A stretch of 64,000 nucleotides of DNA from a virus (Duplodnaviria; Caudoviricetes). Location: the IMG/VR virus record IMGVR_UViG_2582581026_000003, positions 3,607-67,606 of that record, one strand, 5' to 3'. Made by a program: the position numbers and the translations under genes. Under the pieces are notes generated by a model that had not been told where the DNA came from, ran no database searches, and saw only the letters and a program-made list of their open reading frames with translations. Positions 1 through 64,000 of the stretch are shown in pieces; positions within the stretch are counted from its first letter, which is position 1; each line of letters opens with the position of its first letter.

Positions 1-276
1 CGAGCTAAGCACGCTACCTGCTCCCGGTATAAAGCTTGATAGCGAATCAAGGGATTTATACCCATCTCGCTTACGATACACCCATGAGGATCCAGTATTG
101 CTTCCGGCAAACTGCTCGTCAGGGGTTCCGTAAATTGATTGTATTTCCGACTTTGTTGTTTTGTTTTCAATTACGTGGGATCGTATATATTTTTCGCTAT
201 ATTTATCTTCCCCAACAGAGGCACAAGATGCTATGGTAGTCGCCATCATGGCTAACAGTATGATTTTTTTAATCAC
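1..276 (-). pseudogene. Frameshifted lipoprotein with SmpA/OmlA(BamE)-like segment, runs off the window edge
   Basis: GTG at 276 gives MIKKIILLAMMATTIASC (lipobox-like) and then stops; another frame continues as HVIENKTTKSEIQSIYGTPDEQF..WVY. AT-rich. Confidence 0.4.
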
Positions 277-737
277 TTCATTTCCCTCAAGGCATTATTA
301 ATAAATAGTTTTGTGCTTATACGACGCTCGCACTTATGCCGCCTAACAAAACAGCCTTCAATAATTATACAATTTTGCTAATTCACTACAACATGTGTTT
401 CCCGTATCGCCTGGGACGGGTTCGCCGCAAACTGGGCGGCAGTCAGGTAGAACCGACAACATGGCCCAATCTGGGCACGGTGTGGATAGGATTTCCAGGA
501 TCAGCAGCCACCTAGCGGAGGGGAAGGGTATCGCCATGATATTTCGTTCCTTGAGGGATATTGTCCCCGGCCGCGTAGGGCCGTTCAGACAAATAGGATG
601 GGTGTGGCCTGCTGCAGCGTCAATATAGGACGGATGTGCTAATGGCTCATTGCTATTATTGATTAGGGCCGCGAAAGTTACCGTGGGCCATCAAAAAGGG
701 CACCCCCTCGCCCAGGTTTACCCCCCGATTACACATA

Positions 738-841
738 TAGGCTGGGAACACATCAACCTGACTGGCGGTTACGTCTGGCGGCAGGGCCGCAAGCTGGAAG
801 ACGGGAAATTCAGGCCGTTACGACAGGTCGGAAAACCTTAG
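738..841 (+). pseudogene. tnpA: Tn3-family transposase C-terminal remnant
   Basis: [31 protein letters not shown] matches the typical Tn21/Tn501-type TnpA C-terminus; only ~100 bp remain. Confidence 0.85.
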
Positions 842-874
842 CGTATGATTTTTTCCGAATTCTCTAGGCTCCCC
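837..874 (-). mobile_element. 38-bp terminal inverted repeat of a Tn3-family (Tn501/Tn1721-like) transposon
   Basis: Reverse complement GGGGAGCCTAGAGAATTCGGAAAAAATCATACGCTAAG, overlapping the tnpA stop codon. Confidence 0.9.
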
Positions 875-882
875 ATACAGGT

Positions 883-1221
883 TTGAAAGGGAACTACATC
901 GTCGAAGTCACACTGGCCGGCTCAAGGCTGGAAAAGCTAAACGTCTTGGGCAGTGCTGAAGGTCTGAACCAGTTAAGCGATTTGCTGGTGGCAAAGTACG
1001 GAGAGCCGAGAAGCCGAGAGCTGATCCGACTCGAGACAAAAACCGGTTACTCGTTCGTGAGCGAAGTGATGGGCTGGACAGGCAATGCTTTCTCGATGAC
1101 TCTGCGGCGTAGTGACGACGACACCAGCGCATACTCGCTGACCCTCACCAACTTAAAGCTGTCTCCTCCGGCCTTGTCCAAAGCGGCTCCAGAGGCAGTC
1201 GGAGAGGCCGCAGAGCTATAA
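883..1221 (+). CDS. Hypothetical protein, probably 5'-truncated by the Tn3 insertion
   Basis: 112-aa ORF with a TTG start immediately after the IR and no RBS. Confidence 0.4.
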   Translation: MKGNYIVEVTLAGSRLEKLNVLGSAEGLNQLSDLLVAKYGEPRSRELIRLETKTGYSFVSEVMGWTGNAFSMTLRRSDDDTSAYSLTLTNLKLSPPALSKAAPEAVGEAAEL

Positions 1222-1279
1222 GACGTTCCACCTGTAAAGCCTCACTCCCCCCGCTTACATTGAGGCGAGTTTAAGAAAT

Positions 1280-1489
1280 TCAGTGACGTGTCGCGCCCTC
1301 GCCTCCAAGAGACCGTAGCTGGTACTCGGTGACAGCCTGGTACAGCGATTCAGCCTCCAGCCGCAGGCGCTCGACGTCCTTCTCTGGTTGACCAGAATCC
1401 TGGGCTGCATGGTAGCGGCGCAGCGCATCGATGGCCTGTTGAATCAGCGGCTCGCCAGCCTCAACAACTCCCGTCAGGGTCTTCTTCAC
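1280..1489 (-). CDS. 69-aa conserved helical protein, copy 1
   Basis: MKKTLTGVVEAGEPLIQQAIDA..; paralogous to 5209-5418 and 7081-7290; GGAG RBS and CTATACT -10 upstream. Confidence 0.75.
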   Translation of the reverse strand: MKKTLTGVVEAGEPLIQQAIDALRRYHAAQDSGQPEKDVERLRLEAESLYQAVTEYQLRSLGGEGATRH

Positions 1490-1579
1490 GCTGCTGCTCC
1501 GGCTATTTGATCAGAGCAGTATAGGTCAACGGCCATTCGGGCTTCGCTACGGATCAACCAGATCAGCGACGACCACCAA
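1280..1579. repeat. ~300-bp diverged repeat unit 1 (69-aa gene plus upstream region)
   Basis: Aligns with 5209-5511 and 7081-7381; all three end in CCAGATCAGCGACGAYYACCAA. Confidence 0.9.
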
Positions 1580-1642
1580 TGTCACCTTCCGGCCAAAAGC
1601 AGTCATCGAGCATGCACAAAATCAGGGGTTTCTCACTTTGAG

Positions 1643-2533
1643 CTAACGCGGCGCGTGTAATTCTGCAATAACCTGGACAAGCCAATCTCTGGATGCACTG
1701 CCCGAAGCTCTTCTATGCCATCCCACAACCACATTGAAGTTTAGGGAAGACATATCTATGTCAATCACTTGGAAGCCACCGGTGGCAGCAATGGCCGAGG
1801 GTACGAAAGCCACCGTATCATTCACGTGCATAAACGCTTGCAGAGACGTGTAGCAGGGCAAAGTGGCAATCACTGTGCGGCTGACCTCCTGCGCACTAAG
1901 GAAGTCATCCACTCGACTCCCCAGATTGCCTACTCCACTAGCGAAATCCACATGAGGATGTAAGGACACATCTGCAAGCACCTGTATCTGCCGAGGCAAC
2001 AGCGAACCTTGCCGAGCGACGCAGCAGTAGTGGTCGCTTCTCAGTCTATTCCGCACTAATCCCGGATCAACGTAGTCAGAAAAACCAATCACTAGGTCAG
2101 CCTCTCCTTGCGCCAGCGTCTTGACATGCTGATCGGGATTGAAGTCAATGACTTCAAGCTTCACCCCGGGCGCGCGTTCGCGCATGAGCAGCGAAAGCGA
2201 CGGGATGATAGACAGTTGCGCATATTCATTTGCGATCACCCTGAATGCGTACTCACTCGTTGCCGGATCGAATGGGAATGAATTGAAGATGCCGTCGATC
2301 TCTTCAACTATTTTCTCGAATTTAGCTGCGAGGTCGTACGCATAGTCGGTCGGCTGTAGGCCTGCGCTCTGGCGCAGGAACAGCTCATTGGGAAACACTT
2401 CACGCATGCGCTTGAGGTAGTTGCTAACCGCCTGTTGTGATATCTCAAGCCGCTCGGCAACGCGAGAAACGTTTTTCTCGCGCACGAGATGCAGTAAAAC
2501 CCGCATGTGCCGGACATCGATCTTCTCAATCAT
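1643..2533 (-). CDS. LysR-family transcriptional regulator
   Basis: N-terminal HTH (NVSRVAERLEISQQAVSNYLKRMR), LFLRQSAGLQPT, 296 aa; divergent from the SDR gene. Confidence 0.93.
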   Translation of the reverse strand: MIEKIDVRHMRVLLHLVREKNVSRVAERLEISQQAVSNYLKRMREVFPNELFLRQSAGLQPTDYAYDLAAKFEKIVEEIDGIFNSFPFDPATSEYAFRVIANEYAQLSIIPSLSLLMRERAPGVKLEVIDFNPDQHVKTLAQGEADLVIGFSDYVDPGLVRNRLRSDHYCCVARQGSLLPRQIQVLADVSLHPHVDFASGVGNLGSRVDDFLSAQEVSRTVIATLPCYTSLQAFMHVNDTVAFVPSAIAATGGFQVIDIDMSSLNFNVVVGWHRRASGSASRDWLVQVIAELHAPR

Positions 2534-2625
2534 TTTTGTTGTATCTCATACAAGCTTGTCGTGATTTCCATTGTATCACTGGGCGCCTAGAGTATCGCCT
2601 CCTTAAGATTTTACGAGGCATTACT

Positions 2626-3234
2626 ATGAAAACCGTAATTTTGATTGGTGCCCAAGGGCACATGGGCCAAGCCGCTATGACCGGTCTCAAGAAACACAAC
2701 GTCATCACCGCCAGCCGCTCCGGCACAGGCTGCGACCACACGGTAGATATCACCAGCAAGGCGTCGATCAAGGCGCTGTTCGAAAAGGTTGGGCCGTTCG
2801 ATGCTGTCGTTAATACAGTTGGTTACTGCGAATACGCTAACTTCAGCGAAATGACAGATGAGCAGTGGGACACAACTATCCAAAGCAAGATGGTCGGCCA
2901 GATCAATCTGGTAAATGTGGGCCTGAACTACATCAACGATGGCGGTTCGTTTACGTTGATTTCGGGCATTCTCAATGTCAAACCTATTCCTGTGGCAATT
3001 GCTGACGCCACCACCAGCGGCGCCATCGACACCTTCGTACAGTGCGTAGCGCACGAGCTTCCACGCCAGGTTCGCATCAACGTGGTCAACCCTACAGTTC
3101 TGGAAGAGGCGTGGGACGTGTATGGGGAAATGATGCCAGGCTTCCAGCCTGTCCCTGGCGCGCTGGTAGGCAAAGCCTTCGAGCGTTCGGTTGATGGCTT
3201 CATCACCGGAAAGGTTATATTCGTCGACGCTTGA
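2626..3234 (+). CDS. Short-chain dehydrogenase/reductase
   Basis: Rossmann motif IGAQGHMG, DAVVNTVG, RINVVNP; RBS GAGG before ATG 2626. Confidence 0.9.
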   Translation: MKTVILIGAQGHMGQAAMTGLKKHNVITASRSGTGCDHTVDITSKASIKALFEKVGPFDAVVNTVGYCEYANFSEMTDEQWDTTIQSKMVGQINLVNVGLNYINDGGSFTLISGILNVKPIPVAIADATTSGAIDTFVQCVAHELPRQVRINVVNPTVLEEAWDVYGEMMPGFQPVPGALVGKAFERSVDGFITGKVIFVDA

Positions 3235-3439
3235 AGAAGAGTCCATCTGCACTGAAAGTAAGTTACTGAAATTTAAGATGGCGCCGACTTGGAAGTTAAT
3301 CAGGTCGGATGCCCCTCAAGCTACATGCATCTATATTAAGTTAATTTATGACCCTAATTAAAAGACTCAACCTTTATCCGTTTGCGCGGTTTTCATGCGC
3401 GCCTAGAAAATCATCACTTAAACTGACGAGATCTATATC

Positions 3440-3655
3440 ATGAAGATTTTAAATGGCTTTATTGTCACGCTTTTGCTTGTCGCTGGCTACACACAGGTAC
3501 ATGCCGAAGACGGTCATGATCGCTCTATGAAGAGGCATGCACAATTTAGAACTGAACAAAAAATTATTCACGGATATGAAGTTGAAAAGAAGGAGTTGAA
3601 GTCTGAGGCTGTCAGCCATGATAAAGCCAATTGCAAAAGATCTAGCGCAAGCTAG
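3440..3655 (+). CDS. Small secreted protein
   Basis: Signal peptide ending VHA followed by EDGHDRS; resembles small Pseudomonas periplasmic proteins. Confidence 0.6.
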   Translation: MKILNGFIVTLLLVAGYTQVHAEDGHDRSMKRHAQFRTEQKIIHGYEVEKKELKSEAVSHDKANCKRSSAS

Positions 3656-3766
3656 TCTCAGCTCTTGGGGTGCACTCATCTGAGATTTTCAAATATCTTG
3701 TCGGTTGTCCGAAACGCTTACCATCTTGGGCACCACTAAGTTGCAAGCTTTCGGGATTTTTCACCT

Positions 3767-4124
3767 ATGGCTCCAACAGTGCTGGTCGTAGAAGCTGATG
3801 AAATATTGCGCTCCCTAACGGTTGAGGCGATTTCGCTTCTGGGTGTATGTGTGATTGATTGTGCCTCTGCAGATGACGCTCTCGCCATGCTGGATGACTC
3901 GACTTCAATTGCGCTAGTCATTACTGATCTGCATACCTGGCAAGATGGATGGGCTGGAGTTCGTGAATGTGATTTGGTCGCGTTGGCCATGCTTGCCTGT
4001 CATCGTGACGTCTGGCAATACATTGGCTCCAAACGGGCTGTGGCCCTCCCAGTCAATGCTCATGAGTAAGCCATGGTCACTGGATGCGTTGTATAAAGCG
4101 GTCAGGACGTATCTGTCGGTTTAG
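3767..4124 (+). pseudogene. Single-domain response regulator, frameshifted
   Basis: VLVVEADE..LVITDLH, then a frameshift near 3934 to PGKMDGLEF..PVIVTSG..KPWSLD..*. Confidence 0.8.
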
Positions 4125-4329
4125 TAACAGCATGCTAACGGCTCTATGTTCGCGCCAGAAAAGTCTCATCACCTGATGCAAGATGACTGGCCGTTGCGTG
4201 GACTAAGCGACCGACCGCATGTGGCCGTTTACTGCCCTTCGCAACAGGCAGCAAACGACCCGGAGCAGACACTGAGTGAGACGGAAAATGAATCACGTGA
4301 CCTGGGCATTCAAGCCTGATCCGACACCA

Positions 4330-4941
4330 TCAAATGCCAAGATGCTTGTCGATTAGCTGCGCGACAGCCTCGGCATGAGTATGGCCGAGATCATGACCTG
4401 CCTCGGGGAACAACTCCAGCCTGGCATCGGGTATCAGTTTCGCCAGCCGTTGGCCAACCGAGACTGGGCTTATTGGGTCCGCGCCTCCCCACAACAGCAG
4501 TACTGGAAGTTGTAGTTCAGGTAGACGGCCAGAAAGCTCGGTGCGATCGTCCAAGAACCAGCGTGGGAGGGTTGGGTTATCTGACTCGAACGCCGCGCGC
4601 CAGTTCTCTGCACCCAACGCTGGAACATTCAAACCTCCCGACGTGACGGCCAGGATCAGGTGGGTGACCAAGTCAGGGCGCTCAAGCGCAATCTGCACCG
4701 CGACAACTCCGCCCATAGATTGCGCCACCAAGGCCACGGGCCTGTCGATCTCTGCAATCGCAAGAGTAGCGAGATGCTCCAGACAGGTTATCTGCGGATT
4801 TGCTGGCGAATCGCCAAAACCGGGCCAGCCCATGTGTTGCACAGCAATTGACGTTTCGAGGGCTTCGGCGACCGGTTTCCAAAATTGATTGTTGCCGGAG
4901 GCGCCGGGGAGGAAAAGAATTTTTTGGGGAGAGGTAGTCAC
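4330..4941 (-). CDS. Alpha/beta-fold hydrolase
   Basis: LFLPGASG, nucleophile elbow AQSMGG, LLLWGGADP, AGH. Confidence 0.9.
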   Translation of the reverse strand: MTTSPQKILFLPGASGNNQFWKPVAEALETSIAVQHMGWPGFGDSPANPQITCLEHLATLAIAEIDRPVALVAQSMGGVVAVQIALERPDLVTHLILAVTSGGLNVPALGAENWRAAFESDNPTLPRWFLDDRTELSGRLPELQLPVLLLWGGADPISPVSVGQRLAKLIPDARLELFPEAGHDLGHTHAEAVAQLIDKHLGI

Positions 4942-5054
4942 GGCTCGGTCCTTGAGTCAGGGTTGCAGCAACTTACGGGCATTCGCAGCCATGCGCAAAT
5001 GATATGCGCGCAGGAGAGATATCTGCTGCCGCTAGCGGCTTGGTTTTTTCCAGA

Positions 5055-5195
5055 TCACTGCTCGATGCCTCGGACGTAGGCCTGGCACGCCCGCAAGGCA
5101 ATCAATCCTTGGTCGCCGGCATCGGTGACTGCGACAATTCGTTGAGCAGCCGCTGGGTCAAGTTCGCCTCGCGCGGCTCCATGAACCACGCCGCA
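5055..5195 (-). pseudogene. Rz (i-spanin) 3' fragment, second copy
   Basis: Highly similar to 9108-9248; encodes ..GDQGLIALRACQAYVRGIEQ*. Confidence 0.85.
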
Positions 5196-5208
5196 GGTGT
5201 CGGACTAT

Positions 5209-5418
5209 TCAATGGAGTGAGCGCGCAGGCCCGCCAAGCGACCGCAGCTGATACTTAGTGACAGCCTGGTACAGCGACTCAGCCTCCTGCCGCAGGCGTT
5301 CGACCTCCTTTGCTGGCTGGCCGGCGTCCTGGGCGGCGTGGTATCGACGCTGCGCATCGATGGCCTGCTGAATCAGCGGCTCACCAGCCTCGATAACTCC
5401 CACCAGGGTCTGCTTCAC
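5209..5418 (-). CDS. 69-aa conserved helical protein, copy 2
   Basis: Paralog of copies 1 and 3. Confidence 0.75.
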   Translation of the reverse strand: MKQTLVGVIEAGEPLIQQAIDAQRRYHAAQDAGQPAKEVERLRQEAESLYQAVTKYQLRSLGGPARSLH

Positions 5419-5666
5419 GACGCTACTGCTCCGGCTATTTGATCAGAGCAGCATTGACCAAGGGGAATTGGGGCTTGGCTGCGGGTCAACCAGATCAGCG
5501 ACGACCACCAACGGCTACGTCTGGCATCAGTGATTGCTGCTGATAAGCATTACTCCGAAATTCTTCCATAAGCGTTCTGCGAATACACCCTGCGTAGTTA
5601 AACGGGAGCCAACTTATGCGCAGCAACTCCGTAGTCTCATCGTTCGCTGCGTCGGCAGGCGCGTTA

Positions 5667-6803
5667 CTAACAGGAAGACTTGAGAATAGGTAACGATACG
5701 CGGAAAATCGTACCCTGTTCCAGCGTCGACTCCACCTCTATCTTTCCACCGTGTCCCGCCACTATCTCAGCGGCTATAAATAATCCCAAGCCCAAGCCAA
5801 CAGTCTCTCCTCGATTATCGTTCGAGTATCTGGAATAACGGCCTTCAGGGCTGAAGAGAATTGGTATTGCGGCGGGAGGAATCGGTTCGCCAAAATTTAG
5901 CACATTGAAAAAAGCTGAGGTTGCATTCCCTTTCAAAGTGACGTGGATGGGCTGGTGCAAATCGCCATGTCGCACCGCATTGCCGATCAGATTAGAGAAA
6001 ACCTGGGCCATCCGTGCTGGATCAAACCGCCCAACGATTTTTCCAGTGTCGTTGAATACAATCTGCGCTTGAGGATGACCAGCGCGGATTTCGTTTACGG
6101 TGTCTTGGCATATGGAGTGCAACTCAGTGACTTCTCCCTTGATCGTGAGTCCTGTCCCGAGGTTACAGCGCGCCAAGTCGAGTAAATCGCTGACCATCTG
6201 ATTGGCACCGCGAACACTGGTAGCAATCTGGGCTGCAATCATTTTTTCGCGGTCGGGCAGTTGTTTCGATTTGCGCAACAGGTCGGCGCCCATCAGCACG
6301 GCACTCAACGGCGTGCGTAAATCATGGCCCAACACGCCCAAGACCATTTTTCTGGTCGTTTCTACAGCGTCCCCATAGGCTGCGATCGACTCGACCAGCG
6401 CTTGATCAATCGCTTCATTGAAGCGAACCATATCCGCAACATGGTAGCCGTCCCCCGTATATTCTTGCTCCAACCATAATCTGAGTACGCTCGACCTGAG
6501 GGCTCGATACTCGGAGACCATCTGATCTAGAGTGAAACCGGCCATCAAGCGATTGACTGTGTGGCTTTGAGCCGGTGTCTCGTCTTCGCTGACAGGGCCT
6601 TGGCCAAGGGACTTGTCAATCTGTTGCTGCTCGGTTTGACAGGTTCGCATGTCGAGCGCGACAGTTCTCAAGATCAGTTGCGCATGGTTTCTCAGACCTT
6701 TGGCGTCGAGATCTGGCATCGGGGTTTCCACAGACCTCGCGAAGTCTTCCCACGCTTGCAGAATATGCTTCATGTTGACGAAGATGAAATCTGACAGTCG
6801 CAT
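5667..6803 (-). CDS. Cytoplasmic sensor histidine kinase (RsbRD_N-like N-terminus, HisKA, HATPase)
   Basis: H-box GHDLRTPL, N-box NLIGNAVRHG, G-box GLGLGLFI; no TM segments evident. Confidence 0.92.
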   Translation of the reverse strand: MRLSDFIFVNMKHILQAWEDFARSVETPMPDLDAKGLRNHAQLILRTVALDMRTCQTEQQQIDKSLGQGPVSEDETPAQSHTVNRLMAGFTLDQMVSEYRALRSSVLRLWLEQEYTGDGYHVADMVRFNEAIDQALVESIAAYGDAVETTRKMVLGVLGHDLRTPLSAVLMGADLLRKSKQLPDREKMIAAQIATSVRGANQMVSDLLDLARCNLGTGLTIKGEVTELHSICQDTVNEIRAGHPQAQIVFNDTGKIVGRFDPARMAQVFSNLIGNAVRHGDLHQPIHVTLKGNATSAFFNVLNFGEPIPPAAIPILFSPEGRYSRYSNDNRGETVGLGLGLFIAAEIVAGHGGKIEVESTLEQGTIFRVSLPILKSSC

Positions 6804-7080
6804 GGCCGACCTCATTAAGCATCTTTTTTAGAATCATGATATGAGCATATCAGCCCTACCGCATGTGGAAAGGCAGCACAGCGCGTGCACGCAACCGTTC
6901 GTCAGACATGTGAAAGGCGCCTCAGAACTAGCTCCCAAATCTTAGAACGGCCCCTAGATGCTAGCTATGTCGGCCACTGTTTTGGTCGTAGGGGACGACA
7001 AAATATGGCGCAGCCCGATGCCTGAAGAGGCTTTCCCTGCTCAATGCCGCCGGCGCCAGATGGCCGGAGGTGAGTCGAGT

Positions 7081-7290
7081 TCAGTGCAGTGAGCGCGCAG
7101 GCCCGCCGAGTGACCGCAGTTGGTACTCGGTGACAGCCTGGTACAGCGACTCAGCCTCCAGACGCAGGCGTTCGACTTCCTTCGCGGGCTGGCCGGCGTC
7201 CTGGGCTTCGTGATAGCGGCGCTGCGCATCGATCGCCTGCTGAATCAGCGGCTCGCCAGCCTCGATAACTCCCGCCAGGGTCTTCTTCAC
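7081..7290 (-). CDS. 69-aa conserved helical protein, copy 3
   Basis: Paralog of copies 1 and 2; GTG start at 7290. Confidence 0.75.
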   Translation of the reverse strand: MKKTLAGVIEAGEPLIQQAIDAQRRYHEAQDAGQPAKEVERLRLEAESLYQAVTEYQLRSLGGPARSLH

Positions 7291-7380
7291 GCGCTGCCGC
7301 TCCAGTAATTTGATCAAGTAGCATAGGCCAATGGCGATTCAGGCTTTGCTGCTGGGCGGCCAGATCAGCGACGATTACCA

Positions 7381-7408
7381 ATGTCTGCTTCCGGCCAGAA
7401 GCGGACAT
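7381..7408. repeat. Palindromic junction motif ATGTCTGCTTC-CGGCCA-GAAGCGGACAT
   Basis: Near-perfect inverted repeat; related degenerate copies at 1578-1606, 4213-4273 and 9062-9085. Confidence 0.7.
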
Positions 7409-7591
7409 AATTAGAGGACGAGTTGTATGACAGTCTTTGGCGGGCCCTAGGCGGCCGTGCAACTCCCGGGCTGAAGGTCTGACTCATGCTCCTGCGAAGT
7501 GGGCACTTATACCTGCTTTTTACACAAAATTTACGGAAGACCGAAGTTGAGCATAGGATATTGCACGGCGTTAATTTCGTAGGCTAACCGT

Positions 7592-9046
7592 ATGTCTCTC
7601 GCAGCAATGCGGCTTGTCGGCTTCATCTTAGGAGTTTTCCTGATCACCCTGGCAGTAAGCATGGTTATTCCCATGGTTACGTTGGTAGTGTATGAGCGAG
7701 TCGATGAGCTCGGCGCTTTTCTGTGGTCTAGCCTAATTACGTTGATCTGTGGGCTAGCGCTTATTGGGCGCAGGCGCCCAGACGCATCACAGCTGCGCCC
7801 AAGGGATATGTATTTCTTGACAACGGCGAGCTGGGTTGTGGTTTGCACCTTCGCGGCCCTCCCGATGGTGTTCATCCACCACATCAGTTACACCGACGCG
7901 TTTTTTGAAACGATGTCAGGGATCACAACGACAGGCTCGACTGTCCTCACTGGCTTGGATACCGCATCTCCCGGCTTGCTGATCTGGCGCTCCATGCTGC
8001 ACTGGTTGGGAGGCATAGGCTTCATCGGCATGGCTGTAGCCATCCTTCCGTTGTTGCGAGTTGGTGGCATGCGCCTCTTCCAGACAGAGTCTTCAGACTG
8101 GTCGGAGAAAGTAACGCCGCGATCCCATGTGGCAGCCAAATACATCCTTGTGCTCTATCTGGGGCTCACGGGTGCTGGAGCGCTAGCACTTTGGCTCGTT
8201 GGAATGACACCGTTTGAAGCGATCAACCACGCAATGTCATTGATTTCTACGGGTGGATTCTCAACGTCGGACTCCTCACTCGGGCATTGGACGCAGCCCG
8301 CGATTCATTGGGTTGCGGTGGTCGTCATGATCTTGGGTAGCCTGCCATTCACCTTATACGTCGCGACATTGCGCGGCAATCGGCGTGCGTTACTGATGGA
8401 TCACCAAGTACGAGGGTTTCTCGGGTTCTTGACTGTCACTTCGCTGGCTGTGGGTACGTGGTTATGCTTTCACAGCGAGTATGACTGGTGGGACGCCGTT
8501 CGGATCGTGGCGGTCAACGTGACTTCCGTCGTCACGACCACCGGAATTGCGGTTGGTGACTACACACTATGGGGCAGTTTTGCCGTTCTGTTGTTCTTCT
8601 ACCTAACCTTTGTCGGTGGGTGCTCAGGCTCGACGGCAGGCGGTCTTAAAATCTTCCGCTTTCAAGTGGCTGCTGCCCTGCTTGTTAGTAATTTGAAGCA
8701 ACTGATTCATCCACGCGCGGTCATTCAGAAAAAATACAATGGACATCCCATTGACGAGGAGATCGTGCGCTCGCTTTTGACTTTCTCGTTTTTCTTCACA
8801 ATCACCATTGCCCTGATTGCGTTAGGACTGGCTCTAATTGGGCTGGACTGGACGACTGCTCTGAGTGGTGCCGCCACTGCTGTTTGCAACGTTGGGCCAG
8901 GCGTGGGCACAATCATCGGGCCTGCCGGTAACTTCTCATCATTACCTGATGCAGCAAAGTGGCTGTTGACCATTGGTATGCTCCTGGGACGACTTGAAAT
9001 CCTGACGGTGCTAGTGATGGTAACCCCGGTATTCTGGAGGTATTAG
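7592..9046 (+). CDS. trkH: Trk-system potassium uptake membrane protein
   Basis: 484 aa, multi-TM, pore motifs SGITTTGST, STGGFS, TTTG, GGCSGSTAGGLK, GRLEI. Confidence 0.95.
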   Translation: MSLAAMRLVGFILGVFLITLAVSMVIPMVTLVVYERVDELGAFLWSSLITLICGLALIGRRRPDASQLRPRDMYFLTTASWVVVCTFAALPMVFIHHISYTDAFFETMSGITTTGSTVLTGLDTASPGLLIWRSMLHWLGGIGFIGMAVAILPLLRVGGMRLFQTESSDWSEKVTPRSHVAAKYILVLYLGLTGAGALALWLVGMTPFEAINHAMSLISTGGFSTSDSSLGHWTQPAIHWVAVVVMILGSLPFTLYVATLRGNRRALLMDHQVRGFLGFLTVTSLAVGTWLCFHSEYDWWDAVRIVAVNVTSVVTTTGIAVGDYTLWGSFAVLLFFYLTFVGGCSGSTAGGLKIFRFQVAAALLVSNLKQLIHPRAVIQKKYNGHPIDEEIVRSLLTFSFFFTITIALIALGLALIGLDWTTALSGAATAVCNVGPGVGTIIGPAGNFSSLPDAAKWLLTIGMLLGRLEILTVLVMVTPVFWRY

Positions 9047-9107
9047 CTGTCCACTGCAAAGGGCAGCTATGGATCGATAGCAACCGTCTGGGCTGCCTTT
9101 TTCCAGC

Positions 9108-9372
9108 TCACCGCTCGATCTCTCGGACGTGGGCCTGGCACGCCCGCAGGGCAATCAATCCTTGGTCGCCGGCATCGGTGATGGCGACAATTCGTTGAGC
9201 AGCCGCTGGGTCAAGTTCGCCTCGCGGGGCTCCATGAACCACGCCGCCGGCGCCGGTGGTGGCTGGCACCCCACAGCCACTACCCTGGGCTGGGGCGGCG
9301 AGCAGGACTGACAGCCGGAGATCAGAAGTAGCGAGGTGATCGCGAAGGCTAGCCTGGGTTGCTTGAGCATTG
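9108..9372 (-). pseudogene. Lambda Rz-type i-spanin, 5'-truncated
   Basis: SNAQATQASLRD.LATSDLRLSVLL..ELDPAAAQRIVAITDAGDQGLIALRACQA; no N-terminal TM. Confidence 0.8.
9155..9370 (-). CDS. Rz1-like o-spanin lipoprotein nested in the Rz fragment
   Basis: Lipobox LISGC, Pro-rich, alternative frame inside Rz. Confidence 0.6.
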   Translation of the reverse strand: MLKQPRLAFAITSLLLISGCQSCSPPQPRVVAVGCQPPPAPAAWFMEPREANLTQRLLNELSPSPMPATKD

Positions 9373-9519
9373 GAGTGGATGGCGACGGGAATGCCGAGCG
9401 AGCAGGTTGAGCAGATGGTACTCAACCAGGGAGAGCCGGCCGAGGCCTTCGAGTGGTTTAAGGTAAACACCGCCCTCGGCAACGTCATGAATCGCGGAGC
9501 GGAACTGATAGGGCCATGA
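9373..9519 (+). pseudogene. SOS response-associated peptidase (SRAP/YedK) 3' fragment
   Basis: EWMATGMPSEQVEQMVLNQGEPAEAFEWFKVNTALGNVMNRGAELIGP* resembles the Pseudomonas SRAP C-terminus. Confidence 0.7.
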
Positions 9520-9659
9520 CCAAGCCCACTGGTGGTGATGCGGCAAACAACGGCTGATCACTGACAAGCCTCCCCTCCAAGCCCGGGCTTCTTGTGTCAG
9601 CCCTCCCTTTTCCCTGCTATGGTTGCGCCCTTCAACCAGATGGTAGGAAGTAGTCAGGA

Positions 9660-9986
9660 ATGGATTCAATGAAAACACTGGGTGTGATCTTACTGGCATT
9701 GGCCAGCACTACAGTTGTGGCGCACGAGAATAATGATCCAATCGAAAAAGCGATGTTCATCACGACGATTGTTCCCCTCCTTGTTGTTAGCGGAACCACT
9801 GCACTAACGGTCTATGGCCCTGCGAATATGAAATCGGCAAAGGCTGACGCGCTTGCGTTCATCGGCTCAGATGGCGAGATTCGCGGCGCTCAATTTGAGC
9901 AAGCAGTTCGGTACTACCACTCGGCCTATGGCCAGCCGCACATGAGCGATGAACAGCTGGCCCTGGCAATCGCAACTTCGCTCTAA
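9660..9986 (+). CDS. DUF2388-like secreted protein (moron)
   Basis: Signal peptide; AKADALAFIGSDGEIRGAQFEQA motif. Confidence 0.75.
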   Translation: MDSMKTLGVILLALASTTVVAHENNDPIEKAMFITTIVPLLVVSGTTALTVYGPANMKSAKADALAFIGSDGEIRGAQFEQAVRYYHSAYGQPHMSDEQLALAIATSL

Positions 9987-10003
9987 AGGCTGCCTTCCTA
10001 GTA

Positions 10004-10510
10004 TCATCCCCCGAGTCCATCATAGGCCTGCTCACACGTCACTCCCCTGCTCCGGCTTTGATCAGCATCTGCCGCCAGGTCTCCCGCTCGCTGCTCAACG
10101 CGCTTGAACAAGTCGGCAAACACCAGGGCGGTGCGGGTTGCTGCCTGGCTTGCGGCGGCAGTGCAGGAATTGCTGCGGCCTTGGGCTGCGAGACGGCCGG
10201 CAAGGTCGTCGACTGTACGCTGCAGGCTCCCAGCAGTAGCGCGAGCGTTAACAGCATCAGCTGCAACTTGATCGATTTTCCGTTGGCCATCTTGCACTGC
10301 CTTGTTGATTGAGTTCTGCCGGGTCTGCTCTTTTTCACGCTCGGCTTCCTCGGCCAGGGCCCAGGCCTGTTTGTCGCCGCCGTCACGGACAGCCCAGCGC
10401 GCCTGCCACTCGGCATCCATGGTCGAGCGGCCGTGCTCATAGGCACCCCAGAACGCCCAGACCACCAGCGCCAGCGACATGGCCGCGCCGATCGTGCGCG
10501 CGCTGATCAC
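10004..10510 (-). CDS. Rz-like i-spanin (DUF2514 type)
   Basis: N-terminal TM, coiled coil, C-terminal CEQAYD; overlaps the endolysin stop. Confidence 0.85.
   Translation of the reverse strand: MISARTIGAAMSLALVVWAFWGAYEHGRSTMDAEWQARWAVRDGGDKQAWALAEEAEREKEQTRQNSINKAVQDGQRKIDQVAADAVNARATAGSLQRTVDDLAGRLAAQGRSNSCTAAASQAATRTALVFADLFKRVEQRAGDLAADADQSRSRGVTCEQAYDGLGG
10039..10290 (-). CDS. Rz1-like o-spanin nested in Rz
   Basis: MANGKSIKLQLMLLTLALLLGAC lipobox, Pro-rich, alternative frame. Confidence 0.7.
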   Translation of the reverse strand: MANGKSIKLQLMLLTLALLLGACSVQSTTLPAVSQPKAAAIPALPPQARQQPAPPWCLPTCSSALSSERETWRQMLIKAGAGE

Positions 10511-11130
10511 GCCAGCACCTTCAGTGCACGGTCATACAGCGCTTTCCGCTCAGCGGCGCCATGGGGCACTCGGCCAGGCTTGCCGGTGTTGATCACGCTG
10601 CCGATATCCTGGAAGCGGCCGGCGTCGGCCAGCTCGTTCAGGCCGTGGGTCGACCACCACCAGGCGGCGGACATTGCAGCGTGCTCGGGCTGCTCGAGCA
10701 GTTCAGGCTTCTCTTCCAGCGGCAGGGCCAGGCCGGCGCCCGCGGCAGCGTAGTTCGCCCGACCAGTGAGCTGGATCAGGCCGCGCCCACGGAACCGCCA
10801 GCCGTCACCTGGGCGAGTGTTTCCCATGCGCCCGCTGTATACGGTGTTGGCGATCTTCTCCGGCTGTCGAGCGCAGGCGGCCGCCGACTCCGGAGTGAAC
10901 CGGCTGGGCCAGGTGCGCACCAGCGCCTCAACGCTGTAGTTCAGGTTCTCCACCAGGTTGCGCAGCTGACCCGACTCATGGCCGACCTGGGCCAGGAACG
11001 CAGCCACGCGCACCGGGCTATCGATCTTGTAGCGGGCCATGGCCCGGTTCAGCGCAGGCAAAAAAATGCCCGCGACTGGGCGGGCGTTCGGGAGGATCTG
11101 CAGCAACTGCTGCTCGGTCAAAGGGGGCAT
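10507..11130 (-). CDS. Endolysin, glycoside hydrolase family 19
   Basis: AAFLAQVGHESG, ENLNYS, FRGRGLIQLTGRANY; start 11130 with GGAG RBS. Confidence 0.93.
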   Translation of the reverse strand: MPPLTEQQLLQILPNARPVAGIFLPALNRAMARYKIDSPVRVAAFLAQVGHESGQLRNLVENLNYSVEALVRTWPSRFTPESAAACARQPEKIANTVYSGRMGNTRPGDGWRFRGRGLIQLTGRANYAAAGAGLALPLEEKPELLEQPEHAAMSAAWWWSTHGLNELADAGRFQDIGSVINTGKPGRVPHGAAERKALYDRALKVLA

Positions 11131-11188
11131 GTGTTTCTCCAGGCAAAAATAAACCCGCTCGATGGCGGGTGCTGATACTGCTCGGGCT

Positions 11189-12103
11189 TCAGGCTTCGGT
11201 CTGGGCCTCTGCCGGCGGCGCGGCTGGCATATCCAGGCGAACGTCGATCCAGCTTTCTGCCGGGACATCCATCAGGGCGCCGGCCACCTGCTCCAGCTCG
11301 CCGTCATCGTTCAGGGCGTACTTGATCTTGCGCAGCTCCACAACGACGCTGCCGTCTTCGTTGGTGGTGCCAGTGGCAATGCCGAGCTGCCGGCCGCCGT
11401 TGCGGTCAGTTGGGCTACCCACTTGCCAGCCGGAAGCGGCAAGGCCGAGTGAGCCGGTGACCTGGTAGCGGCCAGTGTCCAGGCGCGTGACCTCGATTCC
11501 GTTGGCCTCCTCGTTGTAGGCGCCCCACTCGCCCGAGGCGTTGAAGCTGTCCAGCAGATCAGCCCGGGAAGAACCCGCCACATCAGCGATGCGCGCGATC
11601 GGCGATGCCCGCTTGATGAAACCCGATGCATCCACGGTGGTGTTGGCCGAGGTCCAGAGCTCCGCCCAGGTCGTGAAGCCAGAAGATGCGTTGTAGGCCC
11701 GGTACGCCAGTCGGCTCGCGTTGATGCTCATCGCCAAGGAGCCGAAGCTGCCATCGGCATGGGAGGTGACCAAGGCCGTCCCGAAAGAACCGATAGGGCT
11801 GGGGTTGGTGGGAAGCGCATAGTAGAACAGCCCCCCGCAAGTGAGACCATCCATGTTTTGGATGATCGGGGCAGCATTGGCTGATCCGTAGCTACCGATC
11901 CCTGCGTAGCCGGCAGTAACCACGCGACCAACCGTTCCATCGGTTTTCGAGCTGACGAGGTTCGCTTTCGACGCGGTACCAAGCCCGGCAATTGCGGTGT
12001 AAAGCTCGTCAAAGTTGCTTTGCGCCTTGGTGAACGCGCTCCGCGGGGTGTCTCCACCGACACCGGTAGGAGCGGCGCCGAGATTTATCGTCTGCTTGGC
12101 CAT
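11189..12103 (-). CDS. Side tail fibre protein
   Basis: MAKQTINLG..GDTPRSAFTK N-terminus, NTTVDASGFIKRASP, WIDVRL C-terminus. Confidence 0.85.
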   Translation of the reverse strand: MAKQTINLGAAPTGVGGDTPRSAFTKAQSNFDELYTAIAGLGTASKANLVSSKTDGTVGRVVTAGYAGIGSYGSANAAPIIQNMDGLTCGGLFYYALPTNPSPIGSFGTALVTSHADGSFGSLAMSINASRLAYRAYNASSGFTTWAELWTSANTTVDASGFIKRASPIARIADVAGSSRADLLDSFNASGEWGAYNEEANGIEVTRLDTGRYQVTGSLGLAASGWQVGSPTDRNGGRQLGIATGTTNEDGSVVVELRKIKYALNDDGELEQVAGALMDVPAESWIDVRLDMPAAPPAEAQTEA

Positions 12104-12139
12104 GCAAAATTCCTGAATTGGTTGAATGAGGTCTCGCCT

Positions 12140-12820
12140 TCACGCACTCATCTTGGCGAACACCGCCGGAAGGAAAAACGCGACGGGGTTTGAGGCCGCT
12201 ATGGTGATTGCGTACAGCGTGTTGTTCGGGAAGTCCCACCAGCAGTAGAGGTTCCGAGGGATGCTGCTACCGGCGGTCATGTTCATGCCGAAGTTGTTCA
12301 GCAGCAGGAATTCGTTCTGTGGGAAGTTGAATGGCACTGTGTAGTAGATTCGGATCAGCCCTTGCGGATCGAGGTCATACTTGACGTAGGTCCAGTTCTG
12401 GAAAGCCCGAGTGAATGTCGCGTTTGGTGTCCCGGAGTCGAACAAAAGCTCACCGCTCCCGTCCCACAGACGCATTCCGTACTGCGCCACCGGTTGGGCC
12501 GCAAAGGAGGCAACAAAATAGCGCCCATTCGGCTGCGCCGTATTCACGCTATAGGCGCGCACGTAGAATCCCGTCCAGTTGCCGGCCGACCCAATCAAGC
12601 GCATTTGGCAGAGCCCCGCCACGCCATTTACCGTGTCTGGACGCACAAACACCAGTGGCGGCTCCTGAGAGGTGACCGGCCTGGCAAAGTACGTCGTGGA
12701 CCCCATACCTGATTCTTCTGTTGGAGCAAACCGGCCTGAAGAAATGACCACCAGCCTGGCGAATTCAGAGTCGAGCGTCACCACGTTACTGTTGTTGGTG
12801 AATTGAACTCCATATGCCAT
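12140..12820 (-). CDS. Tail tip accessory protein
   Basis: Position after the J gene; repeated YGMRLWDG..FDS motif. Confidence 0.7.
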   Translation of the reverse strand: MAYGVQFTNNSNVVTLDSEFARLVVISSGRFAPTEESGMGSTTYFARPVTSQEPPLVFVRPDTVNGVAGLCQMRLIGSAGNWTGFYVRAYSVNTAQPNGRYFVASFAAQPVAQYGMRLWDGSGELLFDSGTPNATFTRAFQNWTYVKYDLDPQGLIRIYYTVPFNFPQNEFLLLNNFGMNMTAGSSIPRNLYCWWDFPNNTLYAITIAASNPVAFFLPAVFAKMSA

Positions 12821-13146
12821 CAGCTCCACCTCATCACGATCAAGCGCATCGTCCCGGAAGACCTAAAACTGGAAGCATAAGTGCGGGTGTGGTTATAGAC
12901 CCGAGCAACGCCATCCAGCATTTCTGTTTCGAATTGCGTTTGCGAGGCGCTATAGGGGCCTATCGGTATCACTATCGCAGTGCCGTTTCCGGGGCCCACG
13001 CCAGGAACCGCAAAATCCTGGCTACCCTTAGCGGCACCGGCTTCAAAGGTCACCAGCGTCGAAAGCGCGACTCGGATCGTGAACGAGTTTTCATCGATCT
13101 GAAGGGCGCCATCGGCGCCCCAAATCCTCATTCCATAATTGCTCAT
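12820..13146 (-). CDS. Small tail tip accessory protein
   Basis: YGMRIWGADG motif; coupled to J. Confidence 0.7.
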   Translation of the reverse strand: MSNYGMRIWGADGALQIDENSFTIRVALSTLVTFEAGAAKGSQDFAVPGVGPGNGTAIVIPIGPYSASQTQFETEMLDGVARVYNHTRTYASSFRSSGTMRLIVMRWS

Positions 13147-16100
13147 GCGGCCAAGTTCCCCCATTGATATCGTTTGACGCCGTTCTCATCGAACACCTTG
13201 CCGCCGTTGTTGTTGATGGTCTGGCGGGCTCCTCCGCCGAGCGGGCTGTTGAGCTCAAAGTTTCCGGCCTTGTCGATGCGCCATCCTTGAACACCGGGGA
13301 TGTAGTTGTCGGACTGGATGAAAGAGCCGATCTTGGCATTAACAATCGATCCATCTTTCACCAAGAGGGAGTTGATAAACACCTGCCCGCCCTCCACAGC
13401 GAACGGCACAGTAATCGCGCCGCCAGCGATGGTGTTGACGACGGCAAACCGATCAGCGCTGACCAGAAACTGGCTTTGCAGTCCGGCTGGCCCGTTCTCA
13501 ATCCCCAGGCCCACGCCTGCAGCGACGTATTGCCCCTGGGCGTTAACCTCCATTTTCACAGCCCACATCGTGCTGGCCTTGCCGTCCAGCGTGGCAAGTG
13601 CCTGGCTGGTCTGTTGCACCGCAGCCGTGTTGCTATTGACGGTCACCTGAACCGTGTCGATTCGCTTGGCCGTGGCTACGCCGTCCTCGATCCTGGCTGA
13701 CTGCTCGGACCAGACACCGATGTAAACCTCGTCTGACCCAGCAAAGCCAGCTGTGTCCCCGGCCAAGGCCGGATTGACCTGAACATAAACACCATCAAGC
13801 TTGGTGGCCTGAGCGTTCACCTTGTCATCGACACCAGTCAGCTTGGTATCAAGCTGGCTGATTGCCCCCGCCTGCGCTGCGACCTTTCCTTCAGCGGTCT
13901 GCAGGCGTGTGTCGATCCCGGATATGGCATGCCCCTGCGCGGTGATCGTGCTTCCTTGCTGGCTAACCGTTCCGCTCAGGGTGTTCAACGCCGAAACGCT
14001 GGCCTTGTTGTCCAGCTCCGACTTAACCCCCTGAATCTGCTGAGCGTTCGCGGTTATTTTCCCGTCCTGCTCCGTTACCTTGGTTTCGACAATCTGAACC
14101 CGGGCAGCAGTGCCATTCTCCGTCCTGGCGACCTGGCCGATATCGAGCCAGTACAACGGGTTAGGAGGCGCATTGCCGCCGCCGGCCGCCGCCGGTACAT
14201 CTTGGGTCGCCACGTACAGGCGCTGCCCCTGCCGCACGTTCTCCCCTTGCGTGTAGGGCTTGGAAGGGTCGTACTCGAGAGCATCAACAATGTCGTCGAT
14301 CTCGCCCTGCAGCTCCCCAAGGCGCTCATTCACGGAGCCAGGACCGTTGCCGTCGATGAGATCGATTCGCTCATTGAGGTGCTGCCCCAGTTCTGTCTCA
14401 CTGATCTTGCCGGCGATCAGCTCAAGGATGGGGCCAGCGTCCGAACTGGACTGACCCATTACGCCATTCACCACCGGATACCACGGGCCGATGTTGCCTG
14501 TCCGATCGACCAGTCGCGCCCAGAAGAAGAACGACACACCGGCAGCCAGGCCCTGCAACTTATAGTCGCTCTGCGGGTAGGCCAGGTCGGTCAGTTTGGT
14601 AGCGTCCTCCAGGCTATTGGCTGGGCCGTACCAGATCTCCGTGCGCTGGGTGTCCTCGGCGCCCGGAGGAAAGTCCCACTTCAGGCCTATGGCGAACAGT
14701 TCGCTGGTGGCGTTGAGGAACGTCACCGCCGGCGGCAAACCAGCCTTACCGGTCAGCTGCGTGAGGCTGGAGCTCTTCCAGATCGACGAGATATCGAAGG
14801 CACTCACCGCCCGCACACGGGCCAGGTAGGCGCCGGCATAGATGCCGGTCACGTCGACCGAGGTCGAGCCCGTGCGCTGCAGCTTGATCCAGTTGCCGTT
14901 GTCCTTGCGCCACTCCACGTCATAGGCCACGGCGCCGTTCACGGCCGGCCAGGCGATGGTCATGGTGCTGACCGCGATACCCTGGTCCACGGCGTAGTTC
15001 GAGGTCAGGGTCACGCTCGCCGGCGGCGGAACGACCGTGATCGGAATAACGCTGATTGGCCGCTCCTCCAGGCGGGCGCCGGTGTCGATGTGGGCGAACT
15101 TGCTCGGGTTGAACTCGAGCGCAGTGATCTCGTAGTCGCCCTCAGTGGCGCGCGCTGTCCTGAGTACGCGGAACAGCTGGATGGCCAGGTCGTCAGCGTC
15201 GATTGCCCACTGTAGCTCCGGCTCCGGCGCAACGCTGTAGGCCGTGGTTACAGTGACAGCACGATCACTGACCGATTCGACTGTGCGGCCCTGGGCGCGG
15301 CCGTTGGGCAGGTTAATGATCAGACGGTCGCCAGCCTTGATCTGCGTATCGCGGTCGAGCGTGACGACTCTGCCCGCTGCAGCGGCGATCCGGCCGCCGT
15401 TCGGGCGCCCTGCGATCAATTCGTCAGCCACAGGAATCACGTAACCTGGCAGTGGGATCCGCCCCTCCATCCCAGTCCTGAAGGTCACGGTACGGTCTTG
15501 GCTGTTGCTCAGAAGGATCCACTTACCGCGGCGCTGAGCTTCCGATGCCCGAGTGCAGCCGATTGCAGAGATCTCGATCGGCCGGTCACGGTACCGGCGC
15601 TGCAAGGCCAGGTCGGTGACCGGGATTACGTCGGTGTCATAGTTGTTGGACGGGTTGTCGTAGCTGACCAGCGCCCGACTGTAGTGGGTGTTCTTCTCGG
15701 CGCCACCGTAGGTGAACTCGCCATCGATCACGTTGAAACGGGTGAACACGTAGTCGATGTCCTGCGCGCGCGGCATGTCGGCCTGCATGAACAGTGAACC
15801 CTGGGCCCAGTAGACCATCCCCCGGTAGATTGCCGACAGATCGCGCAGTAGCGTCCAGGCTTCCGCCCGCCCCTGCAGGTTCATGTCGCACAGGAAACGT
15901 GGTTCCTGTCCACCAATGCCGTCGGGCACCAACTGGTCACAGTACTGGGCGATGCGGTACATCTCCCACTTGTCGACCATCCACGGCTTGATACGCTTGC
16001 CCAGGCCGAAGCGATCTTCCACGCACAGACCATAGGTGACGAACGCCGGGTTGTTGGTCCAAGCCTGCTTGAAGCTGCCGTCCCAAACCCCGGTGTAGGT

Positions 16101-16895
16101 CCGGGTCAATGGGTCGTAGTTCGCCGGCACCGGCCACTTCCGGGCCTTGCACTTCACCGTGACGGCCGGGATGTTCTGGAACTGCTGGGCGTCGAACTCG
16201 ATGTAGAGCAACGCGGTGTTCGGGTAGCGCAGTTTGCGGTCGATGATTTCGGTGTAGCCCGCGACGGTCATCGTGTCAGCGATGGTGCCCGAGTTCTGGT
16301 TCGGGGTGATCCGGCGAACGCGGATCATCCAGCCGCTGGTGGCTTTCGGCAGGTCCACCCGCACGGAGCGCTGGTAACCGTTGGTGGTCTTACCGTCCAC
16401 GGCTCCCAGCTGCACCTGCTGGTAGGATCCGCCGTCGGTGGCCACATCAATTGCATACTCGATGCGGTAGCCGTTGGTGTTGCCGCCTTCGTCCTGACTG
16501 GCCAGGCGCGGCCAACTGAAGCGCAGACGCACGGCTGACAGTTGGATATTGCTCAGCGCCCGGGACCACGGGTTATCGCTGCGCAGCTCGACATTGACGG
16601 TGGTCTCGTTCTCAATCGCCGGGATACCTGGGATGTAGGTCTGCTCGATGCTGCCAGGCCGCCAGTCCCACTTCACGCTCGGGAAGTTGATGTTGCCGCT
16701 GGAGTCCTGAATAGGCGTGTTGTCGAGGTAGATGTCCTGGGCAGTGGGCGTGCCTTCAAACTCCCCCTCACCTACGGCAATCAGGATCTTCGCCAAGTTC
16801 GTCGACTGCAGACTGTCCGGCGCTTCGGTCGGCTGCTTCGGCTTGCTGCCGCCGCCCTTGGCGCCGCAGATATCCAGTTGTTGTGCTGCGCCCAT
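13143..16895 (-). CDS. Central tail fibre / tip attachment protein (lambda J-like)
   Basis: 1250 aa; GEGEFEG, YPNTALL, FNIII-like region, coiled coil, C-terminal FLVSADRFAV. Confidence 0.93.
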   Translation of the reverse strand: MGAAQQLDICGAKGGGSKPKQPTEAPDSLQSTNLAKILIAVGEGEFEGTPTAQDIYLDNTPIQDSSGNINFPSVKWDWRPGSIEQTYIPGIPAIENETTVNVELRSDNPWSRALSNIQLSAVRLRFSWPRLASQDEGGNTNGYRIEYAIDVATDGGSYQQVQLGAVDGKTTNGYQRSVRVDLPKATSGWMIRVRRITPNQNSGTIADTMTVAGYTEIIDRKLRYPNTALLYIEFDAQQFQNIPAVTVKCKARKWPVPANYDPLTRTYTGVWDGSFKQAWTNNPAFVTYGLCVEDRFGLGKRIKPWMVDKWEMYRIAQYCDQLVPDGIGGQEPRFLCDMNLQGRAEAWTLLRDLSAIYRGMVYWAQGSLFMQADMPRAQDIDYVFTRFNVIDGEFTYGGAEKNTHYSRALVSYDNPSNNYDTDVIPVTDLALQRRYRDRPIEISAIGCTRASEAQRRGKWILLSNSQDRTVTFRTGMEGRIPLPGYVIPVADELIAGRPNGGRIAAAAGRVVTLDRDTQIKAGDRLIINLPNGRAQGRTVESVSDRAVTVTTAYSVAPEPELQWAIDADDLAIQLFRVLRTARATEGDYEITALEFNPSKFAHIDTGARLEERPISVIPITVVPPPASVTLTSNYAVDQGIAVSTMTIAWPAVNGAVAYDVEWRKDNGNWIKLQRTGSTSVDVTGIYAGAYLARVRAVSAFDISSIWKSSSLTQLTGKAGLPPAVTFLNATSELFAIGLKWDFPPGAEDTQRTEIWYGPANSLEDATKLTDLAYPQSDYKLQGLAAGVSFFFWARLVDRTGNIGPWYPVVNGVMGQSSSDAGPILELIAGKISETELGQHLNERIDLIDGNGPGSVNERLGELQGEIDDIVDALEYDPSKPYTQGENVRQGQRLYVATQDVPAAAGGGNAPPNPLYWLDIGQVARTENGTAARVQIVETKVTEQDGKITANAQQIQGVKSELDNKASVSALNTLSGTVSQQGSTITAQGHAISGIDTRLQTAEGKVAAQAGAISQLDTKLTGVDDKVNAQATKLDGVYVQVNPALAGDTAGFAGSDEVYIGVWSEQSARIEDGVATAKRIDTVQVTVNSNTAAVQQTSQALATLDGKASTMWAVKMEVNAQGQYVAAGVGLGIENGPAGLQSQFLVSADRFAVVNTIAGGAITVPFAVEGGQVFINSLLVKDGSIVNAKIGSFIQSDNYIPGVQGWRIDKAGNFELNSPLGGGARQTINNNGGKVFDENGVKRYQWGNLAA

Positions 16896-16951
16896 GCTTT
16901 CCTCCAGGCAATAAAAAGCCGCCCGAAGGCGGCCTGCTCTACTCGTTCACG

Positions 16952-17554
16952 CTATGCTTTGTCTTCGGCGTAGATGGATGCCGAGATGATTGCGCCGCCC
17001 CATCGGCGCTCACCGATGCAGATCGGAACCGGGTTGCCGCTGGCCGTGGTGTTTCGGGCGCTGCCGAAGGCGTAGGACGGCAGGTTTTCTGGAGCGCCGC
17101 TTTGTGAAAGGCCTTTGGCCTGGGGGCTGAGCATCTGGATTACCCCGCCAGCAACCATGCCAATACCTGCGCCAACCAAGGGAGCGCCAAATGGAGTGGC
17201 TGAGAGGAACACCCCGGCAACGATCATTATCGCTCCAACGATGGTCTGCAGGATCCCGCCACGCTTGCTACCAGCAACCACTGGGACGATCCTGAGCTCA
17301 CGAGTACCTCCTCGCTCGAAGTCGCCAACCCCAACATTCCGGCGGTTCCTGAAGACCGCGAAACTCATCCCAAGTCGGTCAAGGCGCTGAATCTCTTCTT
17401 CAAAACCTGGAAGCGTAGCCTTGAGAGCCTTGAACACCTCCCATGACTTGCCGGTATCAAGTAGTCGTCGATGTATCCGGCCAAATTTTCTCGCGAGGGT
17501 TCCCGAGAGTTTGATTGTAGTGAACGGCTCATAATGTGCTGCTGTAGCGGCCAT
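16952..17554 (-). CDS. Tail assembly protein (lambda I-like)
   Basis: IVPVVAGSK, SYAFGSARNT, PVPICIGERRWGGAIIS. Confidence 0.9.
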   Translation of the reverse strand: MAATAAHYEPFTTIKLSGTLARKFGRIHRRLLDTGKSWEVFKALKATLPGFEEEIQRLDRLGMSFAVFRNRRNVGVGDFERGGTRELRIVPVVAGSKRGGILQTIVGAIMIVAGVFLSATPFGAPLVGAGIGMVAGGVIQMLSPQAKGLSQSGAPENLPSYAFGSARNTTASGNPVPICIGERRWGGAIISASIYAEDKA

Positions 17555-17595
17555 GCTTTCTCCAGGCGCAAAAAAGCCGCCCGGAGGCGGCTTGA

Positions 17596-18018
17596 TCAGT
17601 TGTAATTGACGTAAGGGCCTATGTAGATGCCGCCCATGTCTCCGCTAATTCTGTAAATACTCTCTTTTCCGTTTTGCACGTTTCCGACGATCGTGCGCAC
17701 CGCCATGCCGCCGCAAAGCCCGGAGTTCGCCAACCCTATACCAATGCTGGGCTGGCCCGGTGGTAGGTGGAAACTGGCTCGCTGGCCCGTACCCAGCTTG
17801 GCGGCTCTTTTGCCATCAATGAACACAACCACATCGCAACCAGAGCCTACCGCCCCTGAGTCCCGAAGAACGACAACGGTGCCGCTATCCCCTCGAGGCT
17901 TTACCTGAAACGCGTAAAGTTCATCTCGCGGGACCGGCGTTGCCTCGCGGACGGAGATCGCAGATGACGCACACCCCGCCAACAGCGCCACCGCCACCGC
18001 CCCAATCAGAATTCGCAT
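17596..18018 (-). CDS. Lipoprotein moron
   Basis: MRILIGAVAVALLAGC lipobox; AGGAGG RBS. Confidence 0.8.
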   Translation of the reverse strand: MRILIGAVAVALLAGCASSAISVREATPVPRDELYAFQVKPRGDSGTVVVLRDSGAVGSGCDVVVFIDGKRAAKLGTGQRASFHLPPGQPSIGIGLANSGLCGGMAVRTIVGNVQNGKESIYRISGDMGGIYIGPYVNYN

Positions 18019-18221
18019 GTGATCCCTCCTTGTTGATGGCAGGAATCTAACACTATCCATAGAATGTGCCCAAGCCGGCCAAGCACCGGGCTTTTCATAA
18101 GCCTCACTGCGGATAGCAACCAAGGAAGAACAATGCGAATACTGCGAAGTCACAAGATTCTCGATGGAGACAAAGCAAAGGAAGCCAAGGAACAGGTCAC
18201 CTTTATCTACTGGAGCGATCG

Positions 18222-18509
18222 ATGAACCACATCAAAGCCCGCATCGAGGCGCTCCGAAAGCTCGTCGACGAAATAAAAAATGCCGAAACCATCTTCGAGC
18301 GCGCCGCACTGTTCGCCGGCATACGCGGTCTCGCTGACAACCTCATAGATGACGAGAGTCTCAATGATTTTGCCAAGGAGAAGGCCGATAACATCCGTTA
18401 CCACTCTGCCGCCGCCCTTGGGTTAGACTTCGCCGGCGACCACGATGCCGAAGCACATCTGGTATGGGTTTACGGAGATATGGACACCCTAGAGTCCGCT
18501 TACGACTGA
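18222..18509 (+). CDS. Hypothetical protein (moron)
   Basis: GGAG RBS, 95 aa, followed by a hairpin/U terminator. Confidence 0.7.
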   Translation: MNHIKARIEALRKLVDEIKNAETIFERAALFAGIRGLADNLIDDESLNDFAKEKADNIRYHSAAALGLDFAGDHDAEAHLVWVYGDMDTLESAYD

Positions 18510-18673
18510 CCCCAAGCCCGGCCTGGCGCCGGGCTTTTTCATGGTATTTGATGTGGCTGGCTCGGCGGCGAAGCGGGCAGGCATTCGACAGACAGATTCC
18601 ACCATGGGGATCATCACCACAGTTGGTATCGCCATATGCAAAAAGCCCAGCGCGGGGCTGGGCTTGAGCCAAA

Positions 18674-18820
18674 TCAGTCCTTCTTGGGCGCCGGCGCTGG
18701 TGGAGGTGCTTTGGGCGGCTGCGGTGGCAGCACGCTTCTCGTCCGCTCAGGATTAACGTTCATTCCATCGTTAACGTGCTTACGCTCTATGATGAGATGC
18801 CTGGTGTTCTGATCATTCAT
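18674..18820 (-). CDS. 48-aa proline-rich peptide
   Basis: MNDQNTRHLIIERKHVNDGMNVNPERTRSVLPPQPPKAPPPAPAPKKD; ATGA overlap with the upstream gene and GGAG RBS. Confidence 0.6.
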   Translation of the reverse strand: MNDQNTRHLIIERKHVNDGMNVNPERTRSVLPPQPPKAPPPAPAPKKD

Positions 18821-19419
18821 TTCGCACTCTCCTGTGGTTCAAGAAATTCCACCCATTGGACATCACTGTTGGCGACCATGAGATAGGTCACACCATCCTG
18901 TGGCACTGCGCCGTCCTCAGTGATCCAGGTCGGGAACTCCATTACGAAGTGCCCACCTTCTGGCTCCGCTGGCCACGCCAAGGGATACCCCATCAGCCGG
19001 CGACCGTCTTTGAAATTCAACACCACCCCACGGTCGGGAAAACGCAAAAATGCATATCGCCACTCACCAACTGAGGCTCGCGATGTGAGACCGACTTTCC
19101 TCGCTAACTTGTACAAAACGTCATGCTGCGAGAGATACGCCAACGCGAGACCGAATCCGACCGCAAAAACCAAAGACCAGGCAGTTGCAACGTTGTCGGT
19201 CCACAACCCAACCGCAAACCAGCTTCCAATCCAAATCGCTAATACTGATATGCCATCCACAAGGAGCTTGATCAGGCCGGTACAAATAAGAGCCTGAATG
19301 ACATGCTCGAACTGAGTTGGCTTCTTCGCGTCCGCGAGCCAGTAGAAGACAATCATCATCACGAAACCGGGCAGCAGCGCCTGCAGAATGGGCATCAGCT
19401 CCCCTGCAATCTCTCCCAT
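18817..19419 (-). CDS. DUF6338-like membrane protein
   Basis: LQALLPGF N-terminus, three hydrophobic segments, C-terminal beta domain (LNFKDGRRLMGYP..VQWVEF). Confidence 0.7.
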   Translation of the reverse strand: MGEIAGELMPILQALLPGFVMMIVFYWLADAKKPTQFEHVIQALICTGLIKLLVDGISVLAIWIGSWFAVGLWTDNVATAWSLVFAVGFGLALAYLSQHDVLYKLARKVGLTSRASVGEWRYAFLRFPDRGVVLNFKDGRRLMGYPLAWPAEPEGGHFVMEFPTWITEDGAVPQDGVTYLMVANSDVQWVEFLEPQESAK

Positions 19420-19552
19420 ACAAACCACCAAGCCCGAAAATGGATCCAGAGTAACCGGATCCTGGCCGGGTATCCAGTGTGGATGGAAAGCCAGTGGCGG
19501 GATTGGATCCACAAATAGTAGCGTTGTGCCTCCTACACCGGAGAGTTTCGAC

Positions 19553-19813
19553 ATGGCGCAAGTTGCTATAGACACCAAGAAATACCTTAGCCTGACAGAC
19601 AAGCCTAGCGAGGATCACTGGCAGAAAGTTTACGGAATTGGCAGTAAAGTCCCTGCATCTGGGATCTATCGCTGCACAACGTGCGGCGATGAAATCACCT
19701 CAAACAAAGGCGACCAATTCCCTCCGCAAAATAAAACTCAGCATCCCTGCCAAGACGAAAAAATCTACTGGGAACTGATCGTTATGACTCAGACAAAAGG
19801 CTCTGGCCGCTAA
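19553..19813 (+). CDS. Small zinc-ribbon protein (YjzC/protein L-like)
   Basis: VPASGIYRCTTCGDEI..FPPQN..H..W.LIV. Confidence 0.7.
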   Translation: MAQVAIDTKKYLSLTDKPSEDHWQKVYGIGSKVPASGIYRCTTCGDEITSNKGDQFPPQNKTQHPCQDEKIYWELIVMTQTKGSGR

Positions 19814-19882
19814 ACAATAAACTGTCCCAGTCCGTTGCCGGAAAGCCCATGGACTGGGGTATTGATGACCTAGGAGGTCAAT

Positions 19883-20125
19883 GTGAGCGAAGATCCCAAG
19901 TTCTCCCCGTACGAGCGCCATGACGCAGCAATCCTTGGATTGGCGCATGTGGTCAAAATCCTTGCAGCCGCTGTCTATGTTGACAGCCCGCACAAGCATT
20001 TCATTGATGAGGAGCTGAAGGCCGCTATGGCCGATGAAAAACCTGCAGGTGTGCCGCCGTCAAAGCTGGAGCTATACAGATCCACTTTCAGCGGCGTGAT
20101 CAAGGCGATCAACAGTGTGAAGTAG
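19883..20125 (+). CDS. Hypothetical protein (moron)
   Basis: AGGAGG RBS before a GTG start. Confidence 0.6.
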   Translation: MSEDPKFSPYERHDAAILGLAHVVKILAAAVYVDSPHKHFIDEELKAAMADEKPAGVPPSKLELYRSTFSGVIKAINSVK

Positions 20126-20256
20126 CACGCAGTTGGATAGCGCGTGAATCAGCGTCTTTTCGCCCTCGTCGATGAGCTCTTCACGACCGTCGTCGAGGCG
20201 CGGCGACGAGGCACGACCAGGTCCAATATCTTCCGATACTTCTGTTTGTCTACGAC

Positions 20257-21036
20257 TCATATAATTCTCCAGTTACTAACTGAACTCGCGTCCCGATGAC
20301 GCAACACAAGGCGTGTCCGGGCAAGCCAAGGCCCGCCGAACACGATGATTTCTGATGGCCTGCCGTACAAGTGGTGCAGCAGGAATGGGCCCTGGCCGAA
20401 CACTTGGCCCTGCTCGTCCGGCAGTTGCGGGTCAGTACCCAGGTAAATCCCGGCATGGTTCGGGTGCACCGTTCGCCCCACCTCTATGATGATCATGTCG
20501 CCGCGCTGTGGCCGGTCGACCTGGTAAAAGCCCGCCGCCTCATAGGCCTGCTCGTACAAGCTGGGCCCGGCGGCCTGCTCCCACCAACCGTCCTCCCGGG
20601 CGTAGGCCGGGAACTCCAACCCCCACTCCCGCTGATACCAGTCCGCGCAGGCCTGCCAGCAGTCCCAGGCGCCATGCACGAATGGCCGGCCCAGCAGCGG
20701 CGTGCTGCCGCTTGGGGTGATGGTGCGCAGGTCGCCTTCAGGCCAGGACAGGATGTGCCAGGGCAGAGCCGTAGCCTCGCACATGGCCAGGTCGCGCGGC
20801 GACGGCCTGCTGGTGGCGTCCGGATGTGAGTGTACGATGCCGATCACCTGACCCTGGTCTTCAACTGCCGCGTATTCCTCAGGCGCGATCCGGAACTCTT
20901 CGCCCGGGTCGCTCGCGGTGTTGTTGCAGGGCACATAGACCTGCTTACGGCCTACGGCCAGGATCAGTCCGCAACACTCGCGCGGGTACTCAGCCGCGGC
21001 GTGCGCTTGCACGGCGGCTAGGATGTGTTTGCGCAT
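20257..21036 (-). CDS. Tail assembly protein K (JAB/MPN plus NlpC/P60)
   Basis: YPRECCG, HSHPD, DCW, HAGIYLG, LHHLYG. Confidence 0.93.
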   Translation of the reverse strand: MRKHILAAVQAHAAAEYPRECCGLILAVGRKQVYVPCNNTASDPGEEFRIAPEEYAAVEDQGQVIGIVHSHPDATSRPSPRDLAMCEATALPWHILSWPEGDLRTITPSGSTPLLGRPFVHGAWDCWQACADWYQREWGLEFPAYAREDGWWEQAAGPSLYEQAYEAAGFYQVDRPQRGDMIIIEVGRTVHPNHAGIYLGTDPQLPDEQGQVFGQGPFLLHHLYGRPSEIIVFGGPWLARTRLVLRHRDASSVSNWRII

Positions 21037-21038
21037 GG

Positions 21039-21788
21039 TCAGCTCCGTGCAATGAGAGAAACGCCGGGGAATCCCACGAACGGAAGCTCGTTCTCGGCGC
21101 CCCAGCGCGCTTCGCAGCCAGTTCCAAGGCACCCACTGCACACATCCTTAGCCGGATCGTCGGTTGGGTTGCCCTCTTCATCGAAGTAGGGGCCGGTGTA
21201 GCCACAGACAGGCCCACGATAGCCGCCGGTCATTGCCTCATGGCACAACGTTGTCATCTGGCGCCCGATCGTCTCGCCGCCGACATCCCCCGGACTGGCC
21301 AGCTCCCACGCCACCATGGTGCCGTTCTCGCTGATCTTCTGGTCGATGTACCAGACCTCGATTGCCTCCTCAGTAGGGTCAGCCTCGGAGTTGCCACCGG
21401 AAAAATTCTCGGCGTCCAAGTACCGGCCCAGTGTTTGCCGGATGGTGAGCTTGAACTCAACGAGGTTTTCGAAGGCCAGGCAAAGCGCGGTAATGCGACC
21501 GTTGACGTTACCAACCGACAGCACAGGCCGTACCGCCGTGCCATCCGAGTTGGCTTCGATGCCTTCGATCTGCATCGGCCAGGCGCCATACTCGTTGCCC
21601 TGCCACCAGATTGGCTTAGCTGACAGCTGGTCAGCATCGACGCCAGCAGCCATCAACTCTTCAGGAGAGTGTGGGATCGCATGCCCATGAAAGCGGAGGA
21701 TGTCAGCACCGAAGTCCGAGCCGTCCAATTCGAACAGCAGTACTTCACTGCCAGGCGCAAGCGTCTGGATATCGCTGATAAGTGACAT
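21039..21788 (-). CDS. Minor tail protein L
   Basis: WQGNEY, C-terminal Cys cluster, FVGFPG. Confidence 0.92.
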   Translation of the reverse strand: MSLISDIQTLAPGSEVLLFELDGSDFGADILRFHGHAIPHSPEELMAAGVDADQLSAKPIWWQGNEYGAWPMQIEGIEANSDGTAVRPVLSVGNVNGRITALCLAFENLVEFKLTIRQTLGRYLDAENFSGGNSEADPTEEAIEVWYIDQKISENGTMVAWELASPGDVGGETIGRQMTTLCHEAMTGGYRGPVCGYTGPYFDEEGNPTDDPAKDVCSGCLGTGCEARWGAENELPFVGFPGVSLIARS

Positions 21789-21797
21789 AGTGATTCC

Positions 21798-22136
21798 CTA
21801 CGGGTGGAATGACCGCTCGAATGTGGCTGTGATCTTGAAGAGCCCGCCGCCTATGGGGACGGGAGCGGGGTCATTGCAAGTGAATAAGCCCAACTGCCCC
21901 ATAGGCGTGGTCCAAAGGAATGCCTTTGCACCGGCGTGGCGATCAAAGAACTCCATTACTTTCAAAGCTTTCTGCTTGCGCGCGGTGATCGTCACCGGGT
22001 AGGAGTCTTCCTTGTTGTTTGGTCCATCGCCGACGGTTTGCTTGTACCCTCCGCCGAATCGCGACTCCCTTACCCGGTATTTGATCTCGGGCTTCTCACC
22101 CCGCTCAGTCGCCCAGCTGAAAGTCTCGATAGCCAT
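21798..22136 (-). CDS. Minor tail protein M
   Basis: FGGGYKQTVGDGPN, HAGAKAFLWTTP. Confidence 0.9.
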   Translation of the reverse strand: MAIETFSWATERGEKPEIKYRVRESRFGGGYKQTVGDGPNNKEDSYPVTITARKQKALKVMEFFDRHAGAKAFLWTTPMGQLGLFTCNDPAPVPIGGGLFKITATFERSFHP

Positions 22137-25100
22137 CAGCGCCTCCCGTTTGCATTTCGATAGCTGATGCCGCCAGGACGCCAGGACTCGGCCACAGCGC
22201 GCTCTGCAGCGGTCTTCATCTGCTTCTGCATGTTCTGCTGCAGCAGTTCTTGATCCAGCTCCATGCCTTCGCTGCTGCGGTCTGGAACAACGACGCTCAC
22301 CGGTGCGTTGATCTGGATTGACGACCCGCCACCCGCTCCTGCTGCTGCGGCGGATACCGGCCCGGCTCCCAGTGGTGTGATCGTGCCGCCCTCAGCGCCC
22401 ATCATCAGGTAGGTCTTCCCTCCCTGATTCAGCAGCTCTGGGCCCAGCTCGTTCACCTGGTAGAGCGAGTTCGCCGCTACCGGGCCGCCGGCGGCACGTT
22501 GACCAGAGACGAAGTTATCCATGATCTCCGGGCTGTAGCCGGCCTGGGTGGAACCCGCCGAGGTCGGCGCACTGCCGCCGCTGAACCAAGCGCCCAGCGC
22601 GCTGCCGGCAATGCTCGACAGCAACCCTGAGGCAGCCTGCCGGGTGGCAATCCGCGCCATGTCCGCCAGGATCGACTTGGTGAAGTCAGCAAACGAGAAC
22701 TTGCCGGATATGGCGAAGTTCGCGACGGCGTCTTCCATCGAGCTGAAGGCATTGGTGAACAGGCTCTTGGTCTGCCCGGCGACATCTCGGGCCGACTCCA
22801 GGTAGTTCTGGAAGGCCGACGACGCGCCGGCGCTCCAACTGCCCTGGGCAGCGGTCATGTCGTTGTAGTTGGCGATCGCAGTTTCCTGCAGGTCGCGCTG
22901 AGTTTTATCGAGCGCCGCCAGCTTCTGGTTGTACTCGTCGAGGCTCATGCCGCGGGAGCCATCACCGTACTGGTTGGCCAGGTCCAGCTTCTGCTGGTTG
23001 ATCCGGTCGGCGATACCGTTCTGCTGGTCCTGCAGGCCGCGTTGCCGGTCGCCCAAGCCGAGGCCTTCGGCAGATCGCTGCCCTTGCAAGCGCAGAGCCT
23101 TCACCTGCTGGTCTAGCGCGCTGGTGTAGGTTTGCACCGCCTGGGCCTGCTTGCGCAGCCGACCCTCCTCGTTCGTGGCCAGCACCGCCAGCTCCGAATC
23201 AGCGTCCTTCTGCGCCTTGACCATGTTGGCCCGAGCATCGGCGATCTTCTGGTCCAGCTGGATCTGCTGGGCGGCCGAGGTGCCGGCCTTGCCCTTGGCA
23301 GCTTCGAGCGCCGCGATCTCCGCCTGATAGGCGTTGGTCACCTCGTCCTTTTGCTGCTCGACGATGGCCGCGCGTTGGGCTGCGTACGACTCCTGGGAGA
23401 TGATGCCGGCCTTCTGGGCTGCATCCAGCTCCTTCTGGTTGTTTTTGTACTCAGCCAGGATGGAGTTGAGAGCGTTCTTCTGTGTATTGAAGCCAGAGAG
23501 GTCCACGGCACCGGTGCGCCCTGCTGGATCCTTGTACTGCTCGGCGATGTTACTGCGGACCCTTGCGACAGCCTCAGGATTGAGTCGCGCGTCGGATGGA
23601 TCCTTCTTCCTGATGATATCCAGCGACCGCTCGTACTCCTTGAGCGCCTCGCTACGTTTCTTGGAGTTTGTCCAGGCGGACTTCTCCAAGGCGTCGACCT
23701 TGGCCATGGCCTTGATGGTCTTCTCGTTGGCGTCCGCCTCCTGGCGGTCGAATGCAGCGATTTCCTCCTGGGCTGCTTTCTTGTCCTTCAAGAACTGGAG
23801 CTGGTCGGTATAGAAGGTGACCATTTCCTTTTGATTCTGGAAGGCACCCACGTCGCCGCGCTCGGCACCGGCCAAGTTGAGCTCGGCCTGGCGAATATCG
23901 TCGTCGATGCTCTCTCGACCAATGTTTTTCAACTGATCGGCAGCCTTGGCGACCGCGTTGTAACCGCGTTCCCACCAGCTCAGATTCTCGATGATCTTCG
24001 GGGTGCGCTCGTTGATGGCGTCTGCGAAGGCTTCGGTGGCGAGCTTGACGGCGTCCGCGTGCCTCCCTTGCTGCTCAAGAGCGGCAATCTGCGAGTAGAC
24101 CGAGCTCGTCAAGTAGTTGTACTGCGTGTTCAGCGCGACCGAGGCTTTCACTGGGTCGTCCGCCAGCTTGACGAACTCGGCAATGGTCTCGGAAACCGCC
24201 CGGCCTGCGGCCTCCTCCATCGATACGGCTGCTTGCGCCACATCCATGAAGCTGTCGCCGGCGATCTTGCCGCTGCCGGCCAGGCTCGCCAGAACCGAAG
24301 CGGCTGCCCCGGTCGTGCCAACAGTCGCACTCACCTGCTTGGCCATGCTGCCCAGCTGATCTGAAGTCAGCCCGGCGGAATTAGCCGTCAGGATCAGCGC
24401 ATTGCCGTAGGCGTCTGCCTCTTCAGAGCCTTTGTAGAAGGCGTACCCCAGCGTCACTGCGGCAGCAGCCGAGACGGTAAATGGATTGATCAGGCCCAGG
24501 ATGTAGCCGCCCAAGGCACGCGCTGCTGGGCCAAGCCCGCCAAACATATCCTTGAGCTGACCGCCCTGCTGTAGGGCAACCATCATGATCGGCTGGCCAG
24601 CGACGATCGACGTGAAGATATCAGTGAACTGAGCGGGAACGCCGCGCAACGCCGCAGCGGTAGCCTTCGCGGTCATGCCAGTGCTGCTCAGTGCGGCATC
24701 TGCATTACCCAGGGCCGCCCTTGCCTGGTCAACCTTCTTCTTGTACTCGGCGAAGGTTTCAGGATCGAGAGCGCCGCTGGCTTTGAAGCCCTGCAGCTTC
24801 TGCTCCATCTGATCCAGACGGCTCATGGCTGCGACCGTAGGGTCGATTTTACCGAGCAGGTCGTCGAGAGCCTGGCCCTGATCGCGCTGGGCGGCGGCTG
24901 CGGTCTTGGCGGATCCGGCCAGGCGCTCTTCTGTTGCCAGCAAAGCTTGAGCGCGGGTATTGATGGCGGCCTGCCGGCTGGCGTTGTCCGAAAGGACGGC
25001 ATTCGCCTGACTGGTAACTTCGGCGGTTTGAGCGGTTGCACGGTTCAGCGATTGAACGTACTCACTCGCCTCCAGCGATGCCCTGGCCATGGTCGCCAGC

Positions 25101-25492
25101 CGAGCCTGCTGCTCATCAGCAGTTTCAGCAGCACGGCGGCTTGCCTGGGTGCCTGCGTCAGTAGCAGTCGTCAGCGCGGCCTGGGCTTGCCCGGCCTGCT
25201 CAGCCCCGGCTTTGAATGCAGTCATGCCCGCCGCGGCGGTAGTCACGGCACGGCCGACCGTGATCATCTGCTGTGCTAGCTCAGCCTGCTTGGCGTTGAG
25301 AGCTTGCAGCTCCTGAACAATCTGCCGGGTATCACCGTGCATCCCGCTCAGCGCTGATTCCCAGGCGCGCCCGGTCTTGCCCGCCGATTCCTCGCTACGC
25401 TTGCCTGCGTCTGCCAGCTTGTCGAGGTCGTTTGCAGCCTCGACAGCATCGCCGGAGTCGATCCGCAGGCCAAGGGAGGCAATCGTTGTCAT
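22136..25492 (-). CDS. Tail tape measure protein
   Basis: 1118 aa, Ala-rich helical, QQGGQLKDMFGG motif. Confidence 0.95.
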   Translation of the reverse strand: MTTIASLGLRIDSGDAVEAANDLDKLADAGKRSEESAGKTGRAWESALSGMHGDTRQIVQELQALNAKQAELAQQMITVGRAVTTAAAGMTAFKAGAEQAGQAQAALTTATDAGTQASRRAAETADEQQARLATMARASLEASEYVQSLNRATAQTAEVTSQANAVLSDNASRQAAINTRAQALLATEERLAGSAKTAAAAQRDQGQALDDLLGKIDPTVAAMSRLDQMEQKLQGFKASGALDPETFAEYKKKVDQARAALGNADAALSSTGMTAKATAAALRGVPAQFTDIFTSIVAGQPIMMVALQQGGQLKDMFGGLGPAARALGGYILGLINPFTVSAAAAVTLGYAFYKGSEEADAYGNALILTANSAGLTSDQLGSMAKQVSATVGTTGAAASVLASLAGSGKIAGDSFMDVAQAAVSMEEAAGRAVSETIAEFVKLADDPVKASVALNTQYNYLTSSVYSQIAALEQQGRHADAVKLATEAFADAINERTPKIIENLSWWERGYNAVAKAADQLKNIGRESIDDDIRQAELNLAGAERGDVGAFQNQKEMVTFYTDQLQFLKDKKAAQEEIAAFDRQEADANEKTIKAMAKVDALEKSAWTNSKKRSEALKEYERSLDIIRKKDPSDARLNPEAVARVRSNIAEQYKDPAGRTGAVDLSGFNTQKNALNSILAEYKNNQKELDAAQKAGIISQESYAAQRAAIVEQQKDEVTNAYQAEIAALEAAKGKAGTSAAQQIQLDQKIADARANMVKAQKDADSELAVLATNEEGRLRKQAQAVQTYTSALDQQVKALRLQGQRSAEGLGLGDRQRGLQDQQNGIADRINQQKLDLANQYGDGSRGMSLDEYNQKLAALDKTQRDLQETAIANYNDMTAAQGSWSAGASSAFQNYLESARDVAGQTKSLFTNAFSSMEDAVANFAISGKFSFADFTKSILADMARIATRQAASGLLSSIAGSALGAWFSGGSAPTSAGSTQAGYSPEIMDNFVSGQRAAGGPVAANSLYQVNELGPELLNQGGKTYLMMGAEGGTITPLGAGPVSAAAAGAGGGSSIQINAPVSVVVPDRSSEGMELDQELLQQNMQKQMKTAAERAVAESWRPGGISYRNANGRR

Positions 25493-25562
25493 GATCTGCT
25501 CCAGGCAGGTAACAAAAAGCCCGCACTAGGCGGGCTTAGGTATGGTTTGAGAACTGCATGAG

Positions 25563-26063
25563 TTAAGAGGGCTGAAATCTGGTACCGCAGGAATGGCACA
25601 TCCAAGTACGGCGCCACTCTTCCAACTTGTCATACTGAGCGACGTTGAACTTCCAGTGACGCACAAACCCGACCACACCAATGGCGATGAATGTCACGCC
25701 AATGAAGAACCTGCTCCAATCGACGCCCCAATACGAGTTCATCAGCTTGAGGCCGTCGTACAGGATAATAGCGCCAACCCCTGTGAGGATTACGGGTCCC
25801 AGCAAGCGCTTACCTGGGGGTGGACCGACGCTAGCGGCCAAATCGGTCTGATGCCGGCCGGTGGTCTCGACAGTTACGCGCGGTCCGATTCCGGATTGCG
25901 CTTGGTGAGTTGTATGAATGCGGGAAGTCCCAGCGGCATGGATGACGGACAAGAGCTGTACCTGCTGACCCTGGCATTGCGGGCAGCAGATGGCGTTGTT
26001 GCTCACCACGATTTCATTCCTTTGAGAGGCGGGAAACATGCATTCTAAGATAAGGAGAATCAA
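25563..26063 (-). CDS. Membrane protein with terminal CxxC motifs (moron; real start probably ~26007)
   Basis: CPQC, two TM segments, C-terminal CHSCG; own terminator at 25514-25538. Confidence 0.7.
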   Translation of the reverse strand: MILLILECMFPASQRNEIVVSNNAICCPQCQGQQVQLLSVIHAAGTSRIHTTHQAQSGIGPRVTVETTGRHQTDLAASVGPPPGKRLLGPVILTGVGAIILYDGLKLMNSYWGVDWSRFFIGVTFIAIGVVGFVRHWKFNVAQYDKLEEWRRTWMCHSCGTRFQPS

Positions 26064-26192
26064 TTCTGCACCTATGTATGCCCAGAAATGCTCCTTGGGA
26101 ACTTACCAAGCCGTGATTGGCGCCGTCAGCTTTTACTTCGCCCAACTGCTCACGTAACAACCTCCTGCCATCTCGCCGCATCATCCGCTGCC

Positions 26193-26516
26193 CTACGCCA
26201 CTGACTCAGCCATGACGGCCAGAGCCTCGGCCTCCATTACACGGAGATCGGGAAAAATGTCTGGAAGGTCGCAGCGCTTGATGCCGAGCATCGAGGCGGT
26301 GGTCGGGATGATTGAGTAATCCAGGCCCGAAGCACCGCCCATGCCCGTCCGCCATTGGGTGGACATTGCCTCGAACAAGCGAAAGGCTGGCCAAGCTTCC
26401 GGCCAGACCTCTATCTCTTCCTCATCGATGTCGTCTGGCGTAAGCCCCAAGGCCGCTAGCTGCTCGGCGGATTGGGCGCGCTCATAGCAGGCGCGGGCCG
26501 CCGCCCTCAGTTTCCC
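26193..26516 (-). CDS. Tail assembly chaperone GT extension (expressed by -1 frameshift)
   Basis: The -1 frame is open from GGGAAAC at 26516-26510 to 26193; TQWRTGMGGASGLDY motif. Confidence 0.85.
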   Translation of the reverse strand, partial: GKLRAAARACYERAQSAEQLAALGLTPDDIDEEEIEVWPEAWPAFRLFEAMSTQWRTGMGGASGLDYSIIPTTASMLGIKRCDLPDIFPDLRVMEAEALAVMAESVA

Positions 26517-26890
26517 AAGCGTGCCGGGCTGTAGGCGTTCTGGAAGGCGTCGATGACAGCTTTTGGCGCACCAGTGCAGGTTTGTACCAGGTCGAGGATG
26601 GCGTCGTCGCTGAACTTGTCGTCGAGATCCCAGCCAACCACGATGTCCTTCAGCTGCTCAGCCTGAAGCTCGATCTCGGCGGTGGTGGCGTCCTTCCAGC
26701 TGACACCCTCTTCCTTCGCCTTCTCCGCCCAGGCGTCTCGCGCCTTGTTCCAGCGATCGAACATCTCGGACAGCGCGATACGGTCCAAGTAGCGAAACTC
26801 GAACCCAACCTCCACCGGATCGGAGCCCACTCGTGGAAGCTGCACAGCTGCGCCGAACGTTGGGTTCTGCGCGATTTTGATCTTTGCCAT
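26507..26890 (-). CDS. Tail assembly chaperone G
   Basis: Lies between the tube and TMP genes; ends RLGN* on the slippery sequence G GGA AAC. Confidence 0.88.
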   Translation of the reverse strand: MAKIKIAQNPTFGAAVQLPRVGSDPVEVGFEFRYLDRIALSEMFDRWNKARDAWAEKAKEEGVSWKDATTAEIELQAEQLKDIVVGWDLDDKFSDDAILDLVQTCTGAPKAVIDAFQNAYSPARLGN

Positions 26891-26899
26891 GGGAACTCC

Positions 26900-27559
26900 T
26901 TACGCGCCAGCCAGGTAACGAAGCGAACGAGCAGACAGACCGACGCTGATGGTTCGGGTCATGACGTTGTTCCGCTCCATGGTCGGATCAGGGGTGATGC
27001 TGACGTAGCCTGGGTACAGGATCTGGTCACCGTTGCGTAGCTTCATACGGATCACCGCGAGTTCTTTGGAGGTGTCGTAACCCTCAACAGCCTGCACGTA
27101 AGGCGCAGTAGGTTGGTCCTCCACCACGATCGACAAGGTGGTCGGGTTGCGGTTGGTAGGGAACTGCTTGTCGTCGTCATCTTCCAGATAGCCAACGGTC
27201 GCATACTGCTGCTCACCACCGGCCGAGTTGAACGACGTGACCTTCGAGATCTGAACCCAGTCGGAAACCGGATACACGGAACCCACGCCCGCGCCTGCGG
27301 TGAATTTTTCTGCGTCGCTGGTATCGAGACCAGCCAGGGAGAATGCGTCATCGGCAACGTTGGATGCCTTGACGGCGCGATCGCTGATGAGTGCCCAACC
27401 GGAGTTGACCAGCAAAACGTCACCGTTCTGGATAGTGTGACCGGCAGCTGTCGCCACCGGAGGCTTTGCATTGGTCAGTGCAGTGAAAGGGATTGCAGCG
27501 CCAATGACTCTGGCGATCTCGAGCGTAGCTCCGTTCGGCAGCGGGAAGCGTGCGGCCAT
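26900..27559 (-). CDS. Major tail (tube) protein
   Basis: LPNGATLEIA, SAGGEQQY; position in the tail operon. Confidence 0.88.
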   Translation of the reverse strand: MAARFPLPNGATLEIARVIGAAIPFTALTNAKPPVATAAGHTIQNGDVLLVNSGWALISDRAVKASNVADDAFSLAGLDTSDAEKFTAGAGVGSVYPVSDWVQISKVTSFNSAGGEQQYATVGYLEDDDDKQFPTNRNPTTLSIVVEDQPTAPYVQAVEGYDTSKELAVIRMKLRNGDQILYPGYVSITPDPTMERNNVMTRTISVGLSARSLRYLAGA

Positions 27560-27598
27560 GGTGTCTTTCCTCATTGATGCCCGCCGGGCGGCGGTTGG

Positions 27599-28027
27599 TT
27601 ATGCCCCAGCGGGCGGTTGGTCTGCGACACCCTGGTAGGTGAAGCTGGCCGGGACCGTGTAGGTCACCGGCTCGGTGATGGTGGGCCCCTGCTCCAGCGG
27701 CTCGACGATCAAGCCTTCGAAGCCGCTGCGGCTGAGTTCGGTGTCGGCGCGGAACAGATTGCTCAGCTCGTCGACCAGGGCGTCAGCAGTAGCGAGGGCC
27801 TGGCCCGCCGGGCACACGATGCTGATCTGGTAGATACCCCGGTACTCCAAGGCCTCAGCAGCTAAGTAGCGGGTCGTGGTGCTGGCCGGCAGTAGGAAGG
27901 CCCGGAGGTAGGTCTCGCCCGGAGCGGCCTCGAAGTCCTCCTCCATGTGTGCGACACGGATCGGGCGCGCAGCCGCCCAGGCGGCCAGCTTGATCTCAAT
28001 GGCCTGGCGTGCGCGTGCGTGGCTCAT
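27599..28027 (-). CDS. Tail terminator-like protein
   Basis: YRGIYQISIVCPAGQ; position in the operon. Confidence 0.75.
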   Translation of the reverse strand: MSHARARQAIEIKLAAWAAARPIRVAHMEEDFEAAPGETYLRAFLLPASTTTRYLAAEALEYRGIYQISIVCPAGQALATADALVDELSNLFRADTELSRSGFEGLIVEPLEQGPTITEPVTYTVPASFTYQGVADQPPAGA

Positions 28028-28473
28028 ACCTGGTTGTTCCTGATGGCCTCCAGCACGATCTGCTGAAAGCGAGCGACGGTGATCCTGACCATTCCGCCCG
28101 GGGCCTGGTCGGAGTGACCGAACTCCAGCGGTATGGCATAGGGCAGATTGTTGACGATGAAGGCTGATTCGCCGGCGCGGAAAGCGATGGAGTCACCAAT
28201 CAAGCGCGCTGTGGCTGCGGATCCTGAAGGGTCCGCCTCGTCAAGCGTGCCGCTGGCCGGCGTGTCGACGCTGAACTGCCAGTTGCCCCGGAATCGCCCG
28301 GTATCGACCGGCGACATCCGGATCAGCGAACCGCCCAGCTCGATGACGATCTCACGCAAGCTCGCGTCGATAGCCTCGGTGGCCTGCTGGGCAAACTCGG
28401 CGAGGCTAAGAGCGAAACTGCCGGACTGTCCGCCGTACCGCTCTTTCATGTGCGATCCGCGCGCCATGGTCAC
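28024..28473 (-). CDS. HK97 gp10-like neck protein
   Basis: SPVDTGRFRGNW, NNLPYAIPLEFGHS.QAP.GMV. Confidence 0.85.
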   Translation of the reverse strand: MTMARGSHMKERYGGQSGSFALSLAEFAQQATEAIDASLREIVIELGGSLIRMSPVDTGRFRGNWQFSVDTPASGTLDEADPSGSAATARLIGDSIAFRAGESAFIVNNLPYAIPLEFGHSDQAPGGMVRITVARFQQIVLEAIRNNQV

Positions 28474-28853
28474 TTCCTCAGCTGAATGGTCCAGGTAGCC
28501 TTGGTGGCGTCCTGGCCGACGTTGACCACGCGGTAGCCGCTGATGCGGTCGTTGATGGCCGGTACCGCGGCGATAGCTGTGACCACCCCGCCCTCTTGCA
28601 TGAACAGTTCGTTCTGGAGGGCCTTGAGGCGAACGTCCGAAGCCAGAATGCGCGCTCCGTCGATCTCCCTGGCCTTGTACTGCCCAAACACGCCGCGCCC
28701 GGTGTAGAAGACAGTTGTCCCTGGGGCGCCACCAATTGCGGGGTCGTAGTCACCCTTCACCGCCCTGCTGCCTTCTACCGCACTAACAGCATCAGCCAGG
28801 TCAGTGTTAAAGGCCTCTGCCATGTCGGCCTGCAGCTCGTCTCGAAGCCCCAT
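28470..28853 (-). CDS. Head closure / head-tail adaptor
   Basis: Position in the operon; YDP and W.IQLRK motifs. Confidence 0.7.
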   Translation of the reverse strand: MGLRDELQADMAEAFNTDLADAVSAVEGSRAVKGDYDPAIGGAPGTTVFYTGRGVFGQYKAREIDGARILASDVRLKALQNELFMQEGGVVTAIAAVPAINDRISGYRVVNVGQDATKATWTIQLRK

Positions 28854-28854
28854 A

Positions 28855-29226
28855 TCAGCCCCTCACTATCTTGGCCTGGCCGGTACCCAGGTATTGGCTC
28901 AGCAGCGCCAAGGCGAATGACTCACCGGCGCTGATCTTTCGGGCGGACGCCGAGTAGGTTTTGCTGCTGGAAACTCCGTCGGCATCCACCGACTTGCTCA
29001 GCACCCCGGTTTCCTTGGCCGCAAATATGTTGCCAGCGGCAGCCTCCCGGGCAATCTCTGCGCCAGCCTGGACCACATCGTCAGGCACTGGGTCGAACGC
29101 AGGCAGCCCCAGGTTGGTCAGCCAGGTGTTGGCCATCAGCACCGCGCGCGGCTTCTTTTCATCGGGCGCCCAGTCGGCTCCCAGCAGGGCATCCACCTGT
29201 TCGATGCTGACGTAGGCAGTCATCAC
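28855..29226 (-). CDS. Head-tail connector protein
   Basis: Position after the capsid genes. Confidence 0.7.
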   Translation of the reverse strand: MMTAYVSIEQVDALLGADWAPDEKKPRAVLMANTWLTNLGLPAFDPVPDDVVQAGAEIAREAAAGNIFAAKETGVLSKSVDADGVSSSKTYSASARKISAGESFALALLSQYLGTGQAKIVRG

Positions 29227-29579
29227 ACGGCCTCGCCCAGCAGCTTCTGCAGATCTTCCAGACTGGCGTCAAGCTCGAACTGGATACCCTTCTCAGTCAG
29301 ACTGGCCTTGAGCCCCTCGACCTTGATGGCGTCGTCGAGCAGCTTCTGCAGGGCAGCAGCTCCGGCACGCCCGTCGTACTTGATGCCCTTCTCGTCCAAG
29401 GCCTTTTTCAAGGCATCGAGAGATGGTTTATCGCTGGGCTTGGCGACCTTGATCGGCTCAGGATTCTCGTAGTCGGCCGGCGCAAAGCTCACATCAATGA
29501 TCTTGTAGCCCTTCCGACGCAGGTCGGCTTTGCGCTCGGCTGTCACCGGATGGCGCTCGTAAATGATCTTTTCGGACAT
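29223..29579 (-). CDS. Capsid-associated protein with two short helical repeats
   Basis: LKKALDEKGIKY and LKASLTEKGIQF repeats. Confidence 0.65.
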   Translation of the reverse strand: MSEKIIYERHPVTAERKADLRRKGYKIIDVSFAPADYENPEPIKVAKPSDKPSLDALKKALDEKGIKYDGRAGAAALQKLLDDAIKVEGLKASLTEKGIQFELDASLEDLQKLLGEAV

Positions 29580-29628
29580 GTCAGTCTCCGAGGTAGGCGG
29601 CCCCGAAAGGCCGCATCATTTTGATTGA

Positions 29629-30609
29629 TCAGGCCTGGCCGATAGCCATGACGCCAGCAGTGTGCTTGATGCTGGTCGCGACCTTGTCCCAGTTCGCGCC
29701 GGTGGCGAGAGCCGCGTCATCAGGCGAGGCACCGCCGTTGGCAACGTCCCAGGCATAACCGCGGAGACCGACGCCGAAGCTGTAGTCGATCTGCAGGGTG
29801 GTCTCAATACGCTCCTTGCCGTTACTGGTCTCGATGTTCGAGATCAGGTCGCGGGCATCGTGGACAGTGGCTGCCCCCTGGGCCAGGGATAGCACTCGAC
29901 GCTTGGCCGGCGCGGCCGGATCGGCCACAGCAGCGCTGTAGAGTGCAGGAGCATCGGTCACCACAACCAAGCGACCCAGGATGTCGACAACGCGGACGGC
30001 ATCAGACTTGAACAGCTGCTCGGCGTTGGTAAGGTTCTGGCCCACGAAGGCATGGAACTGGGCGCCATCCATCACTTGGGCGATCAGTTGGCTGGAGTGA
30101 TCGCCGAACAGCGCATGGCTGTCGTTCACTGCGATGTAGTCCACCTTCTTGGTGCCCGACACGTCGACGACCGCGGCAGCGCCCTGGTTGCCGATGCCTG
30201 CCACCAACGCGGCGATGGCAGTGTTCAGCTGGTCCTGCAGCAGGGATTCGGCGAAGTAGCGGGACGCCACTTCTACGCCCTCGGCAGTTGGTTTGCGTAG
30301 CCAGGTCATCTGGGATGGCTCATAACGCACCGGGCCGAAGCCGCCCGCGACCTTGACGGTGTTGTGCTTGAGCTGGGTCAGGTCGACCGCGTTCACGTTG
30401 CCGTTGTTGCCGTAACGGTTCACGCGACGACGCGCGCCCGCCAGGCCAGCGTAGAAGCTGGTCTGCAGGAAGTCGCCGTCAAAGCCGTCGGTGGTCAGTA
30501 GAATCGCGCCACCGGATGCGGCGTTGAACCGCTCGACCATTTGCGCCAGCGTCTCGATGGTCGCAGGCATGAAGTAGGTGTTGAAAACTTCCATATCGGA
30601 AAGCGCCAT
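29629..30609 (-). CDS. Major capsid protein
   Basis: 326 aa, follows the scaffold; FNAASGGAI.L and KHTAGV motifs; strong RBS and terminator. Confidence 0.88.
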   Translation of the reverse strand: MALSDMEVFNTYFMPATIETLAQMVERFNAASGGAILLTTDGFDGDFLQTSFYAGLAGARRRVNRYGNNGNVNAVDLTQLKHNTVKVAGGFGPVRYEPSQMTWLRKPTAEGVEVASRYFAESLLQDQLNTAIAALVAGIGNQGAAAVVDVSGTKKVDYIAVNDSHALFGDHSSQLIAQVMDGAQFHAFVGQNLTNAEQLFKSDAVRVVDILGRLVVVTDAPALYSAAVADPAAPAKRRVLSLAQGAATVHDARDLISNIETSNGKERIETTLQIDYSFGVGLRGYAWDVANGGASPDDAALATGANWDKVATSIKHTAGVMAIGQA

Positions 30610-30711
30610 GTTGGAGCTCCTATAGCTGTTGCCCGGATGGGCTCAATGAATGGTTGTCGGGCATCCGCCCTGGTGCGCCGTACCCCATCCGGGATGACAG
30701 CTAGGGTCTGA

Positions 30712-31500
30712 TCAGGGCTGGGCTAGATCAGGGAATTGGGATTTGATTGCTTGCAGGCGGTCTTCTTTGTTGCCGCCAAAGTTGCCCTTACCTGCAGGTG
30801 GCTTGCCGCCAGTGTGGCTGCCGTTAGGTGCGCCGCCGCCATTTGCACCGGAGCTTTTGAGTATCTGGTCTTTGTAGGGATATTGATCGACAAGGGCTTC
30901 GAGCGCTTCGTCGAAGTCCGCCACCTCGCCTGGGCGGGCGCGACTGAAAATCTTGTTGCCGGCCTGGTCGTAGGCGACCACCTTGCCCTCTTCGATCTTG
31001 AACGCCTGACCGAAGCGGGCCTGAACCAGGTCACCTGGAATCGCGAACTTCTCCGAGATCAGTTTCGACCGACTGAAGCTGCCTCCGATGAGTTCGCCAT
31101 GCAGTTGGCCTTGCAGTTTTTCCAAGTCGCCTTGCAACGTCTTCTCGCGCTCTGCGGCCGCTTTGGCAGCTGCTGCAACTTGCTCTTCAGCAGCGCGCTT
31201 GGCGGCAGACTTGATCTCTTCGACCTTGCCGGCAGTGACCAGATCACCCTCCTTGAGGTTCTTGACGGTCTCCAGCGCTTTGATCGCGGCCTCGGCATCC
31301 TCGATACCTTCGAACAGCTTGGCGCGGGCCTCAGCTGCCTCTTTGGCCTCGCGATGCCCCTGGGCCTCACGGTTCAATGCCGAGATTTTGATAACGGCAG
31401 CAGCAGCGTCGAATGGAGCCTCTTTGCCGTCATCGTGAACATAGACCGGCTGGCCGTTCTGTAGGACCACATTGCCGTTGTCGTCAAGTTTGAGCTTCAT
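30712..31500 (-). CDS. Head scaffolding protein
   Basis: Coiled coil with Gly-rich C-terminus; directly upstream of the capsid gene. Confidence 0.8.
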   Translation of the reverse strand: MKLKLDDNGNVVLQNGQPVYVHDDGKEAPFDAAAAVIKISALNREAQGHREAKEAAEARAKLFEGIEDAEAAIKALETVKNLKEGDLVTAGKVEEIKSAAKRAAEEQVAAAAKAAAEREKTLQGDLEKLQGQLHGELIGGSFSRSKLISEKFAIPGDLVQARFGQAFKIEEGKVVAYDQAGNKIFSRARPGEVADFDEALEALVDQYPYKDQILKSSGANGGGAPNGSHTGGKPPAGKGNFGGNKEDRLQAIKSQFPDLAQP

Positions 31501-31619
31501 GGATCGTTCTCCGGGCATCCGCCCATTGGCAGGCCTTCCGGCCCAATTGCGCCCCGTCCATCCGAACCGCAGGCAAAAAAAAGCCCCAGCGAATGCCGGG
31601 GCCTTGTGTAAAACATGAT

Positions 31620-31886
31620 TCAGCTGGATTTTTCTTGCTCAGCTAGGAGGCTTTCCCGTCCGTAGGCAAACATTACAAGCGCTTGGTACATAGCGGTGTT
31701 GTTACCCTCCTCACTCCAATAGGTGTAACCCACGTACTGGTACTTGCCAATGTCTATAACTGCCTCGAAATCGTCGACATGTGGGTTCAGAGCGTCACCC
31801 TGAAGGATGATGTCTCTTCCCTGTAGTGCCTTGACATCGCCCTTTATGTAACGTCGCAAGAAGTCAGCGTTCTCTTGATGGCTCAT
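31620..31886 (-). CDS. Hypothetical protein (moron)
   Basis: Lower-GC ORF between head morphogenesis and scaffold genes; AAGGA RBS. Confidence 0.6.
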   Translation of the reverse strand: MSHQENADFLRRYIKGDVKALQGRDIILQGDALNPHVDDFEAVIDIGKYQYVGYTYWSEEGNNTAMYQALVMFAYGRESLLAEQEKSS

Positions 31887-31923
31887 CGTGTGTCCTTGCA
31901 CCGGTTATGATCAAGCCAATACA

Positions 31924-33024
31924 TCAGGATTTCTGGGCAGCCGCAAGTTTCAACCTGTCATGAAGTTCGTCGAGGATTAGGAACTTGCCCTTGTCGTTGT
32001 AGAAATCATCCAGTTTCAGCTTGCCCTGACGCATCAGCCGAGCCCGCTCAGGACCGAGGATCTCGTCCTGCCGCGCTGCCGACTGCTGTGCGAGCCACGC
32101 GGCGTAAGTCGTGGACTGCGGCACCTGGCCGTCCATACTGGCCCGCGTGGCGCTGTCGCTGAATCCAAGCCTTGATGCACTCTTCAGGATCGGCAGCTTT
32201 GTCGACCGGCAGCAGAAGTGAATCCGTCCAGGCCCGGCCAGCCATGGGATCTTGTGCCCGATCGGCTTGTAGGTTCCCAAGCTGTACGGCAGACGGTCCC
32301 TGATGCGGCAATCGGTCGATGTGCGCGTGTCCAGCGTGCTGAGCCATTCAACATGGCTGATGATGTCGCTGTTGGCCTCGTAGGCGGCGTCACTGGCCGT
32401 TTCAGCAGTGTGCGATATGGCGGACCTGACGACCGCCTCAACCTCGCGCCTGGACTTCTGCAGGATGCCATCGGCGTAGTTCTGTGCCCGGGTACCCATG
32501 ACGGTGCGGACGATATCGGCAGTCGTGCGCCCCTCAACCACGCCAGCGCGGACGGCATCGCGAACGGCAGCGGCGCGGGTCGCCTCAATGCCGGCCATCC
32601 ACTCCCTGAGCAGACGCCCTTGGAATGGCCTGGCCTGAGCTATTGCTTTGACCCGGCTGAACACTGGCGCAACGACGGGGAAAGCCTCCTGCACCACCGC
32701 AGGCAGAACTGCTCGCAGCGCGCCCTGCTGGAAGGCGAGTTCGTAGCTGATCAGGCTGTCGCTGGCCTGGTCCAGCGCCTGGTGGATCTCGACGAACGTG
32801 GCCTGGTTAAGGCGAAGTACTTCAGCCAGCGCCCTATCCACTGCCGGCGCAGATAGATCGGTACCGAGATTGTCGATCGCCTCAATCAGCGCAGCCCGCA
32901 GCTCGGCGTCCTTGCTGTTCAGGATCTTGATGATCGCTCTGACCTGGCCATTGCTCAGCCTGGAAAGGTCAACCTCATGCCCGATCAGCTCATCCAGCAA
33001 CCTCTCGTTGGCCGTCTTCATCAC
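31924..33024 (-). CDS. Head morphogenesis protein (SPP1 gp7 / Mu F-like)
   Basis: WLSTLDTRTSTDCRIRD, HFCCRS. Confidence 0.88.
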   Translation of the reverse strand: MMKTANERLLDELIGHEVDLSRLSNGQVRAIIKILNSKDAELRAALIEAIDNLGTDLSAPAVDRALAEVLRLNQATFVEIHQALDQASDSLISYELAFQQGALRAVLPAVVQEAFPVVAPVFSRVKAIAQARPFQGRLLREWMAGIEATRAAAVRDAVRAGVVEGRTTADIVRTVMGTRAQNYADGILQKSRREVEAVVRSAISHTAETASDAAYEANSDIISHVEWLSTLDTRTSTDCRIRDRLPYSLGTYKPIGHKIPWLAGPGRIHFCCRSTKLPILKSASRLGFSDSATRASMDGQVPQSTTYAAWLAQQSAARQDEILGPERARLMRQGKLKLDDFYNDKGKFLILDELHDRLKLAAAQKS

Positions 33025-34400
33025 AGCGCACCGAGCGCGGGACCTTGGCCCTCGATTTTCTCGAGCTCTTCGGGCCAGTTGTATTCGTCACTGATCACGC
33101 CGCGGCGCTGCATCTCGGTGAACAGCGTTTCCTTGGAGATCATGCCAGCGTTAGCCATGGCCACCAGGGTCGGAAGCGACACCTCCGGCATGTAGTCCAC
33201 GTCGAAGTTGCCGCGCATCTCGACCGCACCACCCTCACCGAGGCCGCGATACTCGGCCATGTACTGCAGCAGCTGCGCCAGGCAGTCGCCGAAGTGGTTC
33301 GCCATGCGCGCCAGCGGGGAAAGCTCTTGCGCAGCCTCCTCTTCGGCTTGGGTGGCAGTCTTGGTCGCAGCCTTTTCAGGAGTCAGCAGCTTGGCCCCGG
33401 CCATGCGCATCTCGCCTATCAGGTCCTGCAGCGCTGTCCGGCCAGCTTCTACAGCCTGCCCAGTGTGCTCGACGTACTTTAGGTCGCCGGTGGATGGCAG
33501 ATCGGTTAGAGAACCGGTGCCGACCTTGAACTCTGGCGGCACCGGCTGGCCCTGGTCGTTGAACATCGGCTGCACGCCGATCCGTACCAGAATCGGCACG
33601 CGGATTACATGCAGGATGTTGTCCTGGTCGCTCTGGCTCTGCCAGTGCTTGACGTTGAGGTGAGCCAGTTCCAGCAGGGGCGGCTTGGCAGTCATGAAGC
33701 CAGTTCGCCCGGTGTAGAACGTCACCCAAGGGATTCTGGTCAGGCTGTTGGTGCCCTCGTCATGCAGCGCCCATGCACCGCCCTTCTCGGCACGGCGGTA
33801 GGTCCGCCACTTGCCTGGCTCCAACACGCGGACCTGCTCGACGCACTTGGCGCCGAAGTCGCCGTCTTCCTCCTCGACCACTTCGATATAGCGGATCATG
33901 GTGAGCACCCCGCCCGTGGAGCGCCAGCCCAGAACCTGTTCAGGCTTCACAAGGACGACGTAGGGTCGCACACCGGCAGCCTGCTCATCTGCTTGGGTGC
34001 GAACACCCTCAGCAGGCGGGTGATCAACGAACGCATGGCACACACCATGGCTCAGGCCTTCGCGGAAGAACTCCACCGACCAGGAGTTGAGGTCGTTACC
34101 GGCCATGTCGATGTCCTTGGCCATCACCTGGATAGCTTCAGGCACATCGTCACCGACCTGCAGCGGCTCGGCGAACACCCGGGAGGTCATATTGCCAACC
34201 GTCTCGGAATAGGCCGGCAGCAGTGTCGAGAGGCGCAGACGCTCCTTGTAGGAATCGCCATCCTCGGCCGGATACTGCGGCAACAGGGTCTTGCCCGCCG
34301 ATCGCATGGCCATCGTTCCGCCCATGAGCGGCGTGATAACGGCCCAGTAGGCGCGCATGGCGTCGACCGCGGGCAGCGTGATGCTTGGGTTATCGCTCAT
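33021..34400 (-). CDS. Portal protein (DUF4055-type)
   Basis: Follows TerL; PPLLELAHLNVKHWQSQSD motif. Confidence 0.88.
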   Translation of the reverse strand: MSDNPSITLPAVDAMRAYWAVITPLMGGTMAMRSAGKTLLPQYPAEDGDSYKERLRLSTLLPAYSETVGNMTSRVFAEPLQVGDDVPEAIQVMAKDIDMAGNDLNSWSVEFFREGLSHGVCHAFVDHPPAEGVRTQADEQAAGVRPYVVLVKPEQVLGWRSTGGVLTMIRYIEVVEEEDGDFGAKCVEQVRVLEPGKWRTYRRAEKGGAWALHDEGTNSLTRIPWVTFYTGRTGFMTAKPPLLELAHLNVKHWQSQSDQDNILHVIRVPILVRIGVQPMFNDQGQPVPPEFKVGTGSLTDLPSTGDLKYVEHTGQAVEAGRTALQDLIGEMRMAGAKLLTPEKAATKTATQAEEEAAQELSPLARMANHFGDCLAQLLQYMAEYRGLGEGGAVEMRGNFDVDYMPEVSLPTLVAMANAGMISKETLFTEMQRRGVISDEYNWPEELEKIEGQGPALGAL

Positions 34401-34402
34401 GG

Positions 34403-35677
34403 TCACATTCTCAGGGATTGGGTCGTCGTCATCGGTTTGGAAATCGGGAACAGGAACGCTAGTGGATAGCCGCCTGCGTCGTTCAGGTGGTCCACGCCGC
34501 TGGATTTGTCCGGCATACCGTTCTTGTCGTATGCCTGCTGTTCCAGGCCGTCGGTGAGGTGCGGGCACCTGTTCGTGTTGATCTTCAGTCGTCGTTCGCC
34601 TTGCCCATTGAGGATCAGGGAATTCACGGCGTTCACTCGGTCGGCGATGGCGGGGTTCGTGCTGTTCACGCGAATGGAGAAGCCCGCCTGCTGCAGGATG
34701 CTCAAATCCGACTCGCTGGCGTTCTTGCTGCTGGAGTTGGCGCCCGAGGCATCCGGGAATATCTGGATCGGGTGGCCCTTGCTCGCGTACTGGCGCTTGA
34801 GCAGGTCGGCCATGTACGGCGTGTCACGCCCATCGGTGACTTCGGCCACGGCAATCGGCCAGCCGCCCCGGAGCACATACACCACGGCGCTCATCTTCAG
34901 CCGGTTAAAGTCCATGCCGATCAACAGCGGCTCCCGCTCCCGCTCAACCTCGTTGCTGTGATTCAGCCTACGGTCGAAGTCGGGATAGACGGCGCCGGAA
35001 GTGAGGTTGACGAACTGGCCACGCAAATAAGCCCTGATCAGCTGCGGCGGATAGGAGTCCTCCAGGGACGAGATATAGTCGTCCGGCAGGTTCGCCTCAT
35101 TGTCATAGGTGCTGGCCTGGACCAGGCCGTACAGCGTCTTCAGCTCTGGCTTTTCGCTGATCTGCTTCACGAACTGCTGGTAGGTGAACTTGAACCCTTC
35201 AGGTGTCGTGGCAACATCTACGCCGTTCTTCAGCCCATGCACCTTGTAACGCATCCGCGCGATGATCTTCCGCCAGGCCTGCTCAGCCTTGAGCTTGGCC
35301 ATTACATCCAGCTCGTCGACCAGGGCGTGGCCGATCTTGAAGCCGACGATGGTCGCGGGCTTCTCCATCGACCGGCAGATCACGGTGCTGCGGTACTGAC
35401 CGCCGCTGTAGAAGTCGACCTCTTTGTCCGACTCCTTGATCTTGATGCGCAGCCCCCAGTCGAAGGCTACCTCTTCGATCGTTGGGAAGAAGATGTCCCG
35501 GATCTGCGGGTACGTTGGCGCAAAGTAGCCGGCGTTGATCCGGGGCCATTCCCAAACGTGCTGGCAGAGCCCAGAGCAACCTACCCAAGTCTTCCCTGAG
35601 CCGAACCCTGCAACGAAGCCGCGGAACTTGTGAGGCATGGCAAGAAACTGCGCCTGGGGCACATTAAGCGTCGGCAT
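34403..35677 (-). CDS. terL: Terminase large subunit
   Basis: Walker A AGFGSGKT, Walker B LVDE, nuclease motifs GMDFN and DHLNDA. Confidence 0.95.
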   Translation of the reverse strand: MPTLNVPQAQFLAMPHKFRGFVAGFGSGKTWVGCSGLCQHVWEWPRINAGYFAPTYPQIRDIFFPTIEEVAFDWGLRIKIKESDKEVDFYSGGQYRSTVICRSMEKPATIVGFKIGHALVDELDVMAKLKAEQAWRKIIARMRYKVHGLKNGVDVATTPEGFKFTYQQFVKQISEKPELKTLYGLVQASTYDNEANLPDDYISSLEDSYPPQLIRAYLRGQFVNLTSGAVYPDFDRRLNHSNEVEREREPLLIGMDFNRLKMSAVVYVLRGGWPIAVAEVTDGRDTPYMADLLKRQYASKGHPIQIFPDASGANSSSKNASESDLSILQQAGFSIRVNSTNPAIADRVNAVNSLILNGQGERRLKINTNRCPHLTDGLEQQAYDKNGMPDKSSGVDHLNDAGGYPLAFLFPISKPMTTTQSLRM

Positions 35678-36125
35678 CCCGCTTCCTCGCGTCGACCACC
35701 TCTACTCGTACAGAGGTTGGTGATACTGAATTCAATGAGTCGTCGACCTTGGCGGCCCGGTTCACGTACACGTCTCCGACCTCCTTGGCGGCCTGCTCAA
35801 GGATTTGAAGGGTCAGGCCGTAGTTGCGCATCCCTTCAACCTTTTCGACCAGCCTGCTCAGTGTGCGGAGGCGGTAGGCGCGGTTAGCGATCGGGATGTC
35901 AGCGGTCTCCTCGCGGAAACGCTTCCGGGTGTCTTCGAACAGGGTAACCCAGCGCTTGGCCAGGTTGCGCCCCTGCCGCTTTGTGGGGTCATGGCTTTCC
36001 GCCGTCTGGCGGCTGATCTCAATACCAAATTCTTTGTTGACGGCCTCTGCCACCTGAGACGGTGTATCGAAGCAGGCCAACGCCTGAACGATGAAGGCCT
36101 TCACCTCGTTGCTCAGGGCTGCCAT
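35664..36125 (-). CDS. terS: Terminase small subunit (DUF2280-type)
   Basis: FIVQALACFDTPSQV HTH; overlaps terL. Confidence 0.82.
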   Translation of the reverse strand: MAALSNEVKAFIVQALACFDTPSQVAEAVNKEFGIEISRQTAESHDPTKRQGRNLAKRWVTLFEDTRKRFREETADIPIANRAYRLRTLSRLVEKVEGMRNYGLTLQILEQAAKEVGDVYVNRAAKVDDSLNSVSPTSVRVEVVDARKRDADA

Positions 36126-36156
36126 AGATTGTTTTCCGTCAAGCGCCTGTCAAACA

Positions 36157-36780
36157 TCAAGCCGACTTAAGCAGGCAGGTTCCACAGGCCCTCGCAATGT
36201 TGATCTTGGCCACCTCAGGCGGCCGGCTTGCAGCGTCAATCAGCTGCTGTACGTCTTCCCCTGCCCCATAGCGACGAACCACACCGACGAACTCTTCAAC
36301 GTCGTGTCCACGCATCTGTAGCTTGGGGAGACCTTCTTGGGTGAACTTGGGCGCGCCGTACTGATCGGTAGCCTGGGCGATGTGGTAGAGCTCGTGGTCG
36401 ACCAGGGCGCAGAACTCGGCATCGGTGCATTGGGCGCAGTAGTCAGCGGCCAGGGTGATCAGGTAGTTCGGCACTTCGCCAAACCAGTCCCGCATCTGCT
36501 GCTCTTGGCGAGCCTTCTGCCAGCCGCCAGCGCGGAACATGACCTGCTCCGCCTGACCCAGCACCACCCTTCCCTGCTTGCCGAATCCAGAGGATGCCCA
36601 GAGCACGCCGATGTTAGCGTCGATCAGGTGGGCGTGGTCTTCGTTGTGGATGCTACCGGTGGTGGAGAGGATCTCGGCCTCAAGCCAACTCCATACCTCA
36701 GGGGCTGGAGCCAGTCGAATACCAAAGCCGGATAGTTCGGACAACTCAGTCAGTGACAATGGAGGGAACGGCCTATCCAT
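36157..36780 (-). CDS. Phage putative metallopeptidase
   Basis: HELYH and HDVEEFVGVVRRYG motifs. Confidence 0.85.
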   Translation of the reverse strand: MDRPFPPLSLTELSELSGFGIRLAPAPEVWSWLEAEILSTTGSIHNEDHAHLIDANIGVLWASSGFGKQGRVVLGQAEQVMFRAGGWQKARQEQQMRDWFGEVPNYLITLAADYCAQCTDAEFCALVDHELYHIAQATDQYGAPKFTQEGLPKLQMRGHDVEEFVGVVRRYGAGEDVQQLIDAASRPPEVAKINIARACGTCLLKSA

Positions 36781-36957
36781 GGGTCACCTTGTTCTCGAAA
36801 TGGTGGTGTATTGCAGGTACGGCAGGAGTTGATTCGATGCTGGAGGCAGTGCTTCGCCTGAAGTCTGAAGCTCAGCGCAGGCTAGGCATGATCATTGATT
36901 AATGCGACCTACCACGCGGCGCTCTCATTCAAGTGCTCGCATGACAGACCGACTTTT

Positions 36958-37191
36958 CTAGCTTTGAGTATCATGCACAGTGACCCTCACTCCCGTGGCC
37001 ACAATCTCGAACTCAGTCTCAGAAATCTTTTTCACGTCACCGCCGAATTGCATTTCGAAATGCTTCAGGCCTTCATGTCGAACCATTCCGTGTGATGAGC
37101 GCTCAACCGTCTCGTCCTGATAAATATTAATCACGTACTCCACGTTATCTGTGCCCACACCCATGATCTTTCCAACATATTTATCTGCCAT
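36958..37191 (-). CDS. Hypothetical protein
   Basis: AAGGAG RBS before ATG 37191. Confidence 0.6.
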   Translation of the reverse strand: MADKYVGKIMGVGTDNVEYVINIYQDETVERSSHGMVRHEGLKHFEMQFGGDVKKISETEFEIVATGVRVTVHDTQS

Positions 37192-37259
37192 GTCCGTACT
37201 CCTTGCGTGAAGCCTCAAAGTAGCTGGTGCAGACATATCATTCCACTACCTTGAACGGT

Positions 37260-37448
37260 TTAGATCACCATGATGCTGGTCTGTGCATATGCATGCCCGT
37301 GCAGGAGGCTCACGATTAGTCCTTGGGGAAGGCCAGCAGCCTTCGCAGCATCGATCGCTTTGGCAATGGTGCTATCCAGGTCCACGACAACCTCTTTGAT
37401 AGCATTGCTCAGCGGCAGAGCGTGGTGAATACGCGTGACGTTAGTCAT
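37260..37448 (-). CDS. Small conserved phage protein
   Basis: MTNVTRIHHALP..AKAAGLPQGLIVSLLHGHA; GAGGAG RBS. Confidence 0.7.
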   Translation of the reverse strand: MTNVTRIHHALPLSNAIKEVVVDLDSTIAKAIDAAKAAGLPQGLIVSLLHGHAYAQTSIMVI

Positions 37449-37560
37449 GGGCTCTCCTCACTCTCAGATTGCATACCTTCTGTCGGCTCACTCTGAGCTT
37501 CCTGGCAGCCATCCAAATGAGTGGCTAATAGTTAAATCTCTGCCTGGGGAGGCACAAAAA

Positions 37561-37797
37561 ATGCAACCAAGATTCGTTATCGTTCCAGCTGTTCCAATAG
37601 CAACGGAGTCGTTTCATTCGGGTGGGCGTTACTACGCCACTACTCTGTCGGGCGGCTTTGATATTTACGATAACCAGGAAAAAATGCGACTCAAACTAAG
37701 TTACACGAGCAAAGGCCTGGCGGGTGCAGCATGTGCGAAGATGAACTTGGAGTCGGGCTGCCCCACTGAGCTAATCCCCCGATTGAGGAATGAGTGA
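37561..37797 (+). CDS. Hypothetical protein (antisense moron)
   Basis: GGAGG RBS; MQPRFVIVPAVP..GFDIYDNQEK.RL. Confidence 0.65.
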   Translation: MQPRFVIVPAVPIATESFHSGGRYYATTLSGGFDIYDNQEKMRLKLSYTSKGLAGAACAKMNLESGCPTELIPRLRNE

Positions 37798-37836
37798 CCC
37801 GCCACGAAACGGCGCACCTTGAATTTGTGGCGCGGA

Positions 37837-38172
37837 TTACGGCTCGGGATTACGCCCCGGCAGCTTGAACCCAGTGAAGCGGTCTGCGTAGGCGCGGATC
37901 TTGTCCACGCCTAACAGGCCAATCATCCCGCCGACAATTCCGGCGGCAGACTGGGGTATGCCCAGCAGCTCAAGCCCGGAAAGCATCGCCAGGGTGATGC
38001 AGCCACACAGCAGGCTTTCGAGGAAGGCCGCCTTTTTGGTGCCGCCGCCATAAATAATTCGCAGTGCCGAGATCGACACGGCCAGGCCGGCCGCATAGAG
38101 CGCGGGTGCATGCTGGCTGAGCCAGGCAAATACGATAAGCCAGGTGTCTGGTTTGTCTGGCATATGGTTCAT
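37837..38172 (-). CDS. Lambda-family holin
   Basis: MPDKPDTW N-terminus, three hydrophobic segments, GLLGVDKIR. Confidence 0.88.
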   Translation of the reverse strand: MNHMPDKPDTWLIVFAWLSQHAPALYAAGLAVSISALRIIYGGGTKKAAFLESLLCGCITLAMLSGLELLGIPQSAAGIVGGMIGLLGVDKIRAYADRFTGFKLPGRNPEP

Positions 38173-38353
38173 TCCGGTTCCTCCCTTTCGGGGAGCGAGT
38201 TTGATTCGGCCCCAGCAGCACTCCCAGCTCGGAGCGATGGGTGTGGCGGAGCCGAAAACGAAAAAGCCCCGACAAATTCCGAGGCTCAATAGAGGAAGAC
38301 GACTACATGCTATCGTTCAATTTCCACACCAAACGAACCATGGAGCATCAGGG

Positions 38354-38542
38354 ATGAAGGTAAACGTTAAGTGTAAGAGTTGCGGCAGTGACAAGTTCCA
38401 GATTCCGCCCAGGCCAAACAACAACTCGAAGGTTACATGCGGCAAGTGCGGCGCCGTCGAGACCTACGGAAACATCATGAAGGCTGTTGGTGACAAGGTC
38501 ACCGAAGACCTGAAGCGGGAATTCGGGAAGCTGTTCAAGTGA
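38354..38542 (+). CDS. Small zinc-binding protein
   Basis: CKSCG..CGKCG, basic C-terminus FGKLFK. Confidence 0.7.
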   Translation: MKVNVKCKSCGSDKFQIPPRPNNNSKVTCGKCGAVETYGNIMKAVGDKVTEDLKREFGKLFK

Positions 38543-38744
38543 CCACATGGCATCATTCAGTGGGCGTAGCAGGGCTTAACCGCCCTCTACGCTCACGTCG
38601 AGATCGAGCTTTTCCATAAGATCTCCTGAAACGGAAAAGTCCAGGCCTATACCTGGGCCTCGGGGTGATTTGCGTGTCTTCCCACGCCGCCCGCCAAAGA
38701 CCATCACGACGCTGGCACCCTACTGTACCAGTCTCGCCGATCCA

Positions 38745-38825
38745 GCCTCGCACCACCCATGAAGCGTACGGAGCATGGGCGCGCGGGCTGCCGGTGTTAT
38801 TCCGTAGCACTGTACTACCGGCTTA
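38745..38825 (-). ncRNA. Putative two-stem cis RNA element in the late leader (copy B)
   Basis: UAAGCCGGUA..CACCGGC-A-GCC..CCGUAC..GGC; second copy at 51739-51809. Confidence 0.5.
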
Positions 38826-38922
38826 TCAGTGTCCAGGCCTCCCGAAGGCTACCCTGGCTGCAGGTAAGATAGAGGGCACAAAAAAGCCCGCACTGAGCAG
38901 GCCTTCAGAATATTTAGAAGAA

Positions 38923-39222
38923 TCAGGCGCCCGATTCAGGGTCGCTCGCGGGTACGCCGCGTGGTTCTTTAGCGTCATCGCCCTGATCGTTCATCTGCGG
39001 ATCGACGCCTGGGGTACCACCACTCCCTGATTCCGGATGCTCGCTTGATACCGAGTTGTTGGCTTCCACGTCAGAAAGCTCTTCCTCGACAGGTGCTTCA
39101 TCATCCGGAGGTAGAGGGACCTCAGATTCTTCACGTCGAGGGTCATGACCGGTTTCGTTATCCGTCGCACGGGTCACGACCTGCTGCGATCTGTTACCAG
39201 GTGCATTCTCGTCAATTTCCAT
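38923..39222 (-). CDS. Acidic low-complexity protein
   Basis: D/E/P-rich 99 aa; GGAG RBS; flanked by terminators. Confidence 0.65.
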   Translation of the reverse strand: MEIDENAPGNRSQQVVTRATDNETGHDPRREESEVPLPPDDEAPVEEELSDVEANNSVSSEHPESGSGGTPGVDPQMNDQGDDAKEPRGVPASDPESGA

Positions 39223-39352
39223 GCTAGCTCTCCGCTCTCATGCGCGGGACACCCACGCTTAAAACTGAGAGGCGATAAAGCAGTGGGAAGTGCCGGGTAT
39301 TGGACGAACGGACGCCAACAAAAAACCCGGCGCAAATGCCGGGTTCTTCACA

Positions 39353-39571
39353 TCAACGCCTGTCATCCGATAATGGCGTTTGTTCATCCGCCTCAGGCGT
39401 TACTCTTTCAGCAGGGTCGTCCCAATCTACTGGACGCTCCTTATCAGGGGTTTTCAACGGATCGTATTTGTTTGGATCATTAGGATCCAGCCTCGGTTCA
39501 TCTGTGCCTGGCTCAGGCTTGGATGGAGTCGAGCCCTGCGCTTGGTCTTCAAAACTCGAATCGGTAGACAT
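39353..39571 (-). CDS. Acidic low-complexity small protein
   Basis: GAGG RBS; D/P-rich. Confidence 0.6.
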   Translation of the reverse strand: MSTDSSFEDQAQGSTPSKPEPGTDEPRLDPNDPNKYDPLKTPDKERPVDWDDPAERVTPEADEQTPLSDDRR

Positions 39572-39768
39572 ACGCACCTCACCAATGAGGTCCAGCTTAT
39601 CTGGGCCGTAATCATTTGAAGCTCTCGGATTCGCTGAGTGCATTCGAGTAGATGAGCGGCAATAAAAAACCCGACGCGATGGCCGGGCTCTTTTGCGATC
39701 TTCGCCAAAGGCGAAATTATCACGATGGGGAAACTATGCCACCACACGTGCGGGAACGCAATAGGCCC

Positions 39769-40359
39769 TCAAGCGGCCTCCTTCATTTCGTACAAAACAG
39801 CCCCAATTGGTGACAGAGCCTTCTTGTCGATGTCCTCGCAGACCTCGAAGCAGATCTCCACAAAAGGCTCCCAGTCCCTGGCCCATGCACACGATGGCAG
39901 GCTCACGCCGTAGACATCATCGATCCACTTTTTGAACCACTCAGGGCTTGCGAAGGGATCTTCACAGGAAGACTGCCCGCCCTGGTGCATGCGGCGGTAC
40001 CGGAACATGACACCTTTGGCCACGTATTCGCACCGCTCACGTTTCGCCGCCGTCATCCGACCAGATCTTGCCAGCGCGTTATTAAACACAACCTCTTCAG
40101 CGGTCTCGCGATCGTCGTCACTGCAGGCCGGTGCGTACATGAAGTTGCCGAAGGCGCGAACCTGGCTGTGCAGCTTGCCGATCGCCGACTGTACCCGCCC
40201 TGCCAGCGCCTGGTGCACTGCATTACTCGCACTGCGCTGCTTTTCAGTGGTCTGCACCATGGCGCCCAGTAGGCCCAGTTGCTCTATGAAGGCGCCTTGG
40301 CTATCCCAGGCCGTGTACAGGCAGTCATGCCATGCTTGGCGTGCACTGTTCAGTTGCAT
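39769..40359 (-). CDS. Late antiterminator Q-like protein
   Basis: Last gene of the pR operon before the late leader; MQLNSARQAWHD motif typical of this position. Confidence 0.65.
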   Translation of the reverse strand: MQLNSARQAWHDCLYTAWDSQGAFIEQLGLLGAMVQTTEKQRSASNAVHQALAGRVQSAIGKLHSQVRAFGNFMYAPACSDDDRETAEEVVFNNALARSGRMTAAKRERCEYVAKGVMFRYRRMHQGGQSSCEDPFASPEWFKKWIDDVYGVSLPSCAWARDWEPFVEICFEVCEDIDKKALSPIGAVLYEMKEAA

Positions 40360-40481
40360 GGGCCGCCCTCCTCGCGCTTGCGCCTCATTGCGATCAGCTG
40401 GCCGCGTCCGAGGCACCAGGTGGATGAAATAACCATAATCAGCAGCAACATGCCGGCCGTATCAATGATGCTCCATGTCAT
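40350..40481 (-). CDS. 43-aa membrane peptide
   Basis: MTWSIIDTAGMLLLIMVISSTWCLGRG..; ATGA-coupled to ninG. Confidence 0.5.
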   Translation of the reverse strand: MTWSIIDTAGMLLLIMVISSTWCLGRGQLIAMRRKREEGGPCN

Positions 40482-41077
40482 GCTGCAGCCTCCTTCAGCT
40501 GTTTGATCTTTGCCCGGTACTCGGCCTTGATGGCCTTCAGGTCTTCGATGGTGTACTTGCTGGCCTGATGAGGCCCTTCCAGCCAGGCCACCCGGTCGGC
40601 ACCGATGCGCTGTACCAGCCGGATGCGGTACTCGACCGCGTTACCGGACAGGTTGCGATTGCACTTCACGCATTGGCGGTGCACGTTGAGCTGCTCGAAG
40701 CGCAGTTCCGGGCAGGCGCCAACAGAGCGGTAATGGCCGGCGTCCCAGCGGCTGCCGGTGATCAGGTCGTGATCGCTGGGCAGTGAGTCGCAGCTGATGC
40801 ATGGCCGGTGCTGGTCGCGCAGGCGGATGTAGGTGTTGAACTCGGTCTGCGCCTCGCGCATGTAGTCGCCGCGGGTCTTGAGCTTCTCCTTGCGAACCTT
40901 GATCTCGCGGCGCTTGCGCTGGTCGATGGCCTTTCGGGCTTTGTCGTGATTCGCCGGCGCCATGGCCAGGGCACACTTCACGCTGCAGGCTTTCTGCGTC
41001 GACAACGATGGCCGGAACTTCCCGCCGCAAGCCTTGCAGGTCTTCTGCTTCACTTCCTTGAGGGCAGTTCGCGTCAT
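40478..41077 (-). CDS. ninG: NinG/Rap-family endonuclease
   Basis: CISC, WDAGHYRSVGA, NVHRQCVKCN. Confidence 0.92.
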   Translation of the reverse strand: MTRTALKEVKQKTCKACGGKFRPSLSTQKACSVKCALAMAPANHDKARKAIDQRKRREIKVRKEKLKTRGDYMREAQTEFNTYIRLRDQHRPCISCDSLPSDHDLITGSRWDAGHYRSVGACPELRFEQLNVHRQCVKCNRNLSGNAVEYRIRLVQRIGADRVAWLEGPHQASKYTIEDLKAIKAEYRAKIKQLKEAAA

Positions 41078-41520
41078 GCAGCCCTCCCGCGGCGCTCGCC
41101 GTAGATCGCCATCATCAGGTCCTCTGGATGCGGCAGGAGCAGCTGTAAGCTCTCGGCGCAGTAAGCGTCCAGCAGCTCGAGGTATTGGGTCATCTGCTGG
41201 GTGCTGAACTTACGAGTCTTGGCTCGACCAACGCGGTACCGGGTGCCGTCGGGTAGCTCCACCGGGTGAACCTCGGCCGGCCACAGCTTGGCAACCAGGA
41301 TCTCGTGCCATTCCTCGCCACTCGCCACCTGGCCGTAGGAGTCGCGCAGATGATCTTGAATCAGGCCGTTCCACATCCACAGCAGACGGTTCTGGGCGTC
41401 GCTGCGCTTGTTCCGAACCTCGACAATGGTCAGGCGACGCGGCTTGGCTAGGTCCAGGCCGGTGAGGTATCTGATCAGGCGGGCGCGGTCTTGCTCAGTA
41501 CGGAGCATCAGGTCAGCCAT
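41074..41520 (-). CDS. ninB: NinB/YbcN-like recombination protein
   Basis: KRSDAQNRLLW motif; position in the nin region. Confidence 0.72.
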   Translation of the reverse strand: MADLMLRTEQDRARLIRYLTGLDLAKPRRLTIVEVRNKRSDAQNRLLWMWNGLIQDHLRDSYGQVASGEEWHEILVAKLWPAEVHPVELPDGTRYRVGRAKTRKFSTQQMTQYLELLDAYCAESLQLLLPHPEDLMMAIYGERRGRAA

Positions 41521-41854
41521 GGGATGCCTCCTTAGCCATGGCCTCATCAACGACAGCATCCGCAATTGCCGAAAACAAAGGCATCCGGCCCTCTTGCCAA
41601 ATCGCCAAAGACGAACCGGTTCCGATGGGACTGCGCACGAAGCGCCAGCGTTGAGCGTCTTTGCGAAGCGCCTCGTTCTCGGCCTCAAGCAGCTCGAGCT
41701 CGGCAAGCAGTTCCAGAGCAACCTCCTCCACCGTTGACTCGCCCAAGAACTCGTCGAGCGCGTCAGTGTGCACCTGCAGGTCCTGGTCGCCGGCCCCCCA
41801 GGCGCCTACCACTGCCCACAGCAGGGGCTGCAATCTCTCCTTGTCGATGGGCAT
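41513..41854 (-). CDS. Hypothetical protein
   Basis: MPIDKERLQ..ALRKDAQRWRFVR; coupled to neighbours. Confidence 0.65.
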   Translation of the reverse strand: MPIDKERLQPLLWAVVGAWGAGDQDLQVHTDALDEFLGESTVEEVALELLAELELLEAENEALRKDAQRWRFVRSPIGTGSSLAIWQEGRMPLFSAIADAVVDEAMAKEASHG

Positions 41855-42657
41855 CAGAACCCCTCCTTGCCGCGCTGAGACTCCCAATTGAACGGGAGCA
41901 CAATCACACCACCCTCGCGGAGGCGGTCGGCAGATCGCTCTCCCATCGCCGAAGGGAGCTCGCGAACATCCAGGTTGGAAATCACGATGGTCGGCAGCAT
42001 CCGCTCGTAGCGGCCGTTGATGATCGAGAACAGGCGGCTCAGCTCGAAGTCGCTTGGTGCCTCCTTGCTGGCACCGACTTCGTCCAGCACAAGCAACGTG
42101 GGGCGCACCAGCGCGTCGAGGATGCTGCCTTCGGTCTGGCTGGAACTGCCGTCGAAGGTTGCACGGATGGACTGCAGAATTCCGCCCAGTGTGCGGTAGG
42201 CAGCGGTGTGCTCGGTGGCGGACATGACGGCCTGGGCCATGGAAACGCCGAGGTGAGTCTTCCCGGTACCGGGGTGACCGACCAGAATCATGCAGCGCCC
42301 AGCCGCAAGGTTCTGCTCGAACTGCTCGACGTACTGTCGACACTTCATCAAGGCCTTGGCCTGGCCCGGGTTCACAGCCTGATAGCTGTCGAAGGTCTTG
42401 CCCTTGAAGCGCTTGGGCACCAGCGCATCACCGAGCTTCCAGGCCAGCTCGTGGCGCTGACGCTCGACAGCTTCCGCCTTCTCCTTCGCGACCAGAGCAG
42501 CCTTGCAGTGCGGGCATGGCGAACGGAACGTGCGGCTCAGCACCCGGGCAACAGTGGCCTGGTACTCGCCGTGCTCCTCGCAGACAGCGATCGATGCGAC
42601 TTGAGGGCTAGCCATGCTGGACAAGTGAACCACTTTCTCAGAACGCATAGGTGCCAT
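41854..42657 (-). CDS. DnaC/IstB-like helicase loader ATPase
   Basis: GHPGTGKTHL, LLVLDEVG, PTIVISN. Confidence 0.92.
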   Translation of the reverse strand: MAPMRSEKVVHLSSMASPQVASIAVCEEHGEYQATVARVLSRTFRSPCPHCKAALVAKEKAEAVERQRHELAWKLGDALVPKRFKGKTFDSYQAVNPGQAKALMKCRQYVEQFEQNLAAGRCMILVGHPGTGKTHLGVSMAQAVMSATEHTAAYRTLGGILQSIRATFDGSSSQTEGSILDALVRPTLLVLDEVGASKEAPSDFELSRLFSIINGRYERMLPTIVISNLDVRELPSAMGERSADRLREGGVIVLPFNWESQRGKEGF

Positions 42658-43438
42658 CCTCCCGCGGGATCAGCCCGGCGGTGTAGTCACGCTCAGCGAA
42701 ACCGTGGTGACGACTGGTTGGCAGATGGTGGACGTTTGCTGGCACCGGCAACTCATCCTCCCAGCGCTTGCCGTTTAGCCAGGTAGCCGGGTGCGGAATG
42801 AACTGGCCGCCATCCTTCGTCCAATCAGCAGACACACTCCAGGCAGCCAACGCGGCGGCCATGCGGTCGAACAGCGCCGAGTGGACCTTTAGCTTGGCCC
42901 AGGCCTTCTGCGCATTCGCCTTACCCACCTTCCGCGGGTAGAGCTTCCAGAACCGATCGAACAAGTCCTCCGGCGACTCGCTCGACGGAGTGAGGGAATC
43001 AGGAATCAGGTTAAGGGAATCAAGAGAGAGGGAATCAGCAGGGAAAGAACTGTTCTCGCCCGGTGCTTGTCCGGTGCTTTCACCATGCTCACCCTGAACA
43101 GGTTGATGCTGGCCTTCTGCTGGAATGGTGCTTGCCGCCTCTTTTACGTGGGGGTTCTGGTGCTTGGACCAGTTCACCACCTGGATTGCCTTGACGCCCG
43201 AGGTTTCGTAGCGGCGAATGAAGCCCTTCAGCTCCAGCGCATCAAGCATGCCGTCGATATCGATATTGTCTGCCGGAAACAGAGCCATCTTCAGGCGCTT
43301 TGGACGATCTTCCAGGCGCCCTTCCCGGTCGGCTTCGGTCCACATGCCGATGAACAGGAGGCGCGCGGCGAAGTCCAGGTCTGCCAGGTCTTCGTTGGAG
43401 AAGAAGCCCGGTTTGATATTTCTCGATCTGGCCATCAT
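42638..43438 (-). CDS. Phage replication initiator
   Basis: MARSRNIKPGFF, FWKLYPRKVGK, HPATWLNGKRWEDE. Confidence 0.88.
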   Translation of the reverse strand: MMARSRNIKPGFFSNEDLADLDFAARLLFIGMWTEADREGRLEDRPKRLKMALFPADNIDIDGMLDALELKGFIRRYETSGVKAIQVVNWSKHQNPHVKEAASTIPAEGQHQPVQGEHGESTGQAPGENSSFPADSLSLDSLNLIPDSLTPSSESPEDLFDRFWKLYPRKVGKANAQKAWAKLKVHSALFDRMAAALAAWSVSADWTKDGGQFIPHPATWLNGKRWEDELPVPANVHHLPTSRHHGFAERDYTAGLIPREDGTYAF

Positions 43439-44178
43439 TGGGCCTCCAGGTTGTACTGAGCCCACAGGCCGGCCACCCAGGTGACGCCCTTCGGGGTAAA
43501 TTTGGTTTGGTTGAATGCATGGCCGCCGTCAGTAGTGCCGGTCTTGATATCGAACCGGCCGGCGTCGATGTGCTGCTGGTACGCCTGCCACTCCCCGCCC
43601 ATGCGGTACATGATCTTCTTGTCGAGCAGGAACTCGCGGAAGCGGGCCTCATTTGCCCGCAGCAGCTTGGCGGTCTGGCGAAAGCCCTTCAGGCCTGTGG
43701 CGTCCACATAACGATCGACGAACTCAACTTTGGGCGCCGCAACGGCTAGGGCCTGGTTGGCGGCCTGCTGCAGCTCGTACTGCTCAGCCCAGGCGCGGGC
43801 GGCGGCTGCCGGGCTGGAGAAGTCGGGCAGTGTCGCAATCACCCGGGCGCCACCCTCTTCCAGTTCGCGCCAGCGCCTGATGACAGCCATGCGCATGATT
43901 GCGCTGTAGCCGGTCAGCAGGCATTCCGTGTGCTCGCGGTCGAGCAGGTATTCGGTCTGGCTTCGGTTCTGCCCGTCTAAGTAGGTGCATCCAAAGTTGG
44001 ATGGATCTTCCTGAAGATCGGCAAGCATGCGCTCGATGTCGCGCTTGACGTGGAAGTGCTGCTTGCCAGTCAGATCGGCGATTTCCCGAGACGACATCGT
44101 GCGCGCCACGTTTTCATGGTTTGCAAATCGTGGCGCGGGCTTGCTCAAGGTATTGCTTGAAAGGGTTTGGCTCTGCAT
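43435..44178 (-). CDS. Rha / KilAC-domain antirepressor
   Basis: MSSREIADLTGKQH (Rha-like), APKVEFVD..FTPKG (KilAC). Confidence 0.88.
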   Translation of the reverse strand: MQSQTLSSNTLSKPAPRFANHENVARTMSSREIADLTGKQHFHVKRDIERMLADLQEDPSNFGCTYLDGQNRSQTEYLLDREHTECLLTGYSAIMRMAVIRRWRELEEGGARVIATLPDFSSPAAAARAWAEQYELQQAANQALAVAAPKVEFVDRYVDATGLKGFRQTAKLLRANEARFREFLLDKKIMYRMGGEWQAYQQHIDAGRFDIKTGTTDGGHAFNQTKFTPKGVTWVAGLWAQYNLEAQ

Positions 44179-44366
44179 AATCAGCCTCACATTGTGTTAT
44201 CGAATCAGCCGACCTCGACCGTCGGCTTTTTTGTGCCTGTCGGGTCCGCATACCTACTAGTGGGTTTGCGAAGGGCCCGATTTGGAGGGTCACGGTTAGC
44301 TCAATCTGGAAAACGGGCTAAAAACGTCTGCCCTCCTCCCTCTGTTTTCCGCGCATGCGCGGAAAG

Positions 44367-44789
44367 TCAGGCGACCTTCACCGAGGCATCCATCACATCC
44401 AGGCTTTGGCGGACGTGGTCGATCTCCTGGCGGATCAGGGCCTTCTCAAATTGGTTGACGTGGTTGTCTTGCAGGGCCTGGTGCACAGCGATTGTCAGAT
44501 CAGCCACCTCTTTGCCAACGCTGATCAGTGATGCGGTCAGCGCCTGTGGCGCCGGAGAAACCTTTGCTACCAGGTCAAAGCCGAATTCATTGGCCAACGC
44601 CGCCAACGGCCGCATGTCGCCGGAATGCAACAGAATCCCGAACAGATGTTCGACGGTCAGGTGGTGAGCATCGTTGTCAGGGTTCGCGCGCTGCAGCAGG
44701 CTCACATGGGGAACGCCCATCTTTGCCGCCAGCGTCTTGGCCTCGTTGTCCAGAACAGCGCTCTGGCAGGCCCGCAGAAAATCTTCCAT
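44367..44789 (-). CDS. CII-family regulatory protein
   Basis: LAAKMG..NPDNDAHHLT; follows cro. Confidence 0.78.
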   Translation of the reverse strand: MEDFLRACQSAVLDNEAKTLAAKMGVPHVSLLQRANPDNDAHHLTVEHLFGILLHSGDMRPLAALANEFGFDLVAKVSPAPQALTASLISVGKEVADLTIAVHQALQDNHVNQFEKALIRQEIDHVRQSLDVMDASVKVA

Positions 44790-44876
44790 TCGTAAAACCT
44801 CAAATTTGTTTCCGTGGTGCCCTGCCAGAGCCTGGGCGATCATTTGCTCGGCGGACCGCTCCGACAGTCAGTTGCG

Positions 44877-45080
44877 TCAAGCTGCGGATCTCTTGGGGCG
44901 CGCCGGGATCGGGCGAATCTCGCTTGCCTCAAGATGGCCGTCAGCAAAAATGGTGATTTCAATGCTTCTTCCGGACCGGACCATTTGCGAAATTGCGCTT
45001 TGGTTCACGCCGAGAGCAGCAGCAAGCACGGCCTGGGTGCCGTGCTCTTCTAGGTATTTGCTCAAAGGAATTTTTTTCAT
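44877..45080 (-). CDS. cro: Cro repressor
   Basis: TQAVLAAALGVNQSAISQMV HTH; divergent from cI. Confidence 0.9.
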   Translation of the reverse strand: MKKIPLSKYLEEHGTQAVLAAALGVNQSAISQMVRSGRSIEITIFADGHLEASEIRPIPARPKRSAA

Positions 45081-45110
45081 GGAATTTCCACGGCTCGTTA
45101 TCTGTCATGG

Positions 45111-45187
45111 ATAGTAGCAGTGCTGCTTTTTATCGGCAACACAATACTAGCAGCGCTGTTTGCGATGATATTAGGTCTACTAATACT
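45111..45187. promoter_or_regulatory. OR operators and pR promoter
   Basis: TAGCAGTGCTGCTT (45115), TAGCAGCGCTGTTT (45148), weaker site near 45170; minus-strand TTGCCG-17-TACTAT. Confidence 0.75.
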
Positions 45188-45196
45188 CTTGTAGGC

Positions 45197-45988
45197 ATGA
45201 AAATACGCCGCCCACTCACCCCCGAAGAAGTCGCCGAAAGCGCCAGGCTCAAGGCTATCTATGAACAGCGAAAGGCTGCTGCCAAGGCCGCCGGGCGTAG
45301 CCTCACCCAAGCGGATGTAGCCGAGGCTTGCGGGTGGTCTGGGCAAAGCGCTTTTAGTCAGTACGCCACCGGCAAGGTGCCACTGAACGTTGAGGCACTT
45401 TTGAAGCTGGCCAAGGCTCTCGACTTCAACGCCAGTGAAGTGAGCTCGCGCTTAATGTCCACAGTTGCGAGCGTTCAGCCGCGTGAGCGCATCCAGCCAA
45501 GCGTTTCGATGTCTGACATTCAGCCCTGGGATGATTCGACGCCCCTCGACGACGATGAGGTCTACGTCCCCTTCCTACGCGAGGTCGAATTAGCTGCCGG
45601 CTCCGGTCGGTTCGTGATTGAAGAAAGCGATCAGGCACGGCTGCGCTTCTTCAAGAAGGATCTGCGCCACAACAGCGTCCAGTTCAGCAGCGCCAAATGC
45701 GTAGTAGTTCGAGGGAACAGCATGCTCCCGGTGCTGCGGGACGGCGCGACGGTCGGCGTGAACACCGGCAAAAACTCGCTCGGCGACATCGTCGATGGCG
45801 ACCTATACGCCATCAATCACAATGGGCAGTTGCGAGTGAAACAGGTGTATCGCCTCCCCAGCGGAATCAGGCTGCGCAGCTTCAACCGCGATGAGCACCC
45901 TGATGAGGACTACACATTTCACCAGATGCAGGAAGAGCAAATCGCGATCCTGGGGCACGTTTTCTGGTGGGGCATGTTTGCCCGCTGA
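45197..45988 (+). CDS. cI: CI-like repressor (HTH plus S24 peptidase)
   Basis: TQADVAEACGWSGQSAFSQY HTH, AG cleavage site, GNSM serine, VKQV lysine. Confidence 0.95.
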   Translation: MKIRRPLTPEEVAESARLKAIYEQRKAAAKAAGRSLTQADVAEACGWSGQSAFSQYATGKVPLNVEALLKLAKALDFNASEVSSRLMSTVASVQPRERIQPSVSMSDIQPWDDSTPLDDDEVYVPFLREVELAAGSGRFVIEESDQARLRFFKKDLRHNSVQFSSAKCVVVRGNSMLPVLRDGATVGVNTGKNSLGDIVDGDLYAINHNGQLRVKQVYRLPSGIRLRSFNRDEHPDEDYTFHQMQEEQIAILGHVFWWGMFAR

Positions 45989-46007
45989 TTAGCAGGAGGC
46001 AAAAGCG

Positions 46008-46244
46008 ATGTCCCTAACCAAGCCCAACCAAGAGCTGCGCCGCGATCTGAAAGAAGCAGCTGCTGCCCTCAAGTGGTCGGGCGTGGATCTGTTCGTTTTT
46101 GCCAAGAAATTGCTTGCTTCCGGCGATGAAGACGGAGCAAACGAGCTTATGCAGATTGCTCTGCGCTTCCAGGATGTCGAGGACAAGCTGGAGGGGTATG
46201 CCGAAGAGGTGAAGGCGGGCCGAGTGAAAAGGACAAAGGAATGA
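46008..46244 (+). CDS. Hypothetical protein
   Basis: AGGAGG RBS; MSLTKPNQELRRDL. Confidence 0.7.
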   Translation: MSLTKPNQELRRDLKEAAAALKWSGVDLFVFAKKLLASGDEDGANELMQIALRFQDVEDKLEGYAEEVKAGRVKRTKE

Positions 46245-46407
46245 GCCCGGGCAAGCCCAACCAAGAGCTGCGCCGAGACCTCCAGGGCCTGGCCTATAGG
46301 ATGAAAGGCTGGCACGGACTGATGGGGCTTTGAGGGCGTAGGCGTCGATGATACACCCTGCAGTCGGATCGAATTAAACTCTTAAAATACTCTCGCGAGA
46401 GACCACC

Positions 46408-46755
46408 ATGACTATGAATGAAATCAAAGCAGGCTACGTAATCAAGCACACCAAAGCCATCAACTACATTTCCGAGCAAGTTGACCAAGCAAACATTGGT
46501 GTGATGCAGTCGAGCACCGGCGCAACCAAGATAGCGATGATTTTCAGCCGCGATATCATAGAAATCTCACATGAGACGCTGGTCGAAGTGCCAAGCGTAC
46601 CAGGAGGCTTGCAACCCCAAGTGCAGCACGATGCTCTTTCCACTTCGCGAGTTCAGTACGCTAACCTAACCATGACAATCGAAGCTGCGGAATCTCTAAT
46701 CCTGGGCCTTCGGCAAACGCTCGACGGATTGAAAGCACAGTCGTCTGAGTCATAA
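46408..46755 (+). CDS. Hypothetical protein (immunity-region cargo)
   Basis: 115-aa ORF separated from the next gene by 2 bp. Confidence 0.65.
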   Translation: MTMNEIKAGYVIKHTKAINYISEQVDQANIGVMQSSTGATKIAMIFSRDIIEISHETLVEVPSVPGGLQPQVQHDALSTSRVQYANLTMTIEAAESLILGLRQTLDGLKAQSSES

Positions 46756-46757
46756 TC

Positions 46758-47468
46758 ATGCAAGAGAGGGTAGTCAAGCTAGTCGCGCTGGAGCATAGCG
46801 AAACAAACAGAGCCCTTGTCGAATTCGCGCTAAGCCAAGGTGGCTACACGGTGCCAAGCGCTGGCCGCATCAGCTCTACAGCATCGTTCTCCGCTGCGTC
46901 CGCGACTAGCGCACTTGGTAGCGATGAAAATGACAAGGACGAACAGAGCGACCATACTGTGGCCATGAACGAAATGAGCATGGATCAATTGGACCGAAAA
47001 CTATCCGCCATTGAAGAGCGGATGGATAGACGCATCCAGAAGATGGCGGATGAGCTACAGCGCGAAATGAAATTGCGCGAACGATCAGCGCGCAGAGAGG
47101 CCATAGCGCATAATGCGGCCCTGAAAGCACATGTTGAGTCAAATGACAAGGCGGTCTCTGCCACCCTGGCTGCACTCCAGCGAACTGAAAAAGAGTTCGG
47201 CACGGTGAAGCAAGCTAACAAAGAGCAGCGTTATTGGATGGCTGGTATTGGCGTGGCGATCGTTCTCGGAATTATGGGCGCGAACGCAACGATCTTTGGG
47301 GGAGGCAAGACGTTCTTCGATGGCGGCAAGGACTCCGTTACCAATCAACAGAGGGTCGAGCTGCTCATTCAAGAGGCCAAAACACAATCAGACGCCAATA
47401 GCGCCTTGCTGAAACAAATTCAGAATCAGCAAGATTCACCGGCGACACCAGGCCCAGTAAAACCATAG
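46758..47468 (+). CDS. Coiled-coil single-TM membrane protein
   Basis: Coiled coil then WMAGIGVAIVLGIMGA TM; terminator at 47486-47510. Confidence 0.7.
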   Translation: MQERVVKLVALEHSETNRALVEFALSQGGYTVPSAGRISSTASFSAASATSALGSDENDKDEQSDHTVAMNEMSMDQLDRKLSAIEERMDRRIQKMADELQREMKLRERSARREAIAHNAALKAHVESNDKAVSATLAALQRTEKEFGTVKQANKEQRYWMAGIGVAIVLGIMGANATIFGGGKTFFDGGKDSVTNQQRVELLIQEAKTQSDANSALLKQIQNQQDSPATPGPVKP

Positions 47469-47616
47469 CTTTTGATCGAATGACTAAAGCCCGCCTAGGC
47501 GGGCTTTTTCATGCCTTCACGAAATTTTCACCCCGGCGCAGGCATGGTGAATTCTCATCCGTGAAACACTTAGCCCGCCCTGCCCCAGGCGGGCTTTTCT
47601 TCGCCTGCGTGATGGC

Positions 47617-48051
47617 CTAGTTCACAGATGCCTGAGCAGGAGCCAAAGGTATCGGGTTGCTCGTCACGTCATCTGGCAGCGTGTACATAGCGCCAGTCAG
47701 TGGGTCGACGATGAGCATTCCGATCAAGCCGCCGATCAGAATATTTCCCCAATACCAACCACTCACTGTAGGCCGCAGGACGTGCACGTCGTCAGGGAAA
47801 CCATCGCGATGAAAGGTTACGGTGTAGGTCTCTCGCTTGAAGTACCCTCTCCCCGTCTCCAGTATCACTTGGTTGGGTGTTTGGCCTTTGTGCACTACGC
47901 GGCCAGCGCTATTGGTGACAGTGAAGGACGTGACGCGCGGTACCGCATACACGCCGACCTTAGGCTTGCTGTCACTCACAATGCTCGCGCAGCCGCTGAG
48001 CGCAACCAATCCAGCCAGTACCGCACCACCTATCACCTTGGAAACCTGCAT
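47617..48051 (-). CDS. Lipoprotein
   Basis: LSGCASIVS lipobox; WYWGNILIGGLIGMLIVDPLTGAMY. Confidence 0.8.
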   Translation of the reverse strand: MQVSKVIGGAVLAGLVALSGCASIVSDSKPKVGVYAVPRVTSFTVTNSAGRVVHKGQTPNQVILETGRGYFKRETYTVTFHRDGFPDDVHVLRPTVSGWYWGNILIGGLIGMLIVDPLTGAMYTLPDDVTSNPIPLAPAQASVN

Positions 48052-48208
48052 CCCACTACTCCATGTCGCCGTCATTGGCCTGGCCGGATATCGACCGCCG
48101 GCGATTGTATCGGAATGATGGCGAATAGACAGCAACCCCGCTGAACGGTCGAATGATGGCGCTGGGTCAAGGTGGTAGAATTCTACCCTTTCGCAAGGAG
48201 AGCATCAT

Positions 48209-48625
48209 ATGAAGGTTCTAGGCTTGCTGATCCTCTCAGCAGTTTGCTTGGTCAGCTATCTGATTGGCAGCGGAACGAACGGTTTCGCCATGTTGGCAAC
48301 AATCGTTTTCTTTCCCTGCGCTCTGGCACTCTACTTCTACCCTACGATTTGTGCTGCTGGCGAGCATCCAAAGACCACGCCAATATTTGCGCTCAACCTG
48401 CTAGCGGGCTGGACTTTCATTGGCTGGATCGCCGCTTTTATTTGGGCCCTGAGTAAGCCAACCCCTATTGAGTTTGCGCGGGCATCCGGAATCCCGGAAG
48501 CGCCTCCCGGTGATGCCAGCACTTCTAGTGAGATGAAGGACTGCCCTTACTGCGCGGAAACCATCAAGGTGGCTGCTATCAAGTGCCGGTACTGCGGATC
48601 AGACCTGGATCAACAAACGACCTGA
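48209..48625 (+). CDS. Superinfection immunity protein (T4 Imm-like) with C-terminal zinc ribbon
   Basis: LYFYPTI..IFALNLLAGWTFIGWIAAFIWA; CPYCAETIK..CRYCG. Confidence 0.85.
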   Translation: MKVLGLLILSAVCLVSYLIGSGTNGFAMLATIVFFPCALALYFYPTICAAGEHPKTTPIFALNLLAGWTFIGWIAAFIWALSKPTPIEFARASGIPEAPPGDASTSSEMKDCPYCAETIKVAAIKCRYCGSDLDQQTT

Positions 48626-48687
48626 TCAACTCCCCCCCCCAGCAGCCCGCCATTGAGCGGGCTTTTTTTCGTCTCATGTATTTTTAT

Positions 48688-48780
48688 TAGCACAGCTATT
48701 TACTTTAAATAGCAGCACTGCTACTTTTATTTCCAGGCCGAGCAGCACTGGCCCAGCAGCGAAAGCCGCGCCGCTCTTTA
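48688..48780 (+). promoter_or_regulatory. OL operators, pL promoter and boxA
   Basis: TAGCACAGCTATTT (48688), TAGCAGCACTGCTA (48710); TTTACT-17-TACTTT; boxA CGCTCTTTA at 48772. Confidence 0.75.
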
Positions 48781-48988
48781 GCGACACACCTTGCCGGATC
48801 GATACCGGCCCAGATTCAAAGGCAGCGATGGACAGGCCTCAACAGTCCAGAGGGTTGGCAACTGACCCAGGCGTGCAGCGTAAAGCGCGAAATCAGTTAT
48901 CCAGCGGGCGAGTGCCGCGGCTGGAAGAACAACAGATCACGGACTCAGGCCGACGCCAGTAGCGGGCCTGAATTCGAAACAGAAGGAC

Positions 48989-49252
48989 TCAGCCAGGTCG
49001 CTTGCCGCTGCCGTAGCTTCCCGAAACCTTGTAGTGGCGAACCTGGCTGTACTTCGAGAGGGCGTGAACCTGCTCGATACGCAGCTGCTCTTGAAGCTCA
49101 CGTATCTGCCTGGTGTAGCTGCCCTGCTGACGATCGGAGGCCTCGGGCATCAACGCCTCCAGATCAGCAATCCTTTTTTCTAGTTTCGCGATGCGTTCCT
49201 TTGTGGTTGGAGCGCGCTTTTTGACTTTTTTATTTGCCTTCTCAGCCATCAC
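48989..49252 (-). CDS. Basic coiled-coil protein (antisense moron)
   Basis: 87 aa, Lys-rich N-terminus. Confidence 0.55.
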   Translation of the reverse strand: MMAEKANKKVKKRAPTTKERIAKLEKRIADLEALMPEASDRQQGSYTRQIRELQEQLRIEQVHALSKYSQVRHYKVSGSYGSGKRPG

Positions 49253-49304
49253 TCATCCCGTGTGCGGATCACCGACCGCAAGTCCATTTCAAAAGGCCAT
49301 CACG

Positions 49305-49514
49305 ATGTCTTACCTCGAGCACATTACAGAAGAAGCCGACCAATTCGAAGACCGAAAGGTGTTCCACCTTGGCTGGTCAGAACGCAACTGGCGCCACCTG
49401 ATGAAGCTTTATCGATACATCAACCGGTCCCGGGGCATGCGATCTAACCAGCACCCAGACAGTCGCTGTAGCTTCGTACCGACCAAGCGCAAGCGAAAGC
49501 GAGCCCAGCAGTAA
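49305..49514 (+). CDS. Small basic protein, first pL-sense ORF
   Basis: Arg/Lys-rich C-terminus KRKRKR. Confidence 0.5.
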   Translation: MSYLEHITEEADQFEDRKVFHLGWSERNWRHLMKLYRYINRSRGMRSNQHPDSRCSFVPTKRKRKRAQQ

Positions 49515-50060
49515 CAACCAGCGCCACGTCAGCCTGACGTTAACTGCCCGATCCCTTGAAAGAGGCTGCATCGGAATGTCGGCGGGTCATGAAAAAAGCA
49601 TCTCCAGAGCAATCGGATTGCGGCGAATACCCGGACGTCGATTGCAAAAAATGGTGTGGACCGACATTCCAATGCAGCTTCGATAGGTGGCCACTGCCTT
49701 TCCAGTGAGCGAGCAACGGAGGATCGAGCCATGAAGTAAGCCAGCGCTTCACCCTGCTCGGCGCAGCAAGCCTGAAGGCTGCGCCCAACACCTGACAGGC
49801 AGCGGACAGCAGGGTCGACGATGTCACCGCGCATCAGCCTCCGGGTAGGCCCAACCGAAACGAAGACGTGTACCGCAGGCGAGTCCGAGGGCATCAGCTG
49901 GCCAGACTCGACGCATCCCGGGCAGCGCCGGGCGCCTGCATCCCCTTCCCTTCAAATCGACCGCATCGGCAGGTGCCAGGCCAGTCTCAAGGCTGGGTTT
50001 GGTCACCCGCGCCTGGCATCTGGCCAATGCGATCGAATCACCGCCAACTTGGAGTCGACC

Positions 50061-50477
50061 ATGTCAGCACTACGCAAAGCCCAGTGGCTCTACGACAACG
50101 CCGAGCCTGAAGACGATTCAGAGCATCAAGAAACGATCCAGGCATGGATTGAAGACAAGGCCGAGCAGTTGATCGGTGGTGCTGACGTTCTGGTCCGCCA
50201 ACGCTCTGGCGCACCGGTGGGCATCCGCCAAGAGCAGTTCGTTGCCAAGGTCGCCGAGCACCTCAGGGCACTGCAGGAGGCCGAGCAAGACGACCTCAAC
50301 GCCTTGGCCCTCCTCCTGCTTCAAGCGGAAACAGGCGGCACCGTGAAGAACATGGTCGGGGAAGTCGTCGGCCAGAGCAACCACAGCCGCGGCAAGCTCT
50401 ACGAAATCGCCGAGTCGATCCTTGAGCAGTATGCGCAGGCCGGGGTCGAGGCGGATGCAGAGGATGCCGAGCTATGA
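50061..50477 (+). CDS. Hypothetical phage protein
   Basis: GGAG RBS; MSALRKAQWLYDNAEP. Confidence 0.75.
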   Translation: MSALRKAQWLYDNAEPEDDSEHQETIQAWIEDKAEQLIGGADVLVRQRSGAPVGIRQEQFVAKVAEHLRALQEAEQDDLNALALLLLQAETGGTVKNMVGEVVGQSNHSRGKLYEIAESILEQYAQAGVEADAEDAEL

Positions 50478-50662
50478 GCCCGCACGTTCTCATCGGTGAA
50501 GCTATTTCTCAGCTGGAGCAGTGCTACACGCTCCGCGCAGATAAGCGGCTCGAGGCGCTGATCGTGAATCACTTCACCGCCGGCACTCTCGATTCCGACG
50601 AGTTCAAACACTACTGCGAGCGCGTTCGCCGGGTTGCCGAGCGACGCAAGGAGGTCGCGTGA
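50474..50662 (+). CDS. Hypothetical phage protein
   Basis: Translationally coupled. Confidence 0.7.
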   Translation: MSPHVLIGEAISQLEQCYTLRADKRLEALIVNHFTAGTLDSDEFKHYCERVRRVAERRKEVA

Positions 50663-50880
50663 CTACTCCCGTTTTTCCAAGCCTGATTGACGAGCAGGTT
50701 GCCGAACTTCCATCCAGCCAATGCCTGCCACCTGATCGCGTCCTGATGCTGTTCAAGGGGCCGACTTTCGCCGCGGCAGTGCATGAAGCCAAGCTAGCCA
50801 GCATCGAGAACCCCGCCGCCTGGAACTGCCGGGCCTGCATCTGCGGTGAGTGGACGGTTGGGTATGAGGTGCGAGCATGA
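50659..50880 (+). CDS. Hypothetical phage protein
   Basis: Coupled; MTTPVFPSLIDEQ. Confidence 0.7.
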   Translation: MTTPVFPSLIDEQVAELPSSQCLPPDRVLMLFKGPTFAAAVHEAKLASIENPAAWNCRACICGEWTVGYEVRA

Positions 50881-51203
50881 GCTATTCGAGAGCTGACTAC
50901 TACACCGAAGGGCTGTCGGAAGCCTTCGACGAGCATGGCGTTACCGCCACGCCTGAGCAGATCCGTGCTATCGCCGAAGATGTTGTCGGCTGGGCGGAGA
51001 ACATCGGCATGGCTTTCCACGCGCCAGACAGCGATCCGCGTGAGAGCGAACTGGAAACCCTGCGCAAGCAACTGCAGCGCGAGCGCAACAAGGTCGCCTG
51101 CAGGACTTGCAAAGGCTCAGGCACATTGCACTTCTCCGGCCCCTATCACGGCTCGACGACCAACTGTCACAAGTGCAACGGCGAAGGCAGGCACGACCCA
51201 TGA
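50877..51203 (+). CDS. Protein with DnaJ-like CxxCxGxG zinc finger
   Basis: CRTCKGSG..CHKCNGEG. Confidence 0.7.
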   Translation: MSYSRADYYTEGLSEAFDEHGVTATPEQIRAIAEDVVGWAENIGMAFHAPDSDPRESELETLRKQLQRERNKVACRTCKGSGTLHFSGPYHGSTTNCHKCNGEGRHDP

Positions 51204-51316
51204 CCTGCTACCGGCGCGCCAAGCGCGTCGCCTTCTGGCGCGGCTCTGCCCTCACCCTTCTCGCCTGCACCGGCTTCATGCTAGCCAGCTCGCTGGCCGG
51301 CGCCATCACTCAGTAA
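51200..51316 (+). CDS. Small membrane peptide
   Basis: MTCYRRAKRVAFWRGS followed by a hydrophobic helix. Confidence 0.6.
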   Translation: MTCYRRAKRVAFWRGSALTLLACTGFMLASSLAGAITQ

Positions 51317-51360
51317 CCCTTTCATCAGCGCCCACCGCAGGGATGGCGCGGGAGATTCGT

Positions 51361-51681
51361 ATGCCTGAACAAAAGCACACACCCGGCCCATGGGTCGCTC
51401 GCCAAGTTGGCGGACTGGGCTTCCCTGGGCAAATCGGCTACGCGATCGACTTCAACGAAGATCAGGAGCAGGTAGTCGATTTCGTCTACGAGGAGGCCGA
51501 TGCAAAGCTTATTGCCCAGGCACCGAACCTTCTGGCGGACCTGATCACTGCCGCTGGCACGCTGCGGCATTACGAAGCGCTGCACCGAGCCAAGAACACA
51601 GACGACAGCCTCAAGAAGGCTGAGGTCAACGCCGAACTGGCATCCCGCTTCGAGCGCACGATCGCCAAAGCCACTTTCTGA
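51361..51681 (+). CDS. Hypothetical phage protein
   Basis: KHTPGPW..DAKLIAQAPNLL motif. Confidence 0.75.
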   Translation: MPEQKHTPGPWVARQVGGLGFPGQIGYAIDFNEDQEQVVDFVYEEADAKLIAQAPNLLADLITAAGTLRHYEALHRAKNTDDSLKKAEVNAELASRFERTIAKATF

Positions 51682-51738
51682 ATCACGCACCCGAGCACGG
51701 CGGGCCCTACGGGGATAACCGTATCCCTGAGTGGATCG

Positions 51739-51809
51739 TAAGCCGGTAAGAGCGCGCAACCATCACCGGCAGCCAGGGCGTCAACCGTACCTCCATGGCG
51801 TGACCTGGC
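51739..51809 (+). ncRNA. Putative two-stem cis RNA element in the early transcript (copy A)
   Basis: Same architecture as 38745-38825. Confidence 0.5.
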
Positions 51810-51861
51810 ATTCCCCTATTCCAACTGACGGCGCCGCTATGAGCTGCGCATGGAGCTATCA

Positions 51862-52602
51862 ATGTCCAGTACCAACATGCGCATCTGGGACCAGGTCGAC
51901 ACTACCGACCCCAGCGCCACAAAAAACTTCACGGGCATGGGCGGCTTCAAGGGCACCGCCATCAAACCAACCTACCTGATGCGCAAGGCGACTGAAGTGT
52001 TCGGGCCTTGCGGTGAGGGCTGGGGCTGGACCGTGCTTGAGGATCGCTTCGATGAAGGCGCCCCACTCCAAGCACCGACAAAAGAATGGCCGGACGCTCC
52101 CCGCATCAACGCGAAGCTGCACACATTGAAGATCGAACTCTGGTACCTGGGAAAAGAGGGCCAGAAGTGCACTGTTCAGCACTACGGTCACACGCCATTC
52201 GTCCTGCTTCAGCAAGGCAAGATCATCACCGACTGGGAGGCGGCCAAAAAGTCGCTCACTGATGCCATAGGTAAGTGCCTGCAGCCTCTCGGCTTCTCTG
52301 CAGACATCCACATGGGATTGTTCGACGATGCTGCCTACGTAGATGCCGTACGCGATGAGGTAGCAATCATCAAAGCCGAAGACAAAGTTGCTGAGGAGGA
52401 TCGCCAGAAGCAGGAGCGTCTGGATTACATCAGGTCGGTAGTTGAAACGATGCAAGGCGCCCAGTCTTTGCAAGAGGTCAAGAAGCTTCACGATCATGCA
52501 GTGCGCCGCCTGACCGCCCGCAATGACGATACCGCAATCAAGCGAATTGCAAAGGAGCTGCGCGACCTCGCGCCTAAATTCACACAGGAGACCGCGGCAT
52601 GA
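51862..52602 (+). CDS. Single-strand annealing protein (Sak/Rad52-like)
   Basis: ATEVFGPCGEGWGW, KKSLTDAIGK.L..LGFSADIHMG. Confidence 0.75.
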   Translation: MSSTNMRIWDQVDTTDPSATKNFTGMGGFKGTAIKPTYLMRKATEVFGPCGEGWGWTVLEDRFDEGAPLQAPTKEWPDAPRINAKLHTLKIELWYLGKEGQKCTVQHYGHTPFVLLQQGKIITDWEAAKKSLTDAIGKCLQPLGFSADIHMGLFDDAAYVDAVRDEVAIIKAEDKVAEEDRQKQERLDYIRSVVETMQGAQSLQEVKKLHDHAVRRLTARNDDTAIKRIAKELRDLAPKFTQETAA

Positions 52603-53162
52603 GCAGTCTCTACCCGCTCACCAAGCAGATGATGGAGTTGGCCGCCATGGCCGACACCGACGACGAAGGCCTGAAGCAGGCCATCCAAGACACCATGGAT
52701 GGAATCGAGGGCGAGTTCGGCGACAAGGCGGACAACATCGTCATGCTGCGCCGCAACATCGACGGCGAAGTCCTGGCTATTGAATCCGAGATCGAGCGCC
52801 TTACCGAACTCAAGAGAATCAAGGAGAACGCTGTCTCGAAGATTGGCGACTACCTGCGCCAAAACATGGAGGCGGCCAACATCAAGTCGATCAAGCGCCC
52901 GCTGTTCACTATCACGCTCGCCGCGGCACCTGAGAAGGTGATCGTCGACAAGCCGGACGACCTTCCCGATGACTTGGTCCGCGTGAAGGTGACGCAGGAC
53001 CCAGACAAGAAGGCTATCGCTGCCAAGCTAAAGGCCGACCGCGAGCACAACGAAGCCGTCCGTAAGCGCATGGCCGCTGGCGAAGACTGCGAACACGAAC
53101 TCATCCCTGACCCAGCCTGGGCCCACCTGGAGCGCGGAGAAAGCTCCATTCGGATCAAGTGA
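52599..53162 (+). CDS. Siphovirus Gp157-family protein
   Basis: Coiled coil, PDKKAI, AHLERGESSIRIK. Confidence 0.85.
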   Translation: MSSLYPLTKQMMELAAMADTDDEGLKQAIQDTMDGIEGEFGDKADNIVMLRRNIDGEVLAIESEIERLTELKRIKENAVSKIGDYLRQNMEAANIKSIKRPLFTITLAAAPEKVIVDKPDDLPDDLVRVKVTQDPDKKAIAAKLKADREHNEAVRKRMAAGEDCEHELIPDPAWAHLERGESSIRIK

Positions 53163-53169
53163 GGACGCC

Positions 53170-53718
53170 ATGATCGACAATCAAATCCTCGTCGGCGCCC
53201 AGCGCCAGGCAGAACTGGAGGCAGCGAAAGCTGCCTTCTTCGCATCTGGAGGCCAGGCCGTCGAACTGGCCGGCTTCACCTACAAGCCTCTGCCCTTCCG
53301 GCGGCACCCAGAGCCAGCCCAGAAGATCCCGAAGGGAGTTCAGCAAGGCGCGAGACAACAACGCTCCAAAGAGCGCGCAGCCCTGATCGCCGAAATGGCC
53401 AAAACGATGACCTGCCGGGAAGTCTCCCAGAAGCTTGGCATCCCACAGAACACCCTGTGGACGATGTCGCAGCGGGAAGACTTCACGTTTGCCCCGGGCT
53501 GCCAGGGTAAGCGGAAGACGCCATACACCGACGCAGCGGCAGACGCGAAGCTGGCAGAACGAATCACCGCCCTTCGGGATGTCGGCCTGACTCGCCACCA
53601 GGTGGAGAAGAGGATCGGTATCGGCAACGGGACGCTGGTTCGAATCCTTGAGGCCTTTCAGATCGATTTCCCGAAACGCGGTGAGCGACGCGAAGCCTCC
53701 AGCCGAGAAGCATCATGA
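53170..53718 (+). CDS. Protein with two HTH-like segments
   Basis: CREVSQKLGI and RHQVEKRIGIG motifs. Confidence 0.7.
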   Translation: MIDNQILVGAQRQAELEAAKAAFFASGGQAVELAGFTYKPLPFRRHPEPAQKIPKGVQQGARQQRSKERAALIAEMAKTMTCREVSQKLGIPQNTLWTMSQREDFTFAPGCQGKRKTPYTDAAADAKLAERITALRDVGLTRHQVEKRIGIGNGTLVRILEAFQIDFPKRGERREASSREAS

Positions 53719-53942
53719 AGGCTCGACGGCTCCGCCTCCTCTACCCCGCGGCCTATTACCAGGGCCGGGCTTGCCGCCAAGACGGAAAGTGCCGCCTCTC
53801 CCAGCCCTACGGAAACATGACCGTAGACGGCGGGTGGTGGCTTGCAGGCTGGCACGACACCGATATGGAGCTCACCCATGAAACTCAAACGAATGGCCCT
53901 GCAGCGCCACCAGCGCCGGGCACAGTTCCACTTGCCGCCTAG
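53715..53942 (+). CDS. Hypothetical protein
   Basis: AYYQG..PY..WWLAGW motif. Confidence 0.55.
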   Translation: MKARRLRLLYPAAYYQGRACRQDGKCRLSQPYGNMTVDGGWWLAGWHDTDMELTHETQTNGPAAPPAPGTVPLAA

Positions 53943-53962
53943 CGGATTGAAGGAGGTGGTCT

Positions 53963-54274
53963 ATGGCGATGGATCAGCAGCAGCGCGACGAGCGCCGCCG
54001 AGAGAAGGCAGCCAGGATGCAGGAAGAAGACCTGCGCTTGAAGGTTCGACCAGGGACTAAGCAGGCCCTGCTGGAGCTGATGGAGTGGGCTGGGATCGAG
54101 GAACAAGGCGAGGCGATGACGCTGATGATTCATCATTTGCATGGGCTGGGCCCAGGCGGCGCGCTGCCGCTACTTGAGCCGCCGCGCCACGAAATCACGG
54201 TGTCACCGACTGTGGTGCGGAAGCTTCAGCAGTTCAGGGAGCGCAAAGCGCTACGGATCTGCCACGAAGAGTGA
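53963..54274 (+). CDS. Hypothetical phage protein (module 1)
   Basis: AGGAGG RBS; distant homolog of 55103-55468. Confidence 0.75.
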   Translation: MAMDQQQRDERRREKAARMQEEDLRLKVRPGTKQALLELMEWAGIEEQGEAMTLMIHHLHGLGPGGALPLLEPPRHEITVSPTVVRKLQQFRERKALRICHEE

Positions 54275-54286
54275 ACAGCCGTTGAC

Positions 54287-54787
54287 TCAGGCAAACAAGC
54301 AGCCAGGGAATCGATTGCGAGAAATGACTTTCTCTTTGCCTGCAACGACGCCTTTGCGCCCCGAGGCATTGGTGTAGGCCCGCATGCTCTTCCCTTCCGG
54401 AACGGTCACCAGCACCTGGTAAACCTCCTCCTCCTGACCCGCGGATTTGATCCTGGCCTGAAGCATTTCAGTCATCTGCTCCATGTCGATGCAGCAGATC
54501 TCCTGGTCCTCCACGCAAACGAGACCGATGAAGATCTTCTTGTAGAACTCAGTGGAAAGCTCAATGGAGTCGAGTACATCCGACGAAAAGGTGAATTTGT
54601 ACTCCTTCGCCCCTCCCTTAGGCTCCTGGCTGTACTTCAAGAACAGGCAAGTATCTGCGTTGATTAGAAACGCGTTGTTGATTTTCTCGCCTTTGAGGCG
54701 AAGAGGATTGATTGCGGTGAAGTTGTCGTCCTCAGCAATCTGCATGAGGGCCGCGCCCAGGTTCTGATGTTCCGTACGAATTTTCAT
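54287..54787 (-). CDS. Antisense moron, possible PD-(D/E)XK-like fold
   Basis: 166 aa with its own promoter; alpha/beta pattern FLIN..LFLKYS..YKFTF..IGLVC. Confidence 0.7.
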   Translation of the reverse strand: MKIRTEHQNLGAALMQIAEDDNFTAINPLRLKGEKINNAFLINADTCLFLKYSQEPKGGAKEYKFTFSSDVLDSIELSTEFYKKIFIGLVCVEDQEICCIDMEQMTEMLQARIKSAGQEEEVYQVLVTVPEGKSMRAYTNASGRKGVVAGKEKVISRNRFPGCLFA

Positions 54788-54800
54788 TGAAACTCCCTAG

Positions 54801-54882
54801 CCCGGCCCCATGCCGGTCACCCGTAATACCCCATCCCAAACCAAATTGCCACCATGCCGTTCTGGCCACAGAGGGCGGCGCA
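54801..54882 (-). repeat. ~83-bp direct repeat copy 1 containing a sigma70-like antisense promoter
   Basis: Near-identical to 55979-56061; minus-strand TGGCAA-17-TATTAC. Confidence 0.9.
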
Positions 54883-55024
54883 CTGCCAACAGATCAAGGC
54901 CCTGGCCGGTACCGGCATCACCCGGAACAAAGCCGCGCAACAGATCGGCATCAGTTACAGCTACCTGGTTCGGCTGTTAACGGCTCACGGTATCGACTTC
55001 CCAGTCAGGGGCAGCCCGAAGTGA
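54883..55024 (+). pseudogene. C-terminal remnant homologous to 53170-53718
   Basis: QIKALAGTGITRNKAAQQIGIS..GIDFP versus RITALRDVGLTRHQVEKRIGIG..QIDFP. Confidence 0.7.
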
Positions 55025-55102
55025 AACGCATGAACCGCGTCCGGCACGGCCGGCGCCAGCAATGGATCAACCTGCCGCCCAGCGGCTTGAGAGGTATCGG
55101 CA

Positions 55103-55468
55103 ATGGCCGAGAAGAAGACAGGGGCAGCCAAGCACTCAGCGGACTACCGCGGCAGGAAGAAGGCCGAAGCAGAACGCTTTGGCATCGAGCGGATGCAGGT
55201 GGAGATGGCCGCCGGAACGCGGGAGGGAATGGCCGGAGCAATGAAGGCGCACGGCTACACCCAGTTGCAGGAGCTGCTACAGAACCTGCATCGGTCGTTC
55301 CTGGCAGCTTCGCCGGAAGAGCAGGCGCGCCGGCTGCAACAACCTAGCGCGCCAGCTTTTGAGATATCGCCAAAGCTAGCGCGACAGCTTGAACAAGCCA
55401 GCCGGGTCGAGCTGAAGCGTGATCCGGGGGATGAGATCATTCCTCCGGATGGGGCCCGGTGTATATAG
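55103..55468 (+). CDS. Hypothetical phage protein (module 2)
   Basis: Homologous position and motifs (GT..A..M, EISP.L.RQL) to 53963-54274. Confidence 0.7.
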   Translation: MAEKKTGAAKHSADYRGRKKAEAERFGIERMQVEMAAGTREGMAGAMKAHGYTQLQELLQNLHRSFLAASPEEQARRLQQPSAPAFEISPKLARQLEQASRVELKRDPGDEIIPPDGARCI

Positions 55469-55967
55469 CGTGCTCCGGAACACTTGAATGAATTATAAGT
55501 AACGACTTCATCCTGGACTGAATATCAGGATCGTTGGCAACCGAGCCTGCCCACCTATCCACAGCGTCAGCCATCTCAAGGCAAAAAAGATCCACTTGGA
55601 GCTGAAGAGTGTTGTCTATCAAGTTCTTGTGAACCACAGAGCCTGGGATCGGAGAAACAAAGTGGAAATTGTCCAGCGCCTTTTGCGCAGCCTGACCGGA
55701 GATATCACTACCTCCTTCATGAAGGTAGCTGCACCTTAGTGCGTAGCAGTCATCTCCACTCAGGAAGCAACGGACACCTCTAGACATTTCAAAGGTGTAG
55801 GCCGGAGCCAGCCACTGCTGAAACCATGCTGGATAACGAACAGAGCTCTTCTTTTCTGGGGTTGCCAGCCTGCCGCACACATCTGGGAGGGTAAGCGCCG
55901 ATGTTAGGGCGGTGTACCAATCTCGATTACGAACTGACGAGCGCAGGCTTTCCGTAAATCGCTTCAT
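55437..55967 (-). CDS. HEPN-like protein (antisense moron)
   Basis: ALTLPDVCG helix and RxxxxH motif (YALRCSYLHEG). Confidence 0.7.
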   Translation of the reverse strand: MKRFTESLRSSVRNRDWYTALTSALTLPDVCGRLATPEKKSSVRYPAWFQQWLAPAYTFEMSRGVRCFLSGDDCYALRCSYLHEGGSDISGQAAQKALDNFHFVSPIPGSVVHKNLIDNTLQLQVDLFCLEMADAVDRWAGSVANDPDIQSRMKSLLIIHSSVPEHAIYTGPHPEE

Positions 55968-55978
55968 TCATTAGCTCC

Positions 55979-56061
55979 CCCGGCCCCATGCCGGTCACCC
56001 GTAATACCCCATCCAAAACCAAATTGCCACCATGCCGCATCCGGCCACGGAGGGCGGCGCA
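55979..56061 (-). repeat. ~83-bp direct repeat copy 2 containing the antisense promoter
   Basis: See 54801-54882. Confidence 0.9.
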
Positions 56062-56076
56062 TGCATGGAGAAAGCC

Positions 56077-56712
56077 ATGAGCCAGTTCTACCTGCAGGAC
56101 AGTCGCAGCCACGTCGGCGACGGCCTGACCTTCTGGGCCAAAGAGGGGCGCGGCTACGTGACGAACCTGGACCAGGCCGAGGTATTTAGCTTTGAGCAAG
56201 CCACCCGGCACCGCGACACCGACATCCCATGGCCGAAGGAGCACATCGACGAGCACGCTCACTGGGGAGTCGACTGCCAGCTCATGAACGAGAAGGTCAA
56301 CGCTGCGGTGCTGATTCCTGGGTGCTTCGTGCACGTACAATTCCCGGGCGAATGGAACGGCAACGACGTCTACTGGATCGGTGACGAAGGTCAGCTGACA
56401 ACGAATGTCGGCGCTGCAGCCAGGCTGATCCTTGAGCAGGCCGCCGAGCGCTATGCCGAGGCCATCAAGGCAGACGCCGGAATACTCTGGGCGGCCGACT
56501 ACATCGACACGATCCGCCGGCGCCTGGTGCACCGACGGAACGTCAACCACAAGGTGGCCCTACGCGCTGCCGGTGTCGAGTTGCCGAAGCCTCCCAAGAT
56601 ACGCAAGCGCCGCGAGCCCCCGTTGAACTGCCACGGCTGCGGTCGCTTTGTCAGCTGGGACGGCCGATTCCTAGATGACTGCCGCAACTGCGGAGCGAAT
56701 AACTGCCCATGA
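56077..56712 (+). CDS. Hypothetical phage protein with C-terminal zinc ribbon
   Basis: FYLQDSR..GDGLTFW; CHGCG..CRNCG. Confidence 0.75.
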   Translation: MSQFYLQDSRSHVGDGLTFWAKEGRGYVTNLDQAEVFSFEQATRHRDTDIPWPKEHIDEHAHWGVDCQLMNEKVNAAVLIPGCFVHVQFPGEWNGNDVYWIGDEGQLTTNVGAAARLILEQAAERYAEAIKADAGILWAADYIDTIRRRLVHRRNVNHKVALRAAGVELPKPPKIRKRREPPLNCHGCGRFVSWDGRFLDDCRNCGANNCP

Positions 56713-56713
56713 T

Positions 56714-56821
56714 TCATGCGCCGACTCCAGGCATTAAGAGCAGCATCACCATAGGTGTGACATTGCGGCAAACAATGGACAGCTTAACCAGCGCGTCCAA
56801 GATGAAAGTGATTATTTGCAT
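56714..56821 (-). CDS. 35-aa hydrophobic antisense peptide
   Basis: MQIITFILDALVKLSIVCRNVTPMVMLLLMPGVGA with GGAG upstream. Confidence 0.4.
   Translation of the reverse strand: MQIITFILDALVKLSIVCRNVTPMVMLLLMPGVGA

Positions 56822-64000: not shown

Follow-up and report, generated by a model that had tools for sequence, protein, structure and literature searches.

The provirus record IMGVR_UViG_2582581026_000003 of IMG/VR raises the question of what a structured RNA does that occurs once in the late leader and once in the early-left arm of the same prophage. The window analyzed here comprises 64,000 nucleotides of that record (positions 3,607 to 67,606). An initial annotation, made from the letters alone, had described two stems separated by a single A, had argued for selection on RNA structure, and had proposed an undescribed element, possibly an antiterminator resembling the put RNA of phage HK022. 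Its reading of two sense-oriented copies in the two operons is reproduced at both sites. Copy 1 runs on the minus strand from 38825 to 38745 and comprises UAA, GCCGGUA, a variable segment, CACCGGC, one A, and a GCC...GGC hairpin with inner arms GCCCAUG/CAUGGGU. Copy 2, on the plus strand at 51739-51809, repeats this frame, its inner arms being GCGUCA/UGGCGU. Two matches to the pattern TAAGCCGG-N(8-38)-CACCGGCAGCC lie in the window, and none occurs in any of 100 dinucleotide shuffles. A third, partial match (14536-14584, plus strand; E 0.15) lies inside coding sequence and was judged to be due to chance. None of the six open reading frames (ORFs) overlapping copy 1 or copy 2 matches a PHROG family at E ≤ 0.001, with one faint match at E 0.0079. 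The single-sequence folding energies of the two copies are unremarkable (z-scores -0.79 and -0.20), and the case for structure therefore rests on covariation and comparison with relatives.

The RNA proves to be a catalogued one. An Rfam scan of the whole window gives a single above-threshold match, to RF03044 (Proteo-phage-1), at 38863-38786 on the minus strand, with 76.7 bits against a curated gathering cut-off of 42 bits (E 3.4e-12, model positions 1-82 all aligned). This match takes in a hairpin upstream of the coordinates first given for copy 1, as well as a short hairpin with the loop AUAAGCCGGUAGUA. Copy 1 thus has both hairpins of the RF03044 model, the second with AUAAGCCGG in its loop, and after them the conserved tail AACACCGGCAGCC. 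Copy 2 stays under the cut-off at 23.2 bits, with the ends of the model aligned and its middle skipped; the E-value is 0.04 when 351 nt are searched and 0.0018 for the 67.6-kb record. It keeps the first hairpin, the loop word, and the tail, and its second hairpin is weak, with two of three pairs formed in the window. Both copies very probably belong to the Proteo-phage-1 family, an orphan motif of proteobacterial phages. Copy 1 is a full member and copy 2 a divergent paralog. The origin of the window from an IMG/VR provirus record fits the occurrence of RF03044 in proteobacterial phages and prophages. The description of the element as undescribed accordingly falls for copy 1. An exact match to an already characterized Rfam family had been named at the outset as speaking against a new element, and this applies in part, because RF03044 is catalogued though not functionally characterized; Rfam types it as 'Gene; sRNA'. 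A literature search returned no paper naming Proteo-phage-1 or RF03044 and no published function. We take the paper that introduced the family to be PMC5737381. In the main-text passages of that paper that concern phage, prophage, or Proteo, the motif is not mentioned.

The fold of copy 1 was examined in an alignment (A2) of 43 non-redundant sequences of the late-leader type, in which pairs were counted for a structure specified by the authors. Seven rearranged or spurious rows (L009, L024, L048, L060, L067, L108, and L115) were left out. Over the whole late-type structure 94.4% of cells are paired, vs. 28-48% in slid controls (partners moved by one to three columns), and none of 500 shuffles matches the observed pairing values. 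On the minus strand of the window the elements of copy 1 are:

38863-38860 with 38852-38849, minus strand: P0, hairpin stem, 3 of 4 pairs with compensatory changes, 98.3% of cells paired
38857-38853 with 38837-38833, minus strand: P1a, 1 of 5 pairs compensatory, 97.2% of cells paired
38848-38847 with 38842-38841, minus strand: P1b, inside P1a, weak, 75.6% paired
38831-38827 with 38812-38808, minus strand: P2, hairpin, 2 of 5 pairs compensatory, 99.1% of cells paired
38822-38817 with 38795-38790, minus strand: PK2, the first stem of the initial annotation, crossing P2
38788-38745, minus strand: P3, the second stem of the initial annotation, 10 of 12 pairs compensatory, 92.8% of cells paired
38707..38739, minus strand: P4, an outer 5-bp helix, an AGA bulge, and an inner 7-bp helix
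38672..38687, minus strand: P5, hairpin with a variable stem and the conserved loop GGGAAGAC

The compensatory changes that relatives show in P0, P2, P3, and P4 bear out the proposed selection on RNA structure. P1a is the first helix of the RF03044 model; its 5' strand lies within the loop of P0, and the two together make a first pseudoknot. P2 is the second helix of the model. The first stem had been drawn as a plain hairpin and does not stand as such: because its 5' strand lies in the loop of the covarying P2, it is read as the helix of a second pseudoknot, PK2. From the layout of the Rfam match it likewise follows that this stem joins the loop of the second hairpin to the RF03044 tail. Five PK2 pairs are invariant in all 43 relatives and the sixth is kept in 30 of them. 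The five invariant pairs were bases fixed by the search pattern, and a scan for variants of the central base gave 19 loci, none a family member by eye. Being invariant and fixed by the search pattern, PK2 cannot be tested by covariation. The second stem is a genuine helix, P3, and lies 3' of the end of the RF03044 model at 38786. Its GCC/GGC ends are present in both copies, as described, and their middle pair is kept in 9 of the 43 late-type relatives. The loop word CCGUAC, likewise noted as common to the two copies, is not a family trait, being kept in 7 of 43 late-type and 1 of 11 early-type relatives.

Conserved structure continues beyond P3. RNAalifold on the 43 relatives places 12 pairs in P4, and 8 of the 15 pairs that it predicts overall are compensatory. 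The stems of P5 vary among relatives (GAGG/CCUC, GUGG/CCAC, GCUC/GAGC, and GCGU/ACGC) around a conserved GGAAAGAC-like loop; the regular expression used for P5 missed 9 of the 43 sequences, the window among them, all with the loop variant GGGAAGA, and in the window the pairing was read directly. Since P4 and P5 continue the late type, the conserved RNA in the window reaches from about 38863 to about 38672 on the minus strand, with its 5' start near 38863-38868. The initial annotation had thus found the right site and given it too short an extent, copy 1 starting some 43 nt further 5'. The core of the RNA consists of tandem H-type pseudoknots (P0/P1a enclosing P1b, then P2/PK2) followed by hairpin P3, about 125 nt in all, and in copy 1 it is extended via P4 and P5 to about 190 nt. 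The RF03044 model, in contrast, ends at CAGCC (38786), whereas the RNA goes on through P3 and, in the late type, through P4 and P5 as well. The 5' nucleotides of the model pair with internal-loop nucleotides to form P0, and its tail pairs with the loop of the second hairpin to form PK2, which makes the fold one of two pseudoknots.

Copy 2 has a comparable layout, which was examined in an early-type alignment of 11 relatives:

51690-51693 with 51701-51704, plus strand: P0, layout like copy 1
51697-51700 with 51719-51722, plus strand: P1a, layout like copy 1
51705-51707 with 51712-51714, plus strand: P1b, layout like copy 1
51724-51726 with 51731-51734, plus strand: extra small hairpin, from the early-type alignment
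51736-51738 with 51753-51755, plus strand: P2, weak in the window, the helix 97% paired in the 11 relatives
51742-51747 with 51765-51770, plus strand: PK2, the first stem of the initial annotation, from the early-type alignment
51772..51809, plus strand: P3, the second stem of the initial annotation, 3 of 12 pairs compensatory, 99.2% of cells paired in the 11 relatives

P0, P1a, and P1b of this type are 97-100% paired, nearly invariant among the 11 early-type relatives, and unlike copy 1 in sequence. Over the whole early-type structure 96.1% of cells are paired, vs. 29-42% in the slid controls. With RF03044, the lineage of copy 2 scores only 22.8-31.3 bits.

The covariation also bears on a reading in which the conserved letters act as DNA, whether as an operator, a recombination linker, or an attachment site, and the transcript has no function of its own. 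GCCGGT/ACCGGC is indeed an inverted repeat in DNA, and recombination junctions fall inside the element in four relatives (L009, L024, L108, and L115). The compensatory changes in P0, P2, P3, and P4, however, preserve pairs of a single RNA strand, G-U pairs included, and the spacing of the half-sites varies from 36 to 42 nt. A function at the level of DNA is accordingly very hard to credit.

The signature of the RNA is found in at least 118 viral contigs and falls into three lineages that have one layout and different helix sequences. Among the matches listed, 79 belong to the late-leader lineage of copy 1 (a count that includes the chance match L060 and a rearranged early-type copy, L067), 12 to the early lineage of copy 2, and 29 to a third, full-scoring lineage, in which all nine loci scanned give 56-72 bits with RF03044. 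When species genomes were scanned with the pattern, most hits were due to chance. Of the 80 loci listed, 11 are confirmed as late type by our own covariance model R1, in ten Pseudomonas species and one Enterobacterales bacterium. An enterobacterial copy has no match in E. coli genomes, and coliphage N4 gives none to RF03044 at E ≤ 1. Two further Pseudomonas loci (L162 and L188) are low-scoring R1 matches whose sequences fit the early type. Two cultured Pseudomonas phages, phiAH14a and Solano, carry full members (82.1 and 63.8 bits with RF03044, respectively), in both cases between the last early gene and the lysis/terminase genes.

Copy number is less regular in the window than in its relatives. 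In each of 17 other records (five of the early type, five of the third lineage, five of the late type, phiAH14a, and Solano) the family matches once at E ≤ 0.01. The idea of a motif shared by the early and late operons as a general arrangement is therefore not upheld, and the pairing of one late with one early copy is a peculiarity of this prophage. As these 17 records carry one copy each, either late or early-left, the function does not belong to a single operon. At one Pseudomonas genome locus (L197), a distance of 1.2 kb separates two copies.

The surroundings of copy 1 are those of a late leader. The order along the minus strand is ninB, ninG, a gene of PHROG 3373, a promoter-like site, a palindrome, a terminator-like hairpin, two small ORFs each with its own hairpin, the copy 1 RNA, a weak terminator-like site, and the holin gene. 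The elements concerned are:

39772..40359, minus strand: Q-like gene (PHROG 3373), between ninG and the late leader
39723-39716, minus strand: promoter-like GTGATAAT, directly after the Q-like gene, read from the sequence
39715-39701, minus strand: palindrome TTCGCCTTTGGCGAA, after the promoter-like site
about 39694-39662, minus strand: strong terminator-like hairpin, fold -18 kcal/mol, z-score -2.96
38876..38906, minus strand: terminator-like hairpin with U6, adjoining copy 1 upstream, -14.9 kcal/mol, z-score -2.57
38631..38656, minus strand: weak terminator-like hairpin with a U-rich tail, after copy 1, -11.9 kcal/mol, z-score -0.94

The PHROG-3373 protein has no sequence match in Pfam or PDB. 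Its AlphaFold2 model (pLDDT 77.9) finds Q-lambda and AlpA antitermination complexes as its best Foldseek matches, none at E ≤ 0.001 (best 7ubn_Q, E 0.074, TM 0.47; also 7ubm_Q and 7ubk_B), and in a near ESM Atlas cluster 11% of members carry Phage_antiter_Q (PF06323). The modeled structure and these matches suggest that the protein is probably a Q-type antiterminator. The Q position is held by two distantly related families in 45 of the 53 late-type loci listed (25 and 20), and by synteny 55 of the 79 listed late-type loci match the profile of the Q-like family, many loci being without an upstream flank. The Q-like protein was also considered as a specific partner of the RNA and was rejected, the family not being found beside the other two lineages.

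Between the promoter-like site, which a simple promoter scan did not report, and copy 1 lie three strong predicted terminator-like hairpins. The second (-19.3 kcal/mol) belongs to a small acidic ORF, and the one at 38876..38906 closes the small ORF at 38923-39222. Relatives without these two inserted ORFs have promoter-like site, palindrome, and terminator immediately 5' of the RNA; with such a site and terminator ahead of it, synthesis of the RNA would require read-through of at least one terminator. In lambda the late leader comprises PR', the 6S RNA, and tR', under the control of Q. The leader in the window resembles it in following the nin genes and a Q-like gene, in preceding the holin gene, and in having a promoter-like site and then terminators that need read-through. 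It differs in carrying a conserved RNA after the first terminator or terminators, one that is also found in early-left operons and tRNA arrays, whereas the lambda leader is not, to our knowledge, a conserved, covarying fold.

Copy 2 lies between a gene of PHROG 1273 (unknown function) and an exonuclease gene, which a Gam-like gene follows. In its early-type relatives the RNA starts at most about 10 nt from where a small hydrophobic ORF stops, and a conserved linker joins it to a ribosome-binding site and start codon; this whole arrangement is kept in front of at least three different genes. The third lineage is also found in the early-left operon, between a CI-like repressor gene and the genes for RecT, exonuclease, and SSB.

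Family membership, fold, and genomic setting are established by these results, and every mechanism considered for the RNA is a proposal. The one put forward initially is that of put, in which the fold, while still nascent, would attach to the polymerase transcribing it and take that enzyme past downstream terminators. The initial annotation had also named a processing site or a protein-binding RNA, and both are retained as candidates. As described in passages of PMC9378689, the put RNA is about 70 nt long and forms two stem-loops in a V shape, stem I containing a triplex; putL follows closely on PL, putR comes some 270 nt past the start of PR, and put acts on the zinc-binding domain of the RNA polymerase beta' subunit. 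There are real likenesses, in that a phage RNA with adjacent helices occurs twice in one prophage, in two operons that contain terminators (here one late and one early-left), with predicted sites at 38656, 38287, 31605, and 25537 downstream of copy 1 on its own strand. Two further observations would suit an RNA acting on a host enzyme: the motif occurs in many phages among which no common phage protein was identified, and its third lineage stands in the early-left operon ahead of the recombination genes.

The anatomy of the two RNAs is nevertheless different. In place of about 70 nt and two stem-loops, Proteo-phage-1 has a core of about 125 nt in which five or six helices form and two pairings cross, and fold, size, and sequence are all unlike put. 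The whole HK022 genome gives one 36-nt match to RF03044 (16.8 bits, 39767-39802), far from the early region and not convincing, and none to model R1 at E ≤ 10. On the predicted promoters and terminators, position also tends to speak against the analogy, since terminator-like sites precede both copies, three ahead of copy 1 and two strong ones (47572 and 48644) ahead of copy 2, where the RNA cannot help, and the sole downstream site on the strand of copy 2, at 54656, is weak. A gene for a Q-like antiterminator is already in place in the late operon. Where put has one site in each early operon, the RNA considered here has one late and one early-left site in this prophage and a single copy in other phages, in some of them inside tRNA arrays. 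The put analogy fails on anatomy, homology, and copy number, and the predicted position and the presence of the Q-like gene also count against it. A put-like mechanism is kept among the candidates because terminator-like sites also follow copy 1, and is considered unlikely.

The edges of the RNA are informative as to the remaining possibilities. Upstream of the late-type RNA in relatives there is no conserved promoter at the 5' edge. In 37 of the 61 unique contexts listed this edge follows a terminator-like site within 50 nt; its other neighbors include the stop codon of a 98-residue ORF and a tRNA-Asn gene 5-7 nt away. Of the 64 unique late-type loci listed, 40 have a terminator-like site 3' of the RNA, at a median of about 145 nt after CAGCC. 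Same-strand tRNA genes lie nearby in 9 of the 79 listed late-type loci, and in several of them only about 7 nt separate P5 from the start of a tRNA or tRNA-like gene.

One reading of these edges is that the RNA is an element of the mRNA that acts in cis, marking the 5' boundary of an expression unit and controlling its processing, stability, or translation. It might do so as a fold that protects the 5' end after an endonuclease has cut in the A/U-rich stretch immediately upstream, or as a ribozyme that cuts its own 5' edge. The RNA begins at a sharp, unvarying 5' boundary, whether a tRNA, a stop codon, or a terminator tail lies 5-10 nt before it, and what follows at the 3' side differs by lineage (structured RNA, tRNAs, or mRNA), as would suit such an element. 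The lack of a promoter of its own and the early-type arrangement of RNA, linker, ribosome-binding site, and ATG before different genes point the same way. Ribozymes typically combine invariant junction nucleotides with variable helices, a combination also present here, yet neither copy matches a ribozyme family in Rfam at E ≤ 10. A tandem pseudoknot with invariant loops exceeds the needs of a protective hairpin, and after most late-type copies a terminator comes before any gene. Action in cis is a possibility to be taken seriously, if a somewhat doubtful one.

A leader that senses a ligand, as a riboswitch or attenuator, is considerably harder to reconcile with the data and is improbable. Its aptamer would be the pseudoknot core, and the late-type terminator or the early-type ribosome-binding site would serve as its expression platform. 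The high conservation of unpaired nucleotides around variable helices would be expected of an aptamer, and both candidate platforms follow the RNA, the late-type terminator-like site at its fixed distance and the ribosome-binding site in the early type. Against this, no alternative pairing is seen between the core and either the terminator or the ribosome-binding site, some 65 nt of conserved structure (P4 and P5) separate core and terminator, tRNAs take the place of the terminator at some loci, and the downstream genes have no common metabolic theme.

Constant edges, the lack of an own promoter, a terminator or tRNA at the 3' side, and the variety of operons are together best fitted by a stable, self-contained folded module that is co-transcribed with its neighbors and acts through its invariant core. 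This is the reading that we favor, tentatively; it and action in cis both rank ahead of the riboswitch and the DNA-level element, which are less likely. The RNA would be transcribed within a phage operon and persist as a discrete, stably folded module, either freed when nucleases process the flanking tRNAs or mRNA, or ending at its own terminator. The invariant pseudoknot core (UAAGCCGG paired with CCGGC, together with the flanking A-rich strands) would then act on a conserved component of the host. The late copy would be made only by polymerases that have passed the three terminators, presumably thanks to the Q-like protein; following those terminators, it would be an RNA of the late phase and not the cause of late read-through. 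Three observations count against the stable module. The early-type run into a ribosome-binding site looks cis-regulatory, the adjacency to tRNA genes is a minority feature, and the very invariance of PK2 leaves its pairing without support from covariation.

Orphan structured RNAs with tRNA neighbors have precedents in phages. GOLLD and ROOL are orphan structured RNAs that are often found in prophages beside tRNA genes, with which they are possibly co-transcribed, according to passages of PMC5737381. Proteo-phage-1 is like them in these respects. GOLLD and ROOL are, however, much larger and have neither sequence nor fold in common with it, and Rfam scans of the window copies and their relatives gave no match to either.

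Some transcript data are available from four RNA-seq runs of one study, in the form of contigs only, which cover both copies and give neither ends nor strand nor level, DNA possibly being present. Contig records 1, 9, 17, and 25 reach 38862, records 2, 10, and 18 begin at 38834, and records 7, 14, 23, and 30 cover copy 2. The contigs of all four runs break at 38834-38862, within P0/P1. This break is read as a branch in the assembly graph, perhaps arising from a second copy of the motif in that host, and not as a start site. In two of the runs contigs end at 39669 and 39695, near the promoter-like site, a weak hint at most.

Two short resemblances to the E. coli M1 RNA were also seen. The invariant GAUAAGCCGG of copy 1 is antisense to M1 RNA 353-362, a match as long being reached in 76 of 1000 shuffles, and copy 2 shares a 12-mer with M1 RNA 187-198, a length reached in 5 of 1000 shuffles. 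No RNase P model was matched in the Rfam scans of both copies.

Proteo-phage-1 emerges from this analysis as a widespread and strongly conserved phage RNA, and the tempting analogy with put is removed as poorly supported. Its anatomy is now fuller, with two pseudoknots, a third covarying helix past the end of the Rfam model, a late form of about 190 nt, and a divergent early-operon lineage that the model misses, and the regulatory setting is now defined as lying after a Q-like gene and terminators or inside tRNA arrays. As the cultured phages phiAH14a and Solano carry the RNA, its function can be tested at the bench. It is conceivable, though on balance improbable, that the extended RNA represents a new functional class with a new fold. 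Its invariant core would then either act on the host RNA polymerase that transcribes it, raising processivity as put does without being related to put, or be catalytic and cut the RNA at its own 5' edge, by self-cleavage or in tRNA processing; if so, this would explain its presence at the boundaries of operon modules and in the tRNA arrays of Pseudomonas phages.

In the early type of the Proteo-phage-1 RNA (Rfam RF03044; copy 2 in the window), loci recovered by pattern scans, including L031, L035, L047, L062 and others, carry a conserved small ORF with a reading frame ending ...LFACTFFMLASALAGCITS and a stop within about 10 nt of the RNA 5' edge. The window is without this ORF, and a different gene precedes copy 2. 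In the cultured Pseudomonas phage phiAH14a (KU708004, 26084-26614), a CDS annotated as a hypothetical protein, AH14a_p55, spans the RNA on the opposite strand and is probably a miscall. Members of the third lineage, from the early-left operon (L006, L019, L027, L032 and L056), share a long stem, AUCGGAGAG...CUCCCCGAUGCAGUG, located 3' of the conserved two-pseudoknot core. This stem, whose flanks covary between loci, encloses inserts that are variable and measure about 60-150 nt; T-arm-like GGTTCGAATCC words occur in some of them. No tRNA was detected in the inserts of these five loci by ARAGORN, and no further Rfam family was found in the region 3' of the core.

Two family copies lie 1.2 kb apart in the same orientation in L197 (Pseudomonas sp. 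JDS08PS003), at 5992-6102 and 7244-7388, scoring 53.2 and 130.7 bits with our late-type model R1. At copy 1 of the window (late leader), RNA-seq contigs break at 38834-38862 with a 29-nt overlap, within P0/P1, in all four runs of one study. The preferred reading of this break is a branch in the assembly graph, to which a second motif copy in the sequenced host may have given rise. The 3' half of our own model also aligns in part at 14536-14584 (+), over ACACCGGCAGCC followed by a hairpin. The E-value is 0.15, the site lies inside tail-region coding sequence, and the match is probably due to chance.

Both copies show some resemblance to M1 RNA, the product of E. coli rnpB (L142). The invariant GAUAAGCCGG of copy 1 (38817-38826, -) is antisense to M1 positions 353-362, while copy 2 (51744-51755, +) has the 12-mer CGGTAAGAGCGC in common with positions 187-198. 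An M1 match as long as this 12-mer arose in 5 of 1000 shuffles, and the resemblance of both copies may be chance.

Several further elements surround copy 1 in the late region:

39701-39723, - strand: a -10 element resembling GTGATAAT, the palindrome TTYGCCTTYGGCRAA and a strong terminator, directly 3' of the Q-like gene
38923-39222 and about 39353-39570, - strand: two small ORFs, both acidic, that separate the Q-like gene from the RNA
38354-38542 and about 37561-37797, + strand: two small genes of unknown function, matching PHROG 23920 and PHROG 23874

The two PHROG-matched genes flank the holin gene, one on each side, and are oriented against the late operon. Neither small acidic ORF matched any family, and homologs at the equivalent position occur in only 2-3 other loci. 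Each is followed by a strong terminator-like hairpin of its own, and the two ORFs look like moron-style cassettes. The unit directly 3' of the Q-like gene is conserved in the loci of relatives. Its promoter-like site was not picked up by a simple promoter scan; the combination of -10-like element, palindrome and terminator may constitute a late promoter with a Q-loading site.
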